A DNA stretch of 64,000 nucleotides, from positions 1-64,000 of the forward strand of contig JBBRSB010000015.1 in assembly GCA_038245785.1 (NCBI GenBank). The letters run 5' to 3'. This DNA is from Gloeobacterales cyanobacterium (GTDB taxonomy: Bacteria > Cyanobacteriota > Cyanobacteriia > Gloeobacterales > PMM-0068). The translations under genes and the position numbers were made by a program. Below the pieces are notes generated by a model, which worked only from the letters and a program-made list of their open reading frames with translations, was not told the DNA's origin and ran no database searches. Below are positions 1 through 64,000 of this stretch, one piece after another. Within the stretch, counting starts at the first letter, position 1; the number at the start of each line of letters is the position of its first letter.

Positions 1-228
1 CAATCGATTTTAGAACCTGCAGAGTGGCGATTACTGCGGCGCAAGTTTGAGCCTAAGAATCGCTCGCAGAAGCCTCCCACGCTGAAGCAAGCGGTACGCT
101 GGATTGCTCAATTAGGGGGATTCTTAGCGCGTAAAGGGGATAGGGAACCCGGACTGAAAACCCTTTGGCGCGGCATCGGCGTGCTCTTTCACCTACTGGA
201 AGGGGCACAACTCACCGCTAAACCCTAG
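1..228 (+). CDS. IS4-family (IS50/Tn5-like) transposase, C-terminal part (cut by window start)
   Basis: Frame +1 reads ...PPTLKQAVRWIAQLGGFLARKGDREPGLKTLWRG..., the IS50-group C-terminal dimerisation motif; TAG at 226-228. Not in the ORF track. Confidence 0.9.
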   Translation, partial: QSILEPAEWRLLRRKFEPKNRSQKPPTLKQAVRWIAQLGGFLARKGDREPGLKTLWRGIGVLFHLLEGAQLTAKP

Positions 229-267
229 CCCCTGAGGCTATCCTAGAGACTTTTGCGTAATGGATAG
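1..267 (+). mobile_element. Right end of IS4/IS50-like insertion sequence; probable terminal IR ...ACTTTTGCGTAATGGATAG
   Basis: Transposase 3' end followed by an IS50-like terminus, then an abrupt switch into a dispersed repeat at 268. The left end is outside the window, so the IR is unconfirmed. Confidence 0.65.
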
Positions 268-275
268 CCTTTGAG

Positions 276-304
276 GGGAGCTGTCCCGTAGGGACTGAGG
301 GGTT
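276..304. repeat. Dispersed short repeat GGGAGCTGTCCCRTAGGGACTSAGGGGTT (copy 1)
   Basis: 27/29 identical to 39702-39730; contains a GTCCC-RTA-GGGAC hairpin. Confidence 0.8.
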
Positions 305-370
305 TGCGAAGCTGGCGCTACAAGGGACGAAATTGCTGACAGCTCAAAGTTGCTTTTTAGCTTGGGGGGA

Positions 371-1702
371 TCAAGCCAAATTCTTAAACCGAGCAAACTG
401 TTTCTCAAAAAGTAACTTCACTGTTCCTGTCGGACCATTCCGATGTTTGGAAAGAATCACTTCAGCAATTCCTCTATCAGGACTGTCTGCGTTATAATAC
501 TCGTCTCGATAAACCATCATTACAAGATCCGCGTCTTGTTCAATACTTCCACTTTCCCTCAAATCTGATAGCATGGGCCGCTTATTAGTTCTGGCTTCTA
601 CCGCACGGGAAAGCTGGGACAAAGCCATAACAGGAACTTTGAGTTCTCTTCCTAATCCCTTCAGACCGCGCGTGATTTTGGATAATTCTTGAACTCGGTT
701 ATCGGAACTACCTTCCATGAGCTGCAGGTAATCAATAATAATCATGCCCAAACGTCCACCTTGCTCTGCCATCAGGCGGCGACATTTAGAGCGCATTTCC
801 ATGACGGTGGCATTGGGCGTGTCATCAATGAAAAGAGGACTGGACGCCAGTCGGCCAATCGCCGTACCTACTTTTTGCCACTCATTTTCACTAATTCTGC
901 CAGAGCGCAACCGATGGCTATCGATCTCCGCTTCACTGCTTAAAAGTCTCTGCACTAACTGTTCTTTGGACATTTCCAAGCTAAACACAACCACCGGCAA
1001 ATTAGCTTTCTGGGTAATGTTATGACCAATGGAGAGACAGAGCGAAGTTTTTCCCATAGAGGGTCTGCCAGCCACAATAATCAGGTCGGAAGGCTGGAAT
1101 CCCTGAGTCAGGCTATCGAGGTCATAGAAACTACTCGGAATCCCTGGGATTTCGGCCCCTTCTGTAAACCGCTGTTCTAAAGATTCAAAAATGTCCAGCA
1201 AAATATCAGAAGCTGGAACAACAGAGCGCGTAACCCGCTCCTGCGTGACCGCAAAAATCTTTTGTTCCGCTTGGTCTAAGGTGAGGGTGATTTCCTGAGC
1301 CGTGTCGTAACCCAGCGCTACGACTTCTTGGCCACCGCGAATAAGCTGTCTGCGCGTATACTTGTCTGCAATTAAACGAGCGTACTGGTCGATGTTGACC
1401 GTATTAACTAAGAATTCAACCAATCGGCGTAAGGCAGACTTGCCGCCTACCTTTTCTAGAAGGCCATTATCCTCTAGATAGGTAGTGACACTCATCAAAT
1501 CAGTCGGTAGACCTTGAGCGTTGAGGAGCAGGGCCGCCCGATAGATATCTTGGTGAGCAGCTACATAAAAAGCTTCAGGACGTAGAAGCTCCGCAACGCG
1601 GGTGAGGGCTTCACTATCCATAAGAATACCCCCCAGAATCGCTTCTTCGGCCTCAATATTTTGAGGAGGAAGACGGTCTTCTAGAGGGGAAAATTCTGTC
1701 AT
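371..1702 (-). CDS. dnaB: Replicative DNA helicase DnaB (no intein)
   Basis: PPQNIEAE N-terminus, GRPSMGKT Walker A, IIIDYLQL, SQLSR, DLRESGSIEQDAD; ATG at 1702 preferred. Confidence 0.98.
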   Translation of the reverse strand: MTEFSPLEDRLPPQNIEAEEAILGGILMDSEALTRVAELLRPEAFYVAAHQDIYRAALLLNAQGLPTDLMSVTTYLEDNGLLEKVGGKSALRRLVEFLVNTVNIDQYARLIADKYTRRQLIRGGQEVVALGYDTAQEITLTLDQAEQKIFAVTQERVTRSVVPASDILLDIFESLEQRFTEGAEIPGIPSSFYDLDSLTQGFQPSDLIIVAGRPSMGKTSLCLSIGHNITQKANLPVVVFSLEMSKEQLVQRLLSSEAEIDSHRLRSGRISENEWQKVGTAIGRLASSPLFIDDTPNATVMEMRSKCRRLMAEQGGRLGMIIIDYLQLMEGSSDNRVQELSKITRGLKGLGRELKVPVMALSQLSRAVEARTNKRPMLSDLRESGSIEQDADLVMMVYRDEYYNADSPDRGIAEVILSKHRNGPTGTVKLLFEKQFARFKNLA

Positions 1703-1798
1703 GGTAAATGATTGCCGAAATTCTCCTTGCACTGATACACCAAGCTAATGATTGAAACGAATCAGTAATTCGAGTATCAGCAGGCTTGGCCTGTTGTA

Positions 1799-2254
1799 TC
1801 AAGCACCAGCGACTTCGACCCTGATATTAGCAAATACTTCATGCGCTAGACGGATCTTAGCGCCGTAGGTGCCAATAGCGTTTATATTGTCATCCAGGGT
1901 GATTTCTCTGCGGTCGATTTCCTCACCCAGTAAGGTCTTCAGGGCATCAGCGACATCTTGGTTCGTAACGGTACCGAAGATCGAATCGTTTTCCCCTACT
2001 TGCTTGTAGATGATCACCTTGGCCAAGGCTTCAATAGAACTGCGTTTAGCAATCGCTGCTTCACGAAGAGCAGCCAAACGTGCTCGTTCTTTCGCTTTGC
2101 GGGCTTCAATAGCCTTGATCAAGCCAGGAGTAGCTTTCTGAGCATAACCCTTAGGAATTAAATAGTTGCGAGCGTAACCAGGAGCCACTTCTACCAAATC
2201 CCCTGATTCACCCAATTTCTGCACATCCTCGACGAGGACTAGCTTGACGCCCAT
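1799..2254 (-). CDS. rplI: 50S ribosomal protein L9
   Basis: VEVAPGYARNYLIP and IFGTVT motifs; conserved rplI-dnaB order. Confidence 0.98.
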   Translation of the reverse strand: MGVKLVLVEDVQKLGESGDLVEVAPGYARNYLIPKGYAQKATPGLIKAIEARKAKERARLAALREAAIAKRSSIEALAKVIIYKQVGENDSIFGTVTNQDVADALKTLLGEEIDRREITLDDNINAIGTYGAKIRLAHEVFANIRVEVAGA

Positions 2255-2366
2255 GATGTTTTCCTTACTTTCTTTTTACCAAAGAAATTAATATACCAGA
2301 GTTTGGGGGACAGGCAGAGGCATGGCACAATAATAATCTCAGCTTCTCCTACGTTTGAGTACCTGC

Positions 2367-2918
2367 ATGACCCAACGCGTGTTGTTGAGACAAGCCTTAA
2401 CTAAAGTTTTCCCAACTTTGAGTACTACAGAGCTTCAAACCCTTACGAATAGAATGGAAAAAGCCTCCTTTCCTCCGGGGACGAAGATCTTCCAGCAGGG
2501 CGAACAAGGGGACTCTCTATATGTTGTTGTAGATGGCTCTGTACAGATTCGCTATTGTCTGGTCGTGGGTCAGCCAAGGGATATTCTTTTAGCTAATCTA
2601 GGTGCGGCCTCGCTCTTTGGAGAAATGTCTCTTTTTGGCGATCATTTGCGCTCTGCTTCCGCCGTGTGTGCTACTACCGTTACGCTTTACCGATTTTCGC
2701 GGGAAGACTTGGCCAAGCAACCCCCCGAAATTATGCTTAAGCTCTACCAAAGTTTTTCCAGTATTCTTAGCAACAGATTGGCTAATTTAAATAAACGATT
2801 CGCTGAGTTAATGACCTTCTCGGATGTATTAACCAATGAAGGGGGAAGGAGCGTTCTTCTAGGTGAGATGCAGCAGCGTATTTTTGCCGAAATCATGGGT
2901 TTGGATAGCCAAACTTAA
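2367..2918 (+). CDS. Cyclic nucleotide-binding (cNMP) domain protein, no obvious HTH
   Basis: IFQQGEQGDSLYVVVDGSV...FGEMSL...RSASA signature. Confidence 0.8.
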   Translation: MTQRVLLRQALTKVFPTLSTTELQTLTNRMEKASFPPGTKIFQQGEQGDSLYVVVDGSVQIRYCLVVGQPRDILLANLGAASLFGEMSLFGDHLRSASAVCATTVTLYRFSREDLAKQPPEIMLKLYQSFSSILSNRLANLNKRFAELMTFSDVLTNEGGRSVLLGEMQQRIFAEIMGLDSQT

Positions 2919-2921
2919 GCA

Positions 2922-5820
<2,899 letters not shown>

Positions 5821-5844
5821 GAAGTTCATTCAAACTTTCTCTTT

Positions 5845-5875
5845 AGAAGCCAGGACTGCCTGGCTTCTTTTTTAT
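5845..5875 (+). terminator. Rho-independent terminator of atpD
   Basis: AGAAGCCAGG-actg-CCTGGCTTCT followed by a T tract. Confidence 0.9.
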
Positions 5876-5910
5876 CTTTTGCTTGAACTCTGGAGGGTAG
5901 AGAGCGTGAA

Positions 5911-7332
5911 ATGAAAAATTCCTTACTTGAACTGAGTTATGAGCCTGCTATCGAGGCCTTGGGCAATCAATATTTTGATGAAGTAGAACCTGCTGAATTT
6001 CCGCAGCGTTTGCTCCGTTTTCGTAATGATGACGTGCTATCTAAGCTGGGCCTAAAAGCAGTCAGTGTGACGGACGAGCATTTTATTGAAGCGTTTGGTC
6101 GGTTTCAAAGTAGACGGCCCCTCCTCGCACTCTGCTATCACGGCTATCAGTTCGGGCAGTACAATCCGCGCTTAGGAGATGGCCGAGGATTCCTCTATGG
6201 TCAGGTCCGAGGGATAGACGGAGAACTCTACGATTTTGGTACCAAAGGCTCGGGCACAACCCCATACTCGAGGACAGCTGATGGCAGACTGACGCTGAAA
6301 GGGGGTATCCGTGAAGTATTGGCCTCAGAAGCGCTCCATGCCTTAGGCGTTCGCACTTCCCGTTGTCTAAGTCTGATTGAAACGGGAGAAGCTCTATTCC
6401 GTGGGGATGAGCCTTCTCCAACACGCTCCTCCGTCATGGTTCGTTTTAGTCGCTCTCACATTCGTTTTGGGACGTTTGAGCGGTTAGATTATTTAGGACG
6501 TGGGGACTTAATCAAAATCCTTTTAGACCACGTTATTGAACAGTATTATCCTCACTTGCAGGCAGAAAAAGATGGCTATGCTCTGTTTTATGCAGAGCTT
6601 GTCGAGAAGACTGCAGATTTGTGTGCCCAATGGATGTCCGTAGGGTTCTGTCATGCAGTATTGAACACCGATAACATGTCTATCACAGGAGAAAGTTTTG
6701 ATTATGGTCCCTATGCCTTTATAGACCGCTACGATCCTCTTTTCACGGCAGCCTACTTTGACCACTATGGTCGCTATAGCTATGGTAATCAGCCAGCAGT
6801 CTGTCAGTGGAATCTGAAGATGCTCCAAAATCCCTTGGAAGCTGTACTTTCTATGGCTGATATGGAAGTTGGACTTGCTACTTTTGAGGAGTGCTACAGT
6901 GCTGTCTATACCCAGAGAATGCTCAACAAATTAGGCTTTAATCAATCAATTAGCCCCGAGCTGTACGATCTATTAAATTTGACGCTTAAATTACTAAAAG
7001 ATACTGAGGTGGGTTATCACCAATTCTTTTCTGAATTGACCGAACAATTTTCTTATGATTGGCAAAAAGGTCCCGAACATATTTTCAAAGATAGTTATCT
7101 ATATCAGGCAGCGTATTCAGAGCCGTGGCGGGTCCGATATCATCATTTATTATCAGAGCTTCCTTTATCTGAGATAGCCGATGTAGCGCAATGTTTACGC
7201 CAGCATAATCCCAAGACTATTCTTCTAAGACCTGCTATTGAGGAAGTTTGGAGCCATATTACCTATGATGATAATTGGGAACCATTCGACACTTTGGTCC
7301 AACAATTACAAAATCCCTATGCCTATTCATAA
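5911..7332 (+). CDS. selO: Protein adenylyltransferase SelO/YdiU family
   Basis: [42 protein letters not shown]. Confidence 0.93.
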
Positions 7333-7385
7333 AAATTGGTTCAGATTAATGGGGTTTATATCAATAACCATCACGATTGGGGTTC

Positions 7386-7415
7386 TGTAGAGACACGATA
7401 TATCGTGTCTCTACA
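7386..7415. repeat. REP-like perfect 30-bp palindrome TGTAGAGACACGATA|TATCGTGTCTCTACA
   Basis: Perfect palindrome between convergent genes; 28-bp core identical at 61189-61216. Confidence 0.9.
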
Positions 7416-7504
7416 AACGTTTTAGGATAACTTAATGGTTTGATGATCACCATTATTTTTGGTTGATCGTAAACAATAATTCTAAAAATACCAATTTCTG
7501 TACC

Positions 7505-8719
7505 CTATCCAATTAAATCAGCCACCCGGATGGCAGACGTAACCGCCCCTTCATGTAAACCATCTCCAAGATAGGCTCCTGCATGGTAGGTATTATGCTC
7601 ACCGTTTGTCTGAACAATTTCATCTCTGTGCTTGAAAGCCTCAACAGTATAGAGCGGAGTATGGTGCTCTTGCGTATGCAGGATTTTGTCCTTTGCAATC
7701 AAATCATCTAGATTGAAGGCCAGATTATAGGCAATTGGGGATGATATCCCACAAAGCTGATTGAGATAAGCGTTATAGCCCCATCCCTTATCCGTTTGGA
7801 AAAAATCAAATTCTGATATATGTTTGATGCCGTGTTGGGCATACATCGAAGTATCTGTGTGGATCACTGTTTTTGCCCGGTTTGCCTTCCAGTCAGAAAA
7901 CCTTTCGATTTCTCCAGGAGTTGGATCAGACAATAATTTCATCACTTGGTCCGGCGGCATTGCGAAAACAACTTTGTCAAACTGATAGGCTGTATCATTC
8001 GATAACTTAATCATCACGGCATCATCTGTTCTAGAAATTTCTGTGACCTCTACGCCAATTAAGAGATCACCCTTAAAGCGTTCCAGAATTTTTTCGATGT
8101 AGGAATACACCCCTCCTTTAATACGTAACCAATCCACATAGACGTAATCGCTCATAGCAGGAATCGCCAGTGCTGCCGGGAAATTATCCATGAGTTCAAA
8201 GGGCATCGAGTAGCTATACATGGTCAGTGATTTTAGCCAGTCATTGCCAATCGCTGGAATCTTCATGAATTGAGACAGAGACTGATTGTGAAGGTCCTGT
8301 TCACGGGGAGAGCGTAGCTCTAACCATAGTCCGAGAGAACGGGCATAGAGACTTTCGAGCTTAAGATATTCGATCACTCGTTGTAATCCCGTGAAGTTCT
8401 TGCGGATCACCTCAGGCGAGAGAAAGTGATGACCATTTTTTAGATATAAGGCGGACCCTAGCGTCACAGGTTCTAATTCAACCCCTAGCTCTTCCATTAA
8501 GGCCAAAAAGTTATGAAACTTACGAGGAAACTCAAGCACTCCTGCTTCTAAAAAAAAGCCAGGTTCAGACTGGTTAAAGGACACATTCTTGTTGAGTGTT
8601 CGAATATGGCCACCTAAAATAGGTTGTCTTTCAAAAACCGTAACATGATGTTCATTTTTGTTGAGCAAATAGGCTGTTACCATGCCGCTTGCGCCACCAC
8701 CAATAATAGCAATTTTCAT
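7505..8719 (-). CDS. FAD-dependent oxidoreductase (COG2907-like, amine oxidase superfamily)
   Basis: IAIIGGGASG Rossmann motif, GGHIRT, AGAYLGDGLHEGAVTSA. Confidence 0.8.
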   Translation of the reverse strand: MKIAIIGGGASGMVTAYLLNKNEHHVTVFERQPILGGHIRTLNKNVSFNQSEPGFFLEAGVLEFPRKFHNFLALMEELGVELEPVTLGSALYLKNGHHFLSPEVIRKNFTGLQRVIEYLKLESLYARSLGLWLELRSPREQDLHNQSLSQFMKIPAIGNDWLKSLTMYSYSMPFELMDNFPAALAIPAMSDYVYVDWLRIKGGVYSYIEKILERFKGDLLIGVEVTEISRTDDAVMIKLSNDTAYQFDKVVFAMPPDQVMKLLSDPTPGEIERFSDWKANRAKTVIHTDTSMYAQHGIKHISEFDFFQTDKGWGYNAYLNQLCGISSPIAYNLAFNLDDLIAKDKILHTQEHHTPLYTVEAFKHRDEIVQTNGEHNTYHAGAYLGDGLHEGAVTSAIRVADLIG

Positions 8720-8737
8720 AGTTCACTACCCTACTTA

Positions 8738-10276
8738 TTAGCTCTTTGACAAAATTGCATCTCCCGACAATCTTTGATACAGAAGGGCTCCTGTCCAAAA
8801 AGTAGGAGCAAAGCCCGGATAACCTGAGGATGCATTACAGAAATAGAAATTCTTAAGCGAAGTTTTGTGATTCAACCTCCCAATCCCCATGTTGCGGGGT
8901 GTCAAATTAGAACCATAGGAATTGCCCTGAGGACACCAGCAAAATCGCTCGTTAGTTGTAGGACTACCTGTGATTTTAAAAACTATATGTTTTCTAAAAT
9001 CAGGCACATAGTTTTTTTCAACAACATCCAAAATAGAATCTAGAATTTCCTCTTTTTTCCTGTTATAGGCCTTGCGGTCAGTGTCATTTAGGTTCTTGAA
9101 GTACTCATAGTTAGCAACCGTCAAGAACTCAACAATTTGATGACCTTCTGGACAGTCTCGTTTATCTTCTGTGAGCAAGGTCGGGGTTGTAATGGCGAAA
9201 CTGGGATTGGAATAATCATTCTTGTCATACATCTGGTAGAAGGCTTCATTCAAATCCTGATGTCCTGTATGGAATGTATTCCATTTACCAAAGCCATAGT
9301 CTCGCAGATCAATATCTTTAACGACACAGTAGGCCATGTAGTTCGAAGGTGAATAATCATAATTAAGCTTCTGACGAATCGAATTAGAGAAATTTTCTGG
9401 TCCAATCATCTGGGCTGCTTTTTTCGGGTCCATGTTGCAGATAATTGTTTTGCCTGTGAATTCACGAGTTCGGTGGGTGACGAGATCGGTCGCCTTGACT
9501 CCAATCACTTCTTTGTCTTTGACTACGAAATTGGTGACTTCTTTATTAAGGAGAACTTCTCCTCCATGTTTTTTGATAACGCTGACTAAGGACTCAATCA
9601 CATGCTCAAAATGCTGCTTCGGATAAAAAGCACCTTGTTGATATCCCGTAAATAAAATCACCCAGGCGAAAAAAGAAAGTTGGTCTGGAGGCAGCAAAAA
9701 ATCAGGCCATTGCAGGGCTAAAAGTGTTTGTGCCTCTTGTGGCAGGTCAAATTTATCAAAGACATCCTGAAGCGTACTGTTTAGATATAGGACTGCGCAG
9801 AAAACTTCATCTAAATGCTTGATCACTTCGGCAAAGTTCACGGGAGGAGATAGTTTCCTCATCCCTTCACTCGTCTTCTGGACTTCCTTAATAAATTTAC
9901 GAATCTTATCGGCATCGTTTGGGAAGAGAGCAGAAAGCCGATGGATTAGCTCACGGTTTTCGGAGGGAATTTCCAGGGCGTAGCCCGGCATCCGCATATG
10001 GTCAAAACCGTTAGGGTCATAGCGCGTAAACGTTACGTCTTTATCTAGACCCAGCTTTTTCAAGACTTTCTGGACGGTTTGTCCTTCTCCGCAATCCCAA
10101 ACGTAATGAAATTGGGCATTAAACGTATATTTCTTCGCCATCGTAAACGTATGGCCAAAACCGCCTGGATGCTCATGGGCTTCTAAGACCTGAACGGTCT
10201 TCCCAGAATTTGCCATCAACGCTCCAAACACCAAGGCCGATAAGCCACTGCCTACAATCAGGTAATCCGCTTCCAT
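8738..10276 (-). CDS. Phytoene desaturase-family (COG1233) FAD oxidoreductase
   Basis: IVGSGLSAL, EAHEHPGG, C-terminal SPTTNERF...GNSYG. Confidence 0.8.
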   Translation of the reverse strand: MEADYLIVGSGLSALVFGALMANSGKTVQVLEAHEHPGGFGHTFTMAKKYTFNAQFHYVWDCGEGQTVQKVLKKLGLDKDVTFTRYDPNGFDHMRMPGYALEIPSENRELIHRLSALFPNDADKIRKFIKEVQKTSEGMRKLSPPVNFAEVIKHLDEVFCAVLYLNSTLQDVFDKFDLPQEAQTLLALQWPDFLLPPDQLSFFAWVILFTGYQQGAFYPKQHFEHVIESLVSVIKKHGGEVLLNKEVTNFVVKDKEVIGVKATDLVTHRTREFTGKTIICNMDPKKAAQMIGPENFSNSIRQKLNYDYSPSNYMAYCVVKDIDLRDYGFGKWNTFHTGHQDLNEAFYQMYDKNDYSNPSFAITTPTLLTEDKRDCPEGHQIVEFLTVANYEYFKNLNDTDRKAYNRKKEEILDSILDVVEKNYVPDFRKHIVFKITGSPTTNERFCWCPQGNSYGSNLTPRNMGIGRLNHKTSLKNFYFCNASSGYPGFAPTFWTGALLYQRLSGDAILSKS

Positions 10277-10529
10277 ACAACGTTTCTCTCAATTATTTTA
10301 TTTTCAGTACTGTGATAGCCCTATGGAGGAATGCACCCAAATCAGACGCCGATACTAACTAGCCAATACGGACATTGTTGTATCCATATTTACGGTCCTC
10401 AGCTGACGTTTTGCCAAGTATCTTAAGAAGAACAAGTAAAGCTTGAACTCGCTCAGGAAGAACTTTTCCTCCCCTTGAATTGCTTCTTTTTTAAGCCTAG
10501 AGGCCAAATATGAGGAACTTGTGAGGAAG

Positions 10530-10555
10530 CCCCCCCGGCCCCCAATTCTGGGGGA
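10530..10555. repeat. Short GC-rich intergenic hairpin repeat CCCCC-AATTCT-GGGGG
   Basis: Preceded by CCCCCGGCCCC, the same leader as the 16086-16122 hairpin. Confidence 0.55.
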
Positions 10556-10823
10556 GAAACATCCTCTATAGCTTCTGGACTAGCCTCTCAGCAGAAATAC
10601 TATAGAGTGATTTTCTGTTTGAGAAAAAGAGTATCAAAGGCAAGAGGTAACGATAATGCCAAATAGCACTGCAGTCACCCAAACGAAGCATCAAATGACT
10701 ATAGCGCTCCGACAAGAGGCGTGAAATGATCTGTAAGCGATTCCCGCTTCGGGTAAGGCTTTAGGCCAAGGGCAGTGTTTCACAATTCAGATGTGATGGC
10801 TATAGTATGAAGTTATTACTATG

Positions 10824-11208
10824 TTAGGTAGCTCCAATTGACCACCCACATCGTCCAAGGGAAAGAAATCACAGATTGGGATTCCTTTCACAACTTTTTC
10901 GCTAAGGAGTTTGATTTCCCTGACTACTATGGGAGAAACATGAACGCTTGGATCGATTGCATGGGTGATGTAGGTGAGAATCAAATCACCACATTGTTGA
11001 TTCACAACGTGAACTTCCTTCGTGAGAGAAACAGGGAAATCTACGATTCCCTCATCGAATGCTCTGCATTCGTCAACTGGCGCTACGTATCTGAAGATGG
11101 TCAGCCAGCACTTGCCCTTGCCTTCTATGATTAACATTCCGCACGAGCTACCTAACCAGCCAATGCACCGGACCCCACCGCTGCCCATGGGGCCGGTGAT
11201 CGGCGACG
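10824..11208 (+). mobile_element. Integron gene cassette (barstar-family gene plus attC), no intI in window
   Basis: Begins at G^TTAGGTAGCTC (10823); its exact reverse complement GAGCTACCTAAC lies at 11145-11156, followed by a complete attC. Confidence 0.85.
10838..11134 (+). CDS. Barstar-family (barnase inhibitor-like) protein
   Basis: ITDWDSFH..FAKEFDFPDYYGRNMNAWIDCM signature. Confidence 0.88.
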   Translation: MTTHIVQGKEITDWDSFHNFFAKEFDFPDYYGRNMNAWIDCMGDVGENQITTLLIHNVNFLRERNREIYDSLIECSAFVNWRYVSEDGQPALALAFYD

Positions 11209-11214
11209 TTCTCT
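11150..11214 (+). other. attC recombination site (65 bp)
   Basis: R'' ACCTAAC, 5-nt spacer, L'' AATGCACC (extra base at position 4), GG-A-CCCCA stem with a second extrahelical base, L' GGTGATC, 6-nt spacer, GTT at 11208. Confidence 0.87.
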
Positions 11215-11249
11215 CTGGGTAAACTTTAACGTGATATCACAGAACACTC

Positions 11250-12041
11250 ATGGATAAGTCTGCAATTGAACGAGAGCTTGAATCCATCGAATACAAAGAA
11301 GAATGGAAGCGTCATCAGGTTATCAACCGTTCTCTTTTGATGTGCTTATCATTCTGCATGATGGATTTTGGTCGAGCTCCCCAGCTTTCACATCGTAATT
11401 TTTTTACTCGCATGGCCTATGACATTATTCAATCATGCATATCTATTGAAGCGTTAGCTGAAGATGGTATCAGAAACAGTTGTCGTAGAGAGTTGAGGTA
11501 TCTCCTAGAGTTATCCATAAAAGCCTGTTTCATTTCACGAGAATATCTTGACGAAAATTTTACAGAGCAAGTTGAAAAGTACGAAAAGCTTTTAAAGTCA
11601 ACAAATATCAACATTATAAATAAAATTGAGCTTTTCTTCTTTACAGAGGAGCGAACAAGTGAGTTTCGCGCAGAAGCAAAACGTACTTATGGTGCTCTTT
11701 CAAATTATGTTCATCTTACTCCACACCAAATCTACGAAAGTTTAGCTCTTTTTGAAGCGGGACGACATATGGGATTTGAGGGTGTAAAAGAACTAACTGA
11801 ACTTAACTCAGAGCTTGAAAGAACGTATGATCTAGTTTTGACACTCTTTTTGCATTCTATCCCAAGTAATTTTGTAGGTGACTTCATGGTGGATAGGAAT
11901 ATTGATGGTCGACTAGTTGGTTGGCACTTTTCAAAATCTAAATACCTTGCTGATATAGATTCATACTTTGACTACAAGCATGAAAGACAAGAGTTTCTGG
12001 AAGAAATTCGCGATACAAGAACTAGGAACATTGCATTTTGA
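11250..12041 (+). CDS. AT-rich hypothetical protein, DUF5677/HEPN-like
   Basis: RxLLE and YGALSNYVH motifs resemble DUF5677-type proteins; family assignment tentative. Confidence 0.55.
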   Translation: MDKSAIERELESIEYKEEWKRHQVINRSLLMCLSFCMMDFGRAPQLSHRNFFTRMAYDIIQSCISIEALAEDGIRNSCRRELRYLLELSIKACFISREYLDENFTEQVEKYEKLLKSTNINIINKIELFFFTEERTSEFRAEAKRTYGALSNYVHLTPHQIYESLALFEAGRHMGFEGVKELTELNSELERTYDLVLTLFLHSIPSNFVGDFMVDRNIDGRLVGWHFSKSKYLADIDSYFDYKHERQEFLEEIRDTRTRNIAF

Positions 12042-12103
12042 CTAAGGACTCGATCGGCACTATTTATTTTAGGTAGTATTAACAATTACGACATTACTTA
12101 GGA

Positions 12104-12394
12104 TCATTTCAGTTGAGGAATTCTGTCAGAAGAAAATTCAATCCAGCGATTCCCTGTCTCTAAAGACTCTGTTGGTAAGTATAGGAGTACTGTTTTGCCA
12201 TTAGCCTGATTCCCAGGCAGCTTTACTCTGAGAAGTGCGATTCCCTTCTGCAAATCTATTTTCTCTAAATCTGATTCTTGAACAAAAAGAGAAAGCTTTT
12301 TGTGAGAGTCAAGTTCAATTTCTACTGCATACTCATTTGGAAACATACCAGGAGAAACCGAACAAGGAATCGTTATAGTTTGGGATTGGGCCAT
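12104..12394 (-). CDS. Hypothetical protein
   Basis: 96-aa ATG-initiated ORF filling the intergenic space. Confidence 0.65.
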   Translation of the reverse strand: MAQSQTITIPCSVSPGMFPNEYAVEIELDSHKKLSLFVQESDLEKIDLQKGIALLRVKLPGNQANGKTVLLYLPTESLETGNRWIEFSSDRIPQLK

Positions 12395-12505
12395 GGCTTT
12401 TGCCTAAAAGATGAGTATTTTGCGGCTGTACAAGGAGTAGTTCTACTTTAACCAAAGAGTTCTGGTTTTTTCTTAACTACTCCTTACGACAGCTTGACCG
12501 CATTC

Positions 12506-13075
12506 TTAGCGCAGCGTAGTGCGCAATTCTGTCCATTGGTCGGCCACGGAAGAAATCCCAGCAGGCATTTGAGGGCCGGTGAGGACTACATCTACATAGG
12601 AAGGGCGTTCCTTGAGCAGCTGGAGGACCTCTTCTTCAGGAATGAAGCCATAATTGATGGCTAAACTCAGCTCATCAAGGATGACCAAAGCGTAACGGCC
12701 TTCAAGGAGCTGGCGTTTGGTGTATTCCCAAACTTCTTGGATGGCTTCTCTTTCCTGAGGCTCCACTTGGTCCGTATCGATACAACGCTCGATAGCACAG
12801 CGGACCCACTTAAAGTTTTGGCACATCTGGGTTGGATTATTCGGGCCTTGATTAATCCCCCCCTTGAGGAACTGAACGATTAAGGTAGGCGTACCCTGGC
12901 CTGCTAGACGCATAGCTTGAGACACTACCGAGGTGCAAAACCCCCGGTAAGGAGCGGTAAAAACTTGCACCATCCCTTCTAACGCTGGAGCACCCAGCGA
13001 GCCTCCCAAACCCGGATTAATTCCGCAACCTGGTGGAGGACTAAGAGTAGGAGCAATATCTAATTGAGCGACCAT
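12506..13075 (-). CDS. CobA/CobO/BtuR-like cob(I)alamin adenosyltransferase family P-loop protein
   Basis: IVQFLKGG, LVILDEL, DVVLTG motifs; cyanobacterial MVAQL.. paralog. Confidence 0.85.
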   Translation of the reverse strand: MVAQLDIAPTLSPPPGCGINPGLGGSLGAPALEGMVQVFTAPYRGFCTSVVSQAMRLAGQGTPTLIVQFLKGGINQGPNNPTQMCQNFKWVRCAIERCIDTDQVEPQEREAIQEVWEYTKRQLLEGRYALVILDELSLAINYGFIPEEEVLQLLKERPSYVDVVLTGPQMPAGISSVADQWTELRTTLR

Positions 13076-13169
13076 GAATACCCCTATATAAAACCGACCA
13101 GTAGAGATGAATGGACTACAGAAGTTGACTCTCTTTCTGAAGTTTGATCCCCTCTGTGGTACCTATCAA

Positions 13170-13217
13170 ACACTAGATAGGAGGGTCCGTCAAGACACTA
13201 AACTCTACAAATAGCGC
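13170..13217. promoter_or_regulatory. Possible tandem NrdR boxes
   Basis: ACTCTACAAATAGCGC (13202-13217) fits acaCwAtATaTwGtgt; a weaker ACACTAGATA... copy starts 32 bp upstream. Confidence 0.4.
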
Positions 13218-13273
13218 ATGAGCAGATTTACTTAATTATAGCTTATCTATAAATAATCGGTGAACAAATGTCC

Positions 13274-14782
13274 TCATTTAGGGATAGATTGAATGGCTGC
13301 ACTTAGCTCTTGGAGGGCAATTGGGTTCGGATCAGAGCTGGGCAGATCTGCCACAACTAGGTATCCCTGAAGTTCTAAAGGAGCAGGAGGCGGTGAAGCC
13401 GTGGTCGTGGTCATGGGTGCCCCTGTTGGTGCAGTCTCTAATGCAGGCGTAGGCTCTGTAGGAGCAGGTGTCGGAGGCATCACACTAGTTCCAGGCGGTT
13501 GGACTGGAGCACTAACTGGGACGATAGGGGGTTGTGGCTGAGCCCTTGTGAATGCTTCAAGAATCTTAGGCATATCGGCTTCCACCAGATTGCCAGCGGT
13601 GTCATAGCGCTCTAAAGCAGAAAGACAACCAATGCTGGGATTCCAGGGATAGCTTTGAGCGGTAGAAGCGAGGCTGGTCTTATCGCCATAGAACAGCTCT
13701 GGGTCTTCTCCGGTGCCATGAATGCGGACTAAACTGCGGCCAATTTTTCCCGCCCAGTAGCTTTGGGCCATCGGTGGATAGGAGCGCCAAGTGGCAGGCA
13801 ACAGTTGGCGATAGTCATCTAGGCTTCCGAAGAAAGGACCAGGACGGTTGGGCAAAAAGCTTTTCACTTCGCTCTCAAACGGCATAAAGAGTTTGAAGCG
13901 TGGGAACTGTCCAAAGGCGCGGAAGGTATCAGGTGTGGGGGCTAGCGTTCCTTCTATTCGGAAAACACCCTGAGGCGTATTTCCCGCCTGCATATTCCAG
14001 CGGAGATTGTGCAAAGAACGAGCCAATAGAGACACGGACCAAGGCTGACTGCCGGATTGCAAGAACTGTCCTTTACTGTCCTTTATCAGGACCCGACAAA
14101 GCACTTTACGATCAGGGCGGCAGAGAACATAGATCGTCGGCACGCCAGAGACCGGGGTTAAGGAAAGCAAATCTGGCAGAGGCGGATAGCTCTTCGAAGC
14201 AGGATTGAGGTGCCAATCCAGGTCATCCAAGGTGGTTTTCATCCGTTCTTGAAGTATCCATAGAGGAAATCGCTTCTTCGTAGAAGCGACTAGAGTGGCT
14301 AACTGGTCTTGGACGGTCGGCATCGCTTCCAAACCCGTGAGGGCAAGCGCGGTCAAATTAATGTCATCACTGAAACGGGCTACTCCAAGAAGCTTCTCTG
14401 GAATGGCGGCATAGGGACCAGGACGGTCACTATAGAGTTGGATGGCGAGCTTGACTCCCATCGCCACAATCTTCTGCTGACCCGCACTCAAGGCTGGTTG
14501 ACTGGCCTTATCTAAAATCCCCGCCAAGCCCTGAGCGACAAAAGGATTCTGGGGATTGGTAATCGCCGTTGACCAAAGTACCGTCCGCCAATGTTTTTCT
14601 TGGGCATCTTCCACCGGATGCAGGGCGAGATCGAAAAAGTCGGGCCTGATGCTACTCAAGGCATTCTGACGATTGCTTTGGCGTTGAGTGCTAGTAGCCT
14701 GAGACTGCCCCGCTATGGCAGGGCCTATGGTCCCCAGCGGCAGCATCAAGCAACTAAACATAAGTGTCCATAGGCGTTTCAT
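13274..14782 (-). CDS. Secreted protein with L,D-transpeptidase (YkuD)-like C-terminal domain and Pro/Thr-rich insert
   Basis: Signal peptide MKRLWTLMFSCLML..; GNTPQGVFRI, RIHG and SIGCL motifs. Confidence 0.65.
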   Translation of the reverse strand: MKRLWTLMFSCLMLPLGTIGPAIAGQSQATSTQRQSNRQNALSSIRPDFFDLALHPVEDAQEKHWRTVLWSTAITNPQNPFVAQGLAGILDKASQPALSAGQQKIVAMGVKLAIQLYSDRPGPYAAIPEKLLGVARFSDDINLTALALTGLEAMPTVQDQLATLVASTKKRFPLWILQERMKTTLDDLDWHLNPASKSYPPLPDLLSLTPVSGVPTIYVLCRPDRKVLCRVLIKDSKGQFLQSGSQPWSVSLLARSLHNLRWNMQAGNTPQGVFRIEGTLAPTPDTFRAFGQFPRFKLFMPFESEVKSFLPNRPGPFFGSLDDYRQLLPATWRSYPPMAQSYWAGKIGRSLVRIHGTGEDPELFYGDKTSLASTAQSYPWNPSIGCLSALERYDTAGNLVEADMPKILEAFTRAQPQPPIVPVSAPVQPPGTSVMPPTPAPTEPTPALETAPTGAPMTTTTASPPPAPLELQGYLVVADLPSSDPNPIALQELSAAIQSIPK

Positions 14783-14921
14783 CGTCTGATTTCTCCTTGT
14801 AGCAGAAAGAGCTATATCTACGCTCCCCAGTGAAACTATAGGCGGTCGAGCCTCGTTTTTCCCATAGGTTAAGGGCAATTTTCTGGTAGCTTAGTTAGAA
14901 CTTAGAATTCCGAGAAGCGCT

Positions 14922-16085
14922 GTGGATATTGAACTTGGACGCAACCGAAAAGTGCGCAGAGCCTACGGCTTTGATGAAATTGCTTTGGTGCCGGGGCGTG
15001 GGACTCTAGATCCTCAGATGGCTAATACCCACTGGACGATTGGCGGAATCCCACGGGAAATCCCTATTCTTGCCAGTGCTATGGATGGGGTTGTAGATGT
15101 AAAGATGGCTGTGGCCCTCTCTAAACTGGGCGCTATTGGCGTATTGAATCTGCAGGGTGTGCAAACCCGCTACGAAAATCCCGATGCCGTCTTGGACCAA
15201 ATAGCCTCTGTCGGTAGAGACGAATTCGTAGCCTTGATGCAGAAGGTCTATGCCGAACCCGTGAAGATAGAACTGATTCACAAGCGTATTCAAGAAATTA
15301 AAAGCCAAGGGGGCATTGCCGCTGTCAGCGCCACTCCTCAAGTGGCCGAGAGCTATGGCAAAGCAGCTACTGAAGCAGGAGCAGATTTATTCTTCCTGCA
15401 ATCGACGGTAGTTTCTACTACGCACCTTGCGGCTGAAGGCTTGGAAGCCCTCGATTTGCAGCGGTTTATCGAGTCTATGTCTATCCCTGTAATTGTCGGC
15501 AATTGCGTCACCTACGATGTCACTTTAGAACTGCTCAAGGCCGGGGCTCAGGGGATCATGGTTGGAATTGGTCCAGGCGCCGCTTGTACTTCTCGTGGCG
15601 TTTTGGGTATTGGTGTTCCTCAAGCGACTGCCGTCGCTGATTGTGCTGCTGCCCGCGATGACTATTACGCCCAGACTCAAAAATATATCCCGATCATTGC
15701 CGATGGCGGCATTGTGACGGGTGGCGATATCTGTAAGTGCATCGCCTGTGGGGCCGATGGTGTGATGATCGGTTCTCCAATTGCTCGGGCCGCTGAAGCT
15801 CCCGGTCGCGGATTCCACTGGGGAATGGCGACCCCTAGTCCTGTTCTGCCTCGGGGTACCCGCATCAAAGTCGGCACCACTGGCACCATTGAAACGATTA
15901 TGCGCGGACCTGCTTCTCTAGACGATGGCACCCACAATCTCTTGGGCTGCCTGCAAACTTCTATGGGGACCTTAGGAGCCAAAAATCTCAAGGAAATGCA
16001 GCAGGTAGAAGTAGTCATTGCTCCTTCCCTACTGACGGAAGGGAAGGTCTATCAAAAAGCCCAGCAGCTAGGAATGGGCAAGTAG
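14922..16085 (+). CDS. guaB: GuaB3-family IMP dehydrogenase
   Basis: RAYGFDEIALVP, GIGPGAACTSR, IIADGG, HWGMATP. Confidence 0.93.
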   Translation: MDIELGRNRKVRRAYGFDEIALVPGRGTLDPQMANTHWTIGGIPREIPILASAMDGVVDVKMAVALSKLGAIGVLNLQGVQTRYENPDAVLDQIASVGRDEFVALMQKVYAEPVKIELIHKRIQEIKSQGGIAAVSATPQVAESYGKAATEAGADLFFLQSTVVSTTHLAAEGLEALDLQRFIESMSIPVIVGNCVTYDVTLELLKAGAQGIMVGIGPGAACTSRGVLGIGVPQATAVADCAAARDDYYAQTQKYIPIIADGGIVTGGDICKCIACGADGVMIGSPIARAAEAPGRGFHWGMATPSPVLPRGTRIKVGTTGTIETIMRGPASLDDGTHNLLGCLQTSMGTLGAKNLKEMQQVEVVIAPSLLTEGKVYQKAQQLGMGK

Positions 16086-16122
16086 CCCTCACCCCCGGCC
16101 CCTCTCCCACAGGAGAGGGGAG
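16086..16122. repeat. Intergenic hairpin repeat CCCCTCTCC-caca-GGAGAGGGG
   Basis: 9-bp stem directly after the guaB stop; common dispersed cyanobacterial repeat type. Confidence 0.7.
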
Positions 16123-16138
16123 TGTTTCAATAGAGGGA

Positions 16139-16465
16139 TTGACTGTGAAAACCTATTATTTTGTAGCAGCCAGTGAGAAATTTTTGCTCGAAGAGGAACC
16201 GCTAGATGAAGTGCTCTCCGAACGGACCCGTAATTATTTAAACCAAGGGAAAGAGATTGATTTTCAACTGGTGCGTAACCCTCAGTTTTTGCAGTTAGCC
16301 AGCTTGCAATCTATCACGCAAAAAGTTCCCAAGCCTTCTGCTGCTGTGATTTCCACGGATCCTGTTTTTATCCGTTGGCTGAAAATGCGTTTGGAATATG
16401 TTGCAAGTGGATCTTTTGAAGCACCTACCCCTGAATTAGAAGATCCACTTGCTTCTTTATCTTAA
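16139..16465 (+). CDS. ycf54: Ycf54, MgPME-cyclase complex protein
   Basis: TYYFVAASEKFLLEEEPLDEVLSER...WLKMRLEYV. Confidence 0.95.
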   Translation: MTVKTYYFVAASEKFLLEEEPLDEVLSERTRNYLNQGKEIDFQLVRNPQFLQLASLQSITQKVPKPSAAVISTDPVFIRWLKMRLEYVASGSFEAPTPELEDPLASLS

Positions 16466-16558
16466 GCGGTACAATTCTTGCAGACTGAAGCTGATTAAGA
16501 TGCTATATCTCTAATAGCTAGTCTAAGAGTGCGTTATTCGGACTTAGGTAAGGGAAAA

Positions 16559-17194
16559 ATGCGTATTCCGATGTCCAGTTATGGGGGCCAACCACAGCAA
16601 GCGGATCATATTGCTGAAATCATTGAGACAACTACCACAGAATTTCTGGCTCAATGTCTAGACCCACCTACTTTAGAATTTTCTAAAGCTCCTGCTTTTG
16701 GATCGTTAGTCAAAGCTCGAGATGATGAAAATGATGTAGATGTCTATGCGGTTGTTTACTTTGCAACAACGAGTCCTATTGATTCTGTCCATCGAGCACG
16801 GGCGATTGGACTTTCCTTGCAGCAACTCCGAGAAGAGCAGCCCCAGGTTTTTGAAATGCTCAAAACTGAATTCAGAGCAGCGATTGTAGGCTATCGCGAT
16901 AAACGCCAAACCCACCAATATTTACCGCCGCAGCCTCCTTCTATCCATCAATCCATTCATCGTTGTACGAAACAGGAAATTGCTCGCTTTAGCAAAGATT
17001 TGCGTTTCTTAAGAACCCTATTCCAACTTTCCGGCGCTCCCTCCGATGAACTGGTAGGAGCCACGATTCGCGCTTGCTATGAAGCCCATAGTCGTTCCCG
17101 TGAGTGGCTGGTGGAAGCAGGCCGCGAGATTAGTTTATTGCTCAAAGATGACTACGACCGCCTGGGAGCTCTACTCCAGAGAATTAGGCCGTAA
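16559..17194 (+). CDS. HAS-barrel domain protein
   Basis: HIAEIIETTTTEFLAQC, PIDSVHRARA, LLKDDYDRL, a conserved cyanobacterial family. Confidence 0.8.
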   Translation: MRIPMSSYGGQPQQADHIAEIIETTTTEFLAQCLDPPTLEFSKAPAFGSLVKARDDENDVDVYAVVYFATTSPIDSVHRARAIGLSLQQLREEQPQVFEMLKTEFRAAIVGYRDKRQTHQYLPPQPPSIHQSIHRCTKQEIARFSKDLRFLRTLFQLSGAPSDELVGATIRACYEAHSRSREWLVEAGREISLLLKDDYDRLGALLQRIRP

Positions 17195-17197
17195 TGC

Positions 17198-17836
17198 TCA
17201 TGCTGATGGCTTGCCTGTAATCAGATAAATCAGATTATTAATCAGTCGCTCTCGTTCCATGGGTAGAATATCACCGCCATGCAGCATTTCCTGGACAATC
17301 ATGTAGTGAACGAGAGAACCAATAAAAATTCGCGCTGTTGCTTCTGGATCCAGTAACTTGAGTTCTTCTGAACAGGCGGTGAAGTATTGGCAAAGAAACT
17401 GGAAAGCTGAAGCTTCGATATTGCGCACGAAAGTACGAGCTAATTCAGGGAAACGGCCTGACTCACCAATAATTAAGCGCATAAAGTTAATAAACTGCGG
17501 ATCGCCCATGCCTGTGCTCAACACATTGGTCGCCAGTTGTCGCAGAACGATGTGCGGGTCGCCTTGTAAGACCTGAGTTTCTGGATGTGGAGAGCCTAAG
17601 ATTGCCTGAAATTTTTTTTGCACCAGTTGATGAATCAGAGCATTGAACAGACCTTCTTTGTCTTGAAAGTGATTGTAGACCGTTGCTTTAGAAACACCAG
17701 CAGCAGCGGCAACCTTGTCCATCGTGGTGGCCGCGTAGCCATTGGTCAAGAATTCTTGCATGGCACCTTCCAGGATAGCTGCGGCTTTCTCTGGCGATAA
17801 CTCACGCTCTGAACTTTTAGCCTTGGTCTGTTTCAT
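17198..17836 (-). CDS. TetR/AcrR family regulator
   Basis: TTMDKVAAAAGVSKATVYNHFQDKEGLF HTH; divergent from devBCA. Confidence 0.95.
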   Translation of the reverse strand: MKQTKAKSSERELSPEKAAAILEGAMQEFLTNGYAATTMDKVAAAAGVSKATVYNHFQDKEGLFNALIHQLVQKKFQAILGSPHPETQVLQGDPHIVLRQLATNVLSTGMGDPQFINFMRLIIGESGRFPELARTFVRNIEASAFQFLCQYFTACSEELKLLDPEATARIFIGSLVHYMIVQEMLHGGDILPMERERLINNLIYLITGKPSA

Positions 17837-17888
17837 ATTTCGTTTTTTCTTACAGTAGTGCATACATTGCCTATTTCAAGAATACCTC

Positions 17889-17949
17889 TTGACTAACTAA
17901 ACCAAACCGTCTAGTTTGATTGTGGAAAGACCAGACTAAACAGTTTAGT
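17889..17949. promoter_or_regulatory. Divergent promoter with two TetR-type operators
   Basis: Perfect ACTAAAC-a-GTTTAGT (17935-17949) and degenerate ACCAAAC-c-GTCTAGT (17901-17915) just downstream of TTGACT. Confidence 0.7.
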
Positions 17950-17976
17950 TTTAATTCTTGATCTGGGAGGTTACCA

Positions 17977-19167
17977 ATGCTGCACGATGCTATGGCTAGC
18001 GGGTCCTCGTTCAAAACGTGCAGTCGTCTCTGGGGCACTTTGGCTGTTGTCATAATGCTCAGTGGCGTGGGCGCTTATATCCTCTGGAAACTTCAACCTT
18101 CTCAATCCGTCCAGGCTCCAACCACAGAAGTTAGCCTACCGGAAATCAAAACGGTGACAGCGTTGGGGCGCTTAGAGCCGAAAGGGACCGTGATTAAACT
18201 CTCCGCCCCCACGGCAAACAGTGGCAATCGAGTTGACAAAATGCTTGTCCAAGAGAACGCGCGGGTTAAGGCAGGGCAGTTAATTGCTCTTTTAGACAAT
18301 CACGACCAGCTCCAGGCCGCTTTGGAAAAGGCAAAAGAAGATGTGCACGTGGCGCGGACAAAGCTTGCTATTACGCAAGCTGGAGCCAAAAGCGGTGAAA
18401 TAGAAGCACAAAGAGCGGAAATTGCCCGTTTGGAGGCTGAACGACGGGGTGATGTTGTTGAAAAAGCGTCAACTATTGGCCGACTAGAAGCGCAGCTGCG
18501 CAATGCTGAAGCAGAGTACAAACGTTATCAAGCTCTATATCAACAAGGCGCGATCTCAGCCTCTGAACAAGACAGCAAACGTTTAACCTTAGAGACTGCA
18601 AAAAAGAGTCTGCAAGAGTCTCAGGCGCAGCTAAATCGCACCCAGTCCACCCGTCCGCCAGAACTGAGCAAAGCCAGGGCAACTTTATCCAAGATTGCAG
18701 AAGTGCGTTCCGTCGATGTGGAGGCTGACCGAGCAGCGGTCAATCAGGCCATCGCTGCTATGAAGCAGGCGCAGGCGGAGTTCAAACAAGCTGAAGTCCG
18801 CTCACCCATGGATGGTGAAGTTCTCTATATCCACACCTATTCTGGGGAAGTGATATCCAGCGATGGCATCGTTGAGATTGGACAAACCAAGCGCATGCAG
18901 GCTGTCGCAGAAGTTTACCAAAGTGACATCAGTAAAGTTCATCCAGGCCAAAAGGTACGGGTGACGAGCGACTCTATCCCCGACACCTTGCGTGGAACAG
19001 TGGAACGGGTTGGTTCGCAAATACGACGCCAGACGATTATCAACACAGATCCCAGTACTAACATTGATTCAAGGGTTGTTGAAGTCCATGTCGCTCTGGA
19101 TAATGCATCTAGCCAGAAAGCTGCAAAGTTTACCAATTTGCAAGTCACTGTGGGGATTGAACTGTGA
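17977..19167 (+). CDS. devB: DevB-family ABC exporter membrane fusion protein
   Basis: VTALGRLEP, AEVYQSDI, TNLQV. Confidence 0.9.
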   Translation: MLHDAMASGSSFKTCSRLWGTLAVVIMLSGVGAYILWKLQPSQSVQAPTTEVSLPEIKTVTALGRLEPKGTVIKLSAPTANSGNRVDKMLVQENARVKAGQLIALLDNHDQLQAALEKAKEDVHVARTKLAITQAGAKSGEIEAQRAEIARLEAERRGDVVEKASTIGRLEAQLRNAEAEYKRYQALYQQGAISASEQDSKRLTLETAKKSLQESQAQLNRTQSTRPPELSKARATLSKIAEVRSVDVEADRAAVNQAIAAMKQAQAEFKQAEVRSPMDGEVLYIHTYSGEVISSDGIVEIGQTKRMQAVAEVYQSDISKVHPGQKVRVTSDSIPDTLRGTVERVGSQIRRQTIINTDPSTNIDSRVVEVHVALDNASSQKAAKFTNLQVTVGIEL

Positions 19168-20348
19168 TTGGATTTATACAACAGCTTCAACAATTACAAC
19201 GGCGAACACCCCTTGGATGGCTGCAACTGAGTCATGAAAAAAGTCGTCTTTTGGTTGCATTAGCAGGAATTGCCTTTGCTGATGTGCTGATGTTCATGCA
19301 GCTTGGCTTTCAGGCTGCTCTCTACGACAGTAATACGCGCCTTAGCCGTGCGCTGGACACCGATCTCGTTCTGGTTAGTCCTCAAGCTCGTAATGCCCAG
19401 AATCTATCTACTTTTTCGCGACGACGACTGTATCAGGCGATAGATATCTTAGGGGTGAAGTCAGCACAACCCCTATACTCCAACACAATTATCTGGAAAA
19501 ATCCCCAAACACGTAAAGAAACAACGATTCAAGCAGTCGGGTTCAATCCTGATCATCCAGCTTTTGACTTGCCAGAAATGAACCAACAGTTGAGCAAAAT
19601 TAAGCTGCCAGATACTGTTCTCTTCGACCGAAAGTCCAGAGGAGAATATCAGGAAACGATCGCCCAAGTTGGACAAAACAAAAGCGTAACGACTGAAATT
19701 GAAAAGCGCACGATCACTATTGCTGGGCTGTTCACTTTAGGTGCTTCCTTTGGAGCGGACGGCACTTTGATGACCAGCGATCAGAATTTTTTGCTGCTCT
19801 TTCCTCGAAGAGAAGCCGCCAGCATCAGTTTGGGTTTGCTTTATCTTGAGCCAGGCTATAACCCAGCGCAGGTGATAATGGCTTTGAAGGCTCACCTCCC
19901 TGATGATGTGAAGGTGATGACCCACCAGAAATTTGTTCAGTTTGAGGAGGACTACTGGAGACGAGAAAGCCCAATTGGCTTCATTTTCAGTTTGGGTACG
20001 GCAATGGCCTTTGTGGTTGGCGTGGTAATCGTCTACCAAGTCCTTTCCACCGATGTGAATACCCATCTAAAAGAATATGCCACCTTCAAGGCAATGGGGT
20101 ATCACAACAGCTACTTGCTCGGTGTGGTGTTTGAAGAAGCCCTCATCCTTGCCTTTTTAGGCTTTATCCCCGGATTGATTTTGCCTTTGGGACTTTATCA
20201 ACTGGCTGCCAATGCGACTTCACTGCCTATCTATATGACCTCTGGGCGAGCAGCAACAGTACTGATTTTAACCATTGTTATGTGTTCTATTTCGGGGGTG
20301 ATCGCCACCCGCAAACTTCAATCTGCTGACCCTGCTGATATGTTTTAG
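19164..20348 (+). CDS. devC: DevC-family ABC exporter permease
   Basis: LLVALAGIAFADVLMFMQLGF, EYATFKAMGY, ADPADMF. Confidence 0.93.
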   Translation: MIGFIQQLQQLQRRTPLGWLQLSHEKSRLLVALAGIAFADVLMFMQLGFQAALYDSNTRLSRALDTDLVLVSPQARNAQNLSTFSRRRLYQAIDILGVKSAQPLYSNTIIWKNPQTRKETTIQAVGFNPDHPAFDLPEMNQQLSKIKLPDTVLFDRKSRGEYQETIAQVGQNKSVTTEIEKRTITIAGLFTLGASFGADGTLMTSDQNFLLLFPRREAASISLGLLYLEPGYNPAQVIMALKAHLPDDVKVMTHQKFVQFEEDYWRRESPIGFIFSLGTAMAFVVGVVIVYQVLSTDVNTHLKEYATFKAMGYHNSYLLGVVFEEALILAFLGFIPGLILPLGLYQLAANATSLPIYMTSGRAATVLILTIVMCSISGVIATRKLQSADPADMF

Positions 20349-20357
20349 GTCTAAATC

Positions 20358-21071
20358 ATGTCTAAGTCTTATTCATCTCAATCGGTTATCTCCATTCACG
20401 ACCTCAACTATTCCTTTGGTCAGGGTCAACTCAGTAAGCAAGTTCTGTTTGATATTAACTTAGAAATTAATACGGGTGAGATTGTGCTGATGACCGGGCC
20501 TTCAGGCTCCGGTAAAACGACGCTGCTTACACTTGTTGGTGGATTACGTTCTGCCCAGTCTGGCACTCTTCATGTGTTAGGAAAAGAACTCCATGGAGCC
20601 AGACCAACGGAATTAACTTTGGCGCGACGCCAGAATGGCTATATTTTCCAGTCTCATAATCTGCATGCTAGCCTAACAGCCTTGCAAAACGTCAGGATGG
20701 GATTGGAATTGCACAAGGATTTATCAGTAGAAGAAATGCAGCAGCGTTCGGCACAAATACTAGAGCATGTTGGCCTGAGAGAACATCTAAACTACTATCC
20801 AGATAATCTGTCCGGAGGACAAAAGCAACGGGTAGCGATCGCCCGTGCCTTGGTAAGCCGTCCCAAAATTGTGCTTGCCGACGAACCGACTGCAGCCCTG
20901 GATAAACAGTCAGGACGAGATGTTGTAAATCTTATGCAGACCCTGGCTAGGGAACAAGGCTGTACGATTTTGCTCGTTACCCACGACAATCGCATCTTAG
21001 ATATTGCAGACCGCATTGTACATATGGAAGATGGGAAATTGGCTAATGATTCTATGACAGTCAGGGCATAA
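20358..21071 (+). CDS. devA: DevA-family ABC ATP-binding protein
   Basis: GPSGSGKTT, LSGGQKQR, ADEPTAALD, VTHDNRILD. Confidence 0.93.
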   Translation: MSKSYSSQSVISIHDLNYSFGQGQLSKQVLFDINLEINTGEIVLMTGPSGSGKTTLLTLVGGLRSAQSGTLHVLGKELHGARPTELTLARRQNGYIFQSHNLHASLTALQNVRMGLELHKDLSVEEMQQRSAQILEHVGLREHLNYYPDNLSGGQKQRVAIARALVSRPKIVLADEPTAALDKQSGRDVVNLMQTLAREQGCTILLVTHDNRILDIADRIVHMEDGKLANDSMTVRA

Positions 21072-21229
21072 AACTATCCTGGAGATAGCAATTTATCTTA
21101 AAGTCTAAGCCTTGGAAGAATAAACTCTATCTATTGCAAAAATCCTGAAATTCAACACTTTTACCTCAAGACTAATAGCGTGATGGTTGGTGCTCTGTTA
21201 CTTTGACATCTATAGGCGCATCAATACCC

Positions 21230-22303
21230 TTATGTCCAGTAAAGTATCTGGGCTGCAGGATAACGTCGTTGAATCTCGCTTTTAAAAAAGTGACGTAACT
21301 CTTTCATAGTGCTGGAATCATAAACGTACTTTATCCCACCAAATTTGTTGCGCTTAAGACTGCGCTTCTCCTCATCCATATCCAGCTTCGATTGTGGATA
21401 CCATGTTTGCAAGACTTCTTTTGAGCCTGGAGTAAAGCGGTGGGTAATTAACTCAAAAGTGAGGTCACAGTTAAAATCGAGTGCTTCCGTAATTGAGTCA
21501 AGCAAGTGTGTGTAATGTTCCCGCCAGTTATCCATTGCCATAATCGGCGCAATCACCAAGCCGACAGGGTAGCCACCTCCCCCTTGGTTGCGTGGTAATG
21601 CTAAACGCCGCAATGCCTGTAATCGCGCTTTTACGGATGCCGTCCCACCTTCAAATTTCCCGGAAACAGGTGCTGCATTTACACTCATACGACAGCGTGT
21701 ATGGCCGTTGTGTGGCAAATCGAGTAGATTGTCTACCGCATCAAATTTAGATACCCAACGCAAATACGCGTGCGGACGCATGCCAAAATAGCGAATGCAT
21801 TCAGCAAGGCTACCTGTAAGATGTTCGATGCCCAAAGGATCGGTATAACAACTGACCTCAAAAGACGTGCAGCTATCACCCTCATAAGCTGCTAGATTTT
21901 CTAGAATTTGCGGTAAGTTAGCAAAAACGCGGATGATCGGTGGGCCTGACAAGCTACCTGCTAAATAACAATATTGACAATGGGCTGGACAACCTTCAGC
22001 TAAATGAAATTGCCAATCAGCAGATGGAGGAATCGGACTTAGTTTAAACGAACTTGGCGGCGCCGTAACAACTGCTAAAGTGCGCTTGCTCGTATTGTAT
22101 GTATCGCGCTCGTTTTCACCTCGAAGACCCGTGATACGGTTGTGTGGCAACTCTTCAATCGGCAAATTCAGAAACTGAGCGTGGGCTAACATCCGCTGAC
22201 CATAGGGTTCGGCTAAAGCGGCTGGAGTAAACAAAACACGCTCGGGTAACCACAGACGAGCAGACGGTGCTTCTAATTTCAAAGGCAGAAGACTTGTCAT
22301 CAT
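21230..22303 (-). CDS. Spore photoproduct lyase-family radical SAM protein
   Basis: GCPAHCQYCYL (CxxxCxxC), SCYTDPLGIEHLTG, ELITHRFTP, KYVY. Confidence 0.9.
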   Translation of the reverse strand: MMTSLLPLKLEAPSARLWLPERVLFTPAALAEPYGQRMLAHAQFLNLPIEELPHNRITGLRGENERDTYNTSKRTLAVVTAPPSSFKLSPIPPSADWQFHLAEGCPAHCQYCYLAGSLSGPPIIRVFANLPQILENLAAYEGDSCTSFEVSCYTDPLGIEHLTGSLAECIRYFGMRPHAYLRWVSKFDAVDNLLDLPHNGHTRCRMSVNAAPVSGKFEGGTASVKARLQALRRLALPRNQGGGGYPVGLVIAPIMAMDNWREHYTHLLDSITEALDFNCDLTFELITHRFTPGSKEVLQTWYPQSKLDMDEEKRSLKRNKFGGIKYVYDSSTMKELRHFFKSEIQRRYPAAQILYWT

Positions 22304-22435
22304 AAAGCTCAAAGTACTTTGTATACTTCTAGTCTAGCTCTTATACCGTTAATCAACAGGGTAAGGATTGATTGATGTTGAGACAGTAATGAGCGCGTGC
22401 TGTTAGAAAAAAGTTGCTTTTTTGGCAAGGATATC

Positions 22436-23719
22436 TCACTTCAACTGGTCTTTTAGTTTTTCCTGCGTGTAGCCCTTAGGCAGATCGAGATAGACTTTTT
22501 GGCCTTCGGTCATGCCTTGGATGATTTGGGTTTCTTGACCGGAGGTAGGACCAATAGTGACGGGGACAAAGTTTGGCTTTTCGGGATCAGGACCGGGAGT
22601 GAGGACTCCTGTTTTTCCCTGACCTGTGACAATCGCCACAGTTGGAACGGCAAGAGCGCCAGGAATGGACTTGCCTACGAATAGAGCTGTTACGTTCATA
22701 CCAGAACGGAGTTTGTCCTGAGGCAACAGACGGACGCGCACCTGGAAACTGGTCACATTCTGAACGACTACCGCTTCTGGAGAAATCAGACGCACCACTC
22801 CAGCAAACACGCGCTCTGGAAAGGCTTCAGAACGGACTTCTACTTTTTGATTGGGAAGGATGGCCCCAATTTCTGCTTCGGGTACATCGGCTAACACTTC
22901 CAAAGTTCCAGCAATCGTCACCACTGAACTAGAGGTGGCGGAAGCGGTGGTCGAAGCCGTAGTCGTCGGCGTGACAATCGCGCCCTCAGTCGCATAACGC
23001 TGCGTGATCACTCCAGCGAAGGGAGCCCGCAGCACCGTGTCATTCAATTGACTTTGGATTACCGATAGTTGTCCTCGGGCCTGTTGAACCTGGGCTTGAG
23101 CTTCGGATATGTCCTGGCGGCGTGGGCCTTTTCTCAGTTCTTCCAGATTTTTAGAAGATTCTCTAACCTGAGCCTGGGCTTGTTCATAGGCTACGCGAGC
23201 CGCATCCAAGGCATCTTGAGAAATCGCGCCTGTTTGGAACAGTTCCTGATTCCGCTTATAGCGTGCTTGAGAGAGGGTTAAGCCTACCTTTAAGGACTCT
23301 AGACGAGCTTGGGCTTGACCTACTTGTTCAGTGCGGGTGCCTTCTTTCAGACGGTCCACGCGAGCCATCGATTGGGCGATTGTCCCTTGAACTTCTTGTA
23401 ACCGTCCTTCTAAATCAGAACGGTCCATCTGAGCAATCACCTGGCCTTTAACGACACGGTCCCCTTGTTCCACCAGAAGCCGAGCGAGACGACCAGCCGT
23501 TTTGGGACTAATGTTCACGGTTTTAACGGGTCGAACGGCCCCGGCTGCCGTGAGCGTAGTTTTCAGCGTTTTTCTGGTTACTGCTACCAATTTGCTGCTA
23601 TCTTCTGTCGTTTTTGGTTTGGGAAATAAAAACCAGACAGACGCTCCGATACCTAAAGCCGTACCCAAGAGCAGCCACCAGCGCTGTCGTGCAAATTTGA
23701 TCATTTCTTTAAATGCCAT
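22436..23719 (-). CDS. Efflux periplasmic adaptor (MacA/HlyD-like MFP)
   Basis: N-terminal TM, VNISPKTAGRL, coiled coil, APFAGVIT, LRSGMNV. Confidence 0.9.
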   Translation of the reverse strand: MAFKEMIKFARQRWWLLLGTALGIGASVWFLFPKPKTTEDSSKLVAVTRKTLKTTLTAAGAVRPVKTVNISPKTAGRLARLLVEQGDRVVKGQVIAQMDRSDLEGRLQEVQGTIAQSMARVDRLKEGTRTEQVGQAQARLESLKVGLTLSQARYKRNQELFQTGAISQDALDAARVAYEQAQAQVRESSKNLEELRKGPRRQDISEAQAQVQQARGQLSVIQSQLNDTVLRAPFAGVITQRYATEGAIVTPTTTASTTASATSSSVVTIAGTLEVLADVPEAEIGAILPNQKVEVRSEAFPERVFAGVVRLISPEAVVVQNVTSFQVRVRLLPQDKLRSGMNVTALFVGKSIPGALAVPTVAIVTGQGKTGVLTPGPDPEKPNFVPVTIGPTSGQETQIIQGMTEGQKVYLDLPKGYTQEKLKDQLK

Positions 23720-23724
23720 ATCGT

Positions 23725-24327
23725 TCAGACATGTCCATGTCCTTCTCCGGGCTGTAATTGCTGTGCTCTTTCCAGCCGCCAACGGTCATAGTCCTTGACT
23801 AAGTCCGTCAGCAAGATTCGTTTAATTCTGCTCAACACACCGTGCACAATGCTGCTACCTGCCGCCTCGACCACACTGAAGGGGGTCATTTGCAAAAAAG
23901 GAGGCAGGGGGAAAGTGATCCAGAGGTCAGCCTGACCTTGATACTGAGGATATTGCTCAGAGCCCATAGCCTGAAGGACGCCCTCAAACGAAAAATCTAT
24001 TTTGTCTGCCAGCCAATCATTATCAATAATTTGATGACTCAAAGAGCGCATATGCACGCTCCTGGGAGCATCCTTAGAGCTGGCAGAACCGACTGACCGG
24101 ATCTCTAACTCAATAAGTGGCTGCAAGACGAATCCCAGAGCGCCGATTGGTTTCATTCGGATACGCCAGCGGTCCTTTCCTAAATGCTTAATAGAAGCGG
24201 GATGGACCATATGCTCGACCATGCGTCGCGTTTGCAGCAGATAATCCTCGGCTTCTCGTAGCGTGCCGTTTACGGGGATATCTAGGGTTTCAGCAGCGGA
24301 GAATTTTAACAAAATGTCAGGTTGCAC
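23725..24327 (-). CDS. DUF1997 domain protein
   Basis: Family-like sequence ending LLTDLVKDYDRW. Confidence 0.75.
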   Translation of the reverse strand: MQPDILLKFSAAETLDIPVNGTLREAEDYLLQTRRMVEHMVHPASIKHLGKDRWRIRMKPIGALGFVLQPLIELEIRSVGSASSKDAPRSVHMRSLSHQIIDNDWLADKIDFSFEGVLQAMGSEQYPQYQGQADLWITFPLPPFLQMTPFSVVEAAGSSIVHGVLSRIKRILLTDLVKDYDRWRLERAQQLQPGEGHGHV

Positions 24328-24357
24328 TCTTTATCTATCTTAACGAGCTGGAGAGTG

Positions 24358-25272
24358 CTAAGGCTTAAACCTTTGATAGATATCACTGGCAGCCTGATGC
24401 AAAATCGCATGACGGGCTACCAAAGCGTTCATATTGTCGTCGTAGCCGCCGCCAATTACCGCTGCTACAGGATATCCCAGGGCCAGTGCCGTACTGAGAA
24501 CTTCCACATCCCGACGATAAAGTCCTTCATCTGTTAGCTTGAGCTTACCCAGACGGTCTGCATGATGGGGGTCTACGCCAGCATCGTAGAAAATCAGGTC
24601 TGGATGTACGCTTTTCATCAAGCCCAACAGGTGGCTTTTCAAGACTTGGATATAGACATCGTCTCCCATGCCTTGGGGCAAGGAAACATCTAGATCACTC
24701 TTTTGCTTATGCCCAGGGAAATTTTCTTCGCAATGCATAGAGAACGTAAAGACCGAAGGGTCATCCCGGAAAATAAAGGCAGTACCATCGCCTTGATGCA
24801 CGTCCAAATCGATAATCAAGACTTTTTGAATCAAACCCTCTTGCTGAAGGACACGGGTAGCAATTGCCATGTCGTTAAAGATGCAAAAGCCAGAACCATA
24901 ATCAGGGAAAGCATGATGGGTTCCTCCAGCCGTATTGCACGCCAGGCCAGAGGATAGAGCCAAGCGAGCGGTGAGGACCGTCCCGCCTACGGCAGTGCAG
25001 GTCCGATCGGCCAAACCGGGATTCCAGGGCAGCCCAATCCTGCGTAGGGCTTTCGGGTCCAGCGTCCCTTCACAAAAATCTTGTACATAGCTAGGGTTGT
25101 GAACCAGGCAAAGCCAGTCACGGGGCGCAATGTGAGGACAGTGAAATTGCTCAGGCGTCGCAATCCCGTTTTGTAGCAGCCGCTGATGCAAAAGCGCAAA
25201 CTTACTCATCGGGAAGCGGTGTCCCTGGGGCATCGCTGTCACATAGTCCGGACTATAAACTAAAGGCAACAT
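24358..25272 (-). CDS. Histone deacetylase-family protein
   Basis: HRFPMSKF, GGTHHA, GFCIFND, DLDVHQGDG, IGGGY. Confidence 0.95.
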   Translation of the reverse strand: MLPLVYSPDYVTAMPQGHRFPMSKFALLHQRLLQNGIATPEQFHCPHIAPRDWLCLVHNPSYVQDFCEGTLDPKALRRIGLPWNPGLADRTCTAVGGTVLTARLALSSGLACNTAGGTHHAFPDYGSGFCIFNDMAIATRVLQQEGLIQKVLIIDLDVHQGDGTAFIFRDDPSVFTFSMHCEENFPGHKQKSDLDVSLPQGMGDDVYIQVLKSHLLGLMKSVHPDLIFYDAGVDPHHADRLGKLKLTDEGLYRRDVEVLSTALALGYPVAAVIGGGYDDNMNALVARHAILHQAASDIYQRFKP

Positions 25273-25275
25273 GGG

Positions 25276-26175
25276 CTACCACCAACCCCGGTATTTAAAC
25301 CAGGCCAGCATTGAGCCTGTAATCGTGACCGTTCCCCCAATCACCCACCAAAAAGCGTGGGGATTGTTGTTCAACCCATAGGGCAAGGGCACATTCATCC
25401 CGAAAATGCCGGAAATGAGCGTAGGGACAACAAATAAGGTTCCAATCAAGGCTAAAAGTTTGGCTACATCATTCGTGCGGTTGGAAAGAGAAGTCAGGTA
25501 AATGTCCAGGATGCCAGTCAGTAGGTCTCGATAGCTTTCTACCAGTTCTTGCGCCCGAAGCACATGGTCATAGACATCCCGTAAGTAGGGCTGCATTGCC
25601 CGTGGAATCAATTCATTGTCATAGCGCAAAAGTGTGTTGAGCATTTCTCGCTGGAACCCGACGGCCCGACGAAAGGTGATCAGGCTCCGTTTGAGGGTGA
25701 AAACATTTTCTAAAAATTTGTTAGAAGGGCCTTCGTAGGCCTGATCTTCCAAGATATCGATCTGCTCTCCAATGGCATCAAGGACGGGCAAATATTGATC
25801 TACGGTGTTGTCGATCAAGGCATGGAACAGACGACCGCTGGTTGTGATCGAGAAGCGCGAGGCATCTCTGCTGGAAAGGTCTACAGGGTTACAAGGCTGC
25901 TTATGAACACTGACCAAATAATCTTTACCGAGAAAAACGCCTACCTCTTGAATCTCCAAATCCATAGAGGTGGGGTCCAAGCGGAGGGGATTGAAAATGA
26001 TAAACAAATGTTCGCCATAGTCATCAATCTTGGCGAGCTGTAGCCCATTGCGGCAATCTTCCAGGGCCAAAGGATGGAAGTGCAAAGTCTGGGCTATTTC
26101 ATTGAACTCTGGATCTTCGGGGTTATCGAAGTCTGTCCAGCGGACTCCCCCAACTATTTCTGTTTTCAAAGACAT
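25276..26175 (-). CDS. corA: Magnesium/cobalt transporter CorA
   Basis: FHPLALED, RDVYDH, GIFGMN signature, two C-terminal TMs; start could be 26199. Confidence 0.93.
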   Translation of the reverse strand: MSLKTEIVGGVRWTDFDNPEDPEFNEIAQTLHFHPLALEDCRNGLQLAKIDDYGEHLFIIFNPLRLDPTSMDLEIQEVGVFLGKDYLVSVHKQPCNPVDLSSRDASRFSITTSGRLFHALIDNTVDQYLPVLDAIGEQIDILEDQAYEGPSNKFLENVFTLKRSLITFRRAVGFQREMLNTLLRYDNELIPRAMQPYLRDVYDHVLRAQELVESYRDLLTGILDIYLTSLSNRTNDVAKLLALIGTLFVVPTLISGIFGMNVPLPYGLNNNPHAFWWVIGGTVTITGSMLAWFKYRGWW

Positions 26176-26239
26176 GATCCATGGGGTCACATCCTCCATG
26201 ATATGGATTCTTGTCACATACCAGAAACTAACGTTCTGC

Positions 26240-26293
26240 AAAATTCCACCAGGAACCTTGGCATCTATCTGGAGACAAGCAGAACTAAAATAA
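26240..26293 (+). pseudogene. C-terminal remnant of HicA toxin
   Basis: KIPPGTLASIWRQAELK* directly upstream of hicB matches the HicA C-terminus; no N-terminal GSH motif. Confidence 0.7.
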
Positions 26294-26297
26294 CATT

Positions 26298-26513
26298 ATG
26301 AAAGATTATGCTGTCATTTATGAGCAGGGCGAGAATAACTGGGGGGCGATAGTTCCAGACTTGCCTGGCTGCGTCAGTATTGGAGACACACTCGAAGAAG
26401 TCCAGAACAATGTAAAAGGAGCTATTGAACTCTACCTAGAAGTTCTTCTGGAGCGTGACGAAGCAATCCCGGAACCAAAGCACAGAGCTGGAACCGTTAC
26501 CGTCGTAGCGTAA
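26298..26513 (+). CDS. hicB: HicB-family antitoxin
   Basis: VPDLPGCVSIGDTLEE...AIELYLE...IPEP. Confidence 0.93.
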   Translation: MKDYAVIYEQGENNWGAIVPDLPGCVSIGDTLEEVQNNVKGAIELYLEVLLERDEAIPEPKHRAGTVTVVA

Positions 26514-26562
26514 GGCCAGAGGATATAGACGCAGCGGAGATCTGAAAGGGATTTGCGTCACC

Positions 26563-26926
26563 CTTGGCAAGCTGTAGTCCATTGTGGCCATCTTCCATGG
26601 CCAAAGGATAGAAGTGTAAGGTCCGCTCCATTTCATCGAACGCTGGATCTTATCGAAGTCCGTCCAACGAATGCCCCCAACCCGTTCTGTTTTCAAAGTC
26701 ACGATTCATGTAGGCACACATTCTATGATGTGAACTCTTGCCACGGACTAGAAGCCAATGTTCTGCCATATTCCCTCAGATACCCTGATATTTGTCTGGG
26801 GAAAAGCAAGAATAAGATAAATACTATGAAAGATTATGCCGCTACTTATGAGCTGGGCCATAATAATTGGGTACAATCGTTCCAAAACTGCCTGACTGCA
26901 CCAGTATTGGAAATAACCTCAACGAA
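26563..26926 (+). repeat. Degenerate direct duplication of 26029-26399 (corA 5' end, hicA remnant, hicB 5' end)
   Basis: Colinear similarity with many substitutions and indels; second MKDYA.. start at 26826 is frameshifted. Confidence 0.85.
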
Positions 26927-26950
26927 TCTGTCGCCTGTGGAAAGTGATTA

Positions 26951-29620
26951 ATGATTCTCCCCCTGTACACACTGTTGATTGTTGAAGATTCCCCGGCAGA
27001 CCAAGCGCTATATAAGCGTTACCTGAAGTCAGACGCAAGCTGTCGTTATCGCTTGTTGAAAGCAAAATCAGCCGTGGAAGGGGTGGAGTTGTGCCGAACT
27101 AGTAAAGTAGATGCTGTGCTGCTCGGTTGCTCTCTGTCTAGCGTAGAGGGGTTAACCTTTCTAGAATCGTTATATGCCCAAGGTCAGGTTGGTCGTCCAT
27201 CCGTCGTCATGGTAGCGGCTGAAGGAGACACAAGCATTGCAGTACGCACCATCAAATCAGGTGCAGAAGACTATTTAGTTAAGCAGGCTCTTACGCCCGA
27301 ACTACTGCAGTTAGCGATCCAAAGTGCGGCCGAGAAAGCCCGCTTGCGGCTTCAATTGCAGGAGGATGACGAGGGCTTTCGGGTGTTCATTCAACACTCT
27401 CAGGAATTTGAGGAGCATTTAAGCATAGGGATTCAAGTTGCAGGTGTCGCGCTTGCTAAGTTTGATTACGCCTCAGATCGGGTCGCACTTTCGCCGAAAG
27501 CTGCCGCTATGTATGGATTCGCCGCTGACGAGTTAGAAGTATCACGCGATCGCATCCACGCTACGTTCCACCCAGACGAAAGCAGCGAACTCTTGGAAAT
27601 TATCAAGCAGGTGCTGAATCCCCATGGTGCGGGTTGGTTTGCCCGCGAGCATCGTGTAGTTTGGCCGAGCGGTGAAGTCCGCTGGTTGAACGTCCGCAAA
27701 CAAGTTTTTTTCGACCGTTCTGATGAAGTTCCCCGTCCGAATTATGCGCTTTTAGCCGCGATCGATGTCACCGAGCGCAAACGGGTAGAAGCCGAAATTA
27801 GCCAGCGTGAATCCCAAGTTCGTCGAGTCCTCAACAGCTTGTTTAGTTTCGTGGGCGTTATGACCCCAGACGGGACGTTGATTGAAGCCAATCGAACCGC
27901 CTTAGAAGCCGCTTCGCTGTCTTCGGAAGATGTGTTGGGTAAACCCTTCCCGGATGCCTACTGGTGGTCTTACGATTCAGAGATTCAAGATCAACTGCGG
28001 GAGGCGATTCAACAAGCAGCAACCGGAGAATCGGTTCGTTATGATGTGCAGGTTCGCTTAGGAGAAGACCGCTTTATCACCATCGATTTTGGCATAGCGC
28101 CTTTATTCGATGATGAAGGACACGTTGAGTTTCTAATTCCTTCCGGCATTGACATCACCGAGCGTAAACGGTCAGAATCGGCATTACGGGAAAGCGAACG
28201 TAAGTTCAGTGCCATTTTTGACCAAACCTTTGAGTTTATTGGACTATTAAGCCTTGATGGGGTCTTGCTAGAAGTTAATCAATCGGCACTAGACTCAATC
28301 GCCGCTCAGAAGAACGATATCGTCGGTAAAAAATTCTGGGAAACCCCCTGGTGGAGACATTCTCAAGAGCTGCAGCAACAACTAAGAGAATCCATCAAGC
28401 AGGCAGCCAATGGGGAATTTGTTCGCTATCAAGTGGCATTTCCTGATGGTAATGGCGAGATCATGATTACAAACTTTTCCCTCAAACCTGTTTTTGATGA
28501 AGCAGGGCGAGTCGTGACGATCGTGGGGGAAGGGTATGATATCACCGATCTCAAACGCACAGAAGCGGCATTACTAGAGAGCGAAAATCGATTCCGCACT
28601 CTGGCCGATAATATCTCGCAGCTGGCATGGATGGCGGACGCAAGCGGTTGGATTTTCTGGTACAACCGCCGTTGGTTTGATTACACGGGTACAACTTTGG
28701 ACCAAATGCAGGGATGGGGATGGCGGCAAGCCCATCATCCCGAACATCTCGATCGTGTGGTCGAGCGGTTCCGCTCCTGTATAGAAACAGGTAAGAAATG
28801 GGAAGATACGTTCCCGCTGCGAGGTCAAGACGGAACCTACCGTTGGTTCCTGTCGCGGGCCATCCCGATCATTAATGCAGAAGGACAGATTCTGCGCTGG
28901 TTTGGCACCAATACTGATATTACCGATCTCCAATCCGCCCAAGCAACTCTGGAAAAACGAAATCAGGAGTTAGACAGCTTTGTCCATATTGTTTCCCACG
29001 ACCTCAAAGCTCCCCTGCGAGCCATTGCCAATCTATCCCAGTGGATCGAAGAAGACCTAGAAGGATCACTGTCAGCAGATACCCAGGAGCAAATGACACT
29101 GTTGCGCAGCCGAGTGTATCGGATGGCTGCCATGATCGATGGACTGCTCAACTATGCTCGTGTGGGACGAACGGACTCCACGATCGAGCTGGTTGCCGTG
29201 GAAGAACTGCTGTTTGAGGTAATTGACTCCGTTGCTCCCCCGCCCACATTCACCCTTACCATCCCACCAAATCTGCCAATCCTTTACACAAAACGCCTGC
29301 TGATATCTCAGGTGTTTGCTAATCTGATTGGAAATGCGCTCAAACATCATGACCGTATAGATGGCTCAGTGCATGTTTCTGTAGAAGACCAAGGCGATTT
29401 CTATGAATTTGCAGTCGCTGATGATGGGCCAGGAATCGCTCTGGATTATCAAAAAAATATTTTTACAATTTTCCGGACAGGAAATCCTCAAAATAGTCAA
29501 GATAGTACAGGCATTGGACTAGCGATTGTCAAAAAAATTGTTGAATCTGAAGCAGGGTCTATTCATCTAGAGTCCCAGATTGGCAAGGGCGCAACTTTCT
29601 ACTTCACTTGGCCTAAGTAA
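26951..29620 (+). CDS. Sensor histidine kinase: REC-like domain, about 4 PAS/PAC, HisKA, HATPase
   Basis: LLIVEDS, repeated PAC motifs (DITERK), SHDLKAPL, NLIGNA, DDGPG, GIGL. Confidence 0.93.
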   Translation: MILPLYTLLIVEDSPADQALYKRYLKSDASCRYRLLKAKSAVEGVELCRTSKVDAVLLGCSLSSVEGLTFLESLYAQGQVGRPSVVMVAAEGDTSIAVRTIKSGAEDYLVKQALTPELLQLAIQSAAEKARLRLQLQEDDEGFRVFIQHSQEFEEHLSIGIQVAGVALAKFDYASDRVALSPKAAAMYGFAADELEVSRDRIHATFHPDESSELLEIIKQVLNPHGAGWFAREHRVVWPSGEVRWLNVRKQVFFDRSDEVPRPNYALLAAIDVTERKRVEAEISQRESQVRRVLNSLFSFVGVMTPDGTLIEANRTALEAASLSSEDVLGKPFPDAYWWSYDSEIQDQLREAIQQAATGESVRYDVQVRLGEDRFITIDFGIAPLFDDEGHVEFLIPSGIDITERKRSESALRESERKFSAIFDQTFEFIGLLSLDGVLLEVNQSALDSIAAQKNDIVGKKFWETPWWRHSQELQQQLRESIKQAANGEFVRYQVAFPDGNGEIMITNFSLKPVFDEAGRVVTIVGEGYDITDLKRTEAALLESENRFRTLADNISQLAWMADASGWIFWYNRRWFDYTGTTLDQMQGWGWRQAHHPEHLDRVVERFRSCIETGKKWEDTFPLRGQDGTYRWFLSRAIPIINAEGQILRWFGTNTDITDLQSAQATLEKRNQELDSFVHIVSHDLKAPLRAIANLSQWIEEDLEGSLSADTQEQMTLLRSRVYRMAAMIDGLLNYARVGRTDSTIELVAVEELLFEVIDSVAPPPTFTLTIPPNLPILYTKRLLISQVFANLIGNALKHHDRIDGSVHVSVEDQGDFYEFAVADDGPGIALDYQKNIFTIFRTGNPQNSQDSTGIGLAIVKKIVESEAGSIHLESQIGKGATFYFTWPK

Positions 29621-29660
29621 TAGCGAATGGATGCTTAGGGATTTTTAACTAATTGCCTAT

Positions 29661-30143
29661 ATGAAATTCAACTACGCTCTTGATTTTGCCAACCTTGATT
29701 TCAGAAAACAACCCGAACTCTACTGTGTAGGTAAGGGCGAACAAGGTGTACTCCTTGTCGAACCCTACAAGAGTGAGATCCTACCTCACTGGAGATTTAA
29801 AACACCTCAGATTGCTCGCAGCTCAGCCCATAAGATTTATCAGATGTTTCTAGACTACAAAGCAAAAGAAGATTTTGTAGGAATGGACATGGCTCGTAAG
29901 TTTCTGCAAATGGGTTACACCAGATCGCGAAGATATGCGAATCACAAGTCGGGGCGAAAGTACGCCGAAGACAGCAAAACGGTATTGCCGCGCGAAGAAG
30001 ACCTGGAAAAGGCAGAATCAGCGAATATATTCTACGAGCAGTGGCAAAAGGTAAAAGAAGATAAAAGGTACCTGGAATTAAAGCAAAGGCACCAAGAAAT
30101 GTACGGAGAGCAAGACACACCAAGCAGCGGCGGAAGGAGTTAG
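29661..30143 (+). CDS. DUF4385 domain protein
   Basis: GKGEQGVLLVEPYKSEILPHWRFKT, DMARKFLQMGYTRSRRYANH. Confidence 0.9.
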   Translation: MKFNYALDFANLDFRKQPELYCVGKGEQGVLLVEPYKSEILPHWRFKTPQIARSSAHKIYQMFLDYKAKEDFVGMDMARKFLQMGYTRSRRYANHKSGRKYAEDSKTVLPREEDLEKAESANIFYEQWQKVKEDKRYLELKQRHQEMYGEQDTPSSGGRS

Positions 30144-30260
30144 GGTTATGGTCAGACCACTGACAAATTTTTGTTAAAGCTCCTTAATATCTTGCTCCCT
30201 CTGGTTTGCTTTGCTATGTTTATGGATCTAAACTAATAATAAATAAAGAGGAGAAATCGA

Positions 30261-32729
30261 ATGTCAACGAGCACTCCAAGAATTTTGCAAAATAATACAC
30301 AATATGTAGAAGATGATGACAAATTAATACTTTGGTTTCAGGAAATTGGAATTCATGATATCGCTAAAGTCGGAGGTAAGAATGCTTCATTAGGAGAAAT
30401 GATTCAAGAACTTTCCGAAGGTCAAGAACCTGTGAGTGTTCCCAATGGATTTGCAATCACAGCTCAGGCCTATTATTTCTTCATTAAACAAGCAAAAATA
30501 GAGCAAAAACTCAGGGATATTTTTGCTGATTTAGATACGAATGATATGCATAATTTGCATCAACGCGGTGCTCAAGCTCGTGCCTTAATTCTACAGGCTA
30601 CCTTTCCACCTGCGCTAGAGCAAGAAATTAGTAATGCATACCAAAAACTCTGCGAAGAATATGGCCCAAACACTGACTGTGCAGTGCGTTCCAGCGCCAC
30701 TGCAGAAGACCTGCCGGATGCCAGCTTTGCCGGTCAGCAAGAGACCTATCTCAATGTCCACGGCGAGAAAAATATTCTAGAAGCCTGTAAAAAATGCTTT
30801 GCTTCTCTATTCACAGACCGGGCTATTTCCTATCGACAAACGAAAGGCTTTGACCATTTCGCCATAGGACTTTCTATCGGTGTCCAGAAGATGGTGCGTT
30901 CGGACTTAGCCTGTTCCGGCGTGATGTTTTCTATTGATACAGAAACAGGTTTCCAAAATGCAGTTCTGATCAGTGCTGCCTATGGTTTAGGAGAAAATGT
31001 AGTCCAGGGAACCGTGAACCCCGATGAATATGTTGTTTTCAAACCCACGCTAAGCCAGGGCTATAGACCGATTCTAAATAAAAGCTTGGGCAGCAAAGAA
31101 CTGAAAATGATCTATGACCTTGGAGGGTCCAAAGTTACTAAAAATGTCAAGGTTCCTATTGCAGAGCGTCAGCGTTTTGCTCTAGAGGATGAAGATATTC
31201 TTTGTCTGGCCCGTTGGGCTTGCATCATTGAAGACCACTATAGCCGCGTCCGCCAGACTCCTACGCCCATGGATATGGAATGGGCCAAGGATGGCATCAC
31301 GGGTGAACTGTTTATTGTTCAAGCCCGCCCTGAAACGGTGCAGTCGCAGAAATCCAAAAATGTTCTGCGTAGCTATCACCTTCTCAATGGTCAAGCAGCC
31401 ACCGCGAAGGTCTTAGTGCGGGGCCGCAGTGTCGGGGAAGCGATCGGTCAGGGCAGCGTGCGGGTGATTCGGGACGCACAAAACTTAGGTCAATTCCAAG
31501 CTGGAGAAGTGCTGGTCACCGATAGAACGGACCCTGACTGGGAACCGATCATGAAAAAGGCAGCGGCTATCGTGACCAACCAGGGCGGGCGGGTTTGTCA
31601 TGCGGCGATTATTGCTCGTGAATTGGGGATTCCGGCGATTGTTGGCACAGAGGACGGCACCGACCTTTTGAAAACAGGTCAAGAGGTGACGGTTTCTTGC
31701 TCTGAGGGAGAAGAGGGCAGAGTCTATGAAGGCCTGCTGCCCTTTGAAGTTCAAGAGACGGACCTGGGAGAACTGCCGTCCACTCGCACGCCTTTGATGA
31801 TGAATGTGGGCAATCCGGAAGAAGCCTTTAGCCTCTCGGCCATTCCCAATGATGGTGTCGGTTTGGCTCGCTTGGAGTTCATCATTGCCAACCGAATTAA
31901 AATTCATCCCTTAGCCCTCGTCCACTATCCCAACCTTTGCAGCATTGAGGGAGAGCCTGATACGCAGCTTTGCAAAGAGATAGAAAGGCTGACCTTAGGC
32001 TATGACAATAAGCCTGACTTCTTTGTGGACAAGCTCGCTCAAGGCGTGGGCATTATTGGAGCCGCCTTTTATCCAAAGCCTGTCATTGTAAGGCTTTCAG
32101 ATTTCAAGAGCAATGAATATGCCAATCTTCTCGGCGGCAAGACGTTTGAGCCCCACGAAGAGAACCCGATGCTGGGTTGGCGGGGCGCTTCTCGCTACTA
32201 TGACGAGCAATATCGGGAAGGTTTTGCTCTGGAATGTCGGGCGATGAAACGGGTCCGCGATGAGATGGGTTTAACCAATGTCATTTTGATGATTCCTTTC
32301 TGCCGCACCCCCGATGAAGGCCGTAGAGTTCTGGCAGAGATGGCCAAACATGGCCTCGTCCGGGGCGAAAATGGCCTGGAAGTTTACGTCATGTGCGAAT
32401 TGCCGAGCAATGTCCTGATGGCCGATGAATTTGCGGAAGTCTTTGATGGCTTTTCCATCGGCTCCAATGACCTCACGCAGCTAACCTTAGGCCTTGACCG
32501 TGATTCTGCTCTGGTAGCTCATCTTTTCGATGAACGCAACGAAGCAGTCAAACGGTTGATATCGATGGTGATTGCCACGGCTAAAAAGCACGGACGCAAA
32601 ATTGGCATCTGCGGTCAAGCCCCCAGCGACTATCCAGAATTTGCTCGATTCCTCGTAGAGCAAGGGATTGATTCTATGAGTCTGAATCCAGATTCTGTGA
32701 TTAAAACGCGGCTTGCCTTGGCGGAATAA
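30261..32729 (+). CDS. ppsA: Phosphoenolpyruvate synthase
   Basis: VGGKNASLGEM, RSSATAEDLPDASFAGQQET, CHAAIIARE, SIGSNDLTQ. Confidence 0.97.
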   Translation: MSTSTPRILQNNTQYVEDDDKLILWFQEIGIHDIAKVGGKNASLGEMIQELSEGQEPVSVPNGFAITAQAYYFFIKQAKIEQKLRDIFADLDTNDMHNLHQRGAQARALILQATFPPALEQEISNAYQKLCEEYGPNTDCAVRSSATAEDLPDASFAGQQETYLNVHGEKNILEACKKCFASLFTDRAISYRQTKGFDHFAIGLSIGVQKMVRSDLACSGVMFSIDTETGFQNAVLISAAYGLGENVVQGTVNPDEYVVFKPTLSQGYRPILNKSLGSKELKMIYDLGGSKVTKNVKVPIAERQRFALEDEDILCLARWACIIEDHYSRVRQTPTPMDMEWAKDGITGELFIVQARPETVQSQKSKNVLRSYHLLNGQAATAKVLVRGRSVGEAIGQGSVRVIRDAQNLGQFQAGEVLVTDRTDPDWEPIMKKAAAIVTNQGGRVCHAAIIARELGIPAIVGTEDGTDLLKTGQEVTVSCSEGEEGRVYEGLLPFEVQETDLGELPSTRTPLMMNVGNPEEAFSLSAIPNDGVGLARLEFIIANRIKIHPLALVHYPNLCSIEGEPDTQLCKEIERLTLGYDNKPDFFVDKLAQGVGIIGAAFYPKPVIVRLSDFKSNEYANLLGGKTFEPHEENPMLGWRGASRYYDEQYREGFALECRAMKRVRDEMGLTNVILMIPFCRTPDEGRRVLAEMAKHGLVRGENGLEVYVMCELPSNVLMADEFAEVFDGFSIGSNDLTQLTLGLDRDSALVAHLFDERNEAVKRLISMVIATAKKHGRKIGICGQAPSDYPEFARFLVEQGIDSMSLNPDSVIKTRLALAE

Positions 32730-32809
32730 CAAAAACAAACGCTCACTTTGCTTCATGAAGTAGTTCTATTAAATCTGCAGGGATAGACATACTCACTGCA
32801 GCGTTGACT

Positions 32810-33166
32810 CTACTTGTTCCCAACCTTTGCCTTATCAGAAATTTGTAACGGCTCAATTTTAGGATACCGCTTGCCTTTGGGCGCTACAAAGTGAACTTCA
32901 AGGGTATAACCAGCTCCAGCAGCAAGCTTAGTCAGCGTCTCAAGCTTGGGAATCTGTTTTCCTGACTCAATTCGGGCAAGCTGGGGCTGCTTAATGCCAA
33001 TTCGCCTAGCAAATTCTCGCTGACTCAAACCACTTGCCTTTCTCAAAGCAATGACTTGCCGCACCAGGTTAAATTCTGCCTCTAATGCGTCGTATTCAGC
33101 TTTTACGTCTGGATCTGCCAGTACCTGATCGCGGATGGAGTCCCAGGAAATGGTGTTAGTGGTCAT
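32810..33166 (-). CDS. HigA-like XRE HTH antitoxin
   Basis: LSQREFARRIGIKQPQLARIESG; downstream of a RelE-type toxin. Confidence 0.88.
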   Translation of the reverse strand: MTTNTISWDSIRDQVLADPDVKAEYDALEAEFNLVRQVIALRKASGLSQREFARRIGIKQPQLARIESGKQIPKLETLTKLAAGAGYTLEVHFVAPKGKRYPKIEPLQISDKAKVGNK

Positions 33167-33209
33167 GACTGCTTACCTTTTTTGTGGGAATTAGCTTGTG
33201 TCTGAGATG

Positions 33210-33569
33210 TTATTCTTTCTGCTTTTCTTCAGCTAAAAATGATTTCATTCGCTCTTTAGCAAGATCAAGCTCCTTTTTGGGAGTCTTCTGCGTCTTCTTT
33301 TGAAAACTGTGCAGTAGAACAGATTGTTTGCCTGTGTAAGCAAAGTAGATCGTGCGATAAATGTTGGTATCGCGTTCAACTCGAATCTCATAAAGTTTGT
33401 CCTCAAGGGGAGCGACATAGGGTTTGCCTACGGCTGTTCCTTCTTTCTTGAGCAATTCAAAGATACGAGCAAATTTCGCTTGAACTTTTGGTTCTTGATC
33501 GCGGTACCATTCCAACACTGGAGAGTTTCCGTTTGGGAATTGATAAAACTCAACCTTCCACTCAGACAC
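33210..33569 (-). CDS. RelE/HigB (Gp49-like) toxin
   Basis: LYEIRV...YRTIYF...LLHSFQKKTQKTP. Confidence 0.92.
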   Translation of the reverse strand: MSEWKVEFYQFPNGNSPVLEWYRDQEPKVQAKFARIFELLKKEGTAVGKPYVAPLEDKLYEIRVERDTNIYRTIYFAYTGKQSVLLHSFQKKTQKTPKKELDLAKERMKSFLAEEKQKE

Positions 33570-33585
33570 TGGAACTCCCGAAGTC

Positions 33586-33605
33586 TGATAACATCAACGT
33601 TATCA
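33586..33605. promoter_or_regulatory. Probable autoregulatory operator of higBA
   Basis: TGATAAC-atcaac-GTTATCA perfect inverted repeat just upstream of the toxin start. Confidence 0.6.
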
Positions 33606-33659
33606 CAACTCCGTTATATTTGCCATGGTTTAATTAGTAAATACATCAAATTTTGTGAC

Positions 33660-33995
33660 TTAGCTTTGAAATAAAATCGGCTTGATTCGTCTCAAAACAT
33701 CTTGCAGTAATATTTCTGGACATTCACCCATAAACCTTGCTTCTCTAGCTCTAAAATCCAGTGATCGCGTTTGGTCAGTCATGATCACTCCCGTTACCGC
33801 CTCGCCCTCTGGAATCTTCACATAGAAAGGATTTTGACGCTGGGTATTGCTAATCGGGCAAACAAAAGCAAAGCCCACTTTTTGATTAAATCTGTCATAA
33901 CTTACCACCAGTGCCGGACGATTGCCCATTTGCTCATGTCCAGCCTGCGGGTCGAAGCTTATCCAGATGAAGTCCCCACGCTTTGGAAGATACAC
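33660..33995 (-). CDS. mazF: MazF/PemK toxin
   Basis: FDPQAGHEQMGNRPALVVS, DQTRSLDFRAR. Confidence 0.93.
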   Translation of the reverse strand: MYLPKRGDFIWISFDPQAGHEQMGNRPALVVSYDRFNQKVGFAFVCPISNTQRQNPFYVKIPEGEAVTGVIMTDQTRSLDFRAREARFMGECPEILLQDVLRRIKPILFQS

Positions 33996-34237
33996 TACCA
34001 GACCTCATCTCCCATCGGTTTGCCCCAATCGACTTCGGGTTCGGACGGTTCGGTGACTCCTGCTAGTAGTTCGTCTAAACTCAGTTCAGGCAAAGTCTGA
34101 ATCCTCTGTACAACAAGCTTCCCAGCTTCTACCGAGCATTCAACAGCATCATTCGGCTTTAGTTCCAATGCCTCAACAACATACTTTGGAATGCGAATCG
34201 CTAGAGAGTTGCCCCACTGACCGACCTGTGATTTCAT
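33995..34237 (-). CDS. mazE: MazE/AbrB antitoxin
   Basis: QWGNSLAIRIP...LDELL...DWGKPMGDEVW. Confidence 0.93.
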   Translation of the reverse strand: MKSQVGQWGNSLAIRIPKYVVEALELKPNDAVECSVEAGKLVVQRIQTLPELSLDELLAGVTEPSEPEVDWGKPMGDEVW

Positions 34238-34320
34238 AGCACTTCAAGCCTTAAATCCATCTTGGATATCTAAAGTATATCGTATTCTTTTTGCTATTTT
34301 TGGATACGGCTCAAAGTATT

Positions 34321-34383
34321 CCAGATTTCGATCTCCCAGGTTTTGGATTGCATCGATTGAAAGGGAGCTAGAGGGAGAACTGG
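34321..34383 (+). pseudogene. Fragment of HigB (plasmid-killer type) toxin
   Basis: PDFDLPGFGLHRLKGS* resembles the (L/M)PG.RLH.LKG motif. Confidence 0.5.
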
Positions 34384-34406
34384 TAGACCGCAAAGGAGGC
34401 TAATCA

Positions 34407-34630
34407 ATGGAAACAGAATATGACTTTAGCAAGGGGAAACGAGGTGCTATCGACCCCTTGGGTGCTGAGAAAACGCGCATTACCATTCGGCTGGATAATG
34501 AAGTGAGTAGGTTCATTTGACGGGGGTTGCAACTATAAAACCCTGATAAACGCAGCGTTGAAAGCCCATATCCAGCAGACCAACGAGCCCTTGGAAGCGA
34601 CTGGCGAGTATTGGGAGAGGAGTTGGGAAG
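34407..34630 (+). pseudogene. BrnA-family antitoxin pseudogene
   Basis: METEYDFSKGKRGAI...KTRITIRLD then a stop; continues GGCNYKTLINAAL...EPLE. Confidence 0.75.
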
Positions 34631-34674
34631 TCAGTTATAAGCAACCCACTACTCAGGCTCTTATTAGCGAAAAT

Positions 34675-35265
34675 CTAAGGAGTGAGGGCAGCCATCTCTA
34701 ACTGAATCAAAGCAAATCCCTGGGCCACCAAAGTATCTGATTCACAGGGCTTCAAATTGTGGGGCCAGATTAAAAACTTCGTATTGATATAGTCCCGGTC
34801 TTTTTTAGTGAGATTGACTTCACCAACACTGACAGAAGGACCCCGTAGCACTTGCGCTTGGGTCGCACGCACCCGGACGCATAGAGCACTAAAGCGTTCT
34901 TCGGGACGCTGGACAAAGACAAAAATCGCTACATCACAGGGATTGTAGTAGCTGCCAGTGCCACAGAGCAGTAGAGCTTCGCAGGATAAAACCGTTGCGT
35001 CATGACCAATTTGGGCAACGGGGAAGAGAATCGGTTCAATATCCTCCGGTTGCCAGTCCTTTACCGAGCGGTCTTCCACTGTCCCTCGCACCCAGGTTGC
35101 CAAACGCGGAATCACCGATTCGCTCAGCAAACGGTAGGACTCCCGTGGCCTTCCTAGCCAGCACAAAGTCTGTTCATAAAATTCTGCAAGGGCACTATCT
35201 GGAGGCATACGCACCGAAACGGATGATACTCTGTGCGAAGGCTGCATATTAATACTGCACTGCAC
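34675..35265 (-). CDS. Hypothetical protein
   Basis: Long ORF with no recognised motif; start uncertain. Confidence 0.55.
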   Translation of the reverse strand: MQCSINMQPSHRVSSVSVRMPPDSALAEFYEQTLCWLGRPRESYRLLSESVIPRLATWVRGTVEDRSVKDWQPEDIEPILFPVAQIGHDATVLSCEALLLCGTGSYYNPCDVAIFVFVQRPEERFSALCVRVRATQAQVLRGPSVSVGEVNLTKKDRDYINTKFLIWPHNLKPCESDTLVAQGFALIQLEMAALTP

Positions 35266-35304
35266 ATCGCGTAAAGTAACAGTAATAGAACCTAGCTAGC
35301 CTCC

Positions 35305-36111
35305 ATGAATCTTCGAGAATCTTCTCCGCTCCGAATCGGTATTTCTGTTTCTTTTTCCCATGCAGACTCAGAACGGGCTTTATTTCGCGGCAAAACCCTC
35401 CACTATGTGGAAGAGGAAATGGCTCTGGCGATTGCCCGCAGTGGAGCAATTCCCACCCCTTTGCTTGACCTCAAAAGTGATGAAGGGGCGCACTTAGTCT
35501 TACAAGACTTAGACGGGGTGATTTTCTCAGGGGGTGCCGATGTTTCTCCCCTCGCCTATGGCGAAGAGCCCCTCCACGAAGATTGGCACGGTGATTCCAT
35601 TCGTGATAGCTATGAATTTCGGCTCATTAATGCTGCAAGAACACGCGGCTTACCCATGCTCGGCATTTGTCGCGGAGCCCAAATCATCAACGTTGCCCTC
35701 GGCGGCAGTTTATATCAAGACATCAATACCCAACAGCCAGAAACGCTACAGCATCGCTGTGGAGAACGGTATGACCATTTGGTCCATCTGGTGCATCTGG
35801 TCCAGCCCTCTTGGCTAGAGGGACTCTACACTGCCCCTGAAATTTTGGTAAATACGGTCCACCATCAAGCCGTTAAAAACTTAGCTCCAGACCTCAAACC
35901 CACTGCCCAAGCTCCTGATGGCATTACCGAAGCCTATGAACGCATCAACGAAGAGGAGTGGATCGTTGGGATTCAGTGGCATCCCGAATGGCTCAATGGC
36001 ACCTGGGAAGATGGACGGGTAGAAGGAAGTATCGTCTTTGAAGAGTTCTATCAAGTGTGTGCCACCCGTCGCAAGCAGCGTTCTTTGCGTACGATAGAAG
36101 TAGCGAGCTAG
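35305..36111 (+). CDS. Gamma-glutamyl-GABA hydrolase family (peptidase C26, class I GATase)
   Basis: SGGADV, GICRGAQ, VNTVHHQ, QWHPE. Confidence 0.92.
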   Translation: MNLRESSPLRIGISVSFSHADSERALFRGKTLHYVEEEMALAIARSGAIPTPLLDLKSDEGAHLVLQDLDGVIFSGGADVSPLAYGEEPLHEDWHGDSIRDSYEFRLINAARTRGLPMLGICRGAQIINVALGGSLYQDINTQQPETLQHRCGERYDHLVHLVHLVQPSWLEGLYTAPEILVNTVHHQAVKNLAPDLKPTAQAPDGITEAYERINEEEWIVGIQWHPEWLNGTWEDGRVEGSIVFEEFYQVCATRRKQRSLRTIEVAS

Positions 36112-36121
36112 GCAAAGTCCT

Positions 36122-36517
36122 GTGCAATACACGGTTATCTACGATGGAAACTGCAACCTCTGTGTCACTTTGGTTCAGTTACTCGAAAAACTCGACCAAG
36201 GACAATTATTTCTCTACCTGCCCATGCAAGATAAAGCGGGCCTAGAGCAGTTTGGAATTACGCCAGAAGACTGTGAAATGGGCATGATTCTCTTGAAAGA
36301 AAACCAGCGCTGGCAAGGCAGTGAAGCGGCCGAAGAAATCGCCCGTCTACTGCCTATGGGAGCAATCTTTATTCAAGCCTACCGCGCCTTGCCTGGTATG
36401 AAACCGCTGGGCGATGGGGTGTATACCCAAGTTCGAGATAATCGCTATACGCTCTTTGGCAAACGTTCATCAACCTATCGATCGCCTTACCCCGTGTGCG
36501 TAGATTGCAAGGTCTAA
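36122..36517 (+). CDS. DCC-family thiol-disulfide oxidoreductase (DUF393)
   Basis: IYDGNCNLC, NRYTLFG. Confidence 0.9.
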   Translation: MQYTVIYDGNCNLCVTLVQLLEKLDQGQLFLYLPMQDKAGLEQFGITPEDCEMGMILLKENQRWQGSEAAEEIARLLPMGAIFIQAYRALPGMKPLGDGVYTQVRDNRYTLFGKRSSTYRSPYPVCVDCKV

Positions 36518-36620
36518 ACATCGTCGGTTGAATAAAACCCTGAGAGATCTCTCTGTTTATTGATCGTCTCTCCCCTTACGATTGAAGGCTAAAGGCATTA
36601 CCAAGGTTAGGGACAGTATC

Positions 36621-37313
36621 ATGCGTCTTCTGCTCTTTGATATTGACGGAACGCTTATTCGAGCGCGGGGTGTAGGCAAACGAGCCTACCTCCGAACCTG
36701 CAGCCAAGTATGCGGTTTACCAGAAGCCAATTTTTATCATGCCTCGTTAAACCTGGCAGGTAAGACGGACCCCTTAATCATTGAAGAAATGCTGGCAGTC
36801 GCTGAGGTGGCGGCTACGCCAGAGGTTATCGAAGAAATTTTAGATCGCTATCCACAGGCCTTACAGAAAGAACTCGCCGATAATCCGGACATCGTTCAGG
36901 CACTCCCCGGCATGCGGGAGTTGTTAGAAATTCTGGCCCCAGAAGTTAAACAAGGCAAAGCCGCCCTCGGCCTTGTGACAGGTAACGTCCGAGCCGGAGC
37001 GGAACTAAAGCTCGCTCCCGTCCAGATGAATTCTTTCTTCTCGGTGGGAGCCTATGGCTGTGATGCTCGTGACCGTAACCACTTGCCTGCTATTGCTGTG
37101 GGCCGAACAAAAAACCCAAAAATTACTCCAGAAGACGTAATCATCATTGGCGATACCCCTAGAGATATTGCTTGCGCCCGTTACTTTGGAGCCCGCGTGA
37201 TGGCAGTAGCTACGGGTAGCTACCCTGCTTCCGATTTGTCTAAATATGTCCCCGATTGGCTTGTAGAGGAAGTTATGCCCAAGAACATGGCCGAAACGCT
37301 CCTCGATGCATGA
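36621..37313 (+). CDS. HAD-family hydrolase
   Basis: LLLFDIDGTL, LVTGN, IIGDTPRD. Confidence 0.92.
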   Translation: MRLLLFDIDGTLIRARGVGKRAYLRTCSQVCGLPEANFYHASLNLAGKTDPLIIEEMLAVAEVAATPEVIEEILDRYPQALQKELADNPDIVQALPGMRELLEILAPEVKQGKAALGLVTGNVRAGAELKLAPVQMNSFFSVGAYGCDARDRNHLPAIAVGRTKNPKITPEDVIIIGDTPRDIACARYFGARVMAVATGSYPASDLSKYVPDWLVEEVMPKNMAETLLDA

Positions 37314-37336
37314 ACTCTTTTAGCGATTATTAGGTG

Positions 37337-37363
37337 TTAGCACTCACCATGGTTTAGTGCTAA
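37337..37363 (+). promoter_or_regulatory. CIRCE element (HrcA operator)
   Basis: TTAGCACTC-N9-TAGTGCTAA (one mismatch to consensus) upstream of groES. Confidence 0.93.
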
Positions 37364-37409
37364 TATTTTGCCTGTGCACCTTTGAATTTTGTGAATCAGG
37401 GAGAATGAT

Positions 37410-37721
37410 ATGGCAGCCATGGCCCTCAATGTAAGCACTCTTAAGCCTCTTGGCGACAGGGTTTTTCTTAAGCTGGTAGCCGCTGAAGATAAAACAGCCG
37501 GTGGAATTTTGTTGCCCGACAGTGCCAAAGAAAAGCCACAAACGGGAGAAATCGTCGCCATCGGTCCAGGCAAGCGCAAGGATGATGGTTCCTATGCCAC
37601 GGTTGATGTTACCGTCGGCGACAAAGTTTTGTATTCCAAGTACGCCGGAACGGAAGTGAAACTGGGCACCGAAGACTACATTTTGATTGCTGAAAAAGAC
37701 ATTCTGGCAATTCTTGCCTAA
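37410..37721 (+). CDS. groES: Co-chaperonin GroES
   Basis: [23 protein letters not shown]. Confidence 0.98.
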
Positions 37722-37740
37722 ATAAAATTACGACTCGTAG

Positions 37741-39384
<1,644 letters not shown>

Positions 39385-39391
39385 GCCACAT

Positions 39392-39574
39392 GCTTGACCC
39401 CTTGTATGTTGAGAGTGAGCGGTAAACTGACGACCCCTAGATACTGGCTACCGTGACTGAGCCTAGGTTGCCGCTTACTCCCTCTAGCACCCGTACAGTC
39501 GCTTAGAGAGTGGTGGAAGATGGCTGAGCTGGCCGAAGAGGGGATTTAAGGGTTCAAGCCCTTGACTCTCAACA
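39392..39574 (+). ncRNA. Structured non-coding element resembling an IS110-family left-end/bridge RNA, orphan (no recombinase)
   Basis: Pairings 39392-39403/39548-39559, 39413-39425/39468-39480, 39481-39485/39537-39541, 39496-39504/39517-39526 and 39407-39416/39565-39574; two hairpins, each with a symmetric internal loop. Confidence 0.55.
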
Positions 39575-39657
39575 CACTGTTTCACCAATGTGAAGTGACC
39601 TATGGCTTTGGCAGCGTCTGTAGCTAAATCCCATCCATCCTTCTCCTTCCAGAAGAG

Positions 39658-39707
39658 GCTCCCTTCGACTCCGCTCAGGGAGCTCCCTGAGCGGAGTCGA
39701 AGGGAGC
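39658..39707. repeat. Perfect 50-bp REP-like palindrome (TTCGACTCCGCTCAG family)
   Basis: GCTCCCTTCGACTCCGCTCAGGGAG|CTCCCTGAGCGGAGTCGAAGGGAGC. Confidence 0.93.
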
Positions 39708-39730
39708 TGTCCCATAGGGACTCAGGGGTT
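39702..39730. repeat. Dispersed short repeat (copy 2 of 276-304), overlapping the methyltransferase stop
   Basis: 27/29 identity to 276-304. Confidence 0.8.
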
Positions 39731-40522
39731 GGGTAGGGAGGCGAAACTAGCCTCTACTTCTAATCGAATCATCTTGACGTGACTTTGACCTAAAGCATCC
39801 AAAGGGTGAACCGATAAGTAGTCCTGTACAACATCAGAAATAAAGGCTTCACGCAATTCCTCAGGAATGCAATCGGTGTAAGGCATCCAGGTAGTGCGTA
39901 GCCAACCAGCCAAGCCCTCAGCTCCTTGGTGCGTCATATCTTTCTCGACCAGTTCCAATCGTTGGGGGCTTAATCCTGCTTCCTTTAGCCAGTGAGCGTA
40001 CTGGGCATCGGAATAAAAGAAATAGGGAAACACAAACGTGGTGAAGTAAGGCCCCCAGCGCGGTCCTTGAATGAGCCTATCTATGGCAGCAAGAATTCCT
40101 GCGGCATTGCCTGCACCGCCACAGGAAAGAATCAGCTTGCCCTGGGGAGATAAAAGGCGTGAGCAGCCAGCTAGAAAAGCTTGATGGTCATCCACCCAAT
40201 GGAGCGTAGCGTTAGAAAAGATAACGTCAAATTGATAGTCTGCTTCAAGCTTCTGAGCATCCATTTGCAAGAATTGAAGGTTGGCATATTGGGAAGTTGG
40301 ATAATGTCTTTGTGCGTAGTCTATAAACTCCACGCTGCTATCGACGCCAAGCACCAAGCCATCGGGAACCGCTGCTGCAAATTCTGCGGTAATCTTTCCA
40401 TCGCCGCAACCCACATCCAGTAGTGTTTCATGACCTTGGAGATGGAGTTTGGCAATTAATTCTTTTGCCCAGACAAGCTGAGCGCCAGAGTTCTTAGCGT
40501 AATCTTCAGGGTTCCATTTCAT
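39722..40522 (-). CDS. Class I SAM methyltransferase (Tam-like)
   Basis: LLDVGCGDG, FDVIFSNATLHWV. Confidence 0.9.
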   Translation of the reverse strand: MKWNPEDYAKNSGAQLVWAKELIAKLHLQGHETLLDVGCGDGKITAEFAAAVPDGLVLGVDSSVEFIDYAQRHYPTSQYANLQFLQMDAQKLEADYQFDVIFSNATLHWVDDHQAFLAGCSRLLSPQGKLILSCGGAGNAAGILAAIDRLIQGPRWGPYFTTFVFPYFFYSDAQYAHWLKEAGLSPQRLELVEKDMTHQGAEGLAGWLRTTWMPYTDCIPEELREAFISDVVQDYLSVHPLDALGQSHVKMIRLEVEASFASLPNP

Positions 40523-42159
40523 GAGATGTAAGAATTGGTGGGTTCAGCATGAGCCTGGCTAGCCTCAGCAAGCCGCATAACTATATTTGACGCCAATCTA
40601 CCCGTTTGGGCAGCACCATCCATGAATCCGTAAAACTTATCGCTAAGTTGTTCTCCAGCAAAAACCAGATTGCCAACACTGACCTCCTGTTTCTTATTTG
40701 GATCGTCTGATTCGACATAAAGAAACTTCTTAAACGTCGTGTACTGTCCAGGACTAAACGTAGAGTAAGCCCCTTTACTGAAGGGATTGTTAGTCCACTG
40801 GGTTCGGAAGAATTGACCGTTAACGGCAGCCACAGCACCGGGAATGATTTGCTCCAATAAACCCACAAATCGCTGTCCTTGAGCTTGTGTGCTCCTTCCT
40901 TGAATAGTGGAGACTTGTTTACCACCAAAAAAGAAGGTAAATTCACCATCAGGTCTGTCTGCTTGGCGCTGAGAACCATCCCAACCTTGAGCAAATCCTA
41001 AATCGGCTGATATGGTCTTTACAAAACCATTGCTTTGACGCCAGACCTTTTGATTAAATCCAGCCAAGATTTTCTCATTCATACCCAGTTTGCTTTCCTG
41101 GATAAACCGCAGCAAAGTATTGGGAAGCTTAACTTCGATATCAACCTTTCGGAGCGTAGTGAAGGGAATCGCGAGAACGACATAATCTGCATTAACGGAT
41201 TCACCCGTCGCAAAGGTTAATCTAAACCCTTTGCCTTAAGATTTGATCGCTGTTAGAGATTTTTTAAGCAGAACCTGTCCAGCTAGAGCAGTGGTTAGAC
41301 CATCAACAATTTTACTAACACTGTCCTTAACAACAAAAACTTCATCGCTATAACTTGCTATGTCAACCTCAGTTCTATTCACCGTTGGCAGGGCAAAGAG
41401 CAGCTGTAATGCGGTCGATTGTTTCGCCTCAACCCCATACTCCGTGCGAATCACGCCCACAATCAGTTCACGAATAAAGGGCTCAGGAATCTTATCTTCA
41501 TTGGAGTTCAAATAATCTTCCACAGAGGACTGATCAAAGATGGGTCCATAGCGATCGAAATCCTGATCCAGAAGGGCTGCATCTTTAGCAGTTTGCCCAG
41601 CAAGCGGGCGGAGCTTCTCTGCAATTTCAGCTTCGGAACGTATTCTATTGTTAAAGTAAAAACCCGTTGGTGGAAATGAAAATTTCGCTGCATCTTCTAC
41701 CCGATTGAAGAGGGGCAAGCCAAAGTCATTGGCTAGAGCAATCATGTCAGCGTGATCCGTATTGAGCAGGTGTCCTCCCATATCTGATATCAGTCCAGTT
41801 CCAACTGCTCCTGTAACAGACTGAGCACGCCCCCCTAAACGATTATTCGCTTCGTAGACCGTAGATATATATCCCTGTTTCTTGAGTTGATAGGCCGCAT
41901 TTAACCCAGCCAGACCACCCCCGATTACGGCAATTTTTGAGTTCCCCTGTGGCTTCGGTTTACTGAAAACGGGTTTAGCGTGGGATACCGATACTAAAGC
42001 TGCTCCTCCAGCTAAAGCAGCAGATTTCACAAAATGACGGCGTGTCCACTGAAATTCGGCTTTAGTCAGCGGTAAAGGATTACCTTCATCTTTACGATTT
42101 TCTCGCCGTGCCTGTTGGAGCATTCGGACAAGGTATTGAAATAAAGGGGAATGTGCCAC
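40519..42159 (-). pseudogene. Tat-signal flavin monoamine oxidase split by an in-frame TAA (41236-41238)
   Basis: RRHFVK Tat motif, GGGLAGL, GGRA; the frame continues KS*GKGFRLTF...ADYVVLAIPF into the 40519-41115 ORF ending FAGEQ..GFMDGAAQTG. Confidence 0.85.
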
Positions 42160-42259
42160 GAGAAACCCTCATCAAGATAAACAAAGCTTCAGCGCTGCCA
42201 AGGTCGGGCCAAAACTTTAGGTGAGTATATTCAGTTTTCGTGGAATTAGGCAAAATTCG

Positions 42260-44242
42260 TCAAAAGTCGATGTCATCATCATCGTCGTCAGCCGCTTCCA
42301 CAGGGACGATCAGGGGCGGATCGGTCTTGCCTGGTATGTCATTATCGGATTCCGACACAATCTGACCTGCAAAAAAGTCAGCCAAGGAATGGGAGGCTTG
42401 GTCCAATTCCCCCATCTCATGGAGTGCAACTTTACGCGGACGTTCTACGGGGGCAGCCACTGCAGCAGGTCTTGATGAACCATTGGTGGGAGGTAGCGCC
42501 TCTTCCCGTTTGGGTGGGGCCGTCATTTCCTCGTCTTCTTTCGGCAGAATAGAAGCCCGTGAGGGGAGGTCTCTCGTGGTCGTTGGGGCAGAAGCGGTGG
42601 ATGCAGCGGCGTGAAAGGCCTGAGCGGGTGAAGATACCGCCACTTCAGGGAGCCTTTCTTCTGGAGGGAGGTCTGTTTCTTTGCTTAGAACAAAAGTCAC
42701 TTCCATCGGGATATAGCCCAAGGTTCCTAGGAATGCTTTGTCGAGTCTCTTTTTAGCCAGAAAAGACTTGAACTGTCTGATTAAGTTGAGGCTGGAAATT
42801 CCAAAAACTACTTTGTGCGGTGCTTCGGATACGGGTTTGATGTGCTCCGTGAAAAAGGGACGGCACTGAATGTCTAAAAGGCTGGAAAATTTATCCCAGT
42901 CACGGGCCAGGGTGCTGGAGCCAGCAACGGCAGGAGTTCTTGCGGGCACGTTCGCGGGAACTGACTTAGGGGGGAGCGGACGAGATTCTGACGCTGTATT
43001 TCTAGAGGCTGGAACAGCAGGGTATGCTTTGGCAGGTTCTTCAAAAGGAGGGGTCTCCGCCGTAGATTTAACGACGGTTGGGACACTGGGGACAGAACGA
43101 GTGGGTTCTGGAGGTCTAGGCGGTGCGCTTCTCGGGGGCAAGTCAAGGGCTTTGCTTTCCGGCTCTTGCAGGAGTCCGAGCAGGGTTACCTCTAGCCATA
43201 ACCTGGGCTGGGTCGTGTTCTTGACTAAAGGCTCTGAAGCTTTCAGGCGTTCTTGAACCGCAAGAATTTGGGACAAGCTAATGTTCTTTGCCCGTTCTAA
43301 AAGGGCCGTCCAGGTGGCAGCGGTCACCGAGACTAAATCTCGACGGCCAGGAGACTGTTGGGCAATCATCAGATCTCGACAGAAAGCGGTCAAGTCTTGG
43401 ATCACCTGGATTGGCTCTTTGCCCGTATCCATCAGCCGCCGGGTTTGGGTGAGAACCTGGATGCTGTCTCCTGCGTTCAAGCTATCCCAGAGGGTGAGCA
43501 AATCCCGTTCTGGGACCGCCCCTACCAAATTCCAAATTGCTTCGACGCCGATTTCTCCTTCTAAAAGGCTGAGTTGGTCGAGCAAACTCTCGGCATCCCG
43601 AAGTCCGCCCTGGGAAATTTGAGCGACCAGTTCTAGCGCTTCTGGGGTGATCGAAATCCCTTCGACCGCAGCAATGTGGGTCAAGTGAGCAACCATCGCT
43701 TCTAGGGGAATGCGGCGGAAGTCGAAACGCTGACAGCGGGAAATAATCGTCGGCAAAACCCGCTGAGCATCTGTAGTTGCCAGGATAAAGACCACCCGAT
43801 TGGGAGGTTCTTCTAAAGTTTTGAGCAAGGCATTGAAGGCTGCATTGCTTAGCATGTGTACTTCGTCGATGATATACACCTTGAAGCGCGCCTGGACTGG
43901 AGCAAACTGTGCCCGTTCAATCAATTCCCGGATATTGTCTACGCCCGTGTTGCTGGCCGCATCAATTTCAATAATGTCTAGGGCAGAACCGCGCGTGATG
44001 CTGGTACAGAGTTCACAGACCCCACAGGGCGTCGGCGTCGGTCCTTGGGTACAGTTCAAGGACTTGGCCATAATTCTGGCGGTGGAAGTTTTACCCGTGC
44101 CTCTAGAACCCGTAAATAGATAGGCATGGGCTGTCCGGTCTGAGCGGATAGCACTGCTTAGGGTCCGGACAATCGCTTCTTGCCCAACAATTTCCAGGAA
44201 GGTTTGAGGACGGTACTTGTGATAGAGAGGCTCGTAGGTCAT
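42260..44242 (-). CDS. dnaX: DNA polymerase III subunit gamma/tau
   Basis: YHKYRPQTF, GSRGTGKT, DEVHML, SRCQRFDF; Pro-rich linker; ATG 44242 preferred. Confidence 0.97.
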   Translation of the reverse strand: MTYEPLYHKYRPQTFLEIVGQEAIVRTLSSAIRSDRTAHAYLFTGSRGTGKTSTARIMAKSLNCTQGPTPTPCGVCELCTSITRGSALDIIEIDAASNTGVDNIRELIERAQFAPVQARFKVYIIDEVHMLSNAAFNALLKTLEEPPNRVVFILATTDAQRVLPTIISRCQRFDFRRIPLEAMVAHLTHIAAVEGISITPEALELVAQISQGGLRDAESLLDQLSLLEGEIGVEAIWNLVGAVPERDLLTLWDSLNAGDSIQVLTQTRRLMDTGKEPIQVIQDLTAFCRDLMIAQQSPGRRDLVSVTAATWTALLERAKNISLSQILAVQERLKASEPLVKNTTQPRLWLEVTLLGLLQEPESKALDLPPRSAPPRPPEPTRSVPSVPTVVKSTAETPPFEEPAKAYPAVPASRNTASESRPLPPKSVPANVPARTPAVAGSSTLARDWDKFSSLLDIQCRPFFTEHIKPVSEAPHKVVFGISSLNLIRQFKSFLAKKRLDKAFLGTLGYIPMEVTFVLSKETDLPPEERLPEVAVSSPAQAFHAAASTASAPTTTRDLPSRASILPKEDEEMTAPPKREEALPPTNGSSRPAAVAAPVERPRKVALHEMGELDQASHSLADFFAGQIVSESDNDIPGKTDPPLIVPVEAADDDDDDIDF

Positions 44243-44505
44243 ATCAAGACTATCTTCCCCTAACCATCGCTTCAAAAACGGGAAGGGCAAAAGAAATTTT
44301 TCCGAATGGAGAGAACGGTCAGTTCGTGATTTTAGGTCCTCCAGCGCCCGGAATGATCGGCAGAAATCCTCTTTCTTCGAGCGTTTAATGATTCTCTAAG
44401 GAAAAGGGTGGCTGGATTTGTTAGGATGTGCAAATCTAATCCAGCAGTGAGGTCATTTCTTGTCCTTGTTCGCTTGGTTTAGTTGCTTTAATTAAAGAGA
44501 CGAAA

Positions 44506-44796
44506 ATGACAATATTTGTTGGCAACCTGCCTTTCTCCGTAAGTGAACAAGCGATTACGGATGCCTTCGCTGAGTACGGTACTGTGAAAGCTGTAAAAAT
44601 CCCCACCGATCGCGAAACAGGTCGTCCCCGTGGTTTTGCCTTTGTAGACATGGAAGATGCAGCCTCTGAAGACACCGCTATCAAAGAACTCGACGGCGCC
44701 AACTGGGATAACCGTGCCATCCGCGTGAACAAAGCTGAGCCGAAGCCAGAGCGTTCTAATGACAATCGCGGCGGCGGTGGACGCGGTCGCTACTAA
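44506..44796 (+). CDS. RRM RNA-binding protein (Rbp family)
   Basis: IFVGNL (RNP2), RGFAFV (RNP1), Gly-rich tail. Confidence 0.95.
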   Translation: MTIFVGNLPFSVSEQAITDAFAEYGTVKAVKIPTDRETGRPRGFAFVDMEDAASEDTAIKELDGANWDNRAIRVNKAEPKPERSNDNRGGGGRGRY

Positions 44797-44813
44797 GCTT
44801 CCGTTTTAATACT

Positions 44814-44847
44814 AAAACCCAGCCCTCCGATGGGGGCTGGGTTTTTT
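44814..44847 (+). terminator. Rho-independent terminator, possibly bidirectional
   Basis: AAAACCCAGCCC...GGGCTGGGTTTTTT. Confidence 0.9.
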
Positions 44848-44868
44848 GTTAGCCCAAGCGCATAGGGC

Positions 44869-46596
44869 CTAGATCTTCAGTGCGTACTTGATCAGGTCTG
44901 CCATGTCGAAGTTTTTACCCTTCCCGATCGTCGGCACCCAGGCGGGTGCCTGCCTCAGCAGAGAATGACTGTCATTCAAGATGATTCCGACAAGGGTCTC
45001 GACCACAATCCGACTGCCGATGGTGCCCAGTTTAATCGGGGTCTCGCTTTTACCTCCAGCTTCGTACCAATCATGTTGAGCCTCTGCCAGCAAGTAGTAC
45101 CAAAGGGGTGCCTTGCCGATGAAACTTGAGTCCACCTGACTTAGAGAAGGTACTGCATCGAATTCTTCCTTCGTAGTAGCCTTTCCCACCTTGAGCTTGT
45201 CATCGGCAAGGGGCGTAGTACCCATAGCAAGAGCCACATCCTGGCCAGAGGGCAATTCCATCGCCACACCACGCATCAAATTGCGCAGGGCCAAATTAGG
45301 GATCTGATTTGGTTGCGCCGGGGGTTGGAGCTGCGACACGCTAGTGAGTGGCGGTTTTGCATTCACCACCGAGAACTCCGGTAGGAATGCAAGGGGGTTT
45401 ACCAACGAGGTGTCAATTTTGTAGGCGGGCTGCGTCCGATTCTTGGTAACACGTTGGTCCTTATCGCCCGTCAAATCGAAAAATAGGTTCCAGTCGATAC
45501 CCCATTCCTTAGGGAAAGCATCAAAGCCATTCAACCCCCGCTCTTTTAGTCCAGCAAAGATGAACTGGCGCCCATCAATGCCACGACTGCGCTCGTCCGG
45601 ATTGGTGGTGTCAGGGTGATTACCGCCGCTGAGTTTGGTATTCAATCGATAGATCGGGCGCACCATAGAATGGCCAAAGCGGTAAGCCGCCGTCGAGAAC
45701 TCAATCGGCATGAAAGCATCGTTGCGGGGCTTGTAGAAGCGCAGCTTAGGCGGTTCGTCAAAGATCGAGTGGCCGCTCTTCAGATGGGGCAGTACGCTAT
45801 CGATAACATCGCTTCGCGCAATCGTGGGCAGGAAATCATGCAGCACAACATACTGGTAATGCCAGCGCACTAGCCGCTGGATCTCGCTGAAGTCTAAATG
45901 TATGTGCTCATCGGCCAGTCGGTTATGGAACTGCAGGAATGCCGAGTGCATTTGGGAGACAATGACATTTTCATCGTTGCGCTTGTCTCCAATCAGGGCG
46001 CGGTGAAAATCTTTCCCGGATTCGGACCAACTGTGACGCGGCAGATCGTGCCCGATAACTTTGCCGTTTGGCCCTTCAATAAGCTTCCGACCGAGCTGGA
46101 ACCTGCGCCCATTGCTCTCATAAAGGTACGGCTGGTCGTCAGGTCCGCTACCGTAAAGGGAGTCCAGGTCGAGCGCCGGAGTGCGGAAGTCCACCAGCGC
46201 ATCGACGTCGTTGCGTTGCTGAAGGCTGCTGGCCGGATCGAACGTGATGTCGTGGTCGATGAACTGTCCAAGGTAGGTGTAGCCTGCATCAATGCCACTG
46301 TTCTCCTCGTCGTCGTGCAAGCGAGAGGTATGCGGCTTGCCCTCGTCGTCGACATCTTCGCGTGGGGCAATCGGCAAAGGTGGGTTGCTCTCGTCCTTCT
46401 CTGGCTCAGCGGACATACAGTTTGCTTGATTTCCGTCACCGGCCAGTTTGCGCAGGGCGGCCTCTGACCAGTTAGCTGGCGGCAAGCTCCGAAAGATGCG
46501 GCCGAAGCGGCCCTCGAATTGAGAGGAACGCCGATCGAAATCTGCGCCACGAACGCCGCCATGTGAGGAACCACCCTTGCTTGGCAATGAAGTCAT
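44869..46596 (-). CDS. Heme peroxidase (peroxidase-cyclooxygenase / animal haem peroxidase family)
   Basis: YLGQFIDHDITFD, LDLDSLYG, GDKRNDEN, AAYRFGHSMVR, LPSGQ, PLWYYLLAEA. Confidence 0.9.
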   Translation of the reverse strand: MTSLPSKGGSSHGGVRGADFDRRSSQFEGRFGRIFRSLPPANWSEAALRKLAGDGNQANCMSAEPEKDESNPPLPIAPREDVDDEGKPHTSRLHDDEENSGIDAGYTYLGQFIDHDITFDPASSLQQRNDVDALVDFRTPALDLDSLYGSGPDDQPYLYESNGRRFQLGRKLIEGPNGKVIGHDLPRHSWSESGKDFHRALIGDKRNDENVIVSQMHSAFLQFHNRLADEHIHLDFSEIQRLVRWHYQYVVLHDFLPTIARSDVIDSVLPHLKSGHSIFDEPPKLRFYKPRNDAFMPIEFSTAAYRFGHSMVRPIYRLNTKLSGGNHPDTTNPDERSRGIDGRQFIFAGLKERGLNGFDAFPKEWGIDWNLFFDLTGDKDQRVTKNRTQPAYKIDTSLVNPLAFLPEFSVVNAKPPLTSVSQLQPPAQPNQIPNLALRNLMRGVAMELPSGQDVALAMGTTPLADDKLKVGKATTKEEFDAVPSLSQVDSSFIGKAPLWYYLLAEAQHDWYEAGGKSETPIKLGTIGSRIVVETLVGIILNDSHSLLRQAPAWVPTIGKGKNFDMADLIKYALKI

Positions 46597-46803
46597 AAGT
46601 CTCTCTCCAGAAAAAATCATGCGAAATACTGGCCTAATCGAGGCCGCTCAAAATTTCCATTCAAGATCCGAACGGCAAAAACCAGCGATGGCTCAGCCAA
46701 AACGTTGACTAGCTGTTTCAATGCAGAACAGTACTAAAAGAACCAGACTGCCGAAGAGTTGCATTGACTCAGGAGCATTCGGATAAAAATGATACTAAAC
46801 CAC

Positions 46804-46837
46804 AATTGATAAATAGAAATATAACTATTTATCAATT
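46804..46837. promoter_or_regulatory. 13-bp inverted repeat upstream of the peroxidase
   Basis: AATTGATAAATAG-N8-CTATTTATCAATT. Confidence 0.45.
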
Positions 46838-47017
46838 TTCTTCGCTTAATACAGTAAGTTCAGAAGCTAACGATAGAGATAATAAGGGCCTCAGAATTTA
46901 TCTGCAATAGACAATCTTTCGGTTCAATAGGCTGTTCTTTCGGTCCTCTTCTTAAAAATAAGAAGGGCGTTAGAATCGAAGGGCCTGAAATTTGTTGTAA
47001 TTCCCCTTATTGAAAAC

Positions 47018-47515
47018 ATGCCCTATTCTCAACGCATTGAACCCCAGCCAGGTCAAGAATCTGTATGGGATTATCCTCGTCCACCCCGTTTGGAGTCCAC
47101 ACCCAAACATCTCACTATCACCTTCAATGGCGAAACGATTGCCAATACCAAAAAGGCTTGGCGGGTTCTAGAAACCAGTCATCCTCCCGTCTATTACCTG
47201 CCACCGGAAGACATCCGCATGGAATTTTTGACGCTGACCCAGCGCCGTTCATTTTGTGAATTCAAAGGGTCTGCTAACTACTGGACGGTGAAAGTAGGCA
47301 GTCGAGAAGAAAAAGATTGCGCCTGGAGTTATGAAAACCCATCCCCTGCCTTCCAACCGCTCAAAGGCTATATCGCTTTCTATGCCAGCAAAATGGACAC
47401 GTGCACGGTAGAGGGAGAAGAAGTGGATGCTCAGGAAGGAGATTTCTACGGCGGCTGGATTACTGCCAATATTGTCGGGCCCTTTAAGGGCTCAGTCGGT
47501 ACTTGGGGCTGGTGA
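47018..47515 (+). CDS. DUF427 domain protein
   Basis: ESVWDYPRPP, LETSHPPVYY, CEFKG, FYGGW. Confidence 0.92.
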   Translation: MPYSQRIEPQPGQESVWDYPRPPRLESTPKHLTITFNGETIANTKKAWRVLETSHPPVYYLPPEDIRMEFLTLTQRRSFCEFKGSANYWTVKVGSREEKDCAWSYENPSPAFQPLKGYIAFYASKMDTCTVEGEEVDAQEGDFYGGWITANIVGPFKGSVGTWGW

Positions 47516-47517
47516 CT

Positions 47518-48315
47518 CTAGCCCAAATTGCGGACCACGGTTATCTCAAGCTTAGCGCTAGAAGAAAGAGATACTTCCTCTGAACCGTAGTACTGATGAC
47601 ACCATAGCCTGAACTTCTTCATCGCTTGTGGGAAAACCGTATCGGAGACCAACCAGCAGGATCCGTGGTCTCTCGTCTCATAGATCGCCAACAGTTCCCC
47701 AACCGTTTGTTCAACACGCCACTGGGCAGCCGTTACCGTTTCAACCGTGGCTCCTTGTGCCGTAAACCAACTTTTGACCTTTTCAAGATTGGCTCGGTCT
47801 TCAGACTCATAGGCAGGAGGTTGGAATCCTTCTTGAGTGGCCAGTATGGACCGCCAATGCGCTTCAAACTCTCTCTGGTGGGCAGTCCAAGGACTCTCAC
47901 AGTAGAGGTATAACCCAGAAGGCTTTAATACTCTACAAAATTCACGTAACGCTTGACGCCAATCAGGAAGGTGATGCAGCAGGTGCCGAGTCAGAATCAC
48001 ATCAAAAGAATGGTCCTCGAACGGCAGCGACGAAGCATCCCCTTCGAGAAGCGTCACTTTGTCCGGGACCTCTTTCAACTTTCGACGGAGCTGGTTGAGC
48101 ATCTTTTGAGAGATATCAAGGCCCGTATAGAAGTACCCTCTTTTGATAATTGGTAGGGCATTCAATCCTGTGCCAATCCCTGGTTCTAGAAATGTTGTCT
48201 CTGGAGTCGCTTCCACGAGGCGCAAAACAGTTTCTGTCACCTGTTTATCAATGGAGGTAGGCATAGCCCTTGTCACATCATAGATGCTGGCTATCTGGTC
48301 GTAATAGAGGTTCAT
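47518..48315 (-). CDS. Class I SAM methyltransferase
   Basis: LEPGIGTG, GDASSLPF..SFD, RVLKPSG. Confidence 0.9.
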   Translation of the reverse strand: MNLYYDQIASIYDVTRAMPTSIDKQVTETVLRLVEATPETTFLEPGIGTGLNALPIIKRGYFYTGLDISQKMLNQLRRKLKEVPDKVTLLEGDASSLPFEDHSFDVILTRHLLHHLPDWRQALREFCRVLKPSGLYLYCESPWTAHQREFEAHWRSILATQEGFQPPAYESEDRANLEKVKSWFTAQGATVETVTAAQWRVEQTVGELLAIYETRDHGSCWLVSDTVFPQAMKKFRLWCHQYYGSEEVSLSSSAKLEITVVRNLG

Positions 48316-48369
48316 CGCCTACAGGACACCCCTTCCAACCTATAAGTTGCCGATAGGATCGAGAAATTT

Positions 48370-49890
48370 TCAATTTGTGACAATTGGGGACGATTTAGAT
48401 TGTAATCCTGCTGGAATGAGCCAGCGATCCAATAGATCAAACCCAAATTGAACGAGTAAGGCGAGGGCTGCAGCCGGGATCGCTCCAGCGAGTAAGGTGG
48501 CATTGTCATTCAGCGCTAGGCCAGAAGCGATGCGTTCGCCATAGCCTCCCGCTCCGATGAAGGCTGCGATGGTCGCGGTACCTACGTTAATTATCGCCGA
48601 AGTTTTGATGCCTGCCAGAATGGTTCGGGCCGCTAGAGGTAGCTCCACCAAGCGCAAACGAGCGAACGAGGGCAAGCCAAGGGCAAGGGCGGATTCTTTC
48701 AAAGAAGGTGGAATATCTGAGAGCCCAGTGTAGGTATTGCGGACGATGGGCAACAGAGCATAGAGGAAAAGGGCTACTAAGGCAGAAGGAGTTCCAATTT
48801 GGAAAAGAGGAATCAAAAAAGCTAAAAGGGCTAGCGATGGAATCGTCTGGATTATCCCAACAATCGAAAGAATGGGTTGAGCGGCCTGAGGTACCCGCAC
48901 TGCCCAAATGCCAAGCGGGACACCGACCAAAACGCCAAAGGCCAAAGAAATAGAGACCAACGTAATGTGTTCCGTGGTCAATTTCCAGAAATCATCTCCG
49001 AAGAGTTTGGCCAGAAAGGGTTGTTTCTCATCGGTAGTAGTCGGCGTGTTCACCGCTTGATTTAAAAATCGGGCGGCAATGGTGGCAAAGCTTTTACCTT
49101 CTAGTTCAGCCTCTGCGTTCATGGCAATCATCTGCTTTTCTGAAATTTTGCCTTCGAGCTTTTGCAGGGCTGCCCAGGTTTTGGGCAGACGTTTCGCTAT
49201 ATCCAGACGATAGAGAAGCACGGCTTCATAGGAGGGGAAGAATTTACGGTCATCGGTCAGCACCCGCAGCTTGTAACGGTTGATTTTGGCATCGGTCGTA
49301 TAGATATCGGTAATATCAACTTGCCCTTGGGCCATCGCTTCATAGCTCAGCCCGTGGTCGATGCCCCGTGGTGTAGCAAACGGGAGCCTGTAGGCTTTTC
49401 GCAGACCAGGCCAACCATCAGCACGACCTAGAAATTCTGGGGAAAGAGCGAGTTTCAGCTCTGGGTGTTTTGTCAAATCGGAAAGGGTCCGGATTCCCAA
49501 TTTCTCCGCCTTTTCTTCACGCATGGCGAGGGCATAGGTATCGCTAAAGCCAAGAGGGACAGCAATGCCTAAACCTTCCGGAGCCAATTGCCGATTGAGC
49601 GTGGCGATATCTGCTGGAGCTTTGTTTTTGAGAATTTCCTTGTCCAGGGTGCCGACATATTCAGGGTAAACATCGATACTGCCGCTTTTTAAGGCAGAAA
49701 AAACGATGCCTGTATTGCCCAAACCCTGTTTGTGCGTAGTTTTGGCCTCTTGGGTTGCCTTAGCCGTTTGTCGGATGATTTCGCCGAGGATGTACGACTC
49801 TGTGAATCGTTTGGAACCGACGGTCAATTCCTGGGCAAAGACCGTTGGGGTGAGCGTTAGCACGATTAAGAAGGCTAGCCAGATTCTCAA
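48370..49890 (-). CDS. Osmoprotectant-type ABC transporter, fused substrate-binding/permease (OpuBC-like)
   Basis: VGSKRFTESYILG, YPEYVGT, QTIPSLALL, IGAGGYG. Confidence 0.9.
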   Translation of the reverse strand: MRIWLAFLIVLTLTPTVFAQELTVGSKRFTESYILGEIIRQTAKATQEAKTTHKQGLGNTGIVFSALKSGSIDVYPEYVGTLDKEILKNKAPADIATLNRQLAPEGLGIAVPLGFSDTYALAMREEKAEKLGIRTLSDLTKHPELKLALSPEFLGRADGWPGLRKAYRLPFATPRGIDHGLSYEAMAQGQVDITDIYTTDAKINRYKLRVLTDDRKFFPSYEAVLLYRLDIAKRLPKTWAALQKLEGKISEKQMIAMNAEAELEGKSFATIAARFLNQAVNTPTTTDEKQPFLAKLFGDDFWKLTTEHITLVSISLAFGVLVGVPLGIWAVRVPQAAQPILSIVGIIQTIPSLALLAFLIPLFQIGTPSALVALFLYALLPIVRNTYTGLSDIPPSLKESALALGLPSFARLRLVELPLAARTILAGIKTSAIINVGTATIAAFIGAGGYGERIASGLALNDNATLLAGAIPAAALALLVQFGFDLLDRWLIPAGLQSKSSPIVTN

Positions 49891-50639
49891 CGTATCTGTT
49901 CCTCAAGGGAGGGTAGCGGTGAGCGCTGGGCACGGATAAAGTCGGTGACATAGGGCTCAACCGGGCGTTCGAGCAGGTCGTCTAAAGATCCACGCTGAAC
50001 AATGCGACCCTCGCGCATCAGAACAATCTCATCACCAAAATAGGCGGCTTCGCCCATGTCATGGGTGACCAGGACAACGGTTTTTTTCAGGTCTGTGAAA
50101 ATATTTTTGAGTTGGGTTTGCAGTTCGCTGCGGGTAATCGGGTCTAAGGCTCCCAGCGGTTCATCGAATAGCAATATCGCTGGGTCTAGCATCAGTGCTC
50201 GCATCAGGCCTACCCGCTGTCGCTGCCCTCCGGATAGGTCTTTCGGATATCGGGATAGAGACGCCCGAGAAAGTTGGACTAAATCGGATAAGGCCGCTAT
50301 CCGCTGACTAATTTCATCGGAAGAGCGCTTGAGGAAGCGAGCGAGGAGTGTGACATTCTCCTCCGCCGTGAGATGGGGAAATAAGCCGCCATCTTGGATC
50401 ACGTAACCAATCCCATGACGCACCGTTTGCGCATTCTCCGCCGTTAATTCTTGCGTTCCCAGAACTATCCGTCCTCCATCGGGACGGACCAATCCGACAA
50501 TAATTCTTAGCAGCGTAGATTTACCGCATCCACTCGGCCCGATAAGAACTGTGGTCGCACCAGGTTGGAAGACCAAGGTGGTTGAGGCCAAAGCGGTCTG
50601 CTTGCCATAGGTCTTTGAGACATTTTCGACATGAATCAT
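49887..50639 (-). CDS. Osmoprotectant ABC ATP-binding protein (OpuBA-like)
   Basis: GPSGCGKS, GYVIQDGGLFPH, LSGGQRQR. Confidence 0.92.
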   Translation of the reverse strand: MIHVENVSKTYGKQTALASTTLVFQPGATTVLIGPSGCGKSTLLRIIVGLVRPDGGRIVLGTQELTAENAQTVRHGIGYVIQDGGLFPHLTAEENVTLLARFLKRSSDEISQRIAALSDLVQLSRASLSRYPKDLSGGQRQRVGLMRALMLDPAILLFDEPLGALDPITRSELQTQLKNIFTDLKKTVVLVTHDMGEAAYFGDEIVLMREGRIVQRGSLDDLLERPVEPYVTDFIRAQRSPLPSLEEQIR

Positions 50640-50666
50640 AGGACCATGCTACCTTGCCTTACCGGA

Positions 50667-50885
50667 CTAGCTGTTCCGAGGGTAAAGGTACACATCATAA
50701 TTTTCAACGTCGTCCACCCCTCCAAAAGAGATAGTGTCTTCACCCAGTTCCCAAGTCAGATCTTCTTCTTCGATGGTTGGGGAAATTATTAGTAGATTGT
50801 TTTCCCTCCGAATCTCTACCTCCTTCACTCTCACCAGGAACTCTTTTGGGATGAGTGCACCCTGTTCTGTCACCTTTATTTTCAT
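50667..50885 (-). CDS. Small AbrB-like antitoxin-type protein, orphan
   Basis: MKIKVTEQGALIPKE...VEIRREN...D.YLY; no adjacent PIN toxin. Confidence 0.6.
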   Translation of the reverse strand: MKIKVTEQGALIPKEFLVRVKEVEIRRENNLLIISPTIEEEDLTWELGEDTISFGGVDDVENYDVYLYPRNS

Positions 50886-51040
50886 AGGTCCTCCACTTAG
50901 GAGTTCAAAATTTATACTCTAGTTTTAGTGTCGCTCTATTTGTCTGAAGAAGCACCGAATGAGCTACTGATGAACATAGAGGTGTACTTTATACTGAAGG
51001 AAAGTCTTTCAGGCGTGAATCCTGACCTGGAGCCATCTCC

Positions 51041-51628
51041 ATGACCATCATCACCCAAAAATTAACCTTCGAGGAATACCTCATCTATGACGACGGCACA
51101 GATACCCGTTATGAATTGGTTGATGGAGAACTTGTACCCATGAGCCTGGGTACCGGAAAACATGGAGCCGTCATCCGTTTCTTGGTGCGTCAGTTTGATG
51201 ATGCCCTTTCTCAATCAGGGAAACCCTGGGTGTCTCTCCCTGCGCTTGTTGGTGTGCGCTCTCCTCGTGGCAAACGCTGGGACACCTGCCGCATTCCCGA
51301 TGTCACTGTTCTATCCCTTGCACAATGGGAATCGATGGCAGACCGCGAGGCCGTAATTGACCTGAATGAACCACCGCCTTTGTTGGTCGTCGAAGTTGTC
51401 AGCCCATCTACCAAAACCGATGACTACCGCTCAAAACGCGCAGAATACGGACTCCTAGAAATCCCCGAATACTGGATCGTAGACCCCCTCACCGAGAAAA
51501 TTACCCTTTGCCTGCTGGACCATCAGTTTTACGATTCCACAGAATTCCGAGGCGATGACATCATTCAGTCTCCTACCTTCCCAGAACTCAACCTAACTGC
51601 TGCTCAATTTTTGGCGGGCAGAGCGTAA
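51041..51628 (+). CDS. Uma2-family endonuclease-fold protein
   Basis: YELVDGEL, RIPDV, LVVEVVSPS, IPEYWIVDP. Confidence 0.93.
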   Translation: MTIITQKLTFEEYLIYDDGTDTRYELVDGELVPMSLGTGKHGAVIRFLVRQFDDALSQSGKPWVSLPALVGVRSPRGKRWDTCRIPDVTVLSLAQWESMADREAVIDLNEPPPLLVVEVVSPSTKTDDYRSKRAEYGLLEIPEYWIVDPLTEKITLCLLDHQFYDSTEFRGDDIIQSPTFPELNLTAAQFLAGRA

Positions 51629-52136
51629 CAGGCGGGAAATAAACAGGGCTATTTGTCTTTTAGGCTCTTACTTTTTCTGGTAATCATATGCACTGCAAAT
51701 ATCTCTAAAAAATTGATATCAGACTATCAAAATCCGTACATACGGAGAACATTAAGTTTTTGCAACTGTCCTAAAGTGTCATATCTTGCATACGCTATGT
51801 AGCAAGAGACTTATGAGCTTTGTTGTTAACACTTTAGGGCTTTAGGTCTAGTTTTCAAAATTGGTAAGTAGCGCACGATACACAAATGTTAGAACTCTAC
51901 ATAAAAAAGTGCAGACTTATCTAAAGCAGATTTGCAGAGGTAGGATCGCATGATGGAACTATCAAATGTATCAGACGAACCTGTGAATCCTTTTATAGAC
52001 CTTGATCTTAGGCTCTCCCACTTCAAGTTATTGGCTCATTTCTCAGGAATAGTCAAAAAATTGGACACTCAAAACCATAAACTGTAAAGACGTTTCTGGA
52101 TGCCGTTGCGATTAGATGGACTGATTAGCGCAAAGT

Positions 52137-55100
52137 ATGACAATAGAATCAGCCAATTTTGAGTTTTTGCGACCTCATGACGTGCAGTTAGTACGCCTTA
52201 GTGCTTTGGCTGAGCGATATTTCCGAGATGACCCCAGCACCTGCCTGATCAAGTTACGACAGTTTGCTGAACTACTGGCACAATCGACCGCTGCTAGGAC
52301 AGGGCTGTTCGTATCAACCGAGGAACCCCAGGCAGACCTGTTGCGCCGATTGAAAATTGAGCGGGTTTTGTCCCATGAAGTAGCTGATCTGTTCTATCAA
52401 ATCAGGGTCGCAGGAAACAGGGCAGCCCATGAATATACTGGCGATCATGCAGAAGCTCTGACCATGTTGAAGATGGCTCGACAACTAGCCATCTGGTTTC
52501 ATCGAACATTTAACGCGGACACCAGATTCAAAGCTGGTGCTTTTGTGCCGCCTCCCAATCCAGCTGATGCGACGGCAGAGCTGGCAGCGGAATTGGAACG
52601 CCTACATATTGCTCTTGAAGAGACGCGCACCGAGGCAGAGCGAACAAGGCTGGCAGCGGAAGAACAGGCCAAGGTGTTGCTAAGTGCTGAGGAGAAGGCC
52701 CGTAAGGAAGCAGAAGAACGGTCACTGTGGGAAGAACTGGCTGGAGAATCTGAACAGGCCAGAGCAGCCCTTGAAGCGCAATTGGCTTCGCTTCAGGCCA
52801 CCGCTAAGCAGTTACCCGCGCAACAGACCGCTGCGATTATTTCTCTGGCTGACCAGGCTGCTTCGGTCATCGACTTGGATGAGGATGAGACAAGGGCGAT
52901 TATTGATCAGCAATTGCGGGATGCTGGCTGGTCGGCTGATACCAGGGATTTACGTTATGGGAAGGGAATAAGGCCAGCCAAGGGCAAGAACATGGCGATC
53001 GCCGAATGGCCAACCGCCAAAGGCATAGCTGATTACGCGCTGTTTATTGGAACAAGCTGTATAGGCTTTATTGAAGCTAAGCGCAGACGGAAGAATGTTT
53101 CAGCCGCGATTGACCAAGCGGAGAGATATGCTAAAGGGTTTCAGGCGGGTGATGGTTTTGAGACAATAGGCGGCGGTTCATGGAGTGAGTTTCATGCCCC
53201 CTTTGTGTTTGCAACAAATGGACGGCCATATCTGAAACAGATTGAAACGGAGAGTGGGATATGGTTTCGGGATGTTCGTAAACCCACCAACCGCCGCCGC
53301 GCCCTGGCTGGCTGGCCCACGCCGGAAGGATTGGAAGCCCAGTTAGGGGTTGACCGTGAAGCAGCCCACGCCGCCCTGAAAACCCAGCCTTATCAGTTTG
53401 GTTTCCCTTTGCGTCCCTATCAGCAACGGGCGATTGAAACTGTTGAAAGCAGTCTGGAAGACGATAACCGCGCCATGCTGGTGGCGATGGCTACTGGAAC
53501 TGGCAAGACCAAGCTGGCAATCGCTCTTCTTTATCGTTTGTTGACGGCTAAGCGTTTCCGTCGTGTCTGTTTTGTAGTCGATCGCAGTGCCTTGGGGAGT
53601 CAAGCAGCAGGGGAGTTTCGCACCACTAAAGTCGTAACCGCCAAGACCTTTGCCGATATTTTCGGGTTGCAGGGGCTGGGAGACGTTACCCCAGAGTCAG
53701 AAACTAAGGTTCACATTTGTACCATTCAGGGGCTAGTGAAACGGGTTCTCTATGCCAGTGAGCCAGCGAGCATTCCACCAATTGATCAATATGACCTGTT
53801 GTTGATTGATGAATGTCACCGAGGATATTTGCTCGATCGGGAAATGTCCGATGCCGAACTGAGTTTCCGCAGCCAGGATGATTATGTTTCCAAGTATCGC
53901 CGCGTTCTAGAACATTTTGATGCCGTCAAGATTGGCTTGACCGCCACGCCTGCCCTGCACACCGTGCAAATCTTCGGGGAACCAGTTTTCAAATACTCCT
54001 ATCGAGAAGCGGTGATTGACGGTTTCTTGATTGACCATGAACCACCCGTTCGGATCCAGACCTCCCTGAGCAAAGCGGGCATCCGCTTTCGTACCGGAGA
54101 AGCGATGGATGTCATCTATCCCACTACTCGGCAGATCGAGCAAACCTATGCCCCCGATGATCTGAATTTCGAGGTGGATGAGTTTAACAAGAAGGTCGTA
54201 ACTATACCGTTCAATCAGGCGGTGGCGAGGGAACTGGCCAAATACATTGACCCCAATCTGCCCGGAAAAACCCTGATTTTTGCCGCCAATGATGCCCATG
54301 CTGACATTGTGGTTGAGCAGGTTAAAAAGGCGATGGAGGACTATTACGGCGAGATTGAGGATGCCGCTGTTCGCAAAATTACGGGCAGTGTGGATCGGGT
54401 GGGTGATCTGATCCGTTCCTACCGCAATGATGCCATGCCTAAGATTGCGGTGACGGTTGACCTGCTGACGACAGGCATTGATGTGCCTAGCATTACTAAC
54501 CTGGTGTTTTTGCGGCGGGTAAATAGTCGTATTCTCTATGAGCAGATGTTGGGACGGGCCACCAGACAATGCAACTAAATTGGCAAGGAGACCTTCCGAA
54601 TTTTTGATGCGGTTGACCTTTATGCCAATTTGCAAGCTTTAACTGAGATGAAACCCGTAGTGGTGAATCCGAACATCACCCTGGAGCAGTTATTTGATGA
54701 GTTTGCCCAGATTACTAACGACATCCACCGCGCTGAAATACGTGATCAGATATTGGTGAAGCTGGGCCGAAAATTGCGACGGCTACCGGAGCAGGCCAAG
54801 GAAAGCTATGAGGCTCAGATTGGCGAAACACCGGAAGCCACTCTGGAGCGATTTAGAACATCCTCACTGCCAGAACTGACAGGGTGGGTCAAGGAGCGGT
54901 CAGGTATCGGGCGGATTTTGGACTGGAATGCTGAAGGTAGTGGATTGTACATGCCGATTTCTAATCATCCGGATCAGGTGATAGCCGTGACCCGTGGGTA
55001 TGGCACAGCTCAAAAACCTGATGACTTTCTGGACAGCTTTACCGCCTATATTCGGGATAACGTCAATAAACTGGCGGCTTTGACGGTAGTATTGCAGCGA

Positions 55101-55520
55101 CCACGTGAGCTGACCCGCGCCCAGCTTCGAGAATTGCGACTAGAGCTTGATAAGATGGGCTACTCAGAAACCAATCTGCGGCAGGCATGGCAGGATGCCA
55201 AGAATGAGGACATTGCGGCTTCTATTATTGGCTTCATCCGTCAGGCAGATTTGGGTGATCCGCTTATTCCCTATGACGAGCGGGTAAAGAACGCCATGAA
55301 AAGCATCTTGAGCAAGCGGTCATGGACGGACCCGCAGCGCAAATGGTTACAGCGGATTGGAGAACAGGTCGCCCGTGAGTTTATTGTTGATCGGGATGCC
55401 CTTGACCAGGAACCCTTCCAGGCGGATGGCGGGTTTAACCGACTTAACCGAATATTTGATGGACAGCTGGAAGCAATTCTAGGAGACATAAACGAGGAAC
55501 TATGGCGAAAGACAGCTTGA
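52137..55520 (+). pseudogene. hsdR: Type I restriction endonuclease subunit R (EcoKI-like), in-frame TAA at 54576-54578
   Basis: ADYAL..IEAK, MATGTGKT, DECHR, QMLGRATR; reads through as CN*IGKETFRIFDAV into the 54630-55520 ORF. Confidence 0.9.
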
Positions 55521-56974
55521 TCAGTCCCAGCAACGTGACCCGCGATATTGTCGCAAAGCTTTGGAGTTTGTGTAATATCCTTCGAGATGATGGCATTACC
55601 TACAACGAGTACGTCACGGAGCTGACCTATTTGCTGTTTCTGAAGATGCTGGCTGAGACAGGCCGTGAAAGCCGTTTGCCAGATCAGTACCGTTGGGCTG
55701 ATCTAGACCAGCGGGAAGGTCTGGAGCAACTGGAGTTTTATCGGCAGCTCCTGCTCGATCTGGGCACTCAGAAAAAAGTGTCAGACGCTGTTGTGCTGGC
55801 TATTTTTACCGATGCTCAGACCAAGCTAAGGAAGCCAACCAATCTGAAGGCATTGACGGATGCGATTGACCGACTGGACTGGTTTTCGGCCCGTGAGGAA
55901 GGGTTAGGCAATCTTTATGAAGGGTTGCTGGAGAAGAACGCCGCCGAGAAGAAATCAGGGGCAGGCCAATACTTTACACCGCGTCCGTTGATCGATTGCA
56001 TTGTCCGGCTGGTTAAGCCCCAGGCGGGAGAGGTAGTGCAAGATCCAGCGGCGGGGACGGGGGGGTTTTTGGTGGCGGCTGATCAGTTCATCAAGAAGCA
56101 TACGAATGATCTCTACACGCTGACCAAGGAGCAGGTGTATTCCCAGCGCAATGAGGCTTACCGAGGACTGGAGCTGGTGCCCGATGCGCACCGACTTTGC
56201 CTGATGAATTTGATGCTGCACGGGATTGAAAGCAGCGTGGAGTGTGGTGATAGCCTATCTCCTGATGGAGAATCCTTGGGGAAAGCGGATGTTATCCTCA
56301 CCAATCCACCTTTTGGCACGAAGAAGGGCGGCGGACGACCAACGCGCTCTGATTTTTCGACTACGGCGGAAACCTCTAACAAGCAGTTAGCCTTTGTAGA
56401 GCATATTTATCGCGCCCTGAAACCAGGCGGACGGGCGGCGGTAGTTTTACCGGATAACGTGCTGTTTGAGGACAATACGGGTCGCAAGTTGCGGCAGCAG
56501 CTTATGGAACTGTGTGATCTGCATACTATTTTGAGATTGCCGACGGGAATTTTTTACGCCCAAGGGGTGAAAACGAATGTGCTGTTTTTCACTCGTGGCA
56601 AGAGCGACCGAGGCAATACCAAATCTGTCTGGGTCTATGACATGCGGGCAAACATGAACAGTTTCGGTAAGACCAGGCTCTTGACCGTGGCTGATTTTGC
56701 TGACTTTGAAACAGTCTTTGGTGATGACCCATTGGGCAAGTCACCCCGCTTTGACCAGGGAGAAGAAGGGCGTTTCCGTTGTTTTACCCGTGAGCAGATT
56801 GCCGATCGCAACGACAATTTAGATATTGCCTGGCTCAGAGACACGAGCAATGACCCAGAAGACGAGATGACTGAGCCGGAGGAGATTGCGGCTGCTATCG
56901 CCGGACATTTACGCACGGCTCTGGCAGAAATTGAGGCACTGATGCAGGAGGTGGGCGATGAAAACGCGGGATGA
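55517..56974 (+). CDS. hsdM: Type I R-M methyltransferase subunit M (m6A)
   Basis: GAGQYFTPR, DPAAGTGGF, NPPFG, LRLPTGIFY; start uncertain (55502/55517/55535). Confidence 0.96.
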   Translation: MISPSNVTRDIVAKLWSLCNILRDDGITYNEYVTELTYLLFLKMLAETGRESRLPDQYRWADLDQREGLEQLEFYRQLLLDLGTQKKVSDAVVLAIFTDAQTKLRKPTNLKALTDAIDRLDWFSAREEGLGNLYEGLLEKNAAEKKSGAGQYFTPRPLIDCIVRLVKPQAGEVVQDPAAGTGGFLVAADQFIKKHTNDLYTLTKEQVYSQRNEAYRGLELVPDAHRLCLMNLMLHGIESSVECGDSLSPDGESLGKADVILTNPPFGTKKGGGRPTRSDFSTTAETSNKQLAFVEHIYRALKPGGRAAVVLPDNVLFEDNTGRKLRQQLMELCDLHTILRLPTGIFYAQGVKTNVLFFTRGKSDRGNTKSVWVYDMRANMNSFGKTRLLTVADFADFETVFGDDPLGKSPRFDQGEEGRFRCFTREQIADRNDNLDIAWLRDTSNDPEDEMTEPEEIAAAIAGHLRTALAEIEALMQEVGDENAG

Positions 56975-57251
56975 GATTTTACAGATTTTAGCGAATCAAA
57001 AATTGTCGTTATTGGAAACGTATCAAATTACGAGGTTGGGTATTTTTGGCTCTTATGCCAGGGAACAACAAACAGAGACAAGCGATCTGGACGTGTTGGT
57101 GGATTATAGTCAGCCCCCTAATTTGCTGAAGTTGATTGAGCTGCGAGACTACTTGAGTCAACTCTTTACGATCAAGGTGGATGTAGTAACCCAAAGTGGC
57201 CTTAAGCCTCGCATTCGTGATCGGGTTCTATCTGAGGTGATTTATCCATGA
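56958..57251 (+). CDS. Minimal nucleotidyltransferase (MNT/MntA-like antitoxin)
   Basis: GIFGSYARE...SDLDVLV...KVDVV. Confidence 0.9.
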   Translation: MKTRDEILQILANQKLSLLETYQITRLGIFGSYAREQQTETSDLDVLVDYSQPPNLLKLIELRDYLSQLFTIKVDVVTQSGLKPRIRDRVLSEVIYP

Positions 57252-57553
57252 ATGCTACTAAGGAAACAATTATTGCTTGTTTACGGCAAAATTTTGCTTA
57301 TCTCAAAGATCAATATCACGTTAAAAGGATTGGTCTTTTTGGTTCATTTGCAACGGAAACAGCAACAGCAAACAGTGATGTCGATCTCGTTATAGAGTTT
57401 GAGCAGCCCATTGGTTTGAAGTTTATAGAGCTGTGCGGATATCTTGAGAGTTGTTTGGGCAGGAAAGTAGATGTCTTGACTACGGCAGGTGTTGCAAGTA
57501 TTCGTAATCACTCTGTAGCAGATCGCATTACCAAGAGTGTTATTTATGTCTAG
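57248..57553 (+). CDS. Minimal nucleotidyltransferase (MNT/MntA-like antitoxin), second gene
   Basis: GLFGSFA...SDVDLV...GRKVDV. Confidence 0.9.
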   Translation: MNATKETIIACLRQNFAYLKDQYHVKRIGLFGSFATETATANSDVDLVIEFEQPIGLKFIELCGYLESCLGRKVDVLTTAGVASIRNHSVADRITKSVIYV

Positions 57554-57642
57554 CCGAAGCGATAAGAAGCCCAGCAGCGTGAGTAAAGTTTTGTTCTATT
57601 GAATTAGTAGCTATTGCGATCATTTTGAGGTGATTGAAGTTA

Positions 57643-59066
57643 ATGAATGATCAAACAGATGAAGAAGCTCTAGAAGAAAGCAGCAGTGTAAGTGAGCTGC
57701 CGAAGGGGTGGGTTGAAGCAAAATTTACAGACTTCCTCGATATACAAGGTGGTACACAACCTCCTAAATCACAATTTTCAGAATCGTATAAAGACGGTTT
57801 AGTTAGGCTATTGCAAATTCGTGATTTCAGTAGTGATGAAAAGGCAATCTACATTAAAGATTCCCATAAATGGAGAAAATGTAATGAAGAAGATATTCTC
57901 ATAGCTCGTTATGGAGCAAGTCTTGGGAGAATTCTCACTGGCAAAACTGGTGCATATAATGTGGCTCTAGCTAAAGTAGTTTTCTTAAGGCAGTACTTTG
58001 ATAGAAAATATATTTTTTACTTGTTAAAAACACCTTACTTTCAAAACCCACTATTGTCTACATCTAGGTCTGCCCAGAATGGGTTTAACAAAGACGATTT
58101 GGATAGGATACTGCTTCCAGTAACTCCCCTCAACGAACAACGCCGCATTGTTGCCAAGCTGGACAGCCTATTTGTCCGCAGCCGCTATGCCCGTGAGGAA
58201 TTGGAGCGGATTCCTAAGCTGATTGAACGTTATAAACAAGCTGTGTTGACGGCTGCTTTTCGAGGTGATCTGACAGCGGATTGGAGGGAAGAAAACAATT
58301 CTGCACCTTTGATAGGAAATAAAACCTTAATTGATGGTCGATTAGATGAATTACCAAGTTTGCCAGATGAATGGGTTTGGAGAAATGTAGGTCAGGTAGC
58401 AGAGGTTACAGGAGGACTGACTAAAAACCAGAGTCGCACAAGATTTGAAAAAAAAGTCCCTTACCTTCGTGTGGCTAATGTTTATGCAAATGAACTTCGT
58501 CTTAATGAAATTTTGGAAATTGGAATTGCCGAGACCGAATGGGAACGGGTTAGACTCAAGTCAGGAGATCTTTTAATTGTTGAGGGCAATGGAAGCCTTG
58601 ATCAGATTGGACGAGTTGCTCTCTGGAATGGTGAAGTCGATCCATGTGCTCACCAAAATCATCTAATAAAGATGAGAGTAGGAGATTCTATTTTGTCAGA
58701 ATTTGCACTCTATTGGTTATTGTCATCCAGTGGACGTCGTGCAATTGAGCAAGTTGCTTCTTCAAGTGCAGGTCTTCATACTCTTAGCATTTCTAAAGTT
58801 AGTGCATTACCAATACCTCTATGCTCTATCAAAGAAATGAAGGTTGTAGTAGAAAGAATCGAGAAACTTTTCAAAGCAGTTGATCTGATAGAGCAGCAGT
58901 ATCAAAAAGCAAGCAAACTATACGATCGTCTTGAACAACCACCCTTACCAAAGCCTTCAAGGGTGAATTAGTTTCCCAAAATCCTGACGATGAGCCAGCA
59001 TCAGTATTACTAGAGCGTATTCGTGCCGAGAAGAAGGAGCAGCCAAAGGGAAGAAAAGTAAGATAG
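57643..59066 (+). pseudogene. hsdS: Type I R-M specificity subunit S with a 1-nt frameshift near the 3' end (~58939)
   Basis: ELPKGW, two TRDs, PLNEQRRIVAKLD, AAFRGDLT; shifted frame continues TLTKAFKGELVSQNPDDEPASVLLERIRAEK to TAG 59064-59066. Confidence 0.88.
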
Positions 59067-59090
59067 TACGTGGATGCCCAGAGGATGATC

Positions 59091-59330
59091 ATGACTACAC
59101 TGCTTAAACCTTCCGCCCTAATCCCTAAAGGACTGCAAGTTCAGCAGATTAATCACCTTACGCTGTTCAAATTCACCGATGAACTGGGCGATCGGCTGCA
59201 AACTTTGCTTGAGCAGAAAAAAGCCAATACCCTTACCCCAGAAGAAACCCTTGAGCTAGAAGCGATCGACGAACTCGACGAAATTTTCAGCTATATTAAT
59301 GGCGTCATGGCTGCTAATGACCGTTCCTAA
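59091..59330 (+). CDS. Small conserved cyanobacterial protein (antitoxin-like)
   Basis: FTDELGDRLQTLLEQKK..LTPEE..EL motif. Confidence 0.6.
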   Translation: MTTLLKPSALIPKGLQVQQINHLTLFKFTDELGDRLQTLLEQKKANTLTPEETLELEAIDELDEIFSYINGVMAANDRS

Positions 59331-59370
59331 ACCAGGATAAAAAGGTAATATCGAAATCTGGAGAGCGATC

Positions 59371-59610
59371 ATGACAACAGAAGAACTGTTACTAGAAAAA
59401 TGGCGCACCCTTCCCCCAGCAAAACAGCAGGAAGTTTTAGCATTTGTCAATCACCTGACAAAGCCTTCTCTCACCGCCGATAGCCCCCTTGGACAAAAAC
59501 TCCGGGCTATCCGCAGCCGCCTTGTCGAATCTGGAGTCTCACTCTTGAGCGATGCTGAACTAGAACGGGAAATTGCAGAGCGACGGGGAGAGCGAGACAC
59601 GATCGGCTAA
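59371..59610 (+). CDS. DUF2281-like antitoxin
   Basis: LLEKWRTLPPAKQQEVLAFV; translationally coupled to the PIN gene. Confidence 0.75.
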   Translation: MTTEELLLEKWRTLPPAKQQEVLAFVNHLTKPSLTADSPLGQKLRAIRSRLVESGVSLLSDAELEREIAERRGERDTIG

Positions 59611-60008
59611 TGGTACTCTCTTTTATTGATTCCGGTATTCTGATCATGGCGGCTCGCGGGAGTTCCCCTCGTTCTCAATTGGCTTTAGATATTTTGGCTG
59701 GTGGCGATCGCATTTTTGGTTCCAGCATTTTTATCAAACTGGAAGTCCTGCCAAAGTCAGTATGTTACCAACAAATCATAGAACAAGAATTCTATGAATC
59801 CTTCTTTCAAGGCGTAACTCACTGGATAAGCGATTTTGACACACTGACTCAATCAGCCTATCAATTAGCTTGTACCTATGGGCTATCCGGACTTGATGCC
59901 CTAAATGTAGCTGCTGCAATCTTGCTTGAAGCTGATGAATTCATCACGACCGAAAAGCCAACAAAGCCAATGTATCGTGTTCCTGGTATTCAATTTGTGA
60001 CTGTTTAG
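59610..60008 (+). CDS. PIN-domain (VapC-like) toxin
   Basis: FIDSGIL, LEVLPK, GLDAL, EFITTEK. Confidence 0.85.
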   Translation: MVLSFIDSGILIMAARGSSPRSQLALDILAGGDRIFGSSIFIKLEVLPKSVCYQQIIEQEFYESFFQGVTHWISDFDTLTQSAYQLACTYGLSGLDALNVAAAILLEADEFITTEKPTKPMYRVPGIQFVTV

Positions 60009-60190
60009 GGCAATCGCCGCTTATGTCGTTCTCGCAGGGCGCGGATCTTCTCACTGGAATACTCTGGGATGGGCGCAAGGCACAGTGCATCATACGAACG
60101 CATCCTGCGCTCGTCAATGAAGCCCACCGCGTGAAGATCTTGCGCGATCTCGTGAACTGTGTCCAGTATCTGACTGGTTGTCTTAGTCAT
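60005..60190 (-). pseudogene. Truncated HigA-like (COG2944) antitoxin lacking its HTH; RelE C-terminal remnant just upstream
   Basis: ILDTVHEIAQDLHAVGFID..MRSYDALCL...IRALRER then breaks off; upstream ...GALQEICHD. Confidence 0.75.
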
Positions 60191-60260
60191 GGCAAATCTC
60201 CTGTAATGCTCCACTCTTTACTTGGACATCAATCTCAGCAGGTCAGAAGCGATACTATTT

Positions 60261-60668
60261 TCAAGATTCCACCTCCCAATCTTCAAGGCGTAGGTCATTC
60301 ACACGGCTAAATTCTCCAGTGTTGTGGGTGATCAGCATCAGGTTGTGCGTGAGGGCAATTGCAGCAATTTGTAGGTCATTTGGCCCAATAGGTGTTCCCT
60401 TTGCTGCCAGATCTGCACGGATTTGTCCATAGGCAATCGTAGCCTCATCATCAAATGGAAGAGAGACAAACGGTTCAAGAAACTCATGATATCGAGTTAG
60501 CGTTTGAGCAGGATTTCGACTTTTCATCGCACCATAAAATAATTCCGCTTTAACCACGGAACAAACTACTACATCGCCTTGCCTGGTCGCTTTGAGCCGT
60601 TGCTGAACTGCGGCAGATGTTCCATTGAGAAGACGGATACAAACATTGGTATCGAGCAAATAAAACAT
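60261..60668 (-). CDS. vapC: VapC PIN-domain toxin
   Basis: YLLDTNVCI, AELFYG, IGPNDLQIAA, THNTGEF, LEDW. Confidence 0.95.
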   Translation of the reverse strand: MFYLLDTNVCIRLLNGTSAAVQQRLKATRQGDVVVCSVVKAELFYGAMKSRNPAQTLTRYHEFLEPFVSLPFDDEATIAYGQIRADLAAKGTPIGPNDLQIAAIALTHNLMLITHNTGEFSRVNDLRLEDWEVES

Positions 60669-60670
60669 TG

Positions 60671-60928
60671 CTAATCGAATACTCCTTCCATATCATCATC
60701 CAGTGCTTCTGAAATACCTTCATCATCAATCACGATTGGATCATCGGCACAGATCCCATAGATTCGTTCAAAAAAACCAACGGGCCACCCTCGCTCATCG
60801 ACTTCTTGCGGTGCAAGTTTCTGATAAGTTACCGTAACTTCTACTTCACCGTCTTGGATTTCTGTGGGAATCTCAAGATGTAGAATGCCATCTGCCCTGG
60901 TGTGCTGACGCACCTTAATACTTTTCAT
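60671..60928 (-). CDS. VapB-like antitoxin
   Basis: MKSIKVRQH..DGILHLEIP...WPVGFFE..G, directly upstream of vapC. Confidence 0.8.
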   Translation of the reverse strand: MKSIKVRQHTRADGILHLEIPTEIQDGEVEVTVTYQKLAPQEVDERGWPVGFFERIYGICADDPIVIDDEGISEALDDDMEGVFD

Positions 60929-61188
60929 GGTTCGGCTCCTTGCCCACAACGCAACAACCTCTTCACCCAATTCTGCCAGAATTACTTGAACCCGCTGCAC
61001 TGGTTCAGACAATTCTTCACTACTGATGTTGCTATTTATCTCAGGAACTCCAAATACGGAAGCATTACATTGTTGCCTCGTTAGCTCTAGTACGCGCTCG
61101 GTATTGGATGGACGATTTTATTCCTGTGGTTTGTATTTATTGTTGCGTTGATGCCATTTCATATTTATATCCATCATTGGATGGTTAC

Positions 61189-61216
61189 GTAGAGACACGA
61201 TATATCGTGTCTCTAC
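61189..61216. repeat. REP-like palindrome GTAGAGACACGATATATCGTGTCTCTAC (copy 2)
   Basis: Identical to 7387-7414. Confidence 0.9.
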
Positions 61217-61453
61217 AGGAAATTCAATATACGCAAAAAATGAAATGGGTTCATCCAAATTCCATCCATCGGATTGGGCAACCATGCACCATTGTCCCAA
61301 ATCAATAGGGTCTTATCCGGCGCAGTGATCACCTGCCATTCCTCGAAACAACGTATGGGTCTTGGCTGTTATTGCGAATCTTTTCTGCTATTTGTCAAAA
61401 ACAGAGGAAGCAGGCTACTTTAGTGAAAATTGCATATATAAGAGCCTGCTGAT

Positions 61454-62305
61454 ATGAAATGGGAAGACCTGCGCCGCAGCAACAACGTCGAAGACCAGAG
61501 AGGGGCATCCTCCGGCGGGCGCGTGGCTGGAGGCGTCGGCATCGGTAGCATTGTGGTTGCCCTGGTCGCGAGCCTGGTTTTCGGTGTGAATCCTGTGGAG
61601 GTGTTGAATCTACTCCAAGGCGGAGAAGTTGCGCCTAATCCGAACTCACAGGTTAAACCGATCGATGACCGGGACTCCCAATTTGTCAAAGCAGTCTTGG
61701 GAGACACCGAAGACACCTGGGGCCGTATCTTTCAGCAACAGCTCCAAATGTCCTATCAGCCACCCAAGCTGGTGTTATTTAACCAAGGCGTCAACTCAGC
61801 CTGTGGCATGGCAAGCACGGCTGTAGGACCGTTTTACTGTCCGGCGGATGAAAAAGTCTACCTGGATATGGCTTTCTTTCGGAAGATTGAGGCAACGGCT
61901 GGCTCCAGCGCTGACTTTGCCCGAGCCTATGCGATTGCCCACGAAGTTGGACATCATGTGCAAAATCTGATGGGTATTTCGGACCAGGTGAAAAATACGC
62001 AAAGTCGCTCTGGCCGGACTACAGGAAATGCCTTATCGGTGAGGGTTGAACTGCAGGCCGACTGCTTTGCTGGCGTGTGGGGACACTATACCGCTGAGCG
62101 GAATTTGGTGAATGGACAAGATGTGAAAGAAGCGATGGATACGGCTGCTCAGATTGGAGATGACTACTTGCAAAAGCAGGGACAGGGATACGTGGTCCCG
62201 GAAAGCTTTACCCATGGTTCATCGCAACAGCGGGTTTCCTGGTTCAGTAAGGGATTGAAGAGCGGGAATATCAAGCAATGTGACACTTTTACAGCCCGGA
62301 ATTAA
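61454..62305 (+). CDS. Neutral zinc metallopeptidase (YpfJ family)
   Basis: GPFYCPAD, AHEVGHH, ELQADC, PESFTHG. Confidence 0.93.
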   Translation: MKWEDLRRSNNVEDQRGASSGGRVAGGVGIGSIVVALVASLVFGVNPVEVLNLLQGGEVAPNPNSQVKPIDDRDSQFVKAVLGDTEDTWGRIFQQQLQMSYQPPKLVLFNQGVNSACGMASTAVGPFYCPADEKVYLDMAFFRKIEATAGSSADFARAYAIAHEVGHHVQNLMGISDQVKNTQSRSGRTTGNALSVRVELQADCFAGVWGHYTAERNLVNGQDVKEAMDTAAQIGDDYLQKQGQGYVVPESFTHGSSQQRVSWFSKGLKSGNIKQCDTFTARN

Positions 62306-62742
62306 TCGGGAGAACTGCTTGAAGTTAATAAGCTCTGCATGTAGGCCCTTTGTCCTTGTCTCTCAATCAACCTTTGCACCTCTGTTCGCAATCCACGTTG
62401 TTGAACAGCTAGAGAAGCAACAATTTCTTGCTGCATTTGGCTGATAGTCAGCATAGTTTGCAACTCCTGGCGCATATCTCCGATCTGGCCTTGCTGTGCT
62501 TCAACGACCTGTTGATGGGCCTGAGCAACTCCTTGGAGCTTTAGGGTTGAGTCTTGGAGCTTTTGAGTAGATCCCTGCAATTCTCGGGTTGTACCCTGCA
62601 GCTCTTGGGTCGAGTTCTGTAGTTCTCGGGTCGCACCCTGCAGCTCACGGGTTGCACCTTGTAACTCACGAACCGATTGAGTCAAAGCTTCTATGTCTGT
62701 CGCCAAGCGATCCAGCCTGTCATCTGTCCAACGTTCCACCAT
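62302..62742 (-). CDS. Coiled-coil protein with seven 7-aa repeats
   Basis: MVERWTDDRLDRLA N-terminus, then (R/Q)ELQG(A/S/T)T heptads. Confidence 0.75.
   Translation of the reverse strand: MVERWTDDRLDRLATDIEALTQSVRELQGATRELQGATRELQNSTQELQGTTRELQGSTQKLQDSTLKLQGVAQAHQQVVEAQQGQIGDMRQELQTMLTISQMQQEIVASLAVQQRGLRTEVQRLIERQGQRAYMQSLLTSSSSPD
62524..62670 (-). repeat. Seven degenerate 21-nt tandem repeats (coding)
   Basis: CGTGAGTTACAAGGTGCAACC-type units, 7 x 21 = 147 nt. Confidence 0.8.
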
Positions 62743-62918
62743 AATTTCTCTGCGTCTAGTAAACCATTCTCTGAATATACTCTATGTTCAGACTGTTTGT
62801 TGTGTGTTCTGACTGCTTCTGTCAGAGACTTTGAGAGAAGCTAAGCAATCAAGTTACAATGACTAAATGGGACATAATGAATTGCCACCACCATCAGTGT
62901 CTCTAATAGAAGTTGCGT

Positions 62919-63233
62919 ATGTTGAAGAAAGAAAAATCCAAAGATACCGCATCGATACTGGCTCTATTTCTAGGCCCCTTTGCCGTGCATAAATTTTACT
63001 TAGGCGAATTAAAAGAAGGCTGGGTTCAGGTGGGCCTGATTGTGTTTTTTACTCTTGGAATTATTTTTTCTATCGTTTCAAGCGCGAGCGATTTCTATTT
63101 GAGTCCTCTATTCATCGCTAGCACTTTAGGCGCTAGCATCATTGGCTTTAAAGCAGCCTTTGATTCTATTCGTCTGGCCTACATGAGCGAACAGGATTTT
63201 AATCAAAAGTACAACCGGTTTGAAAGGGATTGA
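62919..63233 (+). CDS. TM2 domain protein
   Basis: KSKDTASILALFLGPFAVHKFYLG...FNQKYN. Confidence 0.88.
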   Translation: MLKKEKSKDTASILALFLGPFAVHKFYLGELKEGWVQVGLIVFFTLGIIFSIVSSASDFYLSPLFIASTLGASIIGFKAAFDSIRLAYMSEQDFNQKYNRFERD

Positions 63234-63275
63234 AGGTGCTGATGCTAGGATCAGAGTCTTGATCTGTATGCTTTT

Positions 63276-64000
63276 ATGTCTGGCAATGAAAAAGTAGTGG
63301 TCGGTCTCTCCGGCGGGGTAGATAGCTCCGTCACAGCGGCTCTTTTGGTCCAGCAGGGCTATCAGGTGGCAGGGCTAACCCTGTGGCTACTGAATGGTAA
63401 AGGTTCCTGCTGCTCCGATGGTATGAAAGATGCCGCCAAACTGTGTGACCAGTTGAACATTCCCCACTACATCGTGGATGTGCGCGAGGAATTTGATAAG
63501 CGGATTGTGCAGTTCATTGTCGATGGCTATAAGCATGGGGTAACACCCTTGCCCTGCTCACGCTGCAACAAAGACCTCAAATTTGGGCTGATGCTGGACT
63601 ATGCGCGGGAAAAATTAGAGATTCCCAAAGTTGCTACCGGGCATTACGCGCGGGTAGACCAGGTAGACGGACGCTATCGCTTGCGTCGGGCAGTAGACCG
63701 CAATAAAGACCAGAGCTACTTCCTCTATGAACTCTCCCAAGACCAATTGATGGGAGCCGTATTTCCTTTGGGCGAAACCACCAAAGACCAAACCCGAGCC
63801 ATTGCTCGTGAATTAGGACTCGCTGTAGCCGATAAACCAGAAAGTATGGACCTCTGCTTAGTGGAAGCTGCTGGTTCGATGCGGAACTTCTTAGATGAGC
63901 ATCTAGACCCGGTAGCGGGTGAAATTGTCGATACTACAGGCGCTGTGGTGGGCAAACATGATGGAGCCCATCACTACACCATTGGTCAACGAAAAGGCTT
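63276..64000 (+). CDS. mnmA: tRNA 2-thiouridine synthase MnmA (cut by window end)
   Basis: [48 protein letters not shown]. Not in the ORF track. Confidence 0.97.

Follow-up and report, generated by a model that had tools for sequence, protein, structure and literature searches.

The stretch directly behind the groEL stop codon raises the question of what kind of element it is and whether it still functions as a guide RNA. An earlier note on the window, by which we mean the whole 64,000-nucleotide stretch of DNA analysed here, had read it as an orphan, bridge-RNA-like element of the IS110 kind, either non-autonomous or domesticated, that might be transcribed with the heat-shock operon and program a recombinase in trans. 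Our analyses indicate, with a probability of about 0.85, that what remains here is the decaying relic of an IS621-like insertion sequence (IS) of the IS110 family, which can no longer move. Most likely it is ordinary genomic debris and not a new regulatory RNA.

BLAST against the element's own genome returned a match in two parts, 39397–39504 corresponding to the first 108 bases of contig C23 (90%) and 39506–39576 to C23:1092–1161 (90%). Between both matched parts, C23 carries a 317-aa open reading frame with DEDD_Tnp_IS110 (PF01548, E = 3.7e-24) and Transposase_20 (PF02371, E = 6e-20) domains, whose PDB matches were solely ISCro4 and IS621 (2/2). The proposed IS110 origin is borne out by this match, and the stretch therefore consists of a left end (39403–39504), the last 14 codons of a recombinase gene and a right end. 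Relative to C23, the copy has lost about 985 bases, and both sides of the join overlap by a single base; the left end is 89/102 identical to that on C28 (for C23, see Table 1). The non-autonomy suggested earlier stands, the copy having no recombinase, but the word orphan does not apply in the genomic sense, as the parent element and its recombinase are present in the same genome. With the window included, the genome holds 11 left ends and seven right ends of the element, most of them at contig ends, and one whole copy with the 317-aa DEDD recombinase (C23). Seven left ends are identical over 139–141 bases, which suggests a recent spread. By every feature that could be tested, the parent on C23 belongs to the IS621-like group of the IS110 family.

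Several other copies and relatives were recorded. The element at G000:C23:7–1167 (L023) is apparently intact and IS621-like, with the recombinase catalytic motifs in place, and its bridge RNA seems to be compact, starting directly at the target loop. Two copies, on C45 and C27 (L085, L086), share the same internal recombinase deletion and differ in their right flanks, the pattern that mobilisation of a non-autonomous IS110 derivative in trans would leave. A third derivative, C28:54512–54952 (L083), has a different deletion and keeps both ends and nearly the whole bridge RNA, and in all three a short palindrome is inserted near the start of the recombinase gene. The genome encodes at least five further IS110-family recombinases (C226, C224, C7, C45, C162), the one on C226 with the same bridge-RNA architecture and different guides. 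A scan of species genomes with the recombinase gave four loci, and a class-wide search, the source of most relatives used below, gave relatives in 23/301 genomes. Some relatives (L057, L066, L059, L061, L064, L031) have enlarged left ends with extra 70–130-base segments, which lie inside a loop, between both loops or ahead of the target loop.

The anatomy of the remnant and its surroundings is given in Table 1. The stretch had been called non-coding, which holds in part, since by origin 39505–39549 is the end of the recombinase gene (REWWKMAELAEEGI and stop). Six of the seven right ends in the genome continue as (G/A)TCG-CT-CAG, the window copy being the exception. A mobile non-autonomous derivative would have both ends and cores intact; here the right terminus and the right core junction are missing, so the copy should be immobile, judging from what is described for IS110 elements in PMC11208160 and PMC12288879. 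No other contig among the 255 of the assembly, which break at these repeats, joins both parts directly as a second copy of the same short form would.

Table 1. Features of the groESL region, the IS110 remnant and the DUF559-element remnant, with positions in the window.
Feature	Position	Strand	Basis or remark
groES	37410–37721		precedes groEL
groEL, 544 aa	37750–39384	+	possible read-through source
Host DNA after the groEL stop	39385–39396	+	same TGCTTGA after the groEL stop in the element-free same-genus genome G002
Left target with CT core (39401–39402)	39397–39402	+	left half of DUF559-element terminal repeat, split by the insertion
IS110 left end, first 102 bases	39403–39504	+	91/102 identical to the whole copy on C23
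-10 half of the putative end-junction promoter	39405–39410	+	sequence; 17-nt spacing to the right-end -35 in the reconstructed junction; mechanism after PMC11208160
Left subterminal inverted repeat	39407–39416	.	at both ends of the whole element, ~1.1 kb apart
Target-binding loop hairpin	39413–39480	+	z = -3.31; covariance model 58.6 bits; family covariation; damaged at 39428, 39448, 39451
Left target guide, ending in CT core	39430–39438	+	7/7 last bases match own left flank; covariation in relatives
Right target guide, complement of CT-CAGTC	39454–39461	+	CT-CAG(T/C)C in 6/6 intact right flanks, this genome
Donor-loop 5' stub: outer-stem strand and left donor guide (39495–39503)	39489–39504	+	rest deleted relative to C23
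Last 14 recombinase codons and stop	39505–39549	+	REWWKMAELAEEGI and stop, against ...LWKTAELAEEGI and stop in the whole copy
IS right end without last four bases and right CT core junction	39550–39576	+	right ends compared in the genome
-35 box	39562–39567	+	in IS right end
Right inverted repeat	39565–39574		in IS right end
DUF559-element 3' remnant (ORF end, palindrome, right repeat)	39579–39729	+	84–86% identity to the intact C59 element
Perfect 50-nt palindrome	39658–39707		within DUF559 remnant
Right terminal repeat of DUF559 element	39717–39729		within DUF559 remnant
Convergent SAM methyltransferase gene	39722–40522	-	stop codon within terminal repeat

The short form could be an assembly artefact, that is, a collapsed repeat hiding a longer IS copy. 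Such a reading would fit the breakage of most copies of the IS at contig ends. It would also fit the best-matching public run, where the 39504/39505 join is not spanned by any listed contig and the private bases at 39428, 39448 and 39451 do not appear, in a comparison that covered four of 19 public sequencing runs and used contigs of a kind that drop variant paths. However, the join has a one-base overlap only, and no other assembled copy has the same sequence, contrary to what collapsed identical repeats would give. Contigs of that run also cover the passage from groEL to 24 bases inside the left end as well as the passage from the right end to the DUF559 remnant, in each case at or just under the 31-base rule. 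The independent contigs give no bridge over the internal join, which leaves misassembly a very small chance.

The claim that hairpin 1 is a target-binding loop with variable guides was confirmed by the relatives, in which the guides covary with the insertion flanks, and on this comparative evidence it can be identified as a true target-binding loop. With guides defined as in PMC11208160, all ten readable left flanks in this genome end in ACCC-CT, as does the 5' strand of the loop (39430–39438), and the 3' strand (39454–39461) is the complement of the right-flank start CT-CAG(T/C)C seen in 6/6 intact right flanks. Among the relatives, the left target guide matched its flank at 88/126 non-core positions against 66.4 ± 3.6 (0/20,000 permutations; 18 distinct guides from 22 of 26 elements) and the right target guide at 46/50 against 17.7 ± 4.2 (0/20,000 permutations; 10 distinct guides from 20 of 26 elements); relatedness inflates both permutation tests, and the right-guide effect is nonetheless large. 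For the left donor guide the agreement with the donor was weak (37/42 against 33.7; 689/20,000 permutations) because donors barely vary. The collection comprised 28 left ends, two of which, without the loop pattern, were dropped before the guide tests, while eight with insertions or duplicates were left out of a 20-row alignment. That alignment displayed two internal-loop hairpins with changes on both sides in 11/22 pairs (0/500 shuffles; 1–6 pairs in slid controls), for a structure drawn by hand, of which RNAalifold gives the same four helices. A covariance model, which the earlier note had asked for, was built without the window copy and found it as the sole match in the 64 kb (58.6 bits, E = 1.7e-13), leaving the inner hairpin of the donor loop and the right donor guide unaligned; the C28 derivative, likewise outside the training set, scored 87.3 bits. 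Thus the window copy has a target-binding loop with both target guides, changed at 39428, 39448 and 39451.

All strings quoted in the earlier note were found in the sequence. The outer arms (39392–39403/39548–39559) are Watson–Crick complementary at 11/12 positions, the hairpin-1 stem (39413–39425/39468–39480) has 11 Watson–Crick and two G-U pairs out of 13, the two 13-mers of this hairpin lie at 39428–39440 and 39454–39466, and pairing is 5/5 in the hairpin-2 arms (39481–39485/39537–39541) and 10/10 in the 10-bp inverted repeat (39407–39416/39565–39574). The TG...CCTAG symmetry ascribed to the 13-mers is there as letters, but it rests on the T at 39428, private to the window copy, where 20/20 family members have C. 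When folded against shuffles, only hairpin 1 beat chance (z = -3.31; 1/200 shuffles); hairpin 2 (z = -0.22) did not, nor did the entire element (z = -0.44), which was no better on either strand. The closing helix had a pairing probability of 0.00 in both contexts containing both arms because a local hairpin at 39546–39565 (0.79–0.94) occupies its 3' arm; the hairpin-2 helices (0.08–0.51) and the 10-bp repeat as an RNA pairing (0.19–0.76) depended on context. A search of the 64-kb window against Rfam gave weak matches only and none at the gathering threshold, on which ground 6S or another known RNA family was rejected. The weak minus-strand match of 39403–39573 to the Xanthomonadaceae sRNA sX15 (23.1 bits against a gathering threshold of 55; E = 0.11) is probably due to chance.

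The remaining structures of the stretch have other origins than had been proposed. First, hairpin 2 is not a donor-binding loop. In a whole copy, the donor loop runs from the left donor guide through an inner hairpin and the right donor guide to a closing strand; here the last three are deleted, the left donor guide alone remains, and the 3' arm of hairpin 2 is recombinase coding sequence. Folding of five intact copies pairs the recombinase tail with the right terminus in three (z = -3.98, -3.50 and -2.32) and weakly in the other two (z = -1.31 and -1.15), and the partial complementarity within hairpin 2 arises because the tail natively pairs with the terminus and the left donor guide is the same sequence. 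Hairpin 2 would be a by-product, the left donor guide standing in for the lost right terminus. Second, the closing helix does not hold as an RNA structure, given its pairing probability and the first six bases of its arm, which are host DNA. Third, the presumed pseudoknot is a DNA-level feature: the 10-bp repeat occurs at both element ends, overlapping the -10 box, and is therefore a subterminal inverted repeat of the element. The promoter halves face apart in the window copy, and the -10 and -35 boxes come to lie 17 bases apart only in a circle. This -35/17/-10 layout was found in 23/26 reconstructed junctions, a count that is partly circular because the ends were located with patterns containing these boxes. 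In addition, the signal for an antisense donor copy ahead of the right end, conserved across the family, was at best weak (128 against 121.3; 5/300 shuffles; 20 elements).

As its target motif the IS uses the terminal repeat of DUF559-ORF elements (PF04480 at C59); the 11-base core of this motif occurs 62 times in the genome against 2.1 expected. On C59 (L087), the IS is inserted in the left repeat of an intact DUF559 element. The target guides of the window copy spell this terminal repeat, and a remnant of such an element follows them: the IS right end stops four bases before the core and is succeeded by the last ~150 bases of a DUF559 element. Members of this family, for example on C59 and at C24:52960–53338, have palindromic terminal repeats around a DUF559 (endonuclease-like) ORF or occur as deleted forms; the genome contains 20 repeat pairs within 700 bases (27–454 long) and seven DUF559 matches. 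They look like a mobile element family in their own right, and our literature search found no paper on DUF559 elements with terminal repeats.

We propose the following course of events. A DUF559 element with terminal inverted repeats would first have inserted behind groEL, the order being our reconstruction, and an IS110 element, guided by its target loop, would then have recombined into the CT core of its left terminal repeat. One deletion, beginning just behind the left donor guide and reaching the last recombinase codons, would have taken out ~985 bases, and another the right terminus of the IS together with ~360 bases at the start of the DUF559 element, after which point changes would have accumulated. 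In the parent, the joined ends of the circle would form a promoter, by analogy with IS621, and the first loop of the bridge RNA would pair with the target and the second with the end junction, as the covariation suggests; a circle-junction promoter and loop pairing with target and end junction were shown for IS621 (PMC11208160). Judged from its sequence, the remnant is without a promoter of its own, a donor loop, a recombinase and a right junction.

Some breakpoints coincide with guide-coding DNA. The deletion in the window begins a single base beyond the left-donor-guide core (39503–39505), two stubs in G006 (L069, L070) end at the left-target-guide core and continue with a right-target-like flank, and in G002 (L071) the insertion point of a copy lies within its own left-target-guide DNA. 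In five further broken copies the break is elsewhere. These positions suggest that the recombinase may treat its own guide-coding DNA as a half-match site, and partial IS110 fragments from half-match events are known (10.64898/2026.08.14.744561; 10.64898/2026.08.31.748434).

Compared with five near relatives, the window copy has five private changes in 102 bases. Those at 39428, 39448 and 39488 fall in columns invariant in 20/20 relatives, and that at 39451 breaks an inner-stem pair formed in 20/20; since choosing private changes enriches for conserved columns, the count is no formal test of selection. Each loop half in the family carries an invariant A and, five bases later, a G, the spacing at which the IS621 recombinase contacts a flipped-out A and a syn G (PMC11208158). 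Two of three such A's in the remnant now read C, and by their spacing these would correspond to the A contacted in IS621. The C28 derivative likewise differs at three invariant columns, so that changes at invariant columns are the look of dead copies, and recombinase-less target-loop stubs occur at unrelated sites in three relatives. Against a relic speaks the survival of the hairpin-1 outer stem and of both target guides, which still have matching targets in the genome.

The surroundings of the remnant were compared with those in relatives. Domestication finds no support there, as the element is absent after groEL in 5/5 relatives, two of them of the same genus, and invariant positions have changed. 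Both same-genus genomes have a plain terminator (GC-rich hairpin and T-run) and no element in the groEL 3' flank, a comparison that rests on these two genomes, and the element is absent in three same-order genomes as well. A metagenome scan with the methyltransferase returned relatives of 49–60% only, and 0/80 loci kept (out of 175) carried this DNA. A near-relative contig (run X2; 10 differences and three gaps in ~305 bases) ceases to match at 39397 and continues with ~1,900 different bases, which would fit an allele lacking the insert. No plus-strand terminator-like site was found in 37200–39900, in agreement with the earlier note, which saw none after groEL, and the remnant is therefore probably transcribed at some level. 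A search of public sequencing runs gave no RNA run with this sequence, a result that bears neither way on its expression. Upstream of groES lies an inverted repeat (37337–37363, + strand) that we take to be CIRCE-like, with one mismatch to the consensus; such a repeat likewise precedes groES in both same-genus genomes, and HrcA is encoded in the genome. Elsewhere in the window, at 32810–34237, two small adjacent operons appear toxin–antitoxin-like from their translations (RelE/HigB-like with HTH; MazEF-like).

An apparent loss of the ancestral terminator admits a reading in which the composite was kept solely as a substitute 3' end, its hairpins at 39546–39565 and 39658–39707 stopping or stabilising transcripts in the gap from groEL to the convergent methyltransferase gene. 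The same-genus genomes do have a terminator here where this genome has none recognisable, the local hairpins are strong, and the methyltransferase stop codon lies in the terminal repeat. We consider this very unlikely, however: by the rule of our scan no U-tract follows these hairpins, which are ordinary parts of both mobile elements and occur at many other sites, and such a role would not involve the guide loop.

Transcription through groESL could also make the remnant a natural split guide, a target-loop-only RNA that works in trans with the recombinase and donor loop of intact copies, or titrates the enzyme, and so ties IS110 activity to heat shock. Separate target and donor loops do work for IS621 and IS622 (PMC11208158; 10.1101/2025.05.14.653916), target-loop-only RNA is abundant and partly active in CazIS110-1 (10.1101/2025.10.25.684509) and ISEc21 (PMC11187229), and read-through yields working bridge RNA in IS621 (PMC13626964). 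In this genome, a recombinase 100% cognate to the element family is encoded, no terminator was found after groEL, and the CIRCE-like site and HrcA are present. However, the inner stem is mismatched and the invariant A lost, and the locus is not conserved at groEL. The guides aim at the same repeat family as the active copies (six sites of its variant against 33) and therefore add little, and every intact copy already makes a target loop. Moreover, transposition with the target loop only was >10,000-fold weaker than with the whole RNA (10.1101/2025.10.25.684509). Mechanistically, read-through from groEL could thus yield a target-loop RNA that acts in trans, but we consider this highly unlikely. 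No natural, host-promoter-driven, target-loop-only locus was found described in our literature search, nor did our search of a non-coding atlas preprint find a passage on orphan loci (10.64898/2026.10.21.760802).

Like IS621 and ISCro4 (IS622), the parent has its bridge RNA in a long left end that precedes a recombinase with DEDD and Transposase_20 domains, a CT core, a target loop followed by a donor loop, left guides matching the top strand and right guides its complement, A...G (+5) pairs in each loop, a putative -35/-10 promoter split across the ends, and targets in repeated palindromic elements (PMC11208160, PMC11208158). Unlike IS621, it leaves no space for a distinct 5' stem-loop ahead of the target loop, bears a subterminal inverted repeat of 10 bp (inverted repeats are 2–3 bp in the IS110 group and 7–17 bp in the IS1111 group; PMC11208160) and has a DUF559-element terminus as its target; in the window copy, nothing but the target loop and a donor stub is left. 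MITEPpu9/ssr9 of Pseudomonas putida ISPpu9 resembles the window copy in being recombinase-less and stand-alone, beside autonomous copies and with repeat targets (PMC12288879). It keeps both ends, however, forms circles, is present in eight copies and yields abundant RNA (PMC12288879), whereas the window copy is single, without a right terminus and known from sequence alone; the C45/C27 derivative is the closer parallel. A potential product of the remnant, a lone ~70-nt target-binding hairpin, would resemble the short seekRNA of ISEc21 (PMC11187229), the TBL-only RNA of CazIS110-1 (10.1101/2025.10.25.684509) and an engineered split bridge RNA (10.1101/2025.05.14.653916). Intact elements or constructs are the source of those RNAs, whereas the loop here is the leftover of a deletion, has changes at invariant positions and would need a host promoter. 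By these comparisons, the parent presumably works like IS621 and the remnant now like nothing.

As a decayed copy of a known kind of element, the remnant as such carries little weight. Its study has as by-products an IS621-like recombinase that appears intact and whose bridge RNA and target can be assigned in full, a small set of natural guide–target pairs, and a hint that elements break or re-insert at their own guide-coding DNA. If a lone target loop did act in trans under heat-shock control, it would be, as far as our literature search goes, the first natural counterpart of the engineered split bridge RNAs; a host stress operon would then modulate RNA-guided recombination, and this would offer a route for hosts to capture such guides.
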